Origin: Podarcis vaucheri
Taxonomy: Eukaryota
Length of the DNA stretch: 64,000 nucleotides
Assembly: GCA_965113315.1 (NCBI GenBank)
Contig: OZ220363.1
Reading direction: 5' to 3' (one strand)
Shown: piece by piece, positions 1-64,000 of the stretch
Numbering within the stretch: the first letter of the stretch is position 1
Layout of the letters: each line of letters starts with the position of its first letter
The notes under the pieces: generated by a model
Seen by the model: the letters and a program-made list of their open reading frames with translations, nothing else
Database searches by the model: none
Told to the model about the DNA's origin: nothing
Position numbers and translations under genes: made by a program

Positions 1-43
1 GACACGGTCGCGCCCCCGGGTTGAGGGAGCTTGACGCTCTGGG

Positions 44-57
44 GTTGCCAGGGTGAC
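44..57. promoter_or_regulatory. RFX X-box motif
   Basis: GTTGCCAGGGTGAC; the reverse complement GTCACC-CT-GGCAAC fits GTNRCC(N0-3)RGYAAC. About 140 nt upstream of the ATG of a ciliary kinase gene. Confidence 0.7.
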
Positions 58-64
58 GGGGATA

Positions 65-74
65 CAACATGGCG
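65..74 (+). promoter_or_regulatory. YY1-type motif
   Basis: CAACATGGCG matches AANATGGCG, typical near CpG-island transcription starts. Confidence 0.5.
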
Positions 75-195
75 CGCTGACAAGTTCTCGGCGCGGGGAG
101 CGGAGGGCGGGGGGCCCTGGCGCTTCAGAGAGGACCCTCGCCGCCCCACACCCCCCTCCCCACCGGAGGGCACGCGCGGGGAAAGCGAGCGGAGG

Positions 196-202
196 ATGAA
201 CA
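196..202 (+). CDS. MOK: MOK coding exon 1 (ATG AAC A)
   Basis: ggaggATGAACA|gtaagg; phase-1 junction completes AAA (Lys) with exon 2. Confidence 0.88.
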
Positions 203-3200
203 GTAAGGGGGCGGCCTCGCTGGGGGCGGCGGCAGCGGCGAGTCTCCCTGAGAGGGAATGGGGGGGGAGGGGGGAGAGGGAGAGGAGCCGGTGCAGCTCG
301 GCTTTCAAGGCGGATCGCGAGGAGGCGGGGGAGGAGGGGTTAATGGAATATATATGTGGGTGTACGTGTGTATGTGTGTACACGTGTGTAACGTATATGA
401 TCTACAACATCGTGTCGAAGTTTGTTCCAGGTCCTGGAAGGATGCGACCGGTGGCTGCTGAGGCCGGCGTATATATTCTGGCAGCCGGATAGTTAAACAG
501 AGATGCTAAATTCTTATAGCGAGAGGTGTCTGATTCGATATCCCGCTTGGTGGGGGGTGGGGAGGGGAGGGGATGAGAGCTGTGTGCAAAGAAAAAGGGG
601 GGTGGGGAGGGGAAGCCAGTGGGGAAGGGGAAGAGGTGTTTGTAACAGTGTGGTATAGTGGTTTCTGCATGTGCTGTAGAGGGAAGCGAGGGGCAGATGG
701 GGCACACCAACCTGCGAAGGTAGCTCGTTTGGAGAAGGAGAACTCCAGTCCTAAACCTCCGCCTTGCATGATTTATTCAGGAGAAGACAAGGCTTAGGAG
801 TAAAAACCCTACACAGATCCAGAAGGGAGTCGCTAAGATGGTTGGATGGCGCCTTGTACGCCTCCATCCGGCAACTGCTGCAGCCAAGCTGGTGCCCAAC
901 GTATTGCTCTGCTTTCCTTTGGATCATAGCGAGGCCAAGGGGGGGGGGGAGTCATCGACTAGGCAGCCCTAGAACTCCACAAACACTGCCCAGGCTTGTA
1001 CCCCAAGGAGGTCACTTTGGTGCTGTTAATGCAGTGTTTTGACTTCGCCCTCAGAGGCGCACTCAATTGTCTCTAGAGGCAGTAGAGTGCCAACAACAAT
1101 GGCGGTTAGAGCAGAGTTTTCCAAATGTTTCATGTTGGTGACACACTTTTTAGACATGCATCATTTCGTGACGCAGTAATTCAGTTTTACTTAAGGTTAC
1201 CAGATTTTTTTCAATGAATCCAGGGACACTTTTCAACTTCAATGGATTTTGTATGGGGACCGTTTTGTAAATCCGGGACTGTCCCCGGGAAACGGGGACG
1301 TCTGGTAACCTTTTACTAGCAAACCGGAGGTTAAACTAACCCCTTTCTATCTGCAGGAGGAGTGCAGGGAGCGTTCATGCAACATGCCGGTACACTAATG
1401 TGTCGTGACACACAGTTTGGAAAACTCTGCGTTAGAGTGTCAACCACCTGGCCCCTCTGGGCCAGTCATGTAGCTCACTGAGTGACCTTGGGCTAGGTCA
1501 GACTTCCTCAACTTCAGCCCTCCAGATGTTTTTGGCCTACAACTCCCATAATTGTCGTCTCAAAACATCTGGAGGGCCGAGGTTGAGGAAGCCTGGGCTA
1601 GATACTGCCTCTCAAAGGACATCATTTTTCAGGCTTTGAACAGAGATTGTAGGCGGTGTTTCTTCTGCTTTGTTGTATGTATCCTATTCTAGTTTCATGT
1701 TCAATAATTAGTACAGGCATCCCCAAACTCTGCCCTCCAGCTGTTTTGGGACTACAACTCCCATCATCCCTGACCATTGGTCCTGTTAGCTAGGGATGAT
1801 GGGAGTTGTAGTCCCAAAACAGCTGGAGGGCAGAGTTTGGGGATGCCTGAATTAGGATGTGTGCTTCAATTCAGGTGTATATGAACGCCTATCATATTTT
1901 CAGCCTGCTTTATACATCTGGAGAATTATATGACATGATCTACAAAAGTTCATGCCATGATAAATGTTTCAGATTGCAGTCCAGCCTTAAAACTCTTCCT
2001 AGCCCCTGATCTGATAATGCTTACTCAAAACACAATTTAATGGGTTTTCCTTTCATGTATGTATCAAGCACAAGCCTTCCTTCAGGAGTGGGAAACTTTT
2101 GACCCTCCAGATGGTGTTGAACTCCAACTCCAGTTATCCCCAGCCAACATAGCCATGTGTGGGGAACTTTTGTCCCTCCAAAGGTTGCTGAACCACAACT
2201 CCCATCATCCCTGGACATCCCCCATTGGTAGGGCTGATGCAAGTTGTAGTTAAGCAATATCTGGTGGGTCAAAGGTTCCCCACACCTGTTGCAGGCCATC
2301 ATTATTTGGAGGGCTACAGTTTCCCCACCCTGCCTTTTGTTACTATATAGAGTTGTCAAGTAAACATACCTAAGGTGATAACAGCAATGGTCTGATTTAT
2401 TATCAAGCAGTGATATATATTGTAAAAAGAGATCTTTAATGGGGGGGTGGGGTACATAACCAATTCTTACCATGACTGTGGTATGTACTTCACTCTTTGT
2501 AGTCTGTGTTCTACTGTTTGAACTGGGGATAGGCCCAGATTCCAGGTGCTTTGCCATTATTAGATAAGTGGCTCTGATAGTCACACTTCATTTAAAAGAA
2601 GGGTAGGTGAGGATAGACAAGCTGTGTCCTTCCAGATGTCGATGCATTCCAGCTCCCATCAGCCCCAGCTAGCATGGCCAGTAGTCAAGGATGATGAGTT
2701 TTTTACTCCAAGAATATGTGGAAGACCCCATACCTGTTTAGATGCTAGAGCACAGTTTGTTGTCTACATGTTCAGACTTCATAATCTTCAATGAATCTAA
2801 AGTTTTAAAGGTGGGGTTATTTGTTTTAACCAGCTGTTTTAAACACATGCTTCCAAAGCTATCAATGGTGTACAGCTATGAGCCAATGCACTCCTTGAGT
2901 TGCAGACACCTGCATCTGCTTTTCCAGCTGCAGAGCAATTTGAGCCTCCCGCATCCCTCCCTGAAAGAACTACAGTGGTGCCCCGCAAGACGAATGCCTC
3001 GCAAGACGGAAAACCCGCTAGACGAAAGGGTTTTCCGTTTTTGAGCTGCTTCGCAAGACGATTTTCCCTATGGGCTTGCTTTGCAAGACGAAAACGCCTT
3101 GCAAGTGTTCCGATTTTTTTTCGCTCCCCCCCCCTTTTTCTAAGCCGCTAAGCCGCTAATAGCCTTTTAGCTGCTAATCCGCTAAGCCTTTAATAGCCGC

Positions 3201-6200
3201 CAAACCGCTAATAGCGCTAATCCGCTAAGCCGCTAATAGGGTTGCTTCGCAAGACGAAAAAACCGCTAGACAAAGAGACTCGCAGAACGGATTAATTTCG
3301 TCTTGCGAGGCACCACTGTACTTTTTCTTTACAGCTAGCTGCAGTCTGAAGAAGTTAATTGTCATGAGAAGTTAGCCAGTGGAGGCTTTTAGAAGCAGTT
3401 GCTGTAGAGGTGATATGTATGGGAGATGACTAAACCAAATTAGAGAGGACAGAGGTATCTACAGAAGACAATTGGAAAGAAAGTTAGAATTGACTCAGTC
3501 TGCAGATGCTTAACACCAAAGAAGGTTAAAGAATGGTTAAGAGAGTGATCAATATGATAGTAAGAGGGATGCTGTCTATATGGGGACCAACAGCCATATC
3601 CATGGGCAGCTATCCCTGTGTGAGTGGTAATGTTACACATGAGTAAAATGCTCTGAATTACATAGCAGAGCATTAGGAGATTATAGATGTAGCTGCAGCT
3701 GTGATCCCAGCTTACATGTGCTACATTTCACTAAAGGATTCCAACAATATACCTCTGGGTATAGGACAGTATAGAAATTTAATAAATAATAATAAAAATG
3801 ATTCTTTGATTCTAAGAATCAAAACAGTCCAACTTAAAGGCTAGATAGGCATGAATTTAAACGCCATAGTGGTCAAGCTTTAAAAACTTCTGATACTCTT
3901 ACACAGCAAACTCAAATCTCTGAAAATTAAATTGACACTAATTTGATTAACATTTTATCTCATAAATGACCATGGGAGTAAAATGACTATTTCACACTTT
4001 GCTGAAGAAGCATCTGATAGGCAGTTAAGCAAAGAAAAGCTTCGAGTTATTACAGCAAATGTAATTTTAAGCAAGGTGGAGCTCCTCACACAGCTGTCCA
4101 TAAATAAGAGCTGTATTTCCATAATCCTTATACAGCGTAGAGGGATGCAAGCCTTAGTTTTTGATAGATACAGTGATGATAGGAGAGTTGGTTGAATAAG
4201 TAAGTAAGCTATAACTGTAAACATGTCCCATGAAGCAGTATTTAAAGCAATCTTGAGGATATTAAGCTTGCTATCGATACTAAAACATAGTTTTCTTTTA
4301 AAATTTTGACCTTTTTAGAATATAAAACGATTGGTAAGATTGGCGAGGGAACATTTTCTGATGTTCTGAAGGTACAAAATTTCAAAGATGGACAATATTA
4401 TGCATGTAAACAAATGAAACAGCATTTTGAAAGGTAGGTGCAGCTGCTTTTTTAATTTTCTTTTTACTTAAATGTTGAAATACTGAAATTTGGATGATCA
4501 AAGTTTGATTCTGAATATTTATAAATATTATACAGAAAAAGAGTGCCTTCAAAGAGGACAACTAACCTTACAACCACTACATTTCTCAATAATGGACTCG
4601 GCTGATATATCCAAATTTGTCTCTCTTTTGTCCCAAGCGTTAAACATAGTATGCAGCCCTTCTCCGGATCCCACAACCATCAAAGGTGTAGGAGCTGGTG
4701 ACCAGAGACAGAGGCTTCTCTGTGATCTCTTACAGAAGTACCGTATTTTTCGCTCTATAACACGCACCCGACCATAACATGCACGTAGTTTTTAGAGGAG
4801 GAAAATCCGTAGGCATGCCACCCGTAGGCATTCCCTCCATAACACGCACAGACATTTCCCCTTACTTTCTAGGAGGAAAAAAGTGAGTGTTATGGTGCAA
4901 AAAATACGGTAGTTTACATGCTGTTTTATAAGCTGCTTTCATAACCTGGGGGAATGCCATGAGATGCCTCTGCTATTAATGTAATACATAAATAAAATAA
5001 AGAAATAACACTTTTCTGCTACCGGAAGAGAAAACCATGAAATGCTCTAATTCACTCATCCAAGCATGTATCTCACACATCTCTTGAGATTATGTGTGGC
5101 CCAATTCACAGACTGAACAGAGCAACAATAAAGAGGAGGGGGGATGAAGTGTTTACTCTTCTGTAATTTTAACAAACAAAAGCGACCTTAGCATGGTAGC
5201 CTAATCTTTTCCCTTTTTTATATACTGAAGTATCGACCACGTGAACAGTATGAGAGAGATACAAGCACTAAGGCGACTGAATCCACATCCAAATATCCTC
5301 ACGTTGCATGAAGTGATATTGTAAGTGCCACATGCTTTTTTTCACCTTCCCTTTCTATCCCCTGAGTATTCTTCCCTAAGATGATGTGGAGGTGGTGAAT
5401 CACAATTTCATTTGCCAGACCAGTTTTAATCTGGTTACAGTTGCTTGAGGCAACAGCTCCTCTATTTTCCTGTGGCATAATGAATGAGATTCTGCCTTTT
5501 CCTACACCCCTGCTCCCAGGAGGGCAGCAAATACCCTTGCATTGGGAAGTGAGCCTCCTGGGGCTGCCAATCACTTGCACTTGAATGGCTGAGTAATATA
5601 TCTAAGTAAGGCCATTGAGCCACTGGTAGCATGAACACATGTACAAGACTCTACATGTACAAGTTTTAAGGAACAACTTGCTTTTATTCCATCTTTATCT
5701 GTATTCTCTGGTAGCGTAGATGATGGCAGCACCAACGGTACAAGAAAAGTACAATGAAGGACTCAAGTAATGACACTATTAAGGAGAATTACATGTACAG
5801 GCAACTCCCAATTTACATGCATTGAAGGCACATGTGACCATGCGCACATGCATTGCCATGAACCTGGAAGTGGCATGAAAAGGAGCAAAAACAGCCCTAA
5901 AAGTGAGCAAAAAACGGCAGAAATTGCATGAAAACAGTGTCTAGCAATCCCACAAGCCTTTGCGAGTGCAATCCCAGGAGCCTTTGCCCCGAACTTTGAG
6001 GCCTGTTGAGAGTTGGAGCTTGAGCAAGGAGGTTTGGAGGGTGCTTGCAGGTTTTTTCAGTGGTGTTCCCAATATACGTGATTTCACTTAAACACGCGGT
6101 GCCTCAGAATGTAACCCCTGTGTAAATGGGGAGTTGCCCATACTGTAAGGAGGGCCATCTTATGCCACCTGCCCAATAAAAGACTACAGGTGGTCAGTGG

Positions 6201-9200
6201 ATGATAACAAAATGTTTTTCAGACTGTTGTATTCTACTGAATAAAATGACTTTTGTCTCCACATAAGTTCAAAACTTTTGCTTTTGAGTTCTAGCCTTTT
6301 TACATATGAGACCACCTCCCATCCACCAAAGGATTTCATAAGTAGTTTTATCCTTTCTTCCATGTAGTTAAATAAGATCACACTTTTTTCCTCTTCAGTG
6401 ACAAGAAAGCCGGTGCTGTGGCATTGATATGTGAACTCATGGACATGAACATTTATGAACTGATCAAAGGTATGTAGATCATGCCAATGAGAAAGTCATT
6501 TGCAGAGATTATTTATTTATGCAGAAACCCAACTATTTGTACAGTATGACTGACCCAAAGAATAAAATAGGGCAGGTGGAGAACCTGTGACACGCTAAAT
6601 GTTGTTGAACTCCAACTCCCATCAATCTCAGCCAGCATAGCAATTGTCAGGGTGTTTTTCTCTAGCAACATCTGGAGGACCAGTTGTCAGGGAGTTGTTG
6701 TCCAACAACATCTGGAGGACCACAAGATTTCTCTAGTTGGCCAGTCCTGATGCCCAAGCTGAAGTCATTCTGTCTGTGCCATTCAGCTGTTTACCGCCCA
6801 TAGTCTTCTTCCCAGTAGGTGAAGGCAGAGAGAGATTTTGAAATGTGGAGATGACATTTCCATATAATTACAGATACCGAAGGGAAACACCTGCCTGACG
6901 GTGCTGGAAAGGAGGAAACAGGTGCAGGTGGGAAGACTGTGTAGAAAGGGAACAGCAGCTAATAATTGTGTCATCTCTGCTCTGTAATTAAGAGTCCTGC
7001 TATAACAGCTCACACATCACAAATATATATATTTACAATTCAAAACAACTGATTGGCTGAGATTAGAAAGCCACGATCACGTTTCAGTGCTGTTGAGAGA
7101 TTAAGTCCCCTATCTTTTCTTGCCATTCCTTTGTCATTCTTGGCCATGTGCATGTGTGTGAGAACAGGGGTTTGCACTCACAAGGAGTTCTTGCACACCT
7201 CAAAAGTTATTACTGATGGCTGGGGGCAGGGGCGAACGAAGGCTAACCGACACCCGGGGCAGGGGAAATCGCCGGCTGCACACGCTTTGCACCGCTACAT
7301 ACGACACATGCGTGGTGTCACTACATAGGGTGCATGTGTGGCGTCGCTACATACAGCACATGCGTGCGACACTGTGCATGCGTTGTACGTAGTGGTTTGC
7401 CGGTGGCGCCTCCTGAATGTTGTACGGCCAGCGGCGGGATTCTCTGCTTGCAGCTGCAGCCGTGAACAGAGGATCCTCCACATGCGGCTTCTGCAGCGCA
7501 ATGGCTGCTTGCGCCACCGCACCCGGGGGCAGCGGGGTGAGCACCCCGCGGGGTGCCTTCTTGTCACCCCCCACACATGGTGGCACCCAGTGTGAACGGC
7601 CCCACCCCACCCCCCTTGCAATGCCACTGGCTGAGCAAGGGTAGATAGCAGTTACTGACTTTCCTTCCAGCAGCAGTCCTTTTCACCACAAGTGGAATCA
7701 CTTTCAAGTCTGAGGACTGTTTGGATCTTGGCCTGTGGTTGTTGCCCCCCGGCAATAAAATATAGCTGAGTATTGCAGGGAATGGCATAGTGTTTGTTTC
7801 AAATGCTGGTTGTATGTTGATGAAAAATGAAAGGCTGGACAAGTCTGGTACCATGAGCCACAAGTAATTTTAATGCAATGAATCTTAAAAGTTCCAGCTC
7901 CACCTTCTCTAGGCTAACTCTATGTTTATCTAAAGAGTCTTAGCAACTCAGAACTTACAGAATTCAAGACAAGTATTCATGGTTGTCTTAGCTAGTATTG
8001 AATGTGGCAGCACATACAAATGCAAAAAAATTGCAGAATGATGACAGAATAAAAAGCTCTCTAAACTAAAAAGCACGCTTCTCTATGCAAGCCACTTTCT
8101 AAGGGTGGTAGTCAAGTTTCTTCAGTTCAGTGCCTTTATAATAATTTTGTCCTTGAGTTGCTACACGGAAAGGCTTTCATTGATTGTATTGATTTTTATA
8201 TTTATAAGGACTCATTGGGTGGCAGCCAATGTCCTCCTGCTTGTGGAAGGGCTTTTGATTTAGCAGAGGCCCCTCCCAACAGAACGCGGGAGATAACTTT
8301 CACCAGTTTCCCCTCCCTCCTCCAACCTTAATTTTTTTCTCCAGAAGAGAGAATCTGCAAAAATAGACTTTCCCCCTTGCCTCTGTTTAATCAACCCATT
8401 GGTCCTTCAGGGCATTTGGTATATGTATCATACATAAAGAAAATGTGGCTTGCTTTCCTTAGTTGCAGTTCCATTTCCTTCAGCGATGAATCTTCTGAGG
8501 GACAGTTCACTCATACATGTTCAGCAGCTAGTGACTACAACACCTAGTGGTGACTCACTTGTCTGAGTGGGCCTTCATAGATGGATGCTCTCATTGCTCC
8601 TTAGGTCACCTCAGATGCAATGCTTTCCAGGAGAGTCAGCTCACACTAGTACAAGCTGATGTGAATCCATATTCTGTTTGTAGATCCAGAGTAAAATAAT
8701 GTATGTATGAGTTGGCACTTAGCATGGCAAGGTGGTGGGTGAGGTCTTTTTCATTTGATAATCCTTTCAAAAGGAATGACATAGATACTGGGGGTTCAAT
8801 CTTAAATCATTATTTGATCTTCAATGTGAACAAACTGCAGAATATGAGGCTCCACAGTTGCTGGGGTTTTAGTATCATTTCTTCGGGTGAGATTGTAAGG
8901 ACTGGAATAATCTACTGCATTCCCTCATTAAATTAGCTATGGAAAAATAATAAGTTGATAGTACAATACACAGAAGCAACAACTAGAATGGAAATAGTTT
9001 CCTAATGGCGATAGTTGCATAGCAATAACTGAGAGTTAGAAAGCAGATTGATTCTGTCATCTAGAATGCGTTAAAATAAGCAATTAAGGCTTATGAAAAT
9101 TTGTCTGAGTTTCCATGATGAATATTCTGAAAATGTCTGTGAAAAGAGATGCAATGTTATGACAGGAGATCTATAGGACAATATATATAAAATCCAGGTG

Positions 9201-12200
9201 TCTGGCTGTTCAGCTTCTTCATGAACTTATGGCTCATTTGATGGCTAAGTATAAAGGTATGTATTTTGTATTTAAATAGTTGAGGGTGAAGTGTCTTAAG
9301 AGTCAGGTTACTACATTGTAGGTTGAATCCAAGCTAAATTAGTCATACTTTTAATCCCACTGATTACAGTGAGACTAAAGCATGACTATCTTAATCTGGA
9401 TCCAAGCATGACCAATGTTACCTCCCCCCCCCATCCCAAATTGAATAAAGTGGTACCTCTGGTTATGTACTTAATTCGTTCCGGAAGTCCGTTCTTAACC
9501 TGAAACTGTTCTTAACCTGAAGCACCACTTTAGCTAATGGGGCCTCCCACTGCCGCTGCCCGATTTCTTTTCTCATCCTGAAGCAAAGTTCTTAACCCGA
9601 GGTACTATTTCTGGGTTAGCGGAGTCTGTAACCTGAAGCATCTGTAACCTGAAGCGTCTGTAACCTGAGCTAGCACTGTACATTGGTCAGTCAGGAGCAT
9701 TCATTCACCCTTAACATCCCAAACAGCTGTAGCTTATTCAAGCAATAACTTGAGATGTAACGTTCATGCTGAAAATGCAGTGAGTAAATTAGTCATGGTT
9801 GCTTCAAGTATGCCAGTGCTACCTGAAATGAAGCAATGTAGCAGTTTGAGCAGGAAGATAAAAAAATGTGCATGCTTTTGATACTTTGGGGCCTTGACAA
9901 AGCTATTCCTTCCTATGCATTAGATCCTACTGCCAGCATCCAAACACCCTTGGTGTCCTGTTATATCTATCCTCTGTAATACTGAAAGCAGTCTTTGGAG
10001 GAGCCAGTCTGTGTGCCATATCAGGGCAGGTGCGGTTATGTGATGAGGCTACTACTGCCTATTGTGTAGGAAAGGAACCTGTGGCCTTCTAGCTGTTCAG
10101 CCACTGGCCATGCTGGCTAGGATCAATGGGATCTGGGAAGCCAACAACTTCTGAAGGGTCACAGTTTCACCATCTTGGAGTAGGGCATCCTGCTCCGCAT
10201 TTCCCAAAGTTCAGGTCCTTTGGTTAGATTGATATATCTCCTGTCAGGTTTACTATGCACCAACCGTATCAAGTGGTTGAGCTCACCATACAAGGGGGTA
10301 CCCGATAGTAGGTTCCCTCTAGGCATGGAAGTTTGCTCTTCCATTCATGGAGGGCAAGTAAACACCTAAAGCATGTACTTTACACTGTTCAGAATGGGCC
10401 TGGGTATTCCCAACAATGGCTGCCCTTTCAGCAGAGATTGGAAAGCCAGTTTAGGAATCAACACTTCCTCCACACCCACCTTTCTGGGGAGCAAACCTTC
10501 ATATCATGTTGACCACTATTAAGAGAAGAGTCAGCGTTGACTCTGTCTGCAGTTATCCAGAACTCTGGCATGTGTTAACTGTGGTTAGGTGAGTGCCTGT
10601 GTTTCTTTTAACAGTGGTTAAGGCTGAGCAGGAAAATTTGCTCTAGGGAGGGGGAGAGATGACTGCTGAACTCTTAATGATAGCCTCCTTAAATGAATGA
10701 ATGAATGCATTTTAATAAAAATTATATGCTACTTGATTGTAAACAAAAACTCTCAAAGAGAATACAGTTAAAAACAACTATTTAAAACATTTTTTAAAAA
10801 TCAGCAGTATATTAGAAACAGATTAAACCAGCCCAGTGTGTTCTTCCTCACCACTATGGAAAATATAAAAAGAAAACAAACACTCTACCATGGTTCATAG
10901 GCAAACCATCTCACAACTGTATTTAAAATTCACTTAACTGGCAGTAGTGACTGCAAGCACTCCATCATAAAGTGAACTTTGTATAAAACTGTATCATGTT
11001 CATTTGATTGTTTCCTCTAGGGAGGAAAAAACCATTGCCTGAAGGGAAAATAATGAATTATATGTACCAGTTATGCAAGTCTCTTGATCACATGCACAGG
11101 TAAGGCAGCCATTTGTATATTTTTGCAAATGTAGTATTTGGCTATATTATTGAGCTGGGATCTGGAGAGTCCAGTGAATACCCCAAGGTACTGCTGTGAG
11201 GGTCAAAGTACATAGGATATTAGTCGTGGAGCTGCTTTTATTTTGGAGAAAAAGCAGCCTTGGGGCCCCTATCCAGAATGTGCATTTATTCTGACTTCAC
11301 ACTGATGAAAATTGCTCATCTGCTTGCCTCCAAAAAGTAGACTATTGATGGCAATATACAGCATTTTCTGGGGCTAATAACAGCCATAAGAGAATGATTT
11401 TCAGTAGGGGGGAAATGGTATAGGGCTCCAATGTGGATTGGGAGCCCATTCTAGTTTTCTCCAAAATAAAAGGAATCAAGTTAATCCCACTAGATTGATA
11501 TAATATATATATTTATCTATATATCTATATATCTGTCCTTCCTTCCATAGGAGTCCAGGTAGCTTACAATCTTCATAAAAGCACATTAAAACCTTAAATC
11601 AGTTTAAAAACACTATGCACAGAAAAAACCAGTAAGCCACTAGCAGCAGGCTCTGCATGTAACATCCATGCAGTTTGGCCTTGATGTATCTATTCCAGCT
11701 GCAGCCTCTCACGCTGCAAATTCTTCTCTGGAGCATCCCCCAATCTCCAGGCCAGGGATGGTTTTCAGGAGTGTTCATAAGGTGGACTGGGAATGGGACA
11801 GTGTGGAGCGGGAAAACCCCAATACACAGGGGACTTTCTGTATGCCATTCTTGGTGTATAAATACTTACTTGCCCTGAATAATTCTCTTGCAGGAATGGG
11901 TTATTTCACAGAGATGTAAAACCAGAAAACATATTAATAAAGGTAAGCAGTCTTTAGTGCAGTGTTTCTCAAAATGTGTCCCACCCCCCTCCAGGTACGT
12001 GAAAGAGTTTCAAAGAGTACAAGGCCAATTTATTTTTGCTTGAGAAGGGGCACACCAGTAAGACTAAAATCAAAAGAGGTTTGTTGTAGGTTTGGGAAAC
12101 ACAGCCGTAGCACAAGCGATAAATATGTTGAAACTCTGTATTCATTATGCTAAGACTGCAATTTGGAAGTGCATTTGTACCTAAGAGAAAAGTGCATTGT

Positions 12201-15200
12201 TAGTTTTGGATGTGGAACTACAGGTGCCCAGTTTAGATAAGTGGCAGTATTGTCCCTAGCCTTTCCCAAACACTACTGATGAAGTGTAGTAAGTAATCTT
12301 CTATAACCTGGTAAGTCTTCTTGTGACCAAAGTTTCAAGCTTTTTTCCCCCGGTTAAGTACACCCCATTACGGGGACGCGGGTGGCGCTGTGGGTTAAAC
12401 CACCGAGCCTAGGACTTCCCGATCAGAAGGTCGGTGGTTTGAATCCCTGCGACGGGGTGAGCTCCCGTTGCTCGGTCCCAGCTCCTGCCAACCTAGCAGT
12501 TTGAAAGCACACCAGTGCAAGTAGATAAATAGGTACCGCTCCGGTGGGAAGGTAAACGGCATTTCCGTGCGCTGCTCTGGTTCGCCAGAAGCGGCTTAGT
12601 CATTCTGGCCACATGACCTGGAAGCTGTACGCCGGCTCCCTCAGCCAATAAAGCGAGATGAGCGCCGCAACCCCAGAGTCGGCCACGACTGGACCTAATG
12701 GTCAGGGGTCCCTTTACCTTTACATCCCGTTACCATGTTAAGTGCTCCTGGAGTTACATTTTCTCGCCATTTCCAAAGACTACAAGCACTCTGCCCAAAA
12801 TAGCCATGGACCAGAGTTCATTGCAATGTAATAGCCGGATTTAATTCTCAAATTAAGCACCTTTACACATGATTGATTTTATATGAACGCCTTCTGATTT
12901 GAGATGCCACAACTATCTTAACTGCAGCAAGATCTTCTGAAGCTTGGGGATTTTGGTTCCTGCAGAAGTATACACTCCAAGCAGCCTTATACAGAGTACA
13001 TCTCTACGCGCTGGTACAGGGCACCTGAATGTCTTCTCACAGATGGGTACTACAGTTATAAAATGGACATGTGGAGTGCTGGCTGTGTGTTCTATGAAAT
13101 TGCAAGGTACGTTATCTTAAAGGAATTGGTAGTTTGACTTGAGAGCAGGGCCGGCCCAGCCATGAGGTGTGCTGAGGCAGCCGCCTTAGGCAGTGGAACA
13201 CCATGAGGTGGCACCCCTGCCTGCCCCGTCATTAGTAGAGAAGCAATGGTGGCGGCTTCCTGCCACCGCTTCGCGACCCAGGTAACAGAGGCACTGGCAG
13301 TGGGGCAGTACCTTCCTATTTTGCCTCGGGCGGCAAAACGGGACACACTGCCCTTGACTTAGAATGAAATTCACATTAAGGGTAGGATTCTGTAGATGGC
13401 ATGAAGTGTTCACAATTGTGTCATGGAAACAATTTCAGATACTGTGAAAAGCTGGACAACAACAGATAAAGCTCAGTGGGAAAGCACATGCTTTTGCGTG
13501 GAGAACGTTTTAGATTTAGTCTTTGGCCTTGCTAGTAAATATATACTTGAGTCTTCACTGGGGGGGGGGGTTGGCTTTGAGGGGGATGGCAGAACCCCCA
13601 GAACAGCACATGGGGAGGGAGAGAGGATTGTTCTGTCTGGCAAGCTGCATTGCTTGCGCAGATGGAATGTTTGCAGTAGCACAGTGCTGAATTCCACCTG
13701 TAATCTCCTCAATAGTTGGTGCAGGGGTCAAATACTACCAACACCTGTGCCACAATTTAAGACTGGACAGTTTTCCTCACAAGGAGAAAACCCTCAACCC
13801 TGGCAGTTTAATTTCCCACACTGCCCAACCAATTCCCCTTTTTCTGTTTCTAGTTTCCACCCACTCTTTCCTGGATCTAATGAACTGGACCAAATATCAA
13901 AAATCCATGATATTGTAGGTACTCCTCCCAAGAAGATTCTTAATAAGTTCAAGCAGTAAGTACATTTTGAATTCTGGGATTTAATAGTGCATTCTCTCTG
14001 TGATCGAACCTGTACAAATAAATGTCTTAATTTAGAGGAGAATGCTCACACATCATGTCAAGGAAGCTGTTTAATAGTCCATAGCTAAAACAGTGTAGAC
14101 TAACAATTCAGTGTAACCTGAGGCTACTTCATCAGTTGTGAGCTGAGGTCACACTCCAAATAATGGCATCTTGTGAATTGATTAGATCGCTCGCTGTCTA
14201 CTTTTCCATTCAAAAACAAGTTAGATCTCTGTTTCAGAGTGTTAAGTGGTACAGAAATACCAGCTTCAGGCTCCAAGCACAGAGCAGATCCAGCAGAGGG
14301 ACATGCATTTATCCCTTTGCCTCCCCAGAGATCCCACCCCTATGCCACAAGTCACACATGCTTCTACTCCAGCATTGTGGTATTTTAAACTGTGATCAGT
14401 GAATACCTCCTCAAGCACAGGAAGACCCTGATAGCTGCTGTTTACTTAATGGCCAAGATGGTGAGTCAGGAAGTCACCTCTGCCATGACCTCGCCAGGTG
14501 CCCTGAGGCAAGCTACTGTCTTCTCAACCTCATTCCTCTATAACATGGGAATAACGTGGATCATTAATGTATGAGAAGTCCTTTGAACACTCAACAATGC
14601 TACGTATATGTTAAGTAGGCTATGGGTTGCAAAGCACCGCTGAAGACGGCCCGGTAGCCAGATCTCTGACAAAGTGTTATATGCTGACAAAGTCTCACTA
14701 TTGTCAGTAATTGTGCTGCAGCAACTCTGCACAAACTTTAGCTTCTAGATCATATGCGAGGGAAGCTCCACCTAGAGCACACTGCAGCAATCCAGTCTTC
14801 AGTTTGTGAACTGCCGTGGCCAGGTTTTTCTGGTCCAAGAATGGCTGTAGCAGTCAAAGCAATTGCCGTTGGTAAAAGGCACTTCTAAGCTGCTGAGGCT
14901 TCCAGTGACAGAGCTGGAGCCAAAAGCACAAACAAACTGAACCTACTGCTTCTGGGTAGGCAAATCGAAGGTCAGACAAAGAGCAAAATGTGTATTTAGC
15001 CTTCAAGATTTTCTACGTCAGCTTTATCTCTTTGGCATCCCTGCCCCATCCTCCCCAGTAAGGCTGACATTAATAGCCTCCTGACAGGAATGTGTTTCCT
15101 TTCACTGGATTAATGCAGGTCACGAGTGATGAGCTTTGATTTTCCCATCAGAAAAGGGAAAGGAATCTCTCCATTTATGCCTAGCTTGTCAAACAAGAGC

Positions 15201-18156
15201 CTAACTCTTATGTATGCAATGATACAATATGATCCTGACGAGAGGATCTGTGCCCATGAAGCCCTGCAGCACCCTTACTTCAGAGAATTAAGGTAAGTAA
15301 ACTTTCAGTGTCTCTTGAACTGAGCAATAAATGTGGAGTTGCTGGTGTCTCCAGCTTCTTAATCCCAGACTTAAAACCAGGGAGTGAGGTCCACCATTGC
15401 AACATAATAATAATATAATAATAATTTATTATTTGTACCCCGCCCATCTGGCTGGGTTTCCCCAGCCACTCTGGGCGGCTTCCACAGAAACCAAAAAACA
15501 CTAAAATATCATACATTAAAAGCTTCCCTGAATAGGGCCGCCTTAAGATGTCTTCTGAATGTCAGGTAGTTGTCCATCACCTTGACATCCGATGGGAGGG
15601 CATTCCACAGGGCGGGCGCCACCACCGAAAAGGCCCTCTGCCTGGTTCCCTGTAGCGTTGCTTCTCGCAATGAGGGAACTGCCAGAAGGCCCTCAGCACT
15701 GGACCTCAGTGTCCGGGCAGAACGATGGGGGTGGAGACGCTCCTTCAGGTATACTGGGCCGAAGCCGTTTAGGGCTTTAAAGGTCAACACCAGCACTTTG
15801 AATTGTGCTCGGAAACAGTGCATGAACAGGACTTCCCTTCCTCTCACAACCTCATTAATCCTCCCAAACTGCTCCAGAGAGGCCCTTGGCTAGCTACAGC
15901 AGACCACAGGGGCAGGTGGGGGGCTGCGAGGAAGGGAAAGTCCCACTGGTGCAAACACAACTCAACACTGGATATCACCCAGAGGACTTAAATTACATCT
16001 ATAGCATCCAAGCTTAAATATTGACCTTCTTCTCTAGGTTTGGGTACTTAACAGCTGCGTTTTAAATTACTGTTTAGTACGGCTGAAAAACGGGAGTGGC
16101 TATGTTGGCTCGACTCTCTAGTTGACACAAACGAATTTTGAGTTTCATAGGTGGGATTTTGTCTGGCTCTGTGCTGAACAGGTTGGCAGAGAAACAAGCT
16201 TTGACCATACGCAGAAGAATGAGATTAGCAGAAAACCCATTAGAAAGGGAGACTCTCAGCTTGCGCCGTATTTCAAAGGAGGATCAAAGGCAGGTAATCT
16301 TTAAATCAATGAATAAGTAATAAACCTAATTAAGTAATGTCATTTTAAAATTGCCAACAGAATAGCCCTGTGTCAAATGTGATGATATGATGAATAGTGT
16401 CCAATAGGCAAAACGTATTTTAGGATTTTTGTCTCAAAAGGATCCAAGGCTGTATGGATTTCTGATCTAAACAAACAATGTCCATCTAAGCAAGACAGGT
16501 AGCTTTAGAGAGGGCTTTGCATACATACTGCATTGCAAATAAGCTCCCAAAAGCTACTACCCTGCAAAAATATTTACTAGCTTGTTGGTGGCTGCGGGAA
16601 GAGGGCTCTATCCCTCTTGCAGGAACCTGCTCCATTTATATGGAATTGCAGGGAGGCTTCCTGGCAGCCTGTTTAGTTTCTAGCTTGGGAGTGGATGGGG
16701 GAAATGTTCTGTCCCTTCTCTACAAGCCTGTTCATCTGCCTGCATGGAATTTCTTGTTGCCAGTCACTACCAGGCTAATGTCAGGGTGCTGAATATTATG
16801 ATTTACAGCTTGGAGGAGCATACAGTATAGCATTTGGCGCTCAGAAAACTTTTAGTGACCTTATGAAGATGCACATGTAATTATGCTGAAACAGGTTATT
16901 TACACATCTTTTCTCGAGATGTTCTGTGAGCATGACTGCTGTTGCATCCAGGCTTATTAAATCATCCCTGCAAATTGTACATTAATTATAGAACTATGAA
17001 ATCGGAAGAATCTGGCTGAACCAGATGCAAGTTGTCACTTGAGCTATCAGTATCTCATTTGCCAGCACCCAAACAAGATTCTATGCTGACCAAACTGAAA
17101 TCCAAGCAGGGAAAAGAGGGTCACTTATTCTTATAAAGCTTTTCCAGGATCTATTGGATCACTTGTGCAAGGGGAGGGGGCAGGATGAAATGTGCCCGAT
17201 CTTACCTTTTGAAACCACTACGCTTAGCTTTCCTCCCACCATGGAATTCTGAAGGCACCAGGTTTAAGTTGACAACACCTTCCCTATCAGATCTAACCAT
17301 TGTTTTGTCTTATTTAGAAGGTATTCCAATAGCTGTTCTAGGGAGCAGTTTTAGAAATTAGAAATAAATCTCATGCTACTAACAGAGCAAGTTTAATCAA
17401 GCCTTAGCTTGTGGCACAGTTGAAATTATTGGTTCTCTTAAAATTAGAGCAGCAAAAAATCTATTTTCCTGGTAAGTATCCACCTTCCAATATGCTCCAG
17501 CTTTTCTCCAGTAGCGTTTGGATACCAGTATTGGTGTAATTACCATTATCGACATTTGCGCCTACACTAATCTTAATACCTTTAAAGTGCATCCATCTAT
17601 GTGTTTCTTTCTGAAGGTGTGATCACAGAAAACAAGCAGCACTACTCGGGAAGAACCATTTTGGTTGTAAGTTTGTATACATGCTTAGACCATCACAGCA
17701 GCAATGTCAACCAGACCAACACTTAACATTTAGCCTACACGAAACATACTGATTTCAAAAAAAAATTGAACTTTTATTTTTATTTTAAAAGAACTTTCTT
17801 AGGAGAGCCCAGGAGAATCCACTGGGACGTCGTGGTTTTCCCTATACGGTGGAGTTGCCCAAACTGGCTGTTCCTGAAGTAACCAACTTGACTTCTTACC
17901 CTAATCCTCCATTTCAGTCAGTTTTTCCTCTCCCAGCAACCAACGGGCAAGTCCAAGTGTTGCAGCCCATAACATATTTTGGGACACACTGCAAGGTAAT
18001 TCTGCCTTGCTTATCAGATTGTACAATTTTAGACAAGTAATTAACAGCCCATTTTAACTTGTGTTGTCTCACCAACAGTCTGAAAGACAGAAGGAATTTA
18101 AATCTCCTGTGAAACACTACCACTTGCCTGCTCTGGGAAGAAGAGGTGGTTACTGA
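196..18156 (+). CDS. MOK: MAPK/MAK/MRK overlapping kinase (MOK/RAGE1), 12 coding exons, 419 aa
   Basis: join(196-202,4319-4433,5231-5320,6399-6469,11021-11099,11894-11942,12928-13106,13854-13955,15119-15292,16182-16293,17792-17995,18079-18156) = 1260 nt, open frame, all GT-AG with matching phases. Kinase motifs [23 protein letters not shown] activation loop ([15 protein letters not shown]). Protein recognisable as MOK end to end; adjacent to WDR20 as in mammals. Confidence 0.97.
1112..1429. mobile_element. Non-autonomous hAT-type DNA transposon
   Basis: TIRs CAGAGTTTTCCAAA / TTTGGAAAACTCTG; 8-bp TSD ggttagag/cgttagag; hosts a nested element. Confidence 0.8.
1192..1310. mobile_element. Small hAT (Blackjack/Tip100-like) MITE nested in 1112-1429
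   Basis: TIRs GGTTACCAGA / TCTGGTAACC; ttttact duplicated on both sides. Confidence 0.7.
1499..1595. mobile_element. Hairpin hAT MITE
   Basis: Inverted arms cttcctcaac..ccctccagatgtttt / aaaacatctggaggg..gttgaggaag; TSD ggctaggt/ggctagat. Confidence 0.8.
1714..1849. mobile_element. Hairpin hAT MITE, young copy
   Basis: About 58-bp inverted arms caggcatccccaaact...catcatccct; TSD aattagta/aattagga. Degenerate relatives near 2083-2288, 2620-2735, 6575-6735, 10070-10170, 28130-28210, 29650-29770, 32750-32890, 33476-33601, 46975-47010. Confidence 0.88.
2973..3318. mobile_element. Tc1/mariner (Tigger/pogo-like) MITE, family A copy 1
   Basis: TA|CAGTGGTGCCCCGCAAGACGAA...TTCGTCTTGCGAGGCACCACTG|TA; internal GCAAGACG repeats and (AAGCCGCT)n. 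Confidence 0.9.
4319..4433 (+). CDS. MOK: MOK exon 2
   Basis: ctttttag|...[37 protein letters not shown]...|gtaggt. Confidence 0.96.
4741..4909. mobile_element. Tc1/mariner (Tc2-like) MITE, family B copy 1
   Basis: TA|CCGTATTTTT...AAAAATACGG|TA, 169 bp; near-identical inverted copy at 19059-19227. Confidence 0.88.
5231..5320 (+). CDS. MOK: MOK exon 3
   Basis: gaag|...[29 protein letters not shown]...|gtaagt. Confidence 0.96.
5798..6140. mobile_element. Tigger-like MITE
   Basis: TA|CAGGCAACTCCCAATTTACA...TGTAAATGGGGAGTTGCCCA|TA. Confidence 0.75.
6399..6469 (+). CDS. MOK: MOK exon 4
   Basis: ctcttcag|...[23 protein letters not shown]...|gtatgt. Confidence 0.96.
7227..7629. mobile_element. 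CpG-rich hAT-like non-autonomous element
   Basis: CpG-rich island within an intron, degenerate termini CAGGGGCG.../...TGCCACTG, subterminal cacccgggg repeats; TSD weak. Confidence 0.55.
9448..9678. mobile_element. Tigger-like MITE
   Basis: TA|aAGTGGTACCTCTGGTTA...TAACCTGAGCTAGCACTG|TA; internal TAACCTGAAG repeats. Confidence 0.75.
11021..11099 (+). CDS. MOK: MOK exon 5
   Basis: cctctag|...[25 protein letters not shown]...|gtaagg. Confidence 0.96.
11894..11942 (+). CDS. MOK: MOK exon 6 (catalytic loop)
   Basis: cttgcag|...[16 protein letters not shown]|gtaagc. Confidence 0.97.
12372..12723 (+). mobile_element. Sauria SINE (Squam1), full length
   Basis: tRNA-like head (GGTGGCGCTGTGGGTTAA box A; GGTTTGAATCC box B), Sauria body, (ACCTTT)n tail; degenerate TSD acaccccattac/acatcccgttac. 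Confidence 0.9.
12928..13106 (+). CDS. MOK: MOK exon 7 (DFG, TEY, APE)
   Basis: ctgcag|[59 protein letters not shown]...|gtacgt. Confidence 0.97.
13146..13356. mobile_element. Degenerate hAT-like MITE
   Basis: Starts CAGGGCCGGC, has gccgccttaggc / gcctcgggcggc subterminal motifs; ends uncertain. Confidence 0.45.
13854..13955 (+). CDS. MOK: MOK exon 8
   Basis: tttctag|...[33 protein letters not shown]...|gtaagt. Confidence 0.96.
14720..14940 (-). mobile_element. Old L2 LINE ORF2 fragment
   Basis: Minus strand reads a disrupted AFYQ...[15 protein letters not shown]..., resembling L2 ORF2 downstream of the RT domain. Confidence 0.55.
15119..15292 (+). CDS. MOK: MOK exon 9
   Basis: tgcag|...[57 protein letters not shown]...|gtaagt. 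Confidence 0.96.
15404..15816 (-). mobile_element. L2 LINE 3' end, 5'-truncated
   Basis: ORF 15509-15847: [45 protein letters not shown] (L2 ORF2 C-terminus); 3' hairpin UTR and (ATT)n tail. Confidence 0.9.
16182..16293 (+). CDS. MOK: MOK exon 10
   Basis: gaacag|...[37 protein letters not shown]|gtaatc. Confidence 0.9.
17792..17995 (+). CDS. MOK: MOK exon 11
   Basis: ttttaaaag|[68 protein letters not shown]|gtaatt. Acceptor chosen to keep frame; the nearby AG at 17802 is out of frame. Confidence 0.88.
18079..18156 (+). CDS. MOK: MOK exon 12 (last coding)
   Basis: caacag|[25 protein letters not shown]; follows an 83-nt intron. Confidence 0.9.
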   Translation, partial: SERQKEFKSPVKHYHLPALGRRGGY

Positions 18157-18937
18157 CGGACTAAGAATCCCTTGTGCTCACCAATACTTTTGAAAGGTAC
18201 ACTAACAGCAATAGTGCCTTATCTTCTCAAATGCTGCAGCAAGATGCTACAATATTATTATTTTTGTGCTTAACTTTTAAAAAAAGGAAAAGGAGCCTTT
18301 CTACGTGAGCACCGTTTTCATAACTCAGTCTGCACTTCATTTTTTTAAAGCTCCCGATGTACAATTTTATTTCTTCTTAAGTGGGTCGTACATTTGTTCC
18401 AATTGTGCTGCTCTGGTAGGAATGGAATTGTTACTACTTTTATATTAAATACGATACAGTACTTCTTATTTAAGATGTGTTGAAACTGAATTTGTGTATT
18501 TTTGTAAATGTGACTGTGGAGATATAGATTGAAGCAGCGGGGAAGGTGTTTGGTAGTTTCAAAACCCGAGTCTACTTAGTGTCTTCTGGAGTATGTTACA
18601 TCTGATTTGAGTGCAATCTTGTGTAAAGATTTATTTTCCAAATTATGTAAATGGGCAGATTTTCTCTGCATGCGTCGTTCGTAAGATCAAGTTAGTCTTG
18701 CTGTTGCTCTCCCAACATATTCCTGTAGCACGGAAGCTTAAACAGCATGGGCATGCTTTATCAGTTAAAATACGATTTGTCACATGCTCAATACAATTTC
18801 ACTTCAAAGAACACATTGTGCATTTGTGCTAGAAGAGCCAATAATATCTGAAAGTATATTTTGTGGGGGAGGGGCCTTGTATCTGCCAGGGACAAGAAGA
18901 TTCTTAAGTCGCTTTCAGAATGACCGTTTAAATGAAA

Positions 18938-18960
18938 AATAAAAATGCCGTTTTATTAAA
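18938..18960 (+). terminator. Probable MOK polyadenylation signals
   Basis: AATAAA 18938-18943 and ATTAAA 18955-18960; an earlier ATTAAA at 18444-18449 is an alternative. Confidence 0.5.
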
Positions 18961-19058
18961 ATACAGGGTTTTGAAATGGTACTCTCAAGGTTTGTTATAT
19001 TCTACCCTTTTGAAATGAAATCCACTTCTATAACAACCTCTCTCTAACAAGGAAAGTA

Positions 19059-19227
19059 CCGTATTTTTTGCACCATAACACTCACTTTTTTCCTCCTAGA
19101 GAGTAAGGGGAAATGTCTGTGCGTGTTATGGAGGAAATGCCTATGGGTGGCATGCCTACGGATTTTCCTCTTCTAAAAACTATGTGCGTGTTATGGTCGG
19201 GTGCGTGTTATAGAGCGAAAAATACGG
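19059..19227. mobile_element. Tc2-like MITE, family B copy 2 (inverted relative to copy 1)
   Basis: TA|CCGTATTTTTT...AAAAATACGG|TA, 169 bp. Confidence 0.88.
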
Positions 19228-20101
19228 TAGTTTGTGTATTACTGGTACAACTAATTGTATAAATAAATTTATGACCATCATCCAAAGCATCAGATTCCCC
19301 AAAATATAGAGGTGAAAACCTATCCTAGAAGGGAGGTCAATGATACAATGGGGGGGGGGGTTAATCAGTAATGCTAGTGGATAGGTAGATAGTACAAAAA
19401 TAAGTGAGACCTGACCTTACCTTAAATATGAAAGTTGTACAGTAATTGGATTTTTCCTCCAAAAAAGCCACAGATGTATTCAAGGGAAGCATGAACCAGA
19501 ACATAGCCATGTAGTTTCTATACTGCTAAAACGTTGCATTTCTTCCATGTATGAGGGCAACAACTCTTTAACAATATTGCAGTTTCATCTAAGTACCTAT
19601 TGCATAGCAAAAGCCTCCGGTCTTGCTACCAGCACAAGTGAAAAGCATCTTCAAGCATCTTCAAGCACAAGCATTTCTCTGGTGTATTGACTTCATTCAG
19701 ATCCAGAAAGTTAAGTGCAAATTCATGGAGCAAGTTCCTATTTTTTTAAAAAAATTACAGACATCCACTGTTGGGGGAAGTGCAGTATGCGCCAAACAGC
19801 AAAGGATCCTAAATACTGTGCTGATTAGATTACATGCCAAATTCATGAAAGGCTATTAATCTCAGTACCTCCCGCCCACACTGATTTTTGCATGGCATCA
19901 TAAACTGGTCCTGGGATTTATCCCATTCCACCCCACTTCTGAGGTGGACTTACCTGGCTGGTGCTTTTCGGAAGAGTAGAGGCAGCTCAGAAGACGTGCT
20001 GCTTCTAGGTACCCATTGGCAAGTAAGTTAAGAGTGCAGTGCAGACACATTCTCTACACATCAGTCCTGGCATGCTTTCTTCCTGCATCATCAAGGTAAT
20101 A

Positions 20102-20430
20102 CAGTGGTGCCTCGCAAGGCGAAATTAATTCGTTCCGCGAGTTTTTTCGTCAAGCGAATTTTTCGTCTTGTGAAGCACGGTGTCGGAAAAGTTTTGGAAA
20201 AGCTTCAAAAATCACCAAAAACCTCAAAAAGGCTACCACACCGCGCTCTATCCTCAAAGTCAAGTCGCAACTGTATTAACGGTGTTAAGAAAAAGGAAAC
20301 AAACTTGCAAAAAACGCAAGACGTTTTCGTCTTGCGAAGCAAGCCCATAGGGAAATTCGTCTTGTGAAGCAGCTCAAAAACCGCAAAACCCTTTCGTCTA
20401 GCGAGTTTTTCGTCTTGCGGGGCACCACTG
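20102..20430. mobile_element. Family A MITE copy 2 (opposite orientation, different core)
   Basis: TA|CAGTGGTGCCTCGCAAGGCGAA...TTCGTCTTGCGGGGCACCACTG|TA. Confidence 0.9.
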
Positions 20431-21033
20431 TATAACATAAGTAGCCTTGGGGGAGGGGGTCACACCAGAACCCTTGAAAGGCACAAAAGGTAGCCAAGGA
20501 CTGGATTGTTCTGTTGTTTTAGTGTTTACATGCAAGTGGGAAATGTCAGGTTTCAGCTTTGAAATCAACGCTGGCTCTTTTTCGTTTGAAGTTTGTAACT
20601 CATTTAGCTGATATGGTCTAATTTCACAAGCCAGAGAGGGAGCTGAGTCAAGGGATGGGGCTTCAGAACCCCTCAAAGTTCCTTGACCTGACCCACAACT
20701 AGCAGAAGCGAAATGTCATTCATCCAAAGCAAGCAAAAATACGCAAGCTTGCCCATTTTTTGCTGGTCTCAATTCAGCTTTCTCCGATGAGAGTATATTT
20801 TGTCACAGCTGTTCTATTGAAGCCTACAGAGCTGTCACATGACAACTACCACCAGCTGGGAGGGGCAGAGACTTCTTGCACAGCCCTCTAAGGAAAGAAA
20901 CTTGCAACTGTCAAGCCACATGGGTTTCATGCATTCTGAAGTACAGCTATGCTCCCAACTTCCTCTCCTGCATTTGAACTTGAATCCCGCCATAGAAGTA
21001 ACTTGTTCATTATAGTTCTGCCTCTTCGTGATT

Positions 21034-21128
21034 CAGGCTTTAATCCAAATTCTACTTACCTGGGAGTAAGCCCTATTTAATTCAGTATGAGAGACTTCTG
21101 AGTAGACATGGTTATGAGTGCAGCATTA
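21034..21128. repeat. Short palindromic interspersed repeat (possibly a Harbinger-type MITE)
   Basis: acttacctgggagtaagcc...acttctgagtagacatgg; related inverted copy at about 44378-44445. Confidence 0.45.
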
Positions 21129-21759
21129 GTCACATCGGAGGAGCAGCACTCTGGTGAACAGGTCATGAAGTTACTACTCAAGTGTTTCTTGCTCATATAT
21201 TTAAGTGAAATTGTATACAGATATACTAACCAATGTGGAAGTTATACCAGGTGGGGCTGCCAGTGCAACTCTCCTTGCTACCGGGGCTTTGCAAAGAAAT
21301 GCATATATTTAAAAGGTTAAGACTGCAAATACTTCCCTGTACAAATAAGAGCCTACGCAAGTCATCAGGTAGGGAATCTGTTTTCTTCTTCTTCTTCCCT
21401 TTTCAGACCACCAGAAATGAACAAGAATTACCCTCTTTCAAACTAATTAATACTTGTCTTGATTACATGCCAGAGCAGTCCTTTGGAAAAGCTGAAGGGT
21501 TTCCCCTATTCGTTTACAGCCTGCCATTCCTCCTGAGGGAGCTTAGGGCTCCATGATCCGATTTTGAAACATGCTGTTCAAAAAAGTGATTCGCACCACT
21601 TAGAGAAGCATGGTCTGACAGATTTAGATCTAGATGCAGAGTTTTGAATGTAACAGGCAATATGAGTAGCTAGCTGCCTGCCCACACCCATCCAAATATA
21701 TAAAAAGCTATCTTTGAAGACCAGAGCTTTTAAACACATGAATATGCCTAAATATGTTA

Positions 21760-22064
21760 CAGTGGTGCCTCGCAAGACGGAAAACCCGCTAGACGAAAGG
21801 GTTTTCCGTTTTTGAGCTGCTTCGCAAGACGAATTTCCCTATGGGCTTGCTTCGCAAGACGAAAACGTCTTGCGAGTGTTCCGATTTTTTTCCCCTTCCC
21901 CCCCTTTTTCTAAGCCGCTAATAGCCTTTTAGCCGCTAATCCGCTAATAGCCGCTAAGCCGCTAATAGCGCTAAGCCGCTAATAGGGTTGCTTCGCAAGA
22001 CGAAAAAACCGCTAGACGAAGAGACTCGCGGAACGGATTATTTTCGTCTTGCGAGGCACCACTG
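21760..22064. mobile_element. Family A MITE copy 3
   Basis: TA|CAGTGGTGCCTCGCAAGACG...CGTCTTGCGAGGCACCACTG|TA; very similar to copy 1. Confidence 0.9.
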
Positions 22065-22317
22065 TATGTAGGTTATAACCTTTGTGGACCAGATTTTTTT
22101 TTGGTTTTGTGAGGAGGCGTTAAAACTTGTCATGTTACTAGATATGTTGGGGGGGGGAGACTACTTTTGTCATGTGAGGAAGAAAGATGAAAGGCTCACT
22201 TCCACTCAAAAAGTTAAAAAGGTGAGGTTTTCACTATCAGGAGAATAATACCCAGCTCTCATAGATCCTGGTATCAAGCAGACAGCATTTTCTTCAATGA
22301 ATATTAATAACAAAAGC

Positions 22318-22511
22318 AATAATCTATTACTTATACCCCACCCATCTGGCTGGGTTTCCCCAGCCACTCTGGGCGGCTTCCAACAGGAGATTAAAAATAC
22401 ATTAAAAAACCTCCCTAAACTGGGCTGCCTTCAGGTGTCTTCTAAACGTCATAGTTGTTTATTCCTTTGACATCTGATGGGAGGGTGTTCCACAGGGTGG
22501 GAGCCACTACC
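22318..22511 (-). mobile_element. L2 3'-end fragment
   Basis: Same 3' UTR (cccatctggctgggtttccccagccactctgggcggcttcc) as 15404-15816; smaller tail fragments at about 25383-25425 and 45297-45330. Confidence 0.85.
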
Positions 22512-23788
22512 AGTGAAGAATTGAATTGAAATCTAGTGTCTTTATACTGTTCAAAATCAGTTTAATACTAACTAAGCAGCAGTTAGACTTCGTAGTCTGT
22601 CACATCTCTCCTCTGACAGAAGACATGCCTTTTTCTGGAAAATAAACTGTATAGTTTGACACATTATTCTATTGTATCAACCTATTTCACTGTATTGCTC
22701 TTAAACTGAATTTTAAATCAACATTTAAAATTATGCTAGCCTTAAAAATATGCTACATTGCATTTCTAATATATAAAAATGGATAGCCCTACTGTTAAGT
22801 GGCTAACCTTGATTAGAAAATTAGGCCAATTTTAAGAATTGATGTAGTATTTAGAATATAGTGGGGAAATATTATGCCTTATAACAAAGGGCAAGCTTGG
22901 TTAAATAGGTAGTGAATCCAACCTGAGTGTTTCCAAAATGAATGTGCCCTGCATGTCCACGCCAATATTACATTCAAAAAAGATTACATCACAGTTGATT
23001 TAATTTAAACAGAACATAAACAAAACTGCATATTCAAGATAGTTTAATATGTATTTTCTGAATTAGAAATATCACTTTCCTAAATGAAAATTACTAGTGT
23101 AATGACTCATTTCTCCCCCGATCACTGAATTACATTATTTACACATATAATACAGATTGATTGTAGCTCAAAACATTATTAAAATAAAATGTTTCATAGA
23201 TACAAAGGATCTCTTTCCCCATAACATAGCTTTAGAGGGTGTCCAAACACCCATTTAAAAGTAATTTTCTACTAGCATTAAGCTATTTAAGTGCAAACAA
23301 TCTTTTTTGGGGGGAGGGGGGAACCTCTATGATTGCAGCATCCATCTTCCTGAATTACATTTATGAAGCCAGAAAGTAATGACTTTCATTTCCCATGAGA
23401 GCATTCTAGACTAACCATTGCTGGATAAAAAAATCAGTGCAAAAAAACCCAACAATGAAGTTCTAATTTATATAACCATTAAACTTATTCAGATTTAACA
23501 AACATTTTGTTTTACAGAGAAATTGGAAAAGTTATACTATTTTTAACTGCAACACCAAAAGAAGTATTTTTTAGCAAAATCCTTCTTTCGGCCATCAGCC
23601 TAAATATTAGCTGTAAAAAGAATTCGTTACATTATTATTTTTGTAAAACACTATGTGATTCACATAACTCCAAGTTTACACTCTGCCTTTAAGAATTTGT
23701 GGTGCTCCCTGGCTGAACAGCAGCTCCTGGTTCCATTGCCATTACTTCTTGTTCTGTGTTCAAAGATTTGCTAGCAGAAATGTGATGG

Positions 23789-23842
23789 CTATACTACAGT
23801 TCCACTTGGAGAATTGGCCTGGTTTTGGGATGGCAATAAACC
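23789..23842 (-). CDS. WDR20: WDR20 distal alternative last coding exon (GLLPSQNQANSPSGTVV*)
   Basis: gtttgcag|GGT TTA TTG CCA...GTA GTA TAG, in phase 0 with the 36127 donor; closely matches the alternative WDR20 C-terminus I recall from mammals. Confidence 0.9.
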   Translation of the reverse strand, partial: GLLPSQNQANSPSGTVV

Positions 23843-24564
23843 CTGCAAACAAAGCAATTTGCATTAATCCAGCATGAGAACCCAGCATTTAGTTTTCTAA
23901 ACAGTTCTATATATATCTGTAGACTTTCAGTGCACAGTGGCATTTGCATATTATGACTTCAAAGTGATAGATCACATTGTTCGAACGTCTTAACATGAAC
24001 GACTTCGCTCTTTATGTAGCAGTTTAGTTCAAAGTAACTTATAAGATGTAGATCATAATTAGAATTCCAGGGGTGTAGCAGCTGTAATATGTTCCAGCAA
24101 GCAAGGAATATGGTTGCTGCTTTAAAATGAACATGAAGTATCCTGATAAAACTTGACAGAGTGGGTTTTAGTCCACAGACGCTTATACCATAGTATGTAT
24201 TCATTTTAATAGGCCCCAGGAATCTTGATTATGACCGTAGTATGATTAGATTTTAGCTCATGTCTTACAAAACTTAAGCTATCCTATTAAAAACATAAAG
24301 TCAGTGAGCTGCAGGGCACATTTGTGCCACAAGTCTTTTACCAGGAGGTTACGATCAACATGTATCTCTCCCTGCTGTATGCACCTTGCAACCATAAGAC
24401 ACAAGTATTCATGAGGGGCTCTTCAGCCAGATGTTTCAGAGTGCAAGCTGGAGCCCCTCTCAGCCACTGTATCTATGCCAAGGAAAGATGCTGCAGCCTA
24501 TTGTTCCTTGGATGCAGAACTGCTGGTTGGGGGGGGGGATTACCCTGCTTTTTCAAATGACATA

Positions 24565-24890
24565 CAGTGGTGCCCCGCAAGACGAATGCCTCGCAAGACG
24601 GAAAACTCGCTAGATGAAAGAGTTTTCCGTTTTGGAGGTGCTTGGCAAAACGAATTTCCTATGGGCATGCTTCGCAAGACGACAATGTCTTGCGAGTTCC
24701 TGCTGTTTTTTTTCCTTTCCCCCCTTTTTCTAAGCCGCTAAGCCGCTTATCAGCTGATCCGATCAGCAGATAAGCCGCTAAAAGCCGCTAACAGCGCTAA
24801 TCCGTCAATGGGCTTGCTTCGCAAGACGAAAAAACCGCTAGACGAAGAGAATCACAGAACGGATTCTTTTCGTCTTGCGAGGCACCACTG
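24565..24890. mobile_element. Family A MITE copy 4
   Basis: TA TSD, same TIRs; central palindrome ttatcagctgatccgatcagcagataa shared with copy 5. Confidence 0.9.
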
Positions 24891-27800
24891 TAATGGACCC
24901 TTCCCAGCCTGTGGATCTGCCCAGCCAACAGAACCAATGTTGCCTTTAATAGGAAATCATTTCACCTCTAATGAAACCCACAAACGGAACACTAACAAGC
25001 AACTGCAGCTAGTGGTTGCGCTTGCAGTGAACTCTCACGTTTCCAATCAGCATTTTTAAAAAACTGAGTTTTAAACAATGGGAAATGTTCATTTCACATT
25101 TAATTTGCAGCTCGCTAAGCAACCGTTTCTCCAATCAGAAACTGATCAGCAAGGCTAGCAAAGCTGGCTTTAGAGATACGGTTCTGAACATTTCTGTATT
25201 ACACCCCTCCCCTAACAGATACACTGGCATCTACACCTAACTTGGGTGCTTGTCTTTTTAGTTTTGTTTCTTAAATACCATTGTTCCACTTTAAGTATGC
25301 ATGGGGGAAATCCCTCATTTTGAATACTTGGTTTTGCAGGTATTTTTCTTACCTGAATATTGTGAAATTCAGGTTGGATCAACCAGATGGGCGGGGTACA
25401 AATCATTATTATTATTATTATTAATTGTAATGTAGAATTAAGTCTTCGGAATCTACAGGAGCTCTTTTGGGGTCCGAACCAAATACTGAGAAAGCGCTAT
25501 GAAAGAGAAGTAAACTCCCTGCTCTTGAAACCAGGTTGGACAAAAGTGCCCTGCTTTGGAGAACACAAGCTGCCCAGACCAGAACCTGGCCTGATATTTT
25601 CATCTCTTAAAAATGTCTAAACCAAGTTTATTCAAGATGCCATTTCAGGTAGCACACAGAAAGAAAGACATAGCTCCTCCGGGTGCACTAGGGTATAATT
25701 CAAAGTGTCTTCATTTTAAGCCCAGGAGCCTAATCACTGTTTCGGTAGGGACACACTTTTCATATTATAGTGTTATGCACAACATAGTCTAGCATACCCC
25801 ACACCAAAGTTATGTCCCAGAGAGAAATGTGTAAAACTGCTGATTTCAAAACGGGAAAGGAACCTTTAAGAAAACACCACTCTGAATAAGGAATATAGCA
25901 TTAGCTAGAAACAAGAGACAGGAGAAAGTAGCAAACAAATGTGAAGTCAGATCTAAACAATCTGCACAAACTTGCCATGTCATAGGAGTGACGGCCCCAA
26001 AGTTGGATTCAATAGGCAAAATAAATGCTAATGGACAACCCTTAATCAACGTAGCTAAACAACACGGTCTGTTCTGTGGCTGATATCTGTATGGTCACTA
26101 TACTCTTTACGTTTCTCATACATGTCAATATTAATAAACAAATTGATTTACTTGGTTAGGCCACAGGTCCAAATGATGAATATCATCCAACATCAGTGAT
26201 TTCCTGTTAACCCAGGTGTTCATAATCAGAGTTTGACAACAAAATTTGACTTAGTAGACAGATGTAGGCAGTGGTGCTCTCAGCCGAATTGGTGAGGGTT
26301 ACTTTTCACTACCAAAGTCCCCATGGTTCATGCCTCCGGTTTGCATTTCTGCACATTTCCATAGCTCTTCACAGCCACCGTTTCTTCTCATCTGTCACTG
26401 CTGGGGGGGGGAGCAGGGGGGGAGAGAAGGGGGAACATGTCCCCATTTCCAAGGCGGCTGGACCCATGATCTTCTATGCTGTGATTGCACATGCATCCCA
26501 TTGAAAAAATGTAGTGCAGAGCAAATACATTTATATTTGGATATGGAAGTGTACTCAAACATATATCCCTAATGCAAAAGTGTGTTTGGATGGGGAAATG
26601 GCTCTCCCCCGCCCCCCCCCCCCGCATGCATAGACTTGAAAAATTGTCAGAGGTGTGTAACTTTCCCAACAATTTCTTTAAGCACTAGTATACAGCCTCT
26701 GAACGAGCAAGTTCTAATTGGCTGGCTGCGAGCACCTAGCCTGACTCGAGCTCTGGACCAAAAGAAGCTGAATTCTGCGACCTGTATGATTATGAAGCAA
26801 TTACATCTATTTGCTGGATTTGCATAATATGTTCTGCTTCTGCCAGGCATGGGAAACTGCAAGGGGTTTCAGGGCACTGAAACTTGACTCCTCAAGATCT
26901 TATTCATCCAGCATTCTAGCTTCTTAGAACTTCTATGGCATGTACCCATTCAAAACTATCTATGAAACTATAAATGCCGGAAGTGTGTCCTTTTAAAATA
27001 AAGCAACGAAAACAGAGGCCATCATATTCTAAACTCTGCATAAGATGGGTTAAGTATGGGGGAAATTACAAAATATGACTGACTGTTGTCCATTGGTCCA
27101 AGTATTCTGATTAACAGCAGCTCTTTCCCAGTTCCGCTTGTTAAAATCCAGTTTAAATCCTTTAACAGCAGGTGCTTGCCAGTGAATCTAGAATCTTCTG
27201 TATACAAACACCATGGACTCTCTCCAGGGCTGGCCTGATCATTAGAGGAAGTGAAGCATCCACCTGAAGTACCTGATTTTGAGTATCATTAAAGAGCAGG
27301 AAATTGCGGCTTATTCTTTTTACTGCCAGAAAGAAGTGCTTGAAGGATTTTCTTCCTCAGGTGCCAAAATAACTTGGCTGGTCTTGGGTACTATGTACCT
27401 TGAAAGGAGGCATTTGATGCTCTATCAGGCAACAACATATCTAGAGCAGGCCCAGTTTGCAACTGAGCTATGGACTTTTGCTTGCGGAGTACACACAGGC
27501 AGACTAGATACCAGCCATTGCTAAGCCCAACTTTAATGATTCATTTTTCCTCCTATAGCCAGCTGCCAGTAATAGATCCATTAGCCATAAGTAACTTAGA
27601 ATGAAACATCTATGTTCAAAGGCAAATTGGGCAGTCTTTGAGCAGTGCTAGTTCAGCAAGGGTTGGAAATTTTTAATGATATTCTAATTGTCTTCTCTTA
27701 CTCTTTCCAAGTTCTAAGCTGTTCAAGCTAACAAATGGTGACTCCCGTCAGCACAAAGCTGTTTAACAATATAAAAATGTCCTTCAAAATTATCTAAAAC

Positions 27801-29868
27801 ACTTGGGCCTGGGTCCAGAAAACTACGTGACTAATTTGACACCCAGAGGGCTTTTGTATTGATCAGTCAGTCCCCATCACCACAGGCCTGTTCAAGGAGC
27901 ATTTAAGTATAAAGAACTACTTATACTCAATACTTTTCAAGCCTTTTAGCCAACTAGCTCAAATACTGTGTGCGGCCTCCATTCACTTCTCCCCGAGTAC
28001 AGCAGTTTAAGCTGTGGAACCCTAGGGTGTTAAAATATTATTGTAGCTCCATTTTGCTTCCTTTAATAATTTTAAATAATAATAATAGTAATAGCAACAA
28101 CCACCACCACCACCACCCAACAAATGTTATGGGCTACAACTCCCACATCCCTGGCCATGCTGGCTGGGGCTGAAAGAAGCTGGATCCCAGCAATAGCTGC
28201 AAGATCCCCAATTATCTAATTCTGTTAAAGCTAGAAGTAGGACATTTCAGCTCTGAAGTAGTAAAGAGTTTGAAAAAGATCACTACTTGAAGCCTGTGTG
28301 TTCTATTATTCCCTTGTGGGTATTTTTGGTATTGTTTCATCTGTTTCTGGATAGTGCAGAACTCTGGAGAAGGGTTTGCTTTAAACCCAAATAAGAACAG
28401 ACTTTCATTTATTATAGTGTAGATCATTCCTATTTAATATGCATTTCTCCCCTAAATTTCCCAACCAGAAAAGAATCAAAATATATTTAGTGCCTTGGGG
28501 TGCAGCTGACATCTGAGCTGGTATGCCCCAAGTATACAAAAATAATCAGGGATCAAATATATCTTGGCTTTGTGGGGCTTAGGAAACAAAAACCATCATT
28601 GATCAGCTTCAACAAAATCTATTACATGCATATCTCAGTTACACATAGGAAAGAAAAGAAGCTTAGCTGAGACATTGTAGAATAACTGAAGACAGGTTTT
28701 TTGCAGGTCTCACACTTACTATATGCTGCAAATCAATAAATTTTCACTGGCCCAACTTTCCATGGTTATTACGTAGGCATCCCTTTCAAGTAATCATTTA
28801 CTCGATAGAATGAAAAGGTAGCTATTTCTCTATCAAATATAACAAGTAGGGCATAATACATCTTGAATCTCTTAAGGTACCATCCTTAAGTCTAAGGAGG
28901 GAATCCAGCTGCTCTCTCTATTTTTTCCTTTTTGTTTGCACATACATCGGGGTGTTTGAAAGGGTTCATCTACCATCCACAGAAGGGAGACAGGATCATT
29001 CCCTAGTTTGCTTTTAAAGAAAACTGACTGTTTCAGAAAGGTTGTACAAGGAAACTATCAAAAAGAAATTCAACTATGATCAATTTAAAATATTTCTTTT
29101 CGAATGCTTGGCACATCAAGACAGGAAAAGGTTCTTAGAACAATTCAAGTATTTTTCTTGGGCAAGCAGACGAAGTTGAAACAACATTGCTTCTATGCAA
29201 ATACTCAGGGAGGAAACCGGTACCTTGCATAACACACTGCAACAAATATTGAGACAGTGAGAGCCAAAGCTACCTGACAGACAAAAAAGGCTGCTCTCTT
29301 TAGGCACAATAAAAATAAGCTATTCCATTCAAGACTGGTTAACAATGGGGAGCCCTATGAAACACATTTAGGGGGTGCAGGGGGAGGCAGAATCGCCAAA
29401 ATTTGCCTCCCTCCCATTCATCTGATGTATTACTTCTGTCGGAAGACTTCACTGGACACCACCCAATCTCTTTACAGAAATTAGGACTGCATAATCTTAT
29501 TGATGTAATGCAAGTTCTTCTTACAGACCTCTTCTCAAATATATCCACTTTCCCTTTTGCTTCTATCAATGAGACACGAAAAAGCATTTGGCAGTAGTTG
29601 GGGCACCGTGCTCTAGTGCATTGCATGTCACTTCTACAAGGTCTATTGCCAGGGGTCCCTAACATAGTGCCTCCAGATGTTGCTGTGCTACTTATTCCAT
29701 CATTGCCAACCATCAGCCAGGCTGGCTTGGGCTGATGGAGGTAGGAGCCAAATGAAATCTGGGGGGCACCATACTGGTACCCTGAATATAGCAAACTTCA
29801 AGGAGCAATACCCTTCATATGTTCAAGGTATATACTCTCTGCAAGTAGGATCTCACACCAAGATATGG

Positions 29869-30226
29869 GTAAAGGTAAAGGTACCCCTGCCCGTTCGGGC
29901 CAGTCTTGACAGACTCTAGGGTTGTGCGCTCATCTCACTCTATAGGCCGGGAGCCAGCGCTGTCCGCAGACACTTCCGGGTCACGTGGCCAGCGTGACAA
30001 GCTGCATCTGGCGAGCCAGCGCAGCACACGGAACGCCGTTTACCTTCCCGCTAGTAAGTGGTCCCTATTTATCTACTTGCACCCGGAGGTGCTTTCAAAC
30101 TGCTAGGTTGGCAGGCGCTGGGACCGAACAACGGGAGCGCACCCCGCCGCGGGGATTTGAACCGCCGACCATGCGACCGGCAAGTCCTAGGCGCTGAGGT
30201 TTTACCCACAGCGCCACCTGCGTCCC
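29869..30226 (-). mobile_element. Sauria SINE, full length, different subfamily from the 12372 copy
   Basis: (AAAGGT)n tail at left, tRNA-like head at right; TSD aagatatgg at 29860-29868 and 30229-30237. Confidence 0.9.
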
Positions 30227-33200
30227 TTAAGATATGGTTACGGTTGCTAATTTAGCAGAAACTGCTGTACCCACTGAGGAGCTTGTCTCTCTTGTCAAGT
30301 TTGGAAGCTATGTTGCCCGGTGGCCAAAATTAGGGATGATCCATTCAAAAATTAAACCGGAGCCAGTGCAGAGAATCTTCAAATGCTTTTCCTGGGGAAA
30401 GCTATATGCTGAAAGTCAGAATATGAATATGATCAAATGAATATGATCTTGCTGTGACACAGACTCTGTACCCGAAGGTAGTGGTCATATAACTCTTCAG
30501 CAAGGACAGCTCCACCCCCTCCCCTTTTCATTCTGTGTTTTCATAAAGCTTGGGGAGGGGGGTCACTGCTAGGTTTAAAGCCACTTTGGTGCACAGAGGC
30601 AAATGGACAGGAATCAAAGGAATTGGGTAACTAGAAAGTAACGTAACTGAACAGTAGTAGGAAGTATGGCTTTGGAAACCAAGTTGGGAGATGGATTTTT
30701 AAATCCATATTCAACATGCCAGTCTGGGAAAGATACCTTCTTGTGACACTACCATGCCTGCTTCAGATATAATTAAGAATTCTTGCTTTTGGAGAGAACA
30801 CAGAACCAAGTGGTCTAACCAAATCTGAATTAAAGTTTGCCAGCAACATCCTGCAGTATCAGCAGCCTACATGACCCAAACGGATACACAAACACTTGAG
30901 AGTTCCATGAATCTGTGTTTACAGTTAGCCTTGGGTTGTCCTTTTATGCACTTCATTCTGGTGAGCAGCCCCTAAAGCGCTTAAACATTAACGTGCATTG
31001 TTGATAAACAAAAGAGCTCCTGTAGAATCCAAAAGGCATTAATTCTCCATTCCATTGGTTGTTTAATGGATTTACATCATCATCTTACCGTCTCCCACAA
31101 TTCCCTGTTATTTAAACTAGAAACACCAATTTTAACCACACCCACTGCATATTTTCTCATTTAAGTCATTTAACAATCCAGTATGATTCAAATGGACATG
31201 AATTATGACAGATCAATATAAGTAAGTAAGTCAAAGCTAACATCTGAAAACTGTATGAAATAAGAGGTTGTACATTGGTCATTTATAAAAATGGCAGTTA
31301 CAGAGGCAGCAGTTTCACGGTGGCCATTTTTTGTTCAGGAATATGCTTCTTCCTGCATAGAAGTCTTAATTGCGGCCGATCAATATTAGAACTTCAGGCA
31401 TGAGAAGCACTACTGACAGTTATCTACATTTTACAGTTCAGTCACACTTTTTATTTAATGTCAGTATACAGAGGACAACCCCAGTAAATTATTCTGTAAT
31501 GTCAAGTATTTAGTAGGGTTCTTCAGCTGAAACAGTGACATAAAACGCTAAAAAATAAGCAGTATGAAACAAACATGATTTTTTAAAATTATAAATATAA
31601 CAATACTTATTAAAGCTTCATTATTATTGCAACAGTCAATTTAGTTTAACAATTTGTTATGTTAGAAAGGCTCTTATGAAATTTATTCAAGTTGTCAAGA
31701 AATTAGATGGACGTTTATAAAGAAAATACATATGAATTTTACTGTTGATTTTTTTCCACTATATCATTACAATTTTGTACAGTATCACCTAACGTGTCAA
31801 TCTTAACAAATTCATGTATACAGATTTCATAAATGCAGGAAAAAAGTCTCGCTTTTAAACTTTACACAAGTTATGTGACAGTAAATTAGCTGGTTTTCTT
31901 TCTTTAAGAACACAAGCAGGCCAGCAGTTATTCTAAATGCAAATTTAGTAGCTTTAACGTGGTAGGTGGAGACATATACAGTCTTTTCAAGTACATAACT
32001 GAGTTCCAAAAGATCAAGCATTTCTGAAAAGTCTTTAGTAAGAATCTTTCCCTCCTAATCTGGACACCCACATAATAAGGCAATTACTCTTTCCTGGCTT
32101 CACAGAAGTAACTGGCCCACTCTCAACTGGGCAGCTTCTTAACCTGGTGTACTAAGCCAACACCAATCCCGAGAACTTTGCATGGCAATATTTCAAGGAA
32201 TTCCAACTCCCATTTGCAGTGTTTATGGTTCCGTATATTTCATTTTATATCATGGCAACCTCAAAATCAAGAACTGATTTAGCAATTCCTAACCATCCCT
32301 GAATTTAAAATTAAATCAAACGAAATAAGATAGTACTTCCCAACAGCACTTTATACTTCAGTTCTAACAAATGAAATGCCCTTTGCCAATGAAGATTTAG
32401 TAGTAAACGTGACGTCTTCCCATGCCCAAATAGTAAAACAAAATGTCTGTTAAAACAGCAATGATAGAACTCATTTAAACATGATGCTGTACTATATAGT
32501 TCCTGTTTATTGGAAAACTAAAGGACGCTCTATAATTTAACTCTAGATTTTTCCCTGTACAATATAGTTCAAATAAATATTCTAAATTTCATGTGCATTT
32601 TGTTGTACAAAGTGGTAACACATTTTCTCAGCCAGGGTATATGCTGCCATTTCACTCAACTACTGTATTCATTTGCAGTTGTCCACTCTTTCTTACCAGG
32701 AGTTTTCCGGTTAAGTAGTGGCAAGTTCCCCTGAAATTACAAGGGGTTGTAGATCAGGGATAAAGATGCGGTGGCCCTAGAGGTTCTGCTAGACTGCCGC
32801 TCCCATCATCCCCAGCCTTTGGCTCTGCTGCATGGGGCTTGATGAGAGCTGCAAGTCCAGTAACACCTGGAGGGCTGCAGATTAGCCTGCTACTGAAAGC
32901 AACACCTCCATGTGTGACAGTAGCACTGCAAAAGAAATGCAAAAGCTTTCCTGCCATCTCTGCCATACGATGTAATCAGGAAGGAAATGGCCGAGAGATA
33001 GATAAGCAGTTTGGTCTTTCCCAGTAGTACAGCATATATATATATATTTTTTTACAAAGTCATTACTGAGAAGTTTTGTTTCCTGTGAAGTAGGTAGTTT
33101 CTCCCACAAATTAGTGCACTTCTAAAATGTTGCCGCGGTATGCAACATGGGCTTGCCCCACGTTTTCTGCTGAACATGGTACTTTAGATCTGAACTCGTG

Positions 33201-35545
33201 TTTAAGTAGCATTTCGAAAGAGAAAGGAGTTAAGGAAGCTCAAGACATGATGCGAATGATACACAGAGGTCATAATGTTTGTAGCGTAGATCTTCTTGCT
33301 CCAACCCAGCAGTGAGTCTGTCTGTGCCCTATGGCGGGGGTGGGGGGAGATATTGTCCAGTGACATATGCAGGGCACTACATTGGCTTCCTCTGGCCTAT
33401 GGGTCTCTGAGACTCAAGTCTAGCCAAGTATCAGCCAGACAAAATATGTTTATTCTAGGGAGGGACTGTCCGTACCAGGGATGGGTTAGCCTGCGGCCTT
33501 CCAGGTGTGGTCAGACTACAGCTCCCATCGTCCTCAACCATCAGCCATGATGGCTGGGGCTGAAGGGAGCCCAATACAATACCGCAGGTTGTCCACTCCT
33601 GCCTATTTGAACCCTGTTCTTCTCAAGAAAATAACATTTGCTTTCCTGACTGCATCAGCCTGGCAGACAGACAGGTGAGGAAGGAAAAAGACAGGGTTGG
33701 CTCAGTAGCAGTGAGGTTTCAGACTGCGCAACTGGTTGAGTCTTCTGGCCCATTTGCTCCTCAAACTGGAAGTTTGTGGCCCTTCTTTCCAACTGAGATC
33801 CTCTGCCAAAAGGTGGGTGGGAAAGAAATTCAGCAGAGGTAAAGGGCAATGGAAGTAGTTTTCGAGGAGTCTGGGAGAGAAATGTCAACGCGGGAAGGTA
33901 GCAGCTTTAAACTCTTTAAAAGCTACGGAACTAAACTATAGGCAAGACTAACATATGCAGTGTATAACCCAAGGGAAAGAAATATGTTACCATGAGTGTT
34001 TCTGAAGACTCATTAAATAAGTATAAAGTTTAGTAAGTGCTCTCCTATAGAACGAAAATGGTGCTTATTAACACCTTTCTGGAACAAAGACTTTCTTGGC
34101 CAGAGCCATGTAAACATATCACCTAACTTGCTAATTTAGGCCAGCTGAGTGAGCTCACCGACTGCAAAAATAAAGCATAATAATAATTTGAAACCCATTC
34201 TAAATAAACACATCCTAAACAATATGGCATTTACATCAGTGTGTGATATTAGTTTTCAAAGACCTAGTGAACAACATCAGCATGAAACTTACCTTTAATT
34301 AAAGATTTCCGCATTGGCCAAATAGAGAAATCCTAGCTTTTGGTACTGCATACTTATCTCTGAAATATTTGAAATGTGCTCCAAATCAAATTGTCATTTG
34401 CGTGCAAGTTACGACCTGTACCGATTAAACACAACTTCTTTGCAGAATTTTTACTTAATAGAAATGCAAGTAGCCAAAGGGTGAATGTTAAGTTACTTTA
34501 GAATATAGTAAGCAGAGGGGCTTGGATAGCTACCGACGATAGCTCAGCGATGCACATCTGCAAAATTACCTTCCAAACTGTTTGGCCCCTGGCACAGAAA
34601 TACACACATTTCCATGATTTTAGCACTTGGGAACATAAACAGTTTTGTCCTTTATCCTTACCATTTGCTTTCCCCCCCGCACGAAAAGCAATGCCATATT
34701 TTTCCAGATTGTCTATCCAAGATAAGGCATACAGGTGACATTACATACCAGAACATGTTTGATAAGATTTCACTTAATATAGCTAATTATTACATATTTT
34801 AGAGAAGCTGTGAATCCTTACAGTCAAAATGGGCATTAATGTCTACTGAAAGAGTGTTAATTTTGTAAAACAGATGCACTTCAGAAACTCTCAACCAACA
34901 CTTCCCAAGTTTTGGAAGATTTAGGAACAAAGTTTAGGAACCTTCAGGAAGATCTCCAGAAGATAACCAGCTGCCATTTAGGGTCTTTTGCTGGTTTATC
35001 CATCATAGGCAGAGATCAGGAGAACCCATGTGTGCATTCCAATGCACACACTGGGCTTCCCAAGTCTTTGCTTGCAGCTCTAACCCCTCACACAGTGCTG
35101 GGTTCTGAATTAAAGGATCCCCCCAACCCTTATTGGTTGCTTTTGGGGAGGCCCCTCTGAGAAGAGCAAGCCAAAGTCAACCAAATTGCATGCCCAAAAG
35201 CCACCTCAAAAGTCTTAGAGCTTGGCCATAGCCTGCAAATTGCCCATGAGTATTTGAAGGCAAAATAATTTTTATCAGTAGAAAGTACTAAATATTAAAT
35301 AGATAATTTCAGTTTCTTAACATGAAAGAAGACATCACTAGTGCCACATTTTAAGCCTGTGGATTTAATGAAAAATGCATGAATTAAAAATACCTTTAAC
35401 ACAAACGTTCTGTAAAGTGATTAGGGGGTAGAAATGAGTAAGGGATACAATTCACTAGGAAGCTTTTTTTAAAAAAGTGACCTTACATATTTGGAGAAGA
35501 TTGATATTAAAGATCAGAATGTTACAATGTATATTTAATACCAAG

Positions 35546-35551
35546 TTTATT
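35546..35551 (-). terminator. Probable poly(A) signal of the read-through WDR20 isoform
   Basis: AATAAA on the - strand about 560 nt after the 36109 stop. Confidence 0.5.
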
Positions 35552-36108
35552 CAAATTTTAAATGGCGACACTAAAAACTGCTCTTGAGATGATCACCGAA
35601 GGAGGAAGAGACTAACTTTTGGAAAGAAAGAAAAAGTGAGAACAGACCCTGCTTTATGGATTCCTGTCAGAATAAATGTTCCAACTTCAATTTACCCAGA
35701 ATGCATGTTATGCAAAGCTACAGCTTACGCAAGCTGCAACCAATCCGATATCCTGAATGCCCTTACAATTCTACCCTCACTAGTTGATTTATTTTTTTTA
35801 GATTTGTCTGAATCATGTTATACAAAAATAGCTTTTGAAAATATAGGAAAACTATCACGGACACTTTGGATACACAACACTTCTCCAGCTGGAAGGCAAC
35901 TGTATTTCAAAAGAACTTTACCTGGGCCAGACACTTCAAATCGTTCAGAAATATGGCATGCAGTATCCAAAAGTATGGCTCTGAGGAAATAATCTTTTCT
36001 TTTTTTCCTTTTTCTTTTTTACATTAAGCATAAAGAAATTTTATATTCAACATTCAGTTATGTTTTGAGAAAAACTACCTATTCAAGTTCTACTTCTTTG
36101 ATGCAGCA

Positions 36109-37407
36109 TTAAGGGTTAAAACTTACCACTTTACCAGGCCTTGCCCATGTGCAAATAAATCCCTCCTGACAAGCAGTGACTATACAGTCTTCAAGAAAAA
36201 TTAACACAGTCAGTCTTTCGTGTGCTATCTTTTTACAGATAAGAGGCTCTAACAAAGGAACTTCCTCCATTCTGGGACACAGGGGCGTTCCCAAAGTTTT
36301 TGCTGGGTCCGTTTTGGTTTTAGTAACTAGGTTCAGTTTGTCACTGCTCTTGCTAGATATATGTCCCATACTATGGTTTCGCTTGTGGTCTTTTTCGTGG
36401 TGCCTCTCCTTCCGATCATGTAGTGATAAGGTTGCAAACTTACTAACGCCAGAGGCAATGGCGCCGTCCATGACACTGCTTTTACTGCCAGAATTGGAGA
36501 CGGCAGAATGTGGAAGGCTATTGGACCGTGGAAGAGGAGGGGGCACAGAGTTCCCAGGTGTTGTGATGCTGTTTCCATTACTGCCTGGATTAGCTCCACC
36601 GCTTCCTGCAGGTGGGCTGGTTGCATTCATGACATTTGTGTGTGTCCTTGCTCTCGAGAGGGGCTGGTGTGGGAAGAGGATATCTTCTGTTAGGTCCCAT
36701 AAGCATAGCTGCGTGTCCTGGCCCACTGAACCAAACCTATATGTGACACTTACTGGACGACTGTCCGTAGAGTTCCTTTTAGATAGCCTAGACTGCGTGC
36801 TGTTTGCTCGATCCCTTCCAAAATGAAGAAGGTCTTGGAAGTCCTCGTCGCTGCCACTGAATTCCATTGGGTCGCTTTCTTCTACGCTAGTGGTATACGG
36901 ATCAAAGGCCACGACGCTGACCCAGGATTTGTGTCCGTGGCCTCTAGCTATCACTCGGCAGTCCACAAAAGACCAGACAGTCACTAAGTCGTCTTCTCCG
37001 CCTGTCACGATGTATTTGCCATCGGGGCTCCAACATGCGCACAGCAGCCCTCCAAAGTAGCTTTTCATTGTACCGTGCAACTCCACAGAATCAAAGTTAA
37101 ATACACGAAGAAAGCCATCCTGGCTTACACATGCCAGGAATTTCCCATCTGGGGAAAAAGCAAATTCGTTCAGGGCCCCCTCACCTACTGTCCATTTAAG
37201 CAAAGGGTTTCGTGTAGATTTGCTCTTGCATGTATGGACTGCAAAACTTTCTCCTTGTTTGAGTAGCTGATAGTGTGGGGCTGTGGTACCACAATTGTGT
37301 TCCACGTTATACAAGTACATATTGCCACTGGAATGAGCTACTAGGAAGAGGCTTTCTGAACCAGGAACCCATTTTACACAAGTTACTCTGGACTTGTCTA
37401 TTAGTCT
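36109..37407 (-). CDS. WDR20: WDR20 large exon (WD40 repeats; USP12/USP46 regulator), read-through isoform ending GKVVSFNP*
   Basis: ttccag|RLIDKSRVTCVKWVPG...; WD40 repeats (AFSPDGKFLACVSQDGFLRVF, WSPDGKYIVTGGEDDLVTVW, GHKSWV). Internal donor GTG|GTAAGT at 36127/36126; stop at 36109 if the donor is not used. Confidence 0.97.
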   Translation of the reverse strand, partial: RLIDKSRVTCVKWVPGSESLFLVAHSSGNMYLYNVEHNCGTTAPHYQLLKQGESFAVHTCKSKSTRNPLLKWTVGEGALNEFAFSPDGKFLACVSQDGFLRVFNFDSVELHGTMKSYFGGLLCACWSPDGKYIVTGGEDDLVTVWSFVDCRVIARGHGHKSWVSVVAFDPYTTSVEESDPMEFSGSDEDFQDLLHFGRDRANSTQSRLSKRNSTDSRPVSVTYRFGSVGQDTQLCLWDLTEDILFPHQPLSRARTHTNVMNATSPPAGSGGANPGSNGNSITTPGNSVPPPLPRSNSLPHSAVSNSGSKSSVMDGAIASGVSKFATLSLHDRKERHHEKDHKRNHSMGHISSKSSDKLNLVTKTKTDPAKTLGTPLCPRMEEVPLLEPLICKKIAHERLTVLIFLEDCIVTACQEGFICTWARPGKVVSFNP

Positions 37408-39863
37408 CTGGAAAACAAAGGAAAGAAGGTACACATCAGAGTCATCTCAGTTTTGATTTTTCATTTAACAAGGTAATTAATTTTCTGCCATTCAGCATTT
37501 AATACACAAAGTTATTCTACTTGCAGAAAACAAGCCTATGACTACTTCAGTTATAAGCTACTGTGTGCTTTTCTTACCCCATGTAGATCTGGAGTAACAT
37601 TACAATGGTCAGCATGATTTGTGGCAAGCCTCCCTTAACACAGTTCAATGAAAAAAAGAAAGTCAGGCTGTGTACATTCTGGGAAGAACTTACTCATCAA
37701 ATCTGAATCTGACATAGATTTTTTTTGGGGGGGACCCCCTGAAAAGACAACCACTTAATATGTCCTTGGAAAAAGAAACCTAGCTTTAAGGATCCAGAAG
37801 AAAAGAAGCAATTTAGTAGAATAATTGGACCACTTTAGGTATTATAGCTCTACCTTACTGAAGTGAAAATAGGAAGGAAGCAGAAGTTATTTCAACAAAA
37901 ATAATGGCAATTGCAAAGTATGCTCAACTTAAAAAAATACTTTGACAGTCTGGACCTAGGATGGGGAGGAGAGATCTAGTATCTGGGCAAGTTAAAATCT
38001 TTGAGCCACTTAACAAATACTGCATTGCTTTTGTGTAGAAGATGTCTAGACATTCAAGGTAATTAGTTACGATAGATGGAAGAGATTTTCAGTTGCGGAT
38101 TCCACCTTCCAATTACCTGTGCTGGGCTTCTATGAACAACCAATGCAATTTGGCCTGTGGGTTCATTATCTTTAAGTGATAGTAATGGCACTTCTGTGGG
38201 TTTTATCATTATTCTGCCAACCTAAGCCATTCAAGCATCACAACAAAAAAGGGAAGAAGCAAATAACAGTAATACCGGGGGGGGGGGTTGTAACCAGCTA
38301 TAAAACTAAATATCCTTCCCTCTCTGGACTGTAGCATGTCTTCAAATGGGACACAACTTATTTTATTTGTTTAACAAAAAATTATGATACAATACTTTTT
38401 CACTAGTACAGTGATGTAAAGGCTGCTCACTGAGGGAAAACACTTACTATAATTTCAATAATCCCTGGAGACTATAGGGGGGGGGAAATCATCAAATTAT
38501 GAAATGTGAAAACCCCATCCTAGAGTTCTTGCTCTGTCTTGTTCAATATAGGATATACATCAATGTGACAAATTGTGTACAATGCACAATATGTTAAATG
38601 AGCAGCTGTAGCCAGAAAGGGCTGGGATGGTCTAGAGAAGAGTCCATGGAAGGAGGCTGGCAAAAGCTGATTTCCCCTTTGGGCTTCAGGGGAACCTACT
38701 GAATAGGGTGGGTTGAGGTATGGGGGCTAATGGATCCCTGATGATCTGGAGTCAGTACAAGCAAAGAAGGTTTGCATTTCCCCGGCGTTAGGGTGGGGGA
38801 GAGAAAGGTGGTAATATTAATAATAAAGAAGAAAACAGGACACTTTCCTTTTGTGAAATCCCTTACATTAAAGCTTATTCTGGGATCCAAGTCCAATTTT
38901 CAGCAATTACCCCTCCCCGCAGAAGATGCCACCCCCCAACACACATTTCCCCATCTCACATTGTTCTGGAGAGTCTTTTCTCACATGGGCGGTGGCAGGA
39001 GAAGATGAGAAACTCTCCTTCTGTAAGCATCCTTAAGTCAACTTATCATAGGATCCAAGCTAGCAAATTTATAGTGAGATGCAGAGTTCTTTACTACTCT
39101 TGTCTCAGCAAACTACAAAGAAAAAAACATGCCCGGCCCAAAGTCCACCATATTCTGTACTAAGGTGACCACTTTCAGGAATATGCCTCCTGAACCCCCG
39201 AAAAGTGAAACATTTTCAGTCAATGAAACAAAAGAAGGTTTTATAGGTCTGGCTGACATTCATGAGAACAGGACCCAAAAAACCCCCAACCCAGCTTATA
39301 TTCAGGGTTACTCAATGATCCACCTTCTAGAATAATTCGACTGACTCATAATCAATGTTAGACTTCGAGTTAACGATTTTACTCACACAGGTGCTAGAGA
39401 TGCACAAATGTGTTTTGAATGTGTTTGCAACTACCTGAGTTGCTATAGCAAACTGCTGAGCATATTTATGAGTGGACAGAAGGCAAGACCTTTAAGCATC
39501 AGATTTTAGAGACTCACTTTAAAGTAGAATTTGTATTCAAATTAAATTACAGATCTCTCTAAAAATCTGGCAGCCAAACATCGCACCGTCATGTGGTATA
39601 CTAATCCTCAACAAGTTAAAACAAAAAAAAATGCTTCTTTCAAGTTGCACCAGATTTTATTATTATTATTATTATCTATCATCATCAGTAACAAGGCTTT
39701 AAAGCCAGTACAAAATTGTGGAACAAGGTTTGTGACTTACAACTGCTCTCACAGTGTTATATTTTCTTTACAAACCACTGCAATGAACGATAAACTATAC
39801 CTAAAGCAAGTTGCAGCACATTTTGTCCAAATTGTGCTGATCCATCTTTGGAGAGCTAATGAT

Positions 39864-40008
39864 CTGGGATAGCTAAGTCAGTAGAGGATGAGACTTTTAA
39901 TCTGAGAGTCACGGGTTCGAGCCCCATGTTGGGCAAAAGACTCCTGCATTGCAGGAAATTGGCCAAGACGACCTTCGTGGTCCCTTCCAACTCTACAATT
40001 CTGTGATC
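39864..40008 (+). mobile_element. tRNA-Lys-derived SINE with CR1-type 3' tail (Squam2-like)
   Basis: ggatagctaagtcagtagag..gacttttaatctgag..ggttcgagcccc head followed by cctgcattgcagg...gtcccttccaactctacaattctgtgat. Confidence 0.8.
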
Positions 40009-40686
40009 TTGCCTTGTATGCAAAAGGAGAACAGGGGGAGGTGTTTGGGGACAGTTGTCTTACATTATGAATTACCCACCCCTGTAGAATAGTTACTTAG
40101 CAATCCAAAAATCACTTTCATGGTCCCAAAAAGTTTCATGGTTCCAAAACTGTCTTGGGTATGGCAAAGGCCGGTATGTATGTGTTCCAGTTCCACTGCA
40201 TGGTAAAATACTTGAAATTGAGGAAAGCTGCAAAGCAGTAAGCTGTTCAAACTAAGAAACCAGAGTGCAACTCGCCTGAAGGAGCTCTTCGGATGCAGCT
40301 GTCCAAGTTCGAAGGTAAACCAAGAACTAATAAATTTATGTTCTGCAAATATGCAAGCTTTTAAGCATTAATATTAACTGAAATAGGTCTAAAGCATTCC
40401 ATATAACAGTTCATGCAATCATAGAATGGTAGAGTCTACCCATTTCAGCACTGTGTCTACTTTATTTTATTTTTTTGCTGCCACAGGCAAAATTATTGGG
40501 CCTTTGGGAGCCAGATCAATCCCTCACCCTGAGGGTTAGCCACCCTTGGATTAGGAGATGACACAGATGTAACGCTGCCCACAGTTTAAGTGCACTGCTA
40601 TAGCCCATACAGTACTCCAGTCTTCTGACAATAAGCAAATGGTGAGAAATTGAGGGTGTGAGAAAAACCACCACCTCTTCCATAGT

Positions 40687-40940
40687 GAAGAAGAAGAGGA
40701 GGAGTTTGGATTTGATATCCCGCTTTATCACTACCCGAAGGAGTCTCAAAGCAACTCACAATCTCCTTTCCCTTCCTCCCCCACAACAAACACTCTGTGA
40801 GGTGAGTGGGGCTGAGAGACTTCAGAGAAGTGTGACTCGCCCAAGGTCACCCAGCAGCTGCATGTGGAGGAGCGGGGAATCGAACCCAGTTCACCAGATT
40901 ACGAGACTACCGCTCTTAACCACTACACCACACTGGCTCT
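40687..40940 (-). mobile_element. tRNA/CORE-type SINE (Squam3/MIR-like) with (CTT)n tail
   Basis: Minus strand: gccagtgtggtgtagtggttaagag (box A), ggttcgattcc (box B), gggtgaccttgggc core, CTT tail. Confidence 0.82.
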
Positions 40941-41126
40941 CCAGTGCATTACTGTGACACAGTCCCTCTCACATAATGTGATATAAATGTGCTTTCCCAC
41001 TTTCAAAGGCTTCCCCTAGTATCCCTCCAAGGTGACTATTTTCAAATGGAAAAACAAACATGCATATGGAGAGCCCATAAAAGAAAATAAACGTTTGCAT
41101 GCACCAAGATTACGGTATCCACTTAC

Positions 41127-41309
41127 TTCCTCATTAAATAATTTGCTAGTTTCTTTTTTAATAGGATCTATAAGTTGCACCTGGCCTGCAGAGAAGCCCA
41201 CTAGTAGAGAAACACTTTCTGCCGTGGCTGTTAAATGATTGAAGTCATGACACGTTGGTTGTGTTCCTTTGTATATCCTTTTATCTATTGGTTTACTCAA
41301 GTCAGCAGC
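41127..41309 (-). CDS. WDR20: WDR20 internal coding exon (183 nt, exon 2 equivalent)
   Basis: ttttgcag|AADLSKPIDKRIYKGTQPTCHDFNHLTATAESVSLLVGFSAGQVQLIDPIKKETSKLFNEE|gtaagt; phase 0/0. Confidence 0.96.
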
Positions 41310-43392
41310 CTGCAAAAAGATTGAAAATAAGATTAGCAATGAATATAACGGTACTCTAGTGTGCTCTACAATAGAACAAGTCTGATGTTTGTAGCAACTG
41401 TGGCAACAATGCAGGATTAAAACCCAGAGAGAATTTAAAAACTAACTTTAAGTAGACCATTCGGAAATCATGTACTAAAGCAATTTTTGTATAGTCAAGA
41501 GTTGCTGTTCTCCCTGAGAGTCATCAGGAGGCCAAAATATATCTTGTCACTCATGAACTGACCTCTTCAGAAACGCACAGAGTCTATCAAAAGTTGGCAC
41601 CACCTGGGCTTCCCAGTCAGGCAGAACATGCATTCATGGAAAGCATTACACAGTAACATGCACATTGGCAGCACATACAAAAGTTCAAAGAAGTTGCAAC
41701 TGAGTATGGATATCTCAACTCCTTAACAAGAAGTTCCCTTACTCTGTAAACATAGTGGACCAAAAGTTTTACTGTATATTAACACCTTAGTACAAGATTT
41801 GGATGACACGAAACTGCTGGCAGGTGGCCATCCTTGTCTGAAGCAAAATGTTCCAAGAATCTGTAACTCCACTGTATTATGTGGTGTGCCAATAAGCTTC
41901 ACGCTCTACATGAAATGCATTGCTGCTTCATCTCTGGTCATCAGAGTCATTATCCGTTATCACAGAAGAGTAGTGCAATGGCATAGCGCTTCTGGTTTTG
42001 AAGGCTATGAGGTTCATCAGGTACCCCAGATAGGTCACTCCATCAGTCTAATCTATTTTACCAGCTTGTTGAAAGGATAATTCTGCACCTTCCATTTAGG
42101 CCAATTTGTACCAGGCCCCCACAGGACCTGAACCATGTGCCCCTAAATCTGTTCTGGGGATTCCCCCAACCCTCACAAGCACATTTGGGGAGGATGCAGG
42201 GAACACCTAGGGAGAGAAGATGGGAGAAAAGTCCTGTTGCACAAGCATTAACCCTTGCACTGGTGGGACAGTTACTTAGCACTGTATCAGACGCAAGTCA
42301 ATGCAGTAGGAATACCCAAAACATATGGCAGAAAAAGACTTAATGTTCAGTGTGGCACTGGCATAATAAAATAGCAGCTCTATGTTAAGCTCTCCAACTT
42401 CTCATAAATTGAATCTCTCTTACCCATTACACTATGTCATCACATTATGAATTTGCACACCACTGGCTGCCATGAATGAATCTGCAGAGAAGCTCACATT
42501 CCAACAGGCTGCAGCAGAGGGAAGAAGAAAAGTAAAAGAGAAGAGCCATTGGCTCTGCTAAGAGGAACTAGCTGTCTTTTGGATTCTCAACTATGCCATG
42601 GCAGCAGCCATTCTATCAGGCTGTAGAAGAGGGGGGAATGGAAAGCAAGGCCACATGATCTGCTGTGCTGAAAGACCAGCTCCTCCTCTCACCAAACTGT
42701 TTCCATTCTAGCTGGGTCATTACAACACTCAACTTTTAAAACATTTGCATCCTCCACTCACATTCCTTTTTCCTTTTGTATCATACCTTAGATTGTAAGC
42801 CCCAGAGAGCGGGGGCTGCATTGTTTTTTATTGATCTTGTAAGTCATTCTGGAATCATTTCTGGCTGAAGAGTGGGATACAAATATTTTAAATAACTAGT
42901 GCATGGTGACATGTCATAAGTAAATGTGCCTGGGCATTAGAGAGAGATGCAATAATTCAACACAAGGTTTCTGCAATCTTTGTCAAGCCTAACATCTAGT
43001 TTCATCTTTATTGTCCATCATGAAGATGCTTAAAGATTACAAGAGCAATGTTAATATGTATTATTCTAGTACGGTCAACAATGGAACTAACTGAATTGTG
43101 GAAGGTGCATTTTTCCATATGACCCTTGCTATTAAGAGACAGTTGTGGCAATAGAGCGCTTAATATTTTTTAGTACAAATTATACAGCTGACAAGTAAAT
43201 TAAATGCTTAATCTACATAGTGCTAACTTGTAGATCCTGAGAACAATCCTAAGGCAGTGGGAAGAACAGCTGGGAGGCTGCTGACCTACCTCTGGTTGGC
43301 AGAGAGTGGTCTTAAGGTCAAAGACCCACCACCTGCTGCAGCAATGGCAATCTTTGCTCCCTTTGGTGATTTAAACTGAGATCTTAAATATA

Positions 43393-44271
43393 ATGTAAAA
43401 CCAAAGTATGGATAAGAACCTTATGCACTTGGCTAAGACTTAACAACTCGCCAGTTGGACTACTTTCCCTGATGCTTCTTGACAAATTCCAATCTAGTTG
43501 GTTGAAGGGCACTCTCAGAAAATTGGCCACATATAGTCTCTCCCCAGAGTTTTTATTAAGTTTAGAAAGGGGAAAGGCCAAGAATATAATCAAAGAAAGA
43601 CTCAGGGACATAGAAGCCCAAAATGACTTGGGTCAACTTCCAATAACTCATAAACTCCTATTCGATTCCCAAAGCCCCCATCTAGCAAACTATCTTAAAG
43701 TTCTACATAATGCCAAACACCGTTGGGCATTTACCAGGGCCCGCTTTAACGCTCTCCCTTCAGCTCTTCTAGAGGGAAGATACAACAAAATACCGTTCGA
43801 ACAAAGATTATGTCCCTGTAACAGCAACGAAATAGAAACCATCGGGCATGTCATCTTATATTGCCCATTATATCGAGACTCAAGAAAAGAGCTGATCGAG
43901 CCGATTCTGAGGAAAATACCTCGTAGTACAGATGACACCTATATCAGACACCTCTTAGCTGACAAAGACCCCGAAATTAACAGGCCTGTGGCGAAGTACT
44001 GTTACATTGCAACAAGAATAAGACGAGCAATGACAGCAACAGAGTTCAAATTGCAAACATCGAAGGAACGATAATAAACAGTAATGACATTTGAATTGAA
44101 TCCTCAAAACCTTAAAAGTCGAAACCTGATCATAAACATAAGTACCAATTTTGTGATTTGGCCATATCTCCACTGTTATCTGTAGTACAATAGTACTCAT
44201 ATTGCCAATATTATTTTATTTTATAAATTGCTTGTTGGTCATTGACCGTATTAAAGATATTTAAAAAAAAA
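43393..44271 (+). mobile_element. 5'-truncated non-LTR retrotransposon, probably RTE-X clade (ORF C-terminus, 3' UTR, A tail)
   Basis: Uninterrupted frame of about 225 codons ending at 44074 with GRY..IP.EQRLCPC..E..HVILYCPLY Cys/His motif; 3' end ggtcattgacc hairpin, ATTAAA, A-run. Confidence 0.8.
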
Positions 44272-44698
44272 TATTGAATGTATTAGGAACTTAATCACAA
44301 GTAGACTTTAAAGGCTCTGATACTGGGAGCAAGCAGTTGGCAAATATATTAGAAGAACTGTGATTAACAGAACAAGCCTACCTATGTCTACTCAGAAGTC
44401 CTATTGAATTCAATGGTACTAAGTATTGTTGGGATTGCAGCCTTAGGCTTTCCCTTGAGGCAGCATAAGGTAAGCAAATGAGTTTATTTTCTACCTCCTT
44501 TATAGGAGAAAACTGAATTCCAAATGGCTTGGGAACAATATTTGTTTTATGTGCACTTGCATTTCCCTCCAATCTGTGCACAGAGGTTTCATTCTAACTA
44601 CTGGAAACTTCACCCAGATTTATTGTAAACTCTAATTTTCTGTTTTCCTGTGGACTGGAAACATGGCTTTCAAGGTAACAATACCAATTACATTATAT

Positions 44699-45431
44699 CA
44701 GTGATGGCGAACCTTTTAGAGACCGAGTGCCCAAACTGCAACCCCAAACCCATTTATTTATCACAAAGTGCCAACACGGCAATTTAACCTTTATATCTCA
44801 TTTTTTCTGTGTGTTTCACGTTTCTTCTTTATGGCTGCTGTTGTAATAAGTAATCCTTCATAAAAGTTATTGCACTACATTCTTCATTAAATTATCTTCC
44901 CACTGATATATCATTTTATGGTATAACTCAGTGCTTTTTTTCTTAAAAAATGTTTAATGGCATTCTCATATTGACTCAAGAAAATCACCACCGGGGGGAA
45001 ATAAATACAGTTCAAATTGGGGGAAATAAATACAGTGAATTTCTTCTCCCATTAAATTCACAAAATGTTTAGGGGTGTGCGTCCCCACAGAAAAAAAGCA
45101 CTGGTATTACTCCAAAACAAAGTGGTGTTATGAGCCATCAAACCTCGCAAATACGTTTTTTCCAGAAGGTTCCACAATTTTGGCCACTAGCACACTGGAG
45201 GGCTGTACAAAGAGCCACCCTCTCTCAATTTTTAATGTGAGATAATCATGATTGTCTGCATGTACACATACCAATAAATATAAATAAATAAACCCAACCA
45301 GATGGGCAGGGTATTATTATTATTATTTTTTTAAAAAAATTATTTTCAATGCAGAATCATAACAAAAATTACAAACATTGAAGGCTCTGAGTGCCCTCTC
45401 TGGCACGCATGCCATAAGTTCGCGACCACTG
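44699..45431. mobile_element. hAT-Charlie-type non-autonomous element
   Basis: TIRs CAGTGATGGCGAAC / GTTCGCGACCACTG, GTGCC subterminal motifs; TSD only 5/8. Confidence 0.7.
44929..45103. mobile_element. hAT MITE nested in 44699-45431
   Basis: Perfect 15-bp TIR CAGTGCTTTTTTTCT / AGAAAAAAAGCACTG; TSD gtataact/gtattact. Confidence 0.85.
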
Positions 45432-47841
45432 CACAATGTGAACTCTTCTTCGCAATCTGAAGCAGTTCCTAACTTTGTTAGGAGGTTGTATCTGAAAGGT
45501 GCTCTGTGCTTCCACTCACACTAAGTGACTCTTCAAGTTATACTACCATGCTTCCTCAGATCCAGCCTCAGTACTTAAGAGAGTTGGAATAAAAGCACCG
45601 AACATCTCATTATGTCTAAATGCTTCAGATACCGTTTCCAAAAGCACTGAATTAAATATGACCTCTTTGCCATTTCATATTACAGCACTAACATATTTAA
45701 TAAGAGTCCACTAAATTTAAGAGACTGTGCAAGCCAGAGGGCTAACCACTGGACCTGGGGGCAAGCAATTTTTAAAGGGTTTGTTACAAATATAAAGAGC
45801 ACCCTATAAGTAAAACAGAGGAAGCAAATACATTAACTATCCTTTAACTAACTCTTGGTTTTTAATGCTCTGAAGGATACATTTCTCACCTGTCTAAATG
45901 CGCCTCTGAACAATGACATTTTATTTGATGGGAGGAGAAAAGGACTGATGGTCTTTGCTCTTAAACATCTTGGGAGCCATAATATTTTTCATTCATTATT
46001 CTTACCATGCTGGAGGAACACATTAATACCATTGCTAAACTATTCTCTGCAAGACAGATACTCAGTGTGAAGACGTTTCTGCATGACACACTGGTATAGG
46101 ACAGTCATCAGAAACAGATCTAGCATCAAATTAGAGCCAAGCAAGCCCAGAAACACATACACACATTGCATTTTATGTGCCCATTTTTTCTTGGCAAGAG
46201 ATACTGAAGTCGATCTCTTATGCTAACCCCAAGGTGTCTGGATGACAAAATATGATTTTGCATAGGGATCTATCTAATCCACACCCCATTTCCAACATAC
46301 TCTTCCGGGAAATCTGCAAGTATGGTATGAAGCAAACAAACTTCTACTGATGTTTATCCCCAATCGCTGGTATTTTGGCATACTTCCTTTGAACATGGTG
46401 GTTTAATTTAGCTATCGTGGTTAACATTCTCTACAAATCTACCATTTAGACTGGAGACTATCACAACATTTTATTGAATAAAATTTCGTGAATTATATGA
46501 CAATTTACCAAATATTACGGTTTACCACAATCCAAATCTCTGCTCTTCTAATATTGCTGGTAGGATTACCAAATACCAACATCAATCTATTCACAGCTAA
46601 GTGGCAACAGCATCCGCTATGGTTCAATTTTCTCTTCCCCACCTGCACTACCCAAAACAAAACCAGAGTAAGATGTAGCCAATGCTAATGTGCAGCAAAA
46701 GAAAATACTGTTTTGAGAGTCCTAGATAAACCTTTTATACCAAGGTAAAAGATACATGGTGACTTAAGTTCAGGTACTCCTTAGGCTGCCCCACCTTTTT
46801 CCTTAGGTCTGCTTCTGTTCCTGTAGCAACCTGACATACAATTCAGATTAGGCTTTTTCCGACAAATATATAAGGTAACAGGAAAAAGTCTCACCTATTT
46901 ATCATCTATATGTCAGACTGCTGTTAAGCAGTCCATTTTTTCCTAACATGGACATAAAGCATCCTTCTATCACCTTGCATCCTCCAGGTGTTTTGGATTA
47001 CAATTCCCAGCAGCCAGAGAAGGCCGACAAAGTTGTGAGAATCGCCAACTATATTTCTGCTTCAAAAGGTGGAGGATTCAGGATCTGTGAAATGTGGCAG
47101 CCCTAGTTACTACTCATGGGTACCCACTGCATTTCATTTCATTATATTGAGTATTCTTTGCTTACTATGTATAATTACAGTAGAAGTGACAGTTTGTTCT
47201 ATTTTGTGACACTGAAAGCAAGCACAAAATTACCCGTCACTATTGGTATCAACTGTGGATTTTCAAACATTCAGCTAAGTTTTATTTGGGACAAATGTAA
47301 CTATCTAAACTTCAGAAGACCACATAACAACAAAAAAACTTTCCACATCATTGCCCCCAAATCTCTAAGCCTATCAGCCCAGCTTAAGCAAAAACTGTAT
47401 CTTAAGCCAAGGTGTAAAAATTGCTTTCACATTCTTAAATGAACAGAGGGGCAATGTATTAAGCAACAATTAGAAGTTGTGGTGGGAAGCAGTCAGAGTT
47501 AATAAATGATTATGCCAATATTTATATTAATAACTGACACAATTTAGCAAACACAAATCCTTGAAAAATCACACTGCAAGTCAGTTTTCTTATTTATGCA
47601 CCCAGAGGAACCAACTGAGGGTGTTGCTGTTTTTAATGGTAAATTACTGCCCCAAACACAAAGTCCTGCTCTCCTTCAGTTTTTTGAATTGCCCTGGGTC
47701 TGTACGGCTAGGGCAGAACACTCTTTGACCATCATCCCAGGGGGATGAGCCGCCATATCGGACAGTGCTGTGCACTTTCTTGTGGAAGAAAACAATCTTA
47801 GGTGAGCCACCTATCTTGCTGAAGAGTCCTTTTCAGCTGAA

Positions 47842-47988
47842 GAGATCAAAGGCCTTTGTCAGGCCTATGAAGGTGATGTACAAGGGGCGTCTCTGCTCTC
47901 GGCACTTCTCCTGCAGTTGATGCAGTGAAAAAATCATGTTGACTGTTGACCTCTGAGCTCTAAAGGTACACTGTGTCTCGGGAAAGAC
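47842..47988 (-). mobile_element. RTE-clade LINE reverse transcriptase fragment
   Basis: VFPETQCTFRAQRSTVNMIFSLHQLQEKCREQRRPLYITFIGLTKAFDL, resembling QCGFR...QEKCRE...FIDLTKAFD. Confidence 0.8.
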
Positions 47989-48009
47989 TTGTAAGCAATT
48001 GACTGTAGT

Positions 48010-48290
48010 CTGTTGAGAACTATATGGGCAAAGGCTCAGCTCAATTTACTGGCCCGCATACAGCTCATTAGTGTCACCAGACTCTGGTCTGGCATCTTCA
48101 CAGCATCACCTGATTTCAGGTGGAATAGAAAGACAGCTGGGAATAATCTGCATATTGTTGACATTGTTTCCCAAATGATGTTCCCCAGCAGTTTCATATA
48201 GGTATTTAAGAACACGGAGGTTAAGATGGATCCTTGCACAACCTCAAAGCAAAATTGCCAAGGGGCCTATCAAAAATGCCTCAGGGTATC
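48010..48290 (-). mobile_element. Old L2 RT fragment
   Basis: QGSILTSVFLNTYMKLLG...MRASKL, resembling PQGSILSP.LFNIYMKPLG...WM..NKL. Confidence 0.7.
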
Positions 48291-51200
48291 TTGATGTTTC
48301 AGAGTGATTTTGAACAATAAATGGCCAATATTTACAGAACAAGAAGTTCTATCATTAAGATATACTGGGAGTATTCATTTTATTCATACCAGCATTTATA
48401 TGCCACTTTTCATCAACACAAAGGGCTGTTGATTGTGGTTATATGCAACAAAGGCTATGCGGTGGCTAGAAAAGTCCAAATACATTCATTAGACACATCA
48501 ATTCAGAATCTTTCAAGGGTTATCCCAACCTGCTCTCTGCATACCCCATTTACTCGTCTTAGGCTGGGCCAATTTTTAGGCTCCATACACATTCACAAAG
48601 CAATGATTCAATTCCTCTTTCAGGCTTCAGATGACACCCTCAAAACAAGGATTTTCTCCCTTATTGCCTGCTTTATATTCTTCTGCACCCTTATGTGTTT
48701 AAAGCAGAGATTAAATCAAAATTCTGGTGCTCCTTAAACACAATTTCAAGCCACTGAGACTTGTTGCCAAAGATCTGCATGACTTCAGATAAGTGGAGAT
48801 GGAGATTGCTAGCATCATCCAAAAGGCATTCATTCAGTACACATACCACCACTGTTTATTATCTATTGTGTCAACTTCCATCTTTTGACTAAGCTCTTCA
48901 GATGGCAATTCAGCACTGCACACCATGCAATTGTGCTACATGAATGCATAAAGATTTCCATTCTTTGGTTTGGTGCAACATTTTGTTGAACAAAAAAGGT
49001 ATTACAGCAGATTTCTCTCTTCTCTGATGATTAACCCTATGATTGTACCTACTTGACAAATCAGCACAAAAACCTGACATTCTCTAGGTCATTCAAAACA
49101 GTAGGTGCTTCCTATAAAGGACATAGTAACTCACTGGAAGTGCTTGCGAGTGATACTAAACCGTTCTTTAGTGCTATGCGCACAAGCTGCAATGAGCCTA
49201 AACAAAGCCTCAGGCTCATGCGTTCTCCTATCTTGTACAGCCAGGAGAAGGATTTTGCCAGCATTTTCTTTCACTTTCCCCTCATCTTAGCTTGTCCTTG
49301 TGTACGAAATAGAAACTGTAGTTTACGGAAAGTTCTGCTTAGTTTAACAAGTCAGCTTCTTTACTCGCCATCTAAAGCTAGCTTATTTTGAACTAACCAG
49401 TATATGTGATAAACTGCAATATTTTGCTTATATGCAACAAGCAGAGATTAGAGGAAAGTGGGGATGGGGCCTTGCAAAGCTCTCCCTGTAAAATGGGTAA
49501 GGAGGAAATGAAGCCCAATGCTTCATGTGAGTTTGTTCCACCTCATGCATGTAGCACAAAACCTTGGCCTGGTTCTGATCCACAGAACCACCTTTATGGC
49601 CTACCAACCTTCGACCAAAATCAGGGGTAGGAAAGCCTTGTCTTGTCATTGGAAGGTGGTTTTGGAGACCTGAGAAATAGGAAAGAGCACAAAGACTTCC
49701 TTACAAAGGTACTGTGCCAGAGGGAGAAAAGGCACTAAGACTATCCTGATTTTACTTCCCTTTGGTTATCTCAACCCGCATTCCTAGCCTATTGTGGGGT
49801 TGAAAATGTTGTGTATGCAGACACAAACTATCCATGTTTGTCATGCCCATGCCATGAGTGAGCAGCTTTCACTATGGCCCTTAGGCTGAAAAAGATATTA
49901 ATGCCAAGCCTACACTAAGCAATGGTTTAGTGCTGGGGTGGGGAGCCTCAGGCCCAGGGGTCTAATGTAAGCTCACCTCAATACAAGCTCACCTCAATGG
50001 CACTGCTTCACTTCCTCAAGTGCTTTTGCCTGCCCAGAATATCTCCTTGAAATATGATCATCCCTTTTGCTTGCCTGGACGGAAAGAGGGATCTGCATGT
50101 GGGGAAACCTCTGGGTTTTGCAAGGCTGGAATGTGGCCCATAATTCAAAGGTAAGAACGACAGTTGCTGCTCCATTGACTGTTTTGCCTCTCGCCCACCC
50201 ATTTCTGTCTCTATTCCCACCCACTGCCAGCATGCGAGAAGGTTCCTATGAGGAAACTCGCCCCATCCAGAGTTTAATGTTCCATGCAAACTAGGGCAAT
50301 GTCTAAATCCGGTCCTTAATGTAGTATCAAGTCAGACTCAATGGTTTGCCACGCTAACTGTCCAATATTATTTTTCCTCTTTGAAATTAGAATGATTCCA
50401 ATTTGGCTGCATTTTATGGCCAAATGCATGGGTTTCTTTAAGGTTACCCTGCTGACTAATCAGCAGTGGCTTCAGGACAGGGTGTTCAGGAGGAGAAACA
50501 GGTGGTGTGTCTACTTCCCTCTCCCCAGTAGTTGTTTCTCAATTCAGAGTAGTACTACAGCCAGCAAGTTTCAAATGTAAGTCTCCAGGGGGGGCGGGGG
50601 AGAGAGAAATGGGTTTGGAGGGTGGCATATTTGGATAATAAAAAACAGCCCTAGGGAAAAGATTACTCACCATCTCTCAAAATTTTTGATTTGATTTTTT
50701 AGGTTCCTAAAGAGATGTTACTCACATCTGTGTGTAATGTCTACTTTACCCCTTAAGCAACAGGTTTTTTTCAAGTGCAAACACACCAACATGTCAATTA
50801 TCAAGTACTATATATAAGTATCAAGTAGCACAATACAAACAGTAATACTGAAACCCCAAAGATCTTAGCACCTTGGTTGAAAAATAAATGTATTACGGAT
50901 ACTGGCATTTCAGTGTAAAAGAAACTGTTCACAGTCCTATAATATGCACACCACAGAAGTCAAAATCTTAGGTGTTCATCTTTCACTTAGATGTAAATAA
51001 GTTATCAACAAACTAAATGCAGTTTGCATAATTTTATCTTGGGTTGCTATGGAGATGTTCTAATGTGGTGGTGATGATGGTTAATCACTGTGCATTCTCT
51101 CTATCCTAAATGGTTGTGTCAAATTCTGATTTTGTACTTTTGTTAAATTGTAGAGATGTTATTCATCATATGGAAACTGCCTAGTAAGAACAGGTGAGAA

Positions 51201-52544
51201 TTACAAAATGATTCAATTATTTAGTATTGCACCATGCAATAAAAACAAAAATCCCAGAGACACCTGCTTTATGAAATGTTAAGAAATGCATAGAAGTCTT
51301 AATTTGCTTTCGTCTTGGAACTGACATGTTTTATTCCAAGTAAGCTATGAATAAAATGTCATTTTACAGCACTCCTTGAATTCTAAGAATGAGAACCAGC
51401 TGGTTTATACATACATTGTAAATTGATTGTCAGGATCGTAAGAGGTGCAGAAGTATTTTAACTCTAAGGCAGCATGAGGCAGAAGTTCTGGACTAGAGTT
51501 CAGATGAAGTTTTTGGAATAAGTGAACTCCTTCCTGTCCATAAAGGCTCCCGACCTTTTTGGGTCATGGACACAACTGCAAACCAGGGAAACTATCAGAA
51601 TGCTTCTTTCGTGTTTAATTTCAGTGAGGGTGGGGAGACTCTGTGCACAGAAGCATATGCCTCTGTGGACACCACCATGGTGACATCTGTGTCACAGTGC
51701 TACGTCTGTGTAAAGGTAGATCAGATATACTTGTTGCAATAATTATGCAAGCCTACCTTGCAACAGGAGTTGGCAAGCAGCCTATGTAAATCAGAGTCAG
51801 ATTTGTTTTAAAACATATAGGACAGGATACAAAAAATTCTAAGCAAGGGTTCAAGTGCTCTGGTACATGTACAAGAAAGTTTCTGTTCTCCACTTTTGAT
51901 AAATGTTCCTTGTGGTGTGCCAGAGATTGTTTCTACAAGTGCTTCAAGGTGGTCTTGTGCAAAGCAAAGGGGCTGTATGTGCAGAAGCCCAGAACAGAGC
52001 TCTTTACATCCCACTTACTTTAGCAATTGATTGACTGCATTTCTATTCCACAACTGAGTAAGTTCTCAGGGGAGCAAACTATCAGAAAACAAAGTGTGAA
52101 ATGCAATGAAAAGACAAATCAAGTCTAAAATCACAAAGGAATATGCCAGCGAGAAACTAAACAATTTGTATTTTTTTTTATGGTGCTTATTATTGTACAG
52201 CACCCTGCTATTTGATAATTTGACAGTGCAGAAATACATACATACATACATAAGGCCTGAGGGAATAAAGAGGTATTTGCTAAGTGCAAGAAGGGCATCA
52301 AGGAAGACACCAGGTGAGCCTCTCTGAGTTGAGCAGTCTAGTCAGGGCACACCTTTTGAAGAGGCCTTTTTCCCAGAATCCACCTGCATAACCTTATCTC
52401 TCTGGTGTACTTAAAGGCGTCAGAAGTAGAGTTCAAAGTCAAAATAGGTATAAGGTACACTAGTCAACACGACAGTAGGCTCATAAATGGATCAGGAGCG
52501 GTATGTATTTTAATGGGATGAATAGAGTGAAATGTTATGATTGG

Positions 52545-52546
<2 letters not shown>

Positions 52547-52576
<30 letters not shown>
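52547..52576. repeat. (GA)n microsatellite
   Basis: About 15 GA units. Confidence 0.95.
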
Positions 52577-52581
<5 letters not shown>

Positions 52582-52595
52582 AGAGAAAATGTAAA

Positions 52596-53195
52596 CATAG
52601 TACCGCTGCGGTGGGAAGGTAAACAGCATTTCCGTGTGCTCTGGTTTCCGTCACGGTGTTCCATTGTGCCAGAAGCGGCTTAGTCATGCTGGCCACATGA
52701 CCCGGAAAGCTGTCTGCGGACAAACTCCTGTTAGGATATTTCCGTTCCACCTTAAAAGGGAGCAGGCTTTGTGAGTCAGAGTCTGCGTATTTCCTGTTTC
52801 ACAGGATGTTTCTGTTGTGTCTTTTGTTTTCGCTCTCTCTGTGTCTGGAGACACTGAAGCAGGCAGTCATGTTTTTTTTGTTCTGATCAACGCTGAATAA
52901 AACTTGTAAATAATGCTCCCCTGAGTGCGACTTTTGCTGTGCATTATCTGCTGATAGAGTGTGCATGAGCTCTGGAATGTGGCAAGCTATTTCTGGAAGC
53001 TCGTGTCGCTAATTGCTGATACTGTATCTACGGGAGATCGATGGATCGTCCGGCAGCCGGCTTGGGGGCCATGATGGACTTTGTCTCCCTGGCAGTATCC
53101 CAACAACTCTGGCTCCCTCGGCCTGAAAGCGAGATGAGCGCCGCAACCCCAGAGTCGCATTTGACTTAACCGTCAAGGGGTCCTTTACCTTTTAC
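52596..53195 (+). mobile_element. 5'-truncated Sauria SINE split by an LTR insertion
   Basis: SINE body 52596-52728 resumes at 53111 (ggctccctcggcc...cctttacctttt). Confidence 0.85.
52729..53105 (+). mobile_element. Solo LTR (377 bp)
   Basis: TG...CA ends, 9/10 terminal inverted repeat TGTTAGGATA/TATCCCAACA, 5-bp TSD actcc/actct, AATAAA at 52896. Confidence 0.8.
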
Positions 53196-53407
53196 ACATA
53201 ATAGTGTTTAGCTTTTTGTGTTGTTAATACTGTTTAACAGATTATGAATGTTTTATTCATGATTTCCCTCTGTCATTTTTACAGCAACAGTTCCCAAAAT
53301 CAATGATTTTTCAGAGAACCCTAGGAGGAGGAAGTTCAACTTAAATATCACAAGTTCATCTCTACAGTCATGTTTCAATTTCCCACCCCATAATGAAACA
53401 TTTAGTA

Positions 53408-53733
53408 CAGTGGTGCCCCGCAAGACGAATGCCTCGCAAGACGGAAACCTCGCTAGATGAAAGAGTTTTCCGTTTTGGAGGTGCTTCGCAAAACAAATTT
53501 CCTATGGGCTTGCTTCGCAAGATGACAATGTTTTGCGAGTTCCTGCTGGTTTTTTTTCCTCCCCCCCCCCTTTCCTAAGCCGCTAAGCCGCTTATCAGAT
53601 GATCCGATCAGCAGATAAGCCGCTAATAGCGCTAATCCGCTAATCCGTCAATGGGCTTGCTTCGCAAGACGAAAAAACCGCTACACGAAGAGAATCACAG
53701 AACGGATTCTTTTCATCTTGCGAGGCACCACTG
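53408..53733. mobile_element. Family A MITE copy 5
   Basis: TA TSD, same TIRs; near-identical to copy 4. Confidence 0.9.
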
Positions 53734-56700
53734 TACCAGCAACGCAATTGCCTTGCAGTAAGTAAGTGGTGAAATTCATTGCTCATTTGCTCCCTCACAC
53801 ACAAACAGTATGTAAGCACAGGTTGGTTAACAGCTCTGATTTATGGATCTTCTGTGCTGCATGACTGCAATAAGCTGTGTATGGGAAATGTATATTCTAT
53901 TCCAGTGTATTTAAGATGTGGATGAACTTATGCCAAAGAAGAAAGACAAGAACAACCTTTGAATAGGAGAAGAGAAAGCAGCAAGTTGTCAGAAAAAGTG
54001 CATCTATGTTGAACCACAGAATGCTTTGCAAAAGTACGGCTAGGTGGCATGAAAAAAACACACCAGTCCACTGAAGGGAAGAAAAATGAACAGTTGTAAA
54101 CTTAAAGCGGATTAGCTTAAGCAAGTGAGCTTCAAACAGAAACTCTTGTCAGTGATAACTAAACAGCACAGCATGGTTATAGACATCTAAAGATCAAGAA
54201 ACCTTCAAGCCAACACAGTATGCCATCTTGAGAAAATCACTGAATATTTAGAAACACACACATTCTCTTTAAAGAGCTCTAACCAACTCTGGTTTTAATA
54301 GCATGGCACCAATGAAAACAGGTTTTCACCACTGGGAACACAAGAGGGAAAAGCAAGCTAATGGCAATGCCAACTCTTATCTAAGCTTCTTGATTTTCAA
54401 TGACAATAGCTTGACATGATGTCTGAATTGGGAAGATTAAGGTTCATAGTATGCTTCAAAAATAGAACCAGAAGCTATGGTTTGTGGTAACCACTGTCTG
54501 AGCAATTCTGGTGTCAGGAAAAAGTGTGGTTGACAGAAACCAGGAAGTGCAGGATGGAAGGGGAGAGTAAATAAGTGACCATGTAAGCCCTTTACAGCCA
54601 GATTACGGACAATCCATAGTTTGGTTGTAATATTGGGACTGTGTGTCAATGGTCCCTCCCCTGCAACTGCAACTGCAAAAAGACTGCCCCTCACTCCACC
54701 GCCACACACTGAATTTGCACCTCCCTTTCCTTTCTTGGTACCACTGGTTCCAAGCACACAACTCTTTGTCACCACTTCTCAGCACTCAGTAGTTCACAGG
54801 GTGTAAACTGCTGCCGCCGCCAGCACCTACTACTGCATTTCTCCACTTCCAGATAGGCCAGTTGGAGCACTGGCTGGTGTTTGAAAGGAAGCTAGCAGCA
54901 AAATGGAGAGGAGGGGAGGGAAGAAAAGAAAAGAAAGATGGCAGACAGAAACAAGTAGGCAGAGGGAGGGAGATGGTGGCAGTTCTATAAGAATTAGCAG
55001 AATCCCAGCAGACAAGAGTCTCAGCCTCAGTGACAAAGCATTAAGGTAAACAGTTAAGCAAGCAAGCAAGGCAAGCACCTGCCACCTGCACAGGTTTAGC
55101 AATAGGGCCAGTAGGCAAAGGCAGATAACCTTCCCATTTTATCTTACAAATCCTAACTTCACAACTGTAGAAGACCAAGAACAAAAAGCATGCAGGTAGA
55201 AAGCCAACAGGGTTGTGGGGGCTATTCAGTGTTATTGGGCAGTGTCATATGTACAACTATTTGTCTGCTGCACAAAATATTGCTGCAAAATGCTTTCACA
55301 CTCCTGGTATGAAAGATTTCCAATACTCACTGAGACAGAAAAAAACAAGTCTAAAGCACGTGAACAAGATTACTGTTCTCCTTGCTTATATACACTGGTC
55401 TCAAATTTCCCTCCCTAGCAGGTGTTTTCCTATCAGAGGAGTAGGGAAAGGTTTTGCAGACAAAAAATGTTGTCAGACGCAATTTTAAAGGGCCTCAGTA
55501 ATTATTGAGCAATTCAATTTCAGTAGCTCTCTCAAAATGATTTCTGCTGTAGACTTCTCCCTTCCCCAAGGTCCAACTGAAACAATTAAAAGATGCACCC
55601 TAGCAGCATAACAACGTGAAAGCAATTAGCCTCATTTGTTTCATAATCATACAACTTGTTAACCTGGTTTAGTAACATTTGGAAGTTTGGCTTCGCAACT
55701 GACAGCCAGCAGAAAAGAATTCACATATTCTCAAAATGGTGCCATATGCAGCTACTCCGTCATATGCACGCAGGTAGTCAACTGGTGGGGTAGGAGTGAA
55801 AATGAATGCTGGGGTTTTGGAGCAATTGGCAGCCACCACTGCTAGAAGACAAGCTGGCATTTTAGTGTGTTCTCTCCTGGAAATCTGCTCTCTTTCACTT
55901 CCTACTACCTCCTCACCTATCCTATCCTAGTATACTAGCAGTGATGTGGGGCAGAACATTTTCCATGTGAAAGAATGTTTTCTTAAAAATGAGTTAGTAG
56001 CATCATAATGAATAAATGCAATTTCACTGGGCATGCTCAAAGTTGTAAGTTGTCCCCACCCCCGTAACTATAGGTCCTTTCTCATGTTCCTTCTAGTCAT
56101 GGAGGGGAGTGGGATTGTGGCTACTTACTTGGTCCCTTCTCACCAAACATGCAGAAGCCCTGCTCGCACAACCTCTGTATGCTGTATGCACTAGAGCCTG
56201 TTTCTTAATTCTACAGAAGTCAGGTAACCAGCCATCTGCAACCAACCATGCCCTGGGCACTCCAGACTCTCATACCGCCAACAAAAATAAGGTACCTATT
56301 TATGGGACACTGACACAAAACTTTGTTCATATACCATTACAATGCAAAATATTGAAATTTCACCAACCCCCATTCCTTCCTTCCTTCCTTCCTTCCCTCT
56401 CTTTCCACGTCTCTCCCCACCCCTGCAACTCCACATTACTTATAACAGTAATGTCTTGCCCAATACAAAACTCTTTTGAGTTTTATAAATTTAGCATAAC
56501 AACAGGGAATATGTCCAATTATGCTCACCGTGGCAAGGATGTAACTTCACTGTAGTGAGCAGCCTGCCTTTATCCCAACTTTGAAGCTGTAGAAAGTGGC
56601 AGATATCTTTCTATGGAGATCCCTACCACCTGGGCCACTAGGCAGAAAGTTAAGGGACATCTGACAGCTATGTTGCCAGACAACCTTGGCCATTCAGGAA

Positions 56701-56766
56701 CAGACTGCCTTTCATTGCCTCCAATGTTTTTTGTGCTTGAGTTCAGGAAATGCAGAGAAGGGGTTA

Positions 56767-57158
56767 CCGTCTTTTTCTGTGTATAAGATGAGGTTGTTAT
56801 ATTATAAAGAACTGTTACAATTTTGGGGTCATCTTATGCACAGATAGTGAGGGGGGACCTGCGATTGGTGGCAGCTGCGAGCAGGAGATTTTAAGCGGTG
56901 ATTTGGCTGTGGTTTTTGGGCTGCAGCAATGCGTGCTGGCGACTGGCTGCTGCTGTGGGAAGTGGCTGTGTGTTTGGCGGTTGCTGGTGGCTAGCGGCAG
57001 ACAATCAATGGCTTCGGTGAGTTGTGCAACTCTGGGCAATCCCCCCTAAAAAAGCTCAACAACTCTGGGCAATCTCCCCCCCATTTCTTTAATTTTGAGT
57101 CCCCCAAAATGGGGGGTTGTCTTCTACACGGGTGTGTGTTATACATGGGAAAACACGG
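56767..57158. mobile_element. Older Tc2-like non-autonomous element
   Basis: TA|CCGTCTTTTTCTGTGTATAA...TTATACATGGGAAAACACGG|TA. Confidence 0.7.
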
Positions 57159-58009
57159 TATCTATCCAGTTTTTTGCATGGCCAGCAAGGAAAGCCAAAA
57201 ATTGTAGACACCTGTTTCAGCGCCTTCAATTCTTAGTGTGCTTTAATTTTCCTCCTTATCAGACCTTCTCATTAAAATCCCTTCAGCTGCTGGAAAAATG
57301 CTGGTGCTATATAGCATGTACGGTTATCAGAGTACACGGTACTTCTTAAGTTGTTTACTATTAGTCAAAATAAACATGCTGAATAAGATCCTAATTTAGA
57401 GCATGGAACCCTTTTCTGGAAACTCCACAACATGGCCCAATAGGTAAAAGGGCAGTGGGGTGATTATTTGAGGTAGGAGATGACGAGCCAGAACTCCAAA
57501 CAGCTGAAGAAAGAAGAAGGTACTCACATCTTTTCCTCCTTTGGATCAGTGTCTAAAATTGCAGTACCTCTCAACTTCCTTATTCTCACCTGCTATGCTA
57601 AACCTTCTTGCCTATCTGGTTAGGGCACCTCCTTCACCCTTCCAAACACTGCACTATCCAGGAAAGCATGCCAGATTAACCCCTCCCTGACATTGGTGTG
57701 AGGCCTTAATCTCCAACAGCCCATCTTGGAGAAATAAAATGAATCTGGAGCCAGGCAAAAGGGAGGGGAGGAAAAGGAGCACTCCTATTCAAATAATATC
57801 CTTTTGTTCCAATCAATAGGTTATAGATAGCTATGTGTGAGCTCCTCATGCAATAACAGGCTGCTGGAAGAAACATTAATTCATAAATATTGTTCATCTT
57901 CTTTATAATCTTGGCTACATCCATCCCTATGACACCCCTAAATTAGATCACTCTCTCTGCTTTAATCAAATGTACTCTTTGAACGCTAAATCATGCTAAT
58001 TTTACAGAA

Positions 58010-58219
58010 GTAGATAGGTAGCCGTGTTGGTCTGCCATAGTCAAAATAAAAAAATTCTTTCCAGTAGCACCTTAAAGACCAACTAAGTTAGTTCTTGGTA
58101 TGAGCTTTCGTGTGCATGCACACTGTGTATCTGAAGAAGTGTGCATGCACACGAAAGCTCATACCAAGAACTAACTTAGTTGGTCTTTAAGGTGCTACTG
58201 GAAAGAATTTTTTTATTTT
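58010..58219. mobile_element. Penelope-like retroelement remnant (inverted pseudo-LTR hairpin)
   Basis: Perfect 81-bp inverted repeat (58043-58123 / 58139-58219); flanking direct repeat aattttacagaa (57998-58009, 58220-58231); gtagccgtgttggtctg and ttaaggtgctac motifs as seen in reptile Penelope ends. Confidence 0.85.
58127..58164 (+). ncRNA. Minimal type-I hammerhead ribozyme motif
   Basis: GTAT (stem I) CTGAAGA A GTGTGC-AT-GCACAC (stem II) GAAA GC TC ATAC (stem I'); predicted cut after C58160. Confidence 0.7.
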
Positions 58220-60814
58220 AATTTTACAGAAACAGTGATGATCAAGAAAGATGTGGTATACTATAACAGATAGCTTAAAGAAAAACTATGAAGACAAGAA
58301 CAATCTAAGCTCATTAATCAATAATCAGTTTTGCTGAGCATATTTGAGGGTTAAGAGGATGGCGCAAATATAATAATAATAAAACACCACTGGCAATGGG
58401 AGCCATTTAGATGTATACATGACAGTTAGGCGGAGGATTTCTACATATTCAGGCAAGAAAGTAATTAACAGTTCCTAGAAAATCATGTTATGTTACAGTT
58501 CTTGAGTTAGAAAGAATAGGCAATAACAATTTAAACTTCTATTGAACTAAATCAAAAGTCATTGGGAGGCTCCTCGACAAGTTCTGAAAAACTGTGTTAC
58601 TTCCCCCCACCCAAATGTTACGACTCTAGTCCCAACACAATCAGGAAAAAGTGTTACAACAGTAACACATAGCGCTACAGCGGTTCTAGAAATAGAAAAA
58701 TTAGGTTTCACATATGTTCATGACACACTGCTTCCAAATTTAATACTTTCCTGTTCTGGTTAAAAATGTAAAACTAGTTAACCATCTACTTTGATTTGTG
58801 TAGCTTCTCAACTCCATCACCAGAGTGAGAAACTTATTTAGTGCCACACACACAGATGCCTCCAGGAACTGCAATCCCAGACAGACTTCTATTTATACTT
58901 GAAAATATAATTACAGTGTCTCCTGTGCCATGCCTCCCAATCCCTGTTCTCAGTCACTTTTATAAATCCTATAAAAAGGATGTAGCAAAGGCCTTATTTT
59001 CCTACTCCCCCTGTTTCTAGTTGTAGCAACTTGTTTCCTGCATCTATTAAGTCTTCAAATATTCAGCACTCCATTTTAATTACTGCTCATTTGGACAGAT
59101 CCTCCCTCCATAACAGCTGCCCACCTTTTCCTGTACTGGTCCCTATTTGCAGCTTGAAGTCATTTGGATTAATCATTCTCTTCTCTCCTCAGAATGAGGT
59201 ATTGGGGCAGAACATTGGTATTCTGCGAGACATGAGATATTTGTGGGCTGCTTAAATGTTTTATTGCTAAGGAGAAAATCTAGAACCAACTATTTTGTCC
59301 TTTAATTAAGGATTTTTTGGAAGCAGTAATAGCAAAGCCTCTTCCAAGAGATTACCAGCACATCGGTCCAATTAAGATTTTACCAACTCAAGGCAGCTCA
59401 CACTACAATCCCAAGCTTCAAGAATACCATCTTAACTGGCTTACGTTCCCAATGCTGATGTATCTTGGGCACATACCACACCATCATTGGCGATCATTTT
59501 AGCTGATAGTCCCAGAGACAGCAACATATCCTCACTGTTGGCAGAACTATTGATAGAGTGGCCAAGATGGGCAGCAGGTGGTGAGGATCAAGCTTAGCCC
59601 AATTTCTTTGCTGGCAAAATAACTGAAAATGAGTTGCCAAAATAAACTATTCCTCTCCCTGCCACCACCTACACTGCTGTGGCAGACTATAGACTCTAAC
59701 TGCACCTAACTGCAGTGCGCTAACACTAGTATACAAACCGCCCCGCACTAAGGAAGCCCTTTACTCACATGACAGAGCACACATCACTTGGGTCTCACAT
59801 AGTTCCCACAATGGGAACTTTGGTGAGAAGATCTATGGTGCAAGGGCAGACTGCACAAAGAGAGGGCACCCTACATGAACAGCCTAGCCTCAGCACAAAT
59901 ACAGGATGAGCTCATTGCCACCATTGGCCTTCTCAGAACTCTAACTCTGCCTCAGGATTCAAAACAGAGATTATACTCCACTGCTTCAAAAGGGTTCACA
60001 AGGAGGAAAGGTGCCATGCCTCAAAGTATAACTGCTACACACGTCTCCCACATTTTGCTCCTCATGCTTCAATACTCTCAACTGTGTAGAAGAAATGCTT
60101 GAGTCCATGAGCAGCATGTGCTCTGTTCCAGCCACTGCAACTGCTGGTCAAAGGTGAGGACCCATCTGCCTTATAGGATCAATGCCTGGGCACAGCTACT
60201 TTGAGCACAGATCTTTGTTCTCCTTGTCCATTTATTCATCCATACCCAGTTTTTCCTAGACTCTATGCACGTAAGAGTCCCACTTCCCAAGGAAGGGGTA
60301 ACTATTGTTTCAGACAGTACCCTTCTTCCACACAACACAGCAAGGGCACCAGAAGGGTATTGAGATGGAAGAACCATCACTTGCTCATGAGCACTTTGAC
60401 TCAATCAGTCCAGTGACTGTGTTGCAGCTGGTAATCATTACTCATCAGTGTCCCTATGGCACTTCAGAGGCAGCACTCCAGGGAAGGATGTTCAATATTA
60501 TACAAACCCCAGACAGCTTGCTTGGGAGGAAGCATATATTGGACCCAGGCTGCCCTAAGGCTCAAGGTTCCGCCATACTCATCTGAAAAAAGGACCCAAG
60601 AGAAAAGAAGCCCCTAGGCAAACATACTGGTATGCTCAATGCACGATGTACAACCCTAACTGCTTGTTAGGGTATGGCCCCCTACCCTGTAAAAAAATAC
60701 ATAATTCTCCCACACCCAATAAGATTTTATTCTTCCCACCTTGCCTTTTTCTTTCAAAGAAAAAGTATTAGCCAAAGGCTAAGCTCAGCTCTTATTCTGA
60801 CTATCAATTTCTAC

Positions 60815-60930
60815 TAAGCAGAGGTTGGATGGCCATCTGTCATGGATGCCATGTTGAGATTCCTGCATTGCAGGGGGTTGGACTGAATGACCCTTGGAGT
60901 CCCTTCCAACCCTACAATTTGATTATTCTA
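60815..60930 (+). mobile_element. CR1 LINE 3' end
   Basis: aagcagaggttggatggccatctgtc...ttcctgcattgcagggggttggact..gtcccttccaacc; same tail as the SINE at 39864. Confidence 0.8.
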
Positions 60931-63900
60931 TACTAGCAGAAAATTGCCTTTATAGGTGTATTTTATATACTCTGGTGTCAATAATGCCCTTCTTTCTCTG
61001 TTACCACAAACTGCTTACTATAGAAGCAGCTTCCCTCCTACAGAACTGCAAATTATAAACTGTATTTCATGCAGAGAACATGTTTGGATTAACGTATATA
61101 AATATAATAAATATATGTCTAAAATAGAAGCTGCCATCCACACCCCACATCTGGCTTAAGTACTTCACAATGGAGTGTTGGTTCTCCTCTCCCCCTGCAT
61201 TAGTAATTTTAACTCAGGGTTGCTACCCAACTTTTTCTTCTTGTTTTTTGATGCTGCAAAGCACAGTCAAGCTTTCTGCACTATGTATGTCAGAGTTCCC
61301 TGCTGAAACCAATGCTGGCTTGGGAGAGTTTCTGCCTCCATTCTCAGGATGACACAGTCCCCAAACCCACCCTTAAAAACATGGAAGCAAGCCATGAGAC
61401 TATTATAAGGTATGAATAACCCCTGAAGCTGATGAGTGAAGCTTTGGTAGAAGCAACATTTGCAAGTTTAGCTCTTAATGAAACTCATTTCCTGCCCTCA
61501 GGATGATGCAAGTATTTGGGAAAGGGAGTTGAGATGTCTGAATGGTTTGGCTGTTCTCAGCCATTTTCATCTTTGCCCTCCTTCAAAATGATCTGTGCCA
61601 TCTGACATGGACCAGCACAGCCACTCCTGTTTGCACATGGACTTAGTAGTGAATTAAGGCAGCAAATGCACCATCTTAACATCAACCACACCTCACAACT
61701 CGTTCCAGGCAATGAACTTTTTATTCACTTGCCATTTTTCATTTTGCTTTCCAGTATCTCCATTTGAGTTTTGGAACTTCTGGACACTGCAATAATGGCT
61801 CCTGCATATGAATCCACATTCACTGTTTTTCTTGACAATGTGGAATGGCCACTTGTGGTTTCTCAGGATCCTTGAGGAGAGTATGCAATAGCTGTGATTG
61901 AAGTTAACCCGTGAGGTGCCAACTTGTGTCATTGTGGAGAGGTACTGGGTGGCCTCAAAGATTTCTATTGGAGAAAGAGATCATATTACATATGCTTGCC
62001 ACCAACTGCAACCTCAAAATCATTAGCAACATGTTTATCATCCATTCTCTGGAGAGGAGGTTAAGGGAAGAGATTATTGATTCCTTAAAGATTTAAACGA
62101 GAAAAGGTATGAAGCGGAGGGAATTTGTGGTTTCTTAGAATAAGGGTTCTCAGTTGGTGCAGGATGTTTAGACAGTCACTTCTTGGAGATAACTGATTCA
62201 GAAACGGAACAAGGTTCTATAACCAGATATACAATATGGTAATCAAAAGTATGTTTTGGCATGGCATCAAAACTGGACTCTATTGCTGCTTAATGCAATG
62301 AAAACAATGTCAATGAGACCACTTTTCAGAAAGTTTTCTCATCCTATCCCTGCTAAGGCATCACAGATTTAGAGAATAAAAAGCTAATCCTTCTGCATCC
62401 TAACACATAAAAAGGAACTGCAGCCCATTTTTAGATGAGGAGCTATCAGCCACAATGAAGAAGTATTCAGGGCATCTTTTGCCTTAACAATTGCAGAATG
62501 GGCATGAGCATTGGAACTGACCCAATCTGGAACTGGCTGTGTAGAAAGCTTGGCATGTCTCAGGAGCATAAAGATATTTCTTCACTGCATCCTCCCTCCC
62601 TCCACCTGCTCACATGCACACCCACACCAGGGCAGGTCTTGCCTCTGTCAGGGACTTTGTCTCCTGAGAAAAACTTTCTTGCTGGCACAATCAGCTGTTG
62701 TTAATAGAACTGCTGTGCCAATCTCTGGGGCCCGCCCCTAAGAGACAAGGTGCACACCCTTCCACACAAAACAACCTTCTATACTTTTAAAAGGATGCAT
62801 AGGATCCTCTCATTCACTTCCCACACACAGCTACACAAAGCCTGCAACGCATATTCAACATATATACGCACAGTGAAAAGAAGATATGGTCACATGCGCT
62901 ATCCTCAGCAATCCTGCAACAGTGTTCTAAGCCAAACAGATTTAAGAGAATAGTTTGGTTTCAAGCTCAAGAATGGGATTTAGATAGAGTAGGGCTTTGC
63001 ACCACTTACCAATTATGGCAAGAGAAGATATGTGGAATGGCAGAAATGAAGGACAGAGGTGATATCTTCTATGGAAAGAGTGAGGGAAGCAATCAAGAGT
63101 AACATCGGGGCCCAATCCTGTCAGGCTGTCTTTCCCACATCCCATCTCAGAGCCAATTGACACCAACTGCCACCCAATCCAGCTCCTGCTTTTGTTTTGT
63201 TTCATGAGCGTGCAGCTGTTAATTGCTTTGAGGACTTGTGACAAAAAGCAGGCTATAATCTACTACATATCTCTCTATGTATAACACGCCACTAAGGAGA
63301 TTGACCCATTAGTTCAAGCATTTCTGCATGCCCAATGGAATGATCTCCCATCTCCTTTCCCCGCATGCTGATGTGGGAGTTATCCTGCCCACCCTACCCT
63401 GCCTCAGAGCAGCCAATTTGGTGGAACACACGGTGGGAGGGGAGGGGATATGCCCCATTGCACTACAATAAGTCCTTGTGTGGGTTTGAGTTACTGGAAC
63501 CAGTTAGCTGAATCTGTCCCTCAGTGGCAAAGCAAGTGATGTTTTAGCAAAGCTTCACATTTCACCAAACCAATTCATATATCATTGTCAAGCCATGGTT
63601 CAGAAACTTTGGCGGGGGGGGCGTTCCTCCTCCCTTTTGTAGCTTGCTGCAAAATCCAGCCTTGACAAGCTATGGTTCCTGCAAACCAGGAACTGCATCC
63701 AAACCTTCTGGAGTCATAGTTTGGAAGCGATTCCCGGGTGGAAGCAACTACAGTTCATCCAACTGAGATGCAATGACAAAACTAAAGTTTGAGCGAAGCA
63801 GGGAAAGGAAGGTGCTATACCTTTAAATAGTCAGACACCAAAATACACTTTGGTCACTATGCTTTAACCAAACCATAACAGCTGGAAATCAATACAGTCA

Positions 63901-64000
63901 ATTACTAGTGATATATAAGATATGGAAGTCATGAAAGTCCAATGTGTTTCTTTTGAGTGCACTAATAAGATTTAGGCTAAGAGCTGGTGGACAACTGTAC

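What the first reader, a model, noticed from the sequence alone, without database searches (positions are those of the whole stretch)
58127..58164. Penelope-type hammerhead ribozyme intact only on the strand antisense to the host gene
Seen: + strand GUAU-CUGAAGA-A-GUGUGC(AU)GCACAC-GAAA-GC-UC|AUAC has the full hammerhead core, a 6-bp stem II, a 4-bp stem I and a palindromic AGCU in place of stem III. The mirrored arm supplies stem II, GAAA and the cleavage site on the - strand but lacks the CUGAAGA, so the copy in the WDR20 pre-mRNA is incomplete. Known: Penelope-like elements carry minimal hammerheads with a palindromic stem III that act as dimers, and an extra base after A9 is tolerated in some natural hammerheads. 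Inference: the asymmetry may reflect selection against cutting the host pre-mRNA, or just where the inversion arose during insertion.
Basis: partly seen in the sequence, partly recalled or inferred. Interest (0 to 1): 0.7.

Follow-up and report, generated by a model that had tools for sequence, protein, structure and literature searches.

The report
Young Penelope hairpin stub in WDR20
The small self-cutting-RNA motif is real but is one of more than 9,000 identical copies carried by a common jumping gene; here it lies in a recent mirror-image insertion in a WDR20 intron, and its presence on one strand only is likely a by-product of how the copy was pasted in rather than a safeguard for the host gene.

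Summary
Observation confirmed. The 38-nt motif is the minimal hammerhead of a Penelope-like retroelement (PLE); its exact 34-mer occurs 9,164 times in this genome. It lies in a 209-bp head-to-head insertion (58010-58218) with a 13-bp target duplication, inside WDR20 intron 1. Contigs of three other organisms show the empty site, so it is young. The selection idea is not supported. The same junction recurs at 46 loci, with the core on the tailless arm in 40. Of the first 50 head-to-head copies, 33 have one core, 14 two, 3 none. Where exons flank a one-core copy, the core is antisense to the host in 6 and sense in 5. A plus-strand transcript is predicted to fold into an 82-bp hairpin about 45 kcal/mol below the ribozyme fold. 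The sample is small, so a weak bias is not excluded; cleavage was not tested. Side result: arm anatomy suggests one uncut RNA primed twice, from both target nicks, and copied to a start site just upstream of the ribozyme. The scan has logged similar Penelope fold-backs in other genomes as ordinary.

The parts
57997..58009 (+). Left target-site duplication, 13 bp
   Evidence: Only direct repeat of 7 bp or more flanking the insert; a single copy remains at the empty site in contigs of runs X3, X5, X11 (table 8)
58010..58124 (-). Tailed arm: element-sense on minus, from the A before stem II (offset +7 from hammerhead C3) through the ~33-bp tail; lacks CUGAAGA and the 5' strand of stem I
58010..58042 (-). 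PLE 'tail', present on this arm only
   Evidence: Unpaired part beyond the inverted repeat; tail on exactly one arm in 85 of 90 head-to-head loci, on both in 0
58098..58124 (-). Coreless hammerhead half in the WDR20 pre-mRNA direction (stem II, GAAA, cleavage triplet, 3' stem I strand)
58125..58218 (+). Tailless arm: element-sense on plus, from offset -6 to +87; carries the whole hammerhead
58127..58164 (+). Minimal type I hammerhead motif: stem I 58127-30/58161-64, core 58131-37, extra A 58138, stem II palindrome 58139-52, GAAA 58153-56, AGCU 58156-59, predicted cut after C58160
   Evidence: architecture as in PMC4209133
58043..58219 (.). Perfect inverted repeat, arms 58043-58124 and 58138-58219 (82 bp), 13-nt loop holding the core
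   Evidence: folding about -143 kcal/mol on either strand
58219..58231 (+). Right target-site duplication, 13 bp (first T shared with the arm end)
41127..41309 (-). WDR20 coding exon 2 (host gene; the insertion lies in intron 1, exon 1 is beyond the window end)
36109..37407 (-). WDR20 large coding exon 3 (host gene)

Best explanation
This is a recent, non-coding, head-to-head stub of a very abundant Penelope-like retroelement in WDR20 intron 1, and the catalytic core likely sits on one strand only because of where the two arms were joined during insertion, not because selection removed it. Shown: 209-bp insert, 13-bp target duplication, empty site in three other organisms, thousands of identical motifs, longer copies with a GIY-YIG endonuclease and RT-like frames upstream. 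Inferred mechanism: the element's RT-endonuclease nicks both strands of an AT-rich target 12-13 bp apart; one uncut element RNA is copied twice from two internal start points about 35 nt apart (giving a tailed and a tailless arm); the copies run towards the RNA's 5' end, which likely lies 4-7 nt upstream of the hammerhead core (TATA-like box 30 nt before an initiator-like TCAGT); the two cDNA ends are trimmed and joined. Whichever copy reached the 5' end keeps the core; here the tailless one. The hammerhead belongs to the element's own life cycle. At this locus it is predicted to be idle: no element promoter is present, the core faces away from the pre-mRNA, and any read-through RNA would form an 82-bp hairpin.
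For: Target duplication and empty sites. 9,164 exact motif copies, 4,592 plus and 4,572 minus. 832 head-to-head copies with a spacer up to 30 nt. The identical junction at 46 loci with different targets: core on the tailless arm 40, on the tailed arm 5, no tail 1 (40 of 45, p=8e-8). First 50 head-to-head loci: one core 33, two 14, none 3. Direct repeats of 12-18 bp in 63 of 85 one-tail loci. Host orientation 6 antisense to 5 sense with exons on both sides, 2 to 2 with exons on one side, out of 72 one-core loci examined. Flank-skew proxy on the core strand +0.008 +/- 0.007, n=72, p=0.22. An intact solo copy lies sense inside a WDHD1-like gene (L181). Hammerhead-compatible ensemble -99.1 versus free -143.6 kcal/mol. 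49 of 100 exact-motif copies start within 8 nt of the core (peaks at -4, 18 copies, and -6, 14 copies); 1 of 48 incidental copies starts near the cut site. Arms share 41 variants against 4.2 (max 13) in permutations, 74 of 90 loci used. Literature: inverted pLTR plus tail plus TSD (PMC8557442, PMC3846280); both strands nicked and extended, two internal RT starts define the tail, anole hammerhead needs protein and is dispensable in vitro (PMC11167929); low activity of minimal hammerheads (PMC4209133).
Against: The orientation sample is small: only 15 of 72 one-core loci gave a usable gene call, several second exons were read by eye, and all solo copies come from 6.4 Mb of one contig; a 70:30 bias would be missed. 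The skew proxy is weak: it pointed the wrong way at L069. Retrozymes are reported as depleted in Xenopus introns (bioRxiv 10.64898/2026.07.22.740005), so selection against genic insertions of such elements exists in general. The transcription start is inferred from DNA ends and motifs only. Shared variants between arms could also come from one source locus or from gene conversion. No RNA data and no cleavage assay.
Confidence: 0.85

Rival explanations
1. Purifying selection removes intronic copies whose intact hammerhead lies on the pre-mRNA strand, so survivors such as this one have the core antisense.
For: This copy is antisense. Solo copies in genes were 4 antisense to 2 sense. Intron depletion of retrozymes in Xenopus (bioRxiv 10.64898/2026.07.22.740005, Results).
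Against: 6 versus 5 for one-core head-to-head copies; the identical junction is sense in three host genes (L056, L058, L030); two-core copies lie in genes (L096; L135 and L136 by inference); skew proxy shows no antisense excess. The hairpin would hide the motif anyway.
Confidence: 0.08
2. The inverted arm arises by fold-back or self-priming (cDNA or an antisense RNA turning on itself at the stem II palindrome) instead of two separate primings; the asymmetry is still mechanical.
For: Arms come from one template; stem II is a perfect 14-nt palindrome next to the junction; self-priming on an antisense template was proposed for PLE inverted repeats (PMC3846280, passages).
Against: If the tailed cDNA folded back on itself it should keep the 5'-most sequence, but the tailless arm keeps it in 40 of 45 exact-junction loci and 15 of 23 other one-core loci. 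The tail is on exactly one arm in 85 of 90 and the tailless end clusters at offsets 79-92 whatever the target.
Confidence: 0.3
3. The head-to-head unit with this exact junction is itself a small non-autonomous element copied from a master hairpin locus.
For: 46 loci share the same 35-nt junction.
Against: The outer ends differ between loci, the tail is on the other arm in 5 of 45, and the loci carry different variants that are shared between arms within a locus but not across loci.
Confidence: 0.07
4. The plus-strand ribozyme is used: it cuts an antisense transcript over WDR20 intron 1.
For: Core, cleavage triplet and stem I are intact.
Against: Young, lineage-restricted insertion; computed probability of stem I or II about 1e-16 or less once the upstream arm is in the RNA; no partner hammerhead in the window for a dimer.
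Confidence: 0.02

Closest known systems
[quoted passage not shown]
   Same: Type I layout, 4-bp helix I, long helix II, unpaired base between positions 9 and 10.1, G10.1-C11.1 pair, palindromic 15.2-16.2, thousands of mostly truncated copies, pairs on opposite strands.
   Different: Stem II here is a perfect 14-nt palindrome with a 2-nt loop; the computed best dimer pairs the two stem II palindromes (-30.6 kcal/mol) rather than AGCU (-13.0 for one site). Not assayed.
Head-to-head insertion unit of EN+ PLEs: inverted 5'-truncated pLTR, 30-40-bp tail at one end, TSD (PMC8557442 section 6; Pen2a_Av in PMC3846280)
   Same: Inverted arms, one tail of ~33-38 bp, target duplication, TATA-like and initiator-like motifs in the pLTR.
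   Different: Reduced to the ~95-130 nt around the hammerhead, with no coding sequence; one junction recurs 46 times.
Neptune/Nematis-type EN+ PLEs (PMC8557442)
   Same: [quoted passage not shown]
   Different: Clade not tested by a tree; the RT pieces gave no Pfam hit.
PAc, Poseidon element of Anolis carolinensis (PMC11167929)
   Same: Hammerhead at the pLTR-ORF junction, tail between two inferred RT start points, AT-rich targets, template apparently uncut.
   Different: In PAc the ORF starts at stem II; here the N-terminal frame follows the tail (L030) and the linker has the extra zinc-finger-like motif.
Animal non-LTR retrozymes (bioRxiv 10.64898/2026.07.22.740005)
   Same: Short non-coding PLE-derived units with a hammerhead; a five-unit head-to-tail array of this family exists (L170).
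   Different: This copy is head-to-head with a TSD, not a tandem array.

Membership tests
PLE minimal hammerhead (type I) | Core C3 U4 G5 A6 N7 G8 A9 ... G12 A13 A14 A15.1, U16.1, H17 | tested here: met
PLE minimal hammerhead (type I) | Helix I 4-5 bp, long helix II with G10.1-C11.1, extra base between 9 and 10.1 | tested here: met
   4 bp; 5-6 bp; A58138; features from PMC4209133
PLE minimal hammerhead (type I) | Palindromic helix III position allowing a dimer | tested here: met
   AGCU 58156-58159; but the computed best dimer uses stem II instead
PLE minimal hammerhead (type I) | Self-cleavage as a dimer or with protein | not testable with these tools
   No assay; DNA copies show no excess of 5' ends at the cut site (1 of 48)
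Rfam hammerhead families | Covariance-model match | tested here: not met
   No hammerhead family at E<=10
EN+ Penelope-like elements | C-terminal GIY-YIG endonuclease with CCHH-type cysteines upstream of the pLTR | tested here: met
   PF01541 above its cut-off in L004; cysteines seen in the translation
EN+ Penelope-like elements | Telomerase-related RT in the same ORF | tested here: inconclusive
   RT-like frames with an IDD motif upstream of the endonuclease in L004, broken by stops; no Pfam hit on the pieces; RT reading is recalled
EN+ Penelope-like elements | Hammerhead in the pLTR; inverted truncated arm; tail at one end; TSD | tested here: met
Neptune/Nematis clades | CX2-5CXXC linker between RT and endonuclease | tested here: met
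   Seen in L004 translation; definition from PMC8557442
Neptune/Nematis clades | Placement in an RT phylogeny | not tested
   No reference RTs fetched
Non-LTR retrozymes | Head-to-tail tandem of hammerhead units | tested here: not met
   This locus is a single head-to-head unit; met only at L170

The most novel reading that the evidence does not exclude
These stubs are a fossil record of the PLE insertion reaction: one uncut RNA that begins 4-7 nt upstream of its hammerhead is primed from both target nicks, each nick using a different one of the two internal start points, and the two cDNAs are joined head to head near the RNA's 5' end. This twin-priming rule would explain at once the tail on exactly one arm, the 12-13-bp duplication, the shared variants and the recurrent junction, with over 800 natural products in one genome to test it on.
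Probability: 0.35. Interest if true: 0.45.

Novelty: new member of a known kind. Interest (0 to 1): 0.2.

Why it matters
As a single locus it matters little: a young, probably idle retroelement stub. The family is a useful resource, because the steps of Penelope insertion after priming and the role of the hammerhead are still open (PMC11167929, PMC8557442), and this genome holds thousands of near-identical recent copies. If intronic copies did show a core-specific strand bias, that would be population-level evidence that these weak ribozymes cut RNA in vivo; the small sample here gives no sign of it.

Tried and rejected
Rfam: only spurious microRNA-hairpin matches below gathering score, no hammerhead. 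DNA search of the own genome with the 132-nt unit returned nothing because common words are skipped; uninformative. The look-up of sequencing runs: no RNA holder listed; expression and RNA ends at the cut site remain untested. Flank-skew proxy: right sign for WDR20 intron 1 (-0.087) but wrong at L069; the left/right consistency check crashed, so the proxy is unvalidated. Exon finding: 150 of 245 candidates for the 72 one-core loci and all 142 candidates above score 9 for 66 sample loci plus 14 two-core loci were scanned; most loci gave no gene. Set aside before counting: L108 (upstream of exon 1), L072, L114 (intron status unclear), L063 (transposase), L131, L146, L147, L138, L148, L082, L179 (exons on one side only or unclear). 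Spliced-leader origin of the -6 start rejected: the 14 copies share no upstream sequence. Cleavage-product origin of the stubs rejected: 1 of 48 starts at +28..+32. MicroRNA precursor rejected: matches below cut-off, hairpin explained by the insertion. Lunse et al. (RNA Biol, dimers) is not held; seen only as cited in PMC6765202. Paper searches for twin priming or template switching in PLE inversions and for strand bias of intronic PLE hammerheads listed nothing on point; the library lacks most subscription papers. Supplements were not read; those of PMC4209133 and PMC11167929 may list this family or discuss the inversion.

Full report
Observation. The motif is present as described at 58127-58164 on the plus strand. 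A minimal-hammerhead descriptor finds only this site in the window, against 0.01 per shuffled window in 100 shuffles. The 34-mer from the core to the end of stem I has 9,164 exact copies in the 1.6-Gb genome, evenly on both strands, and the reversed control has none. Rfam has no hammerhead match. The host is WDR20 (PDB 5k19) on the minus strand; exon 2 is at 41127-41309 and exon 1 was found in the fetched flank at window-equivalent 77251-76990, so the motif is in intron 1 and antisense to the pre-mRNA. That the organism is a lizard is my recalled impression and comes from no call.

The unit. The motif is part of a 209-bp insertion, 58010-58218, between two copies of a 13-bp target duplication. 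Its two arms form a perfect 82-bp inverted repeat with a 13-nt loop that holds the core. The left arm carries an extra ~33-bp tail. Single contigs from 3 of 4 runs laid (X3, X5, X11; organisms B, C, F) run straight from 57996 to 58219, the empty site; the fourth (X1, organism A) has contigs entering the insert from both flanks (table 8). With identical arms, the insertion is young.

The family. Longer copies continue upstream into a GIY-YIG domain (PF01541, E 1.6e-5, above cut-off; 1 of 3 frames scanned), preceded by a CX4CXXC linker and RT-like frames broken by stops; the RT pieces gave no Pfam hit. By the definitions in PMC8557442 (sections 3 and 6 and passages read) this is an endonuclease-positive Penelope-like element of Neptune/Nematis type; no tree was built. 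PMC4209133 (introduction, results, discussion read) describes the same minimal hammerhead, including the extra base after A9, its occurrence in reptiles, pairs on opposite strands, and low activity even as dimers. PMC8557442 and PMC3846280 (passages) describe the inverted truncated arm, the tail at one end and the TSD.

Why the core is on one strand. There are 832 head-to-head copies with a spacer of up to 30 nt. In the first 50 listed, 33 have the core on one arm, 14 on both, 3 on neither. The window's exact junction occurs at 46 loci on many contigs; the core is on the tailless arm in 40, on the tailed arm in 5, and one has no tail (p=8e-8 for 40 of 45). In the 44 other loci the one-core cases split 15 tailless to 8 tailed (p=0.21). 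Direct repeats of 12-18 bp, mostly 12-13, flank 63 of the 85 loci with one tail, all with different sequence, so these are independent insertions. Core placement thus follows the insertion chemistry.

Test of the selection idea. I fetched 10 kb around 89 head-to-head loci and 66 further loci and looked for host exons with a simple splice-site scorer plus Pfam. Of 72 one-core loci, 11 had exons on both sides: core antisense in 6 (L042, L044, L068, L069, L084, L115), sense in 5 (L030, L056, L058, L081, L113); p=1.0. For L030, L056, L068, L081 and L113 one of the two exons was recognised by eye from the translation, and L058's upstream exon has only a weak Pfam hit. Four more had exons on one side, 2 antisense and 2 sense; 4 with Pfam hits were set aside and the rest gave no gene. 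Three of the sense cases have the window's exact junction. Among solo copies, which lack a masking arm, 4 were antisense (L154 by Pfam; L151 and L168 by exon candidates only; one in L137) and 2 sense (L181 by Pfam on both sides; one in L137, inside a span inferred to be one Ig-MAM gene). A base-skew proxy for transcription direction gave +0.008 +/- 0.007 on the core strand (n=72, p=0.22), no antisense excess, but the proxy failed at L069. Strong selection is therefore unlikely; a moderate bias, above all among solo copies, cannot be excluded. A preprint (10.64898/2026.07.22.740005; abstract, most of Results, Discussion read) reports fewer retrozymes in Xenopus introns than expected; the parts I read give no strand test.

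Can it cut here? In RNA containing both arms the hairpin ensemble is -143.6 kcal/mol against -99.1 with the hammerhead stems enforced. As the plus strand is transcribed the left arm comes first, and the computed probability of stem I or II is 1e-16 or less at all five lengths tried. There is no second hammerhead in the window to dimerise with. For two isolated motifs the best computed dimer pairs the stem II palindromes, not AGCU; these energies ignore tertiary contacts. The related anole ribozyme does not cut without protein and is dispensable for insertion in vitro (PMC11167929, main text read). So the motif is predicted to be idle at this locus; no RNA evidence was obtained.

Mechanism suggested by the copies (inferred). 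Of the first 100 exact-motif copies, 49 begin within 8 nt upstream of the core, with peaks at -4 (18) and -6 (14), 16 begin at -9 to -50 and 35 further up. In long copies a TATA-like hexamer starts at -37, 30 nt before the A of an initiator-like TCAGT at -7 (motif names recalled; a similar pair is noted for a rotifer PLE in PMC3846280, whereas Drosophila Penelope has a TATA-less internal promoter, PMC2377424, passages). Only 1 of 48 copies not chosen for the motif starts near the cut site, 8 at -8 to 0, 22 at +1 to +27, so the template seems to be uncut RNA. The tail is on exactly one arm in 85 of 90 head-to-head loci and never on both, and the two arms share 41 variants against 4.2 expected (74 of 90 loci used). 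PMC11167929 shows that a PLE protein nicks and extends both strands and starts at two internal sites that bound the tail. Together this fits one RNA primed twice, once from each nick, with the cDNA ends joined near the RNA's 5' end. Fold-back or antisense self-priming (PMC3846280) remains a rival. Searches listed no paper stating this rule or testing strand bias, within a library that lacks most subscription journals.

Earlier notes. The look-up returned eight AI notes on other genomes that judge similar Penelope fold-backs ordinary; they agree with, but are not evidence for, this reading. One gave the lead to PMC3846280.

Verdict. Real motif, known kind, ordinary locus. Interest 0.2.

Noticed in passing
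L170:~4750-5300 (G000:C1:5631954-5632397, minus): Five head-to-tail units of 101-104 bp, each running from about offset -9 to +92 with an intact hammerhead: a retrozyme-like array in which cis dimers could form.
   Followed up: partly
L181:~4870-5040 (G000:C1:6229173, minus): Solo copy with intact core and stem I, 15-bp target duplication and no long antisense arm, in sense orientation inside a WDHD1-like gene; a good test case for cleavage of a pre-mRNA.
   Followed up: partly
L030:7224-7700 +: The tail runs directly into a 159-codon open frame that likely is the N-terminus of the element's ORF, followed by another short hammerhead copy starting at -6.
   Followed up: partly
family copies: Nine of 18 copies that start at offset -4 have a G just before, and both copies that start at -7 do too; could be a reverse-transcribed cap, or chance.
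   Followed up: no
window 58075, 58090, 58102, 58153, 58160, 58168, 58172 (table 3): Common family variants; C58160 to T changes the cleavage triplet to UUU-type ending and G58153 to A hits G12, both at CpG-like or transition-prone sites.
   Followed up: no
window 2742-3044, 20398-20715, 24415-24741, 53256-53501: Several copies of a short repeat that translates to the same pseudo-peptide; another abundant non-autonomous element.
   Followed up: no
window 56767-57126: Degenerate inverted repeats (I2 and I4) around a GC-richer core, like the ends of an old DNA-transposon remnant.
   Followed up: no
window 43394-44074 +: 226-codon frame that looks like the C-terminal end of a non-LTR retrotransposon protein in WDR20 intron 1; no Pfam hit.
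   Followed up: partly
L012-L013 (window-equivalent ~81700-87500, minus): Long gag-, protease/RT- and integrase-like frames of a young Ty3/Gypsy-type LTR retrotransposon about 5 kb upstream of WDR20 exon 1 (names recalled from motifs).
   Followed up: no
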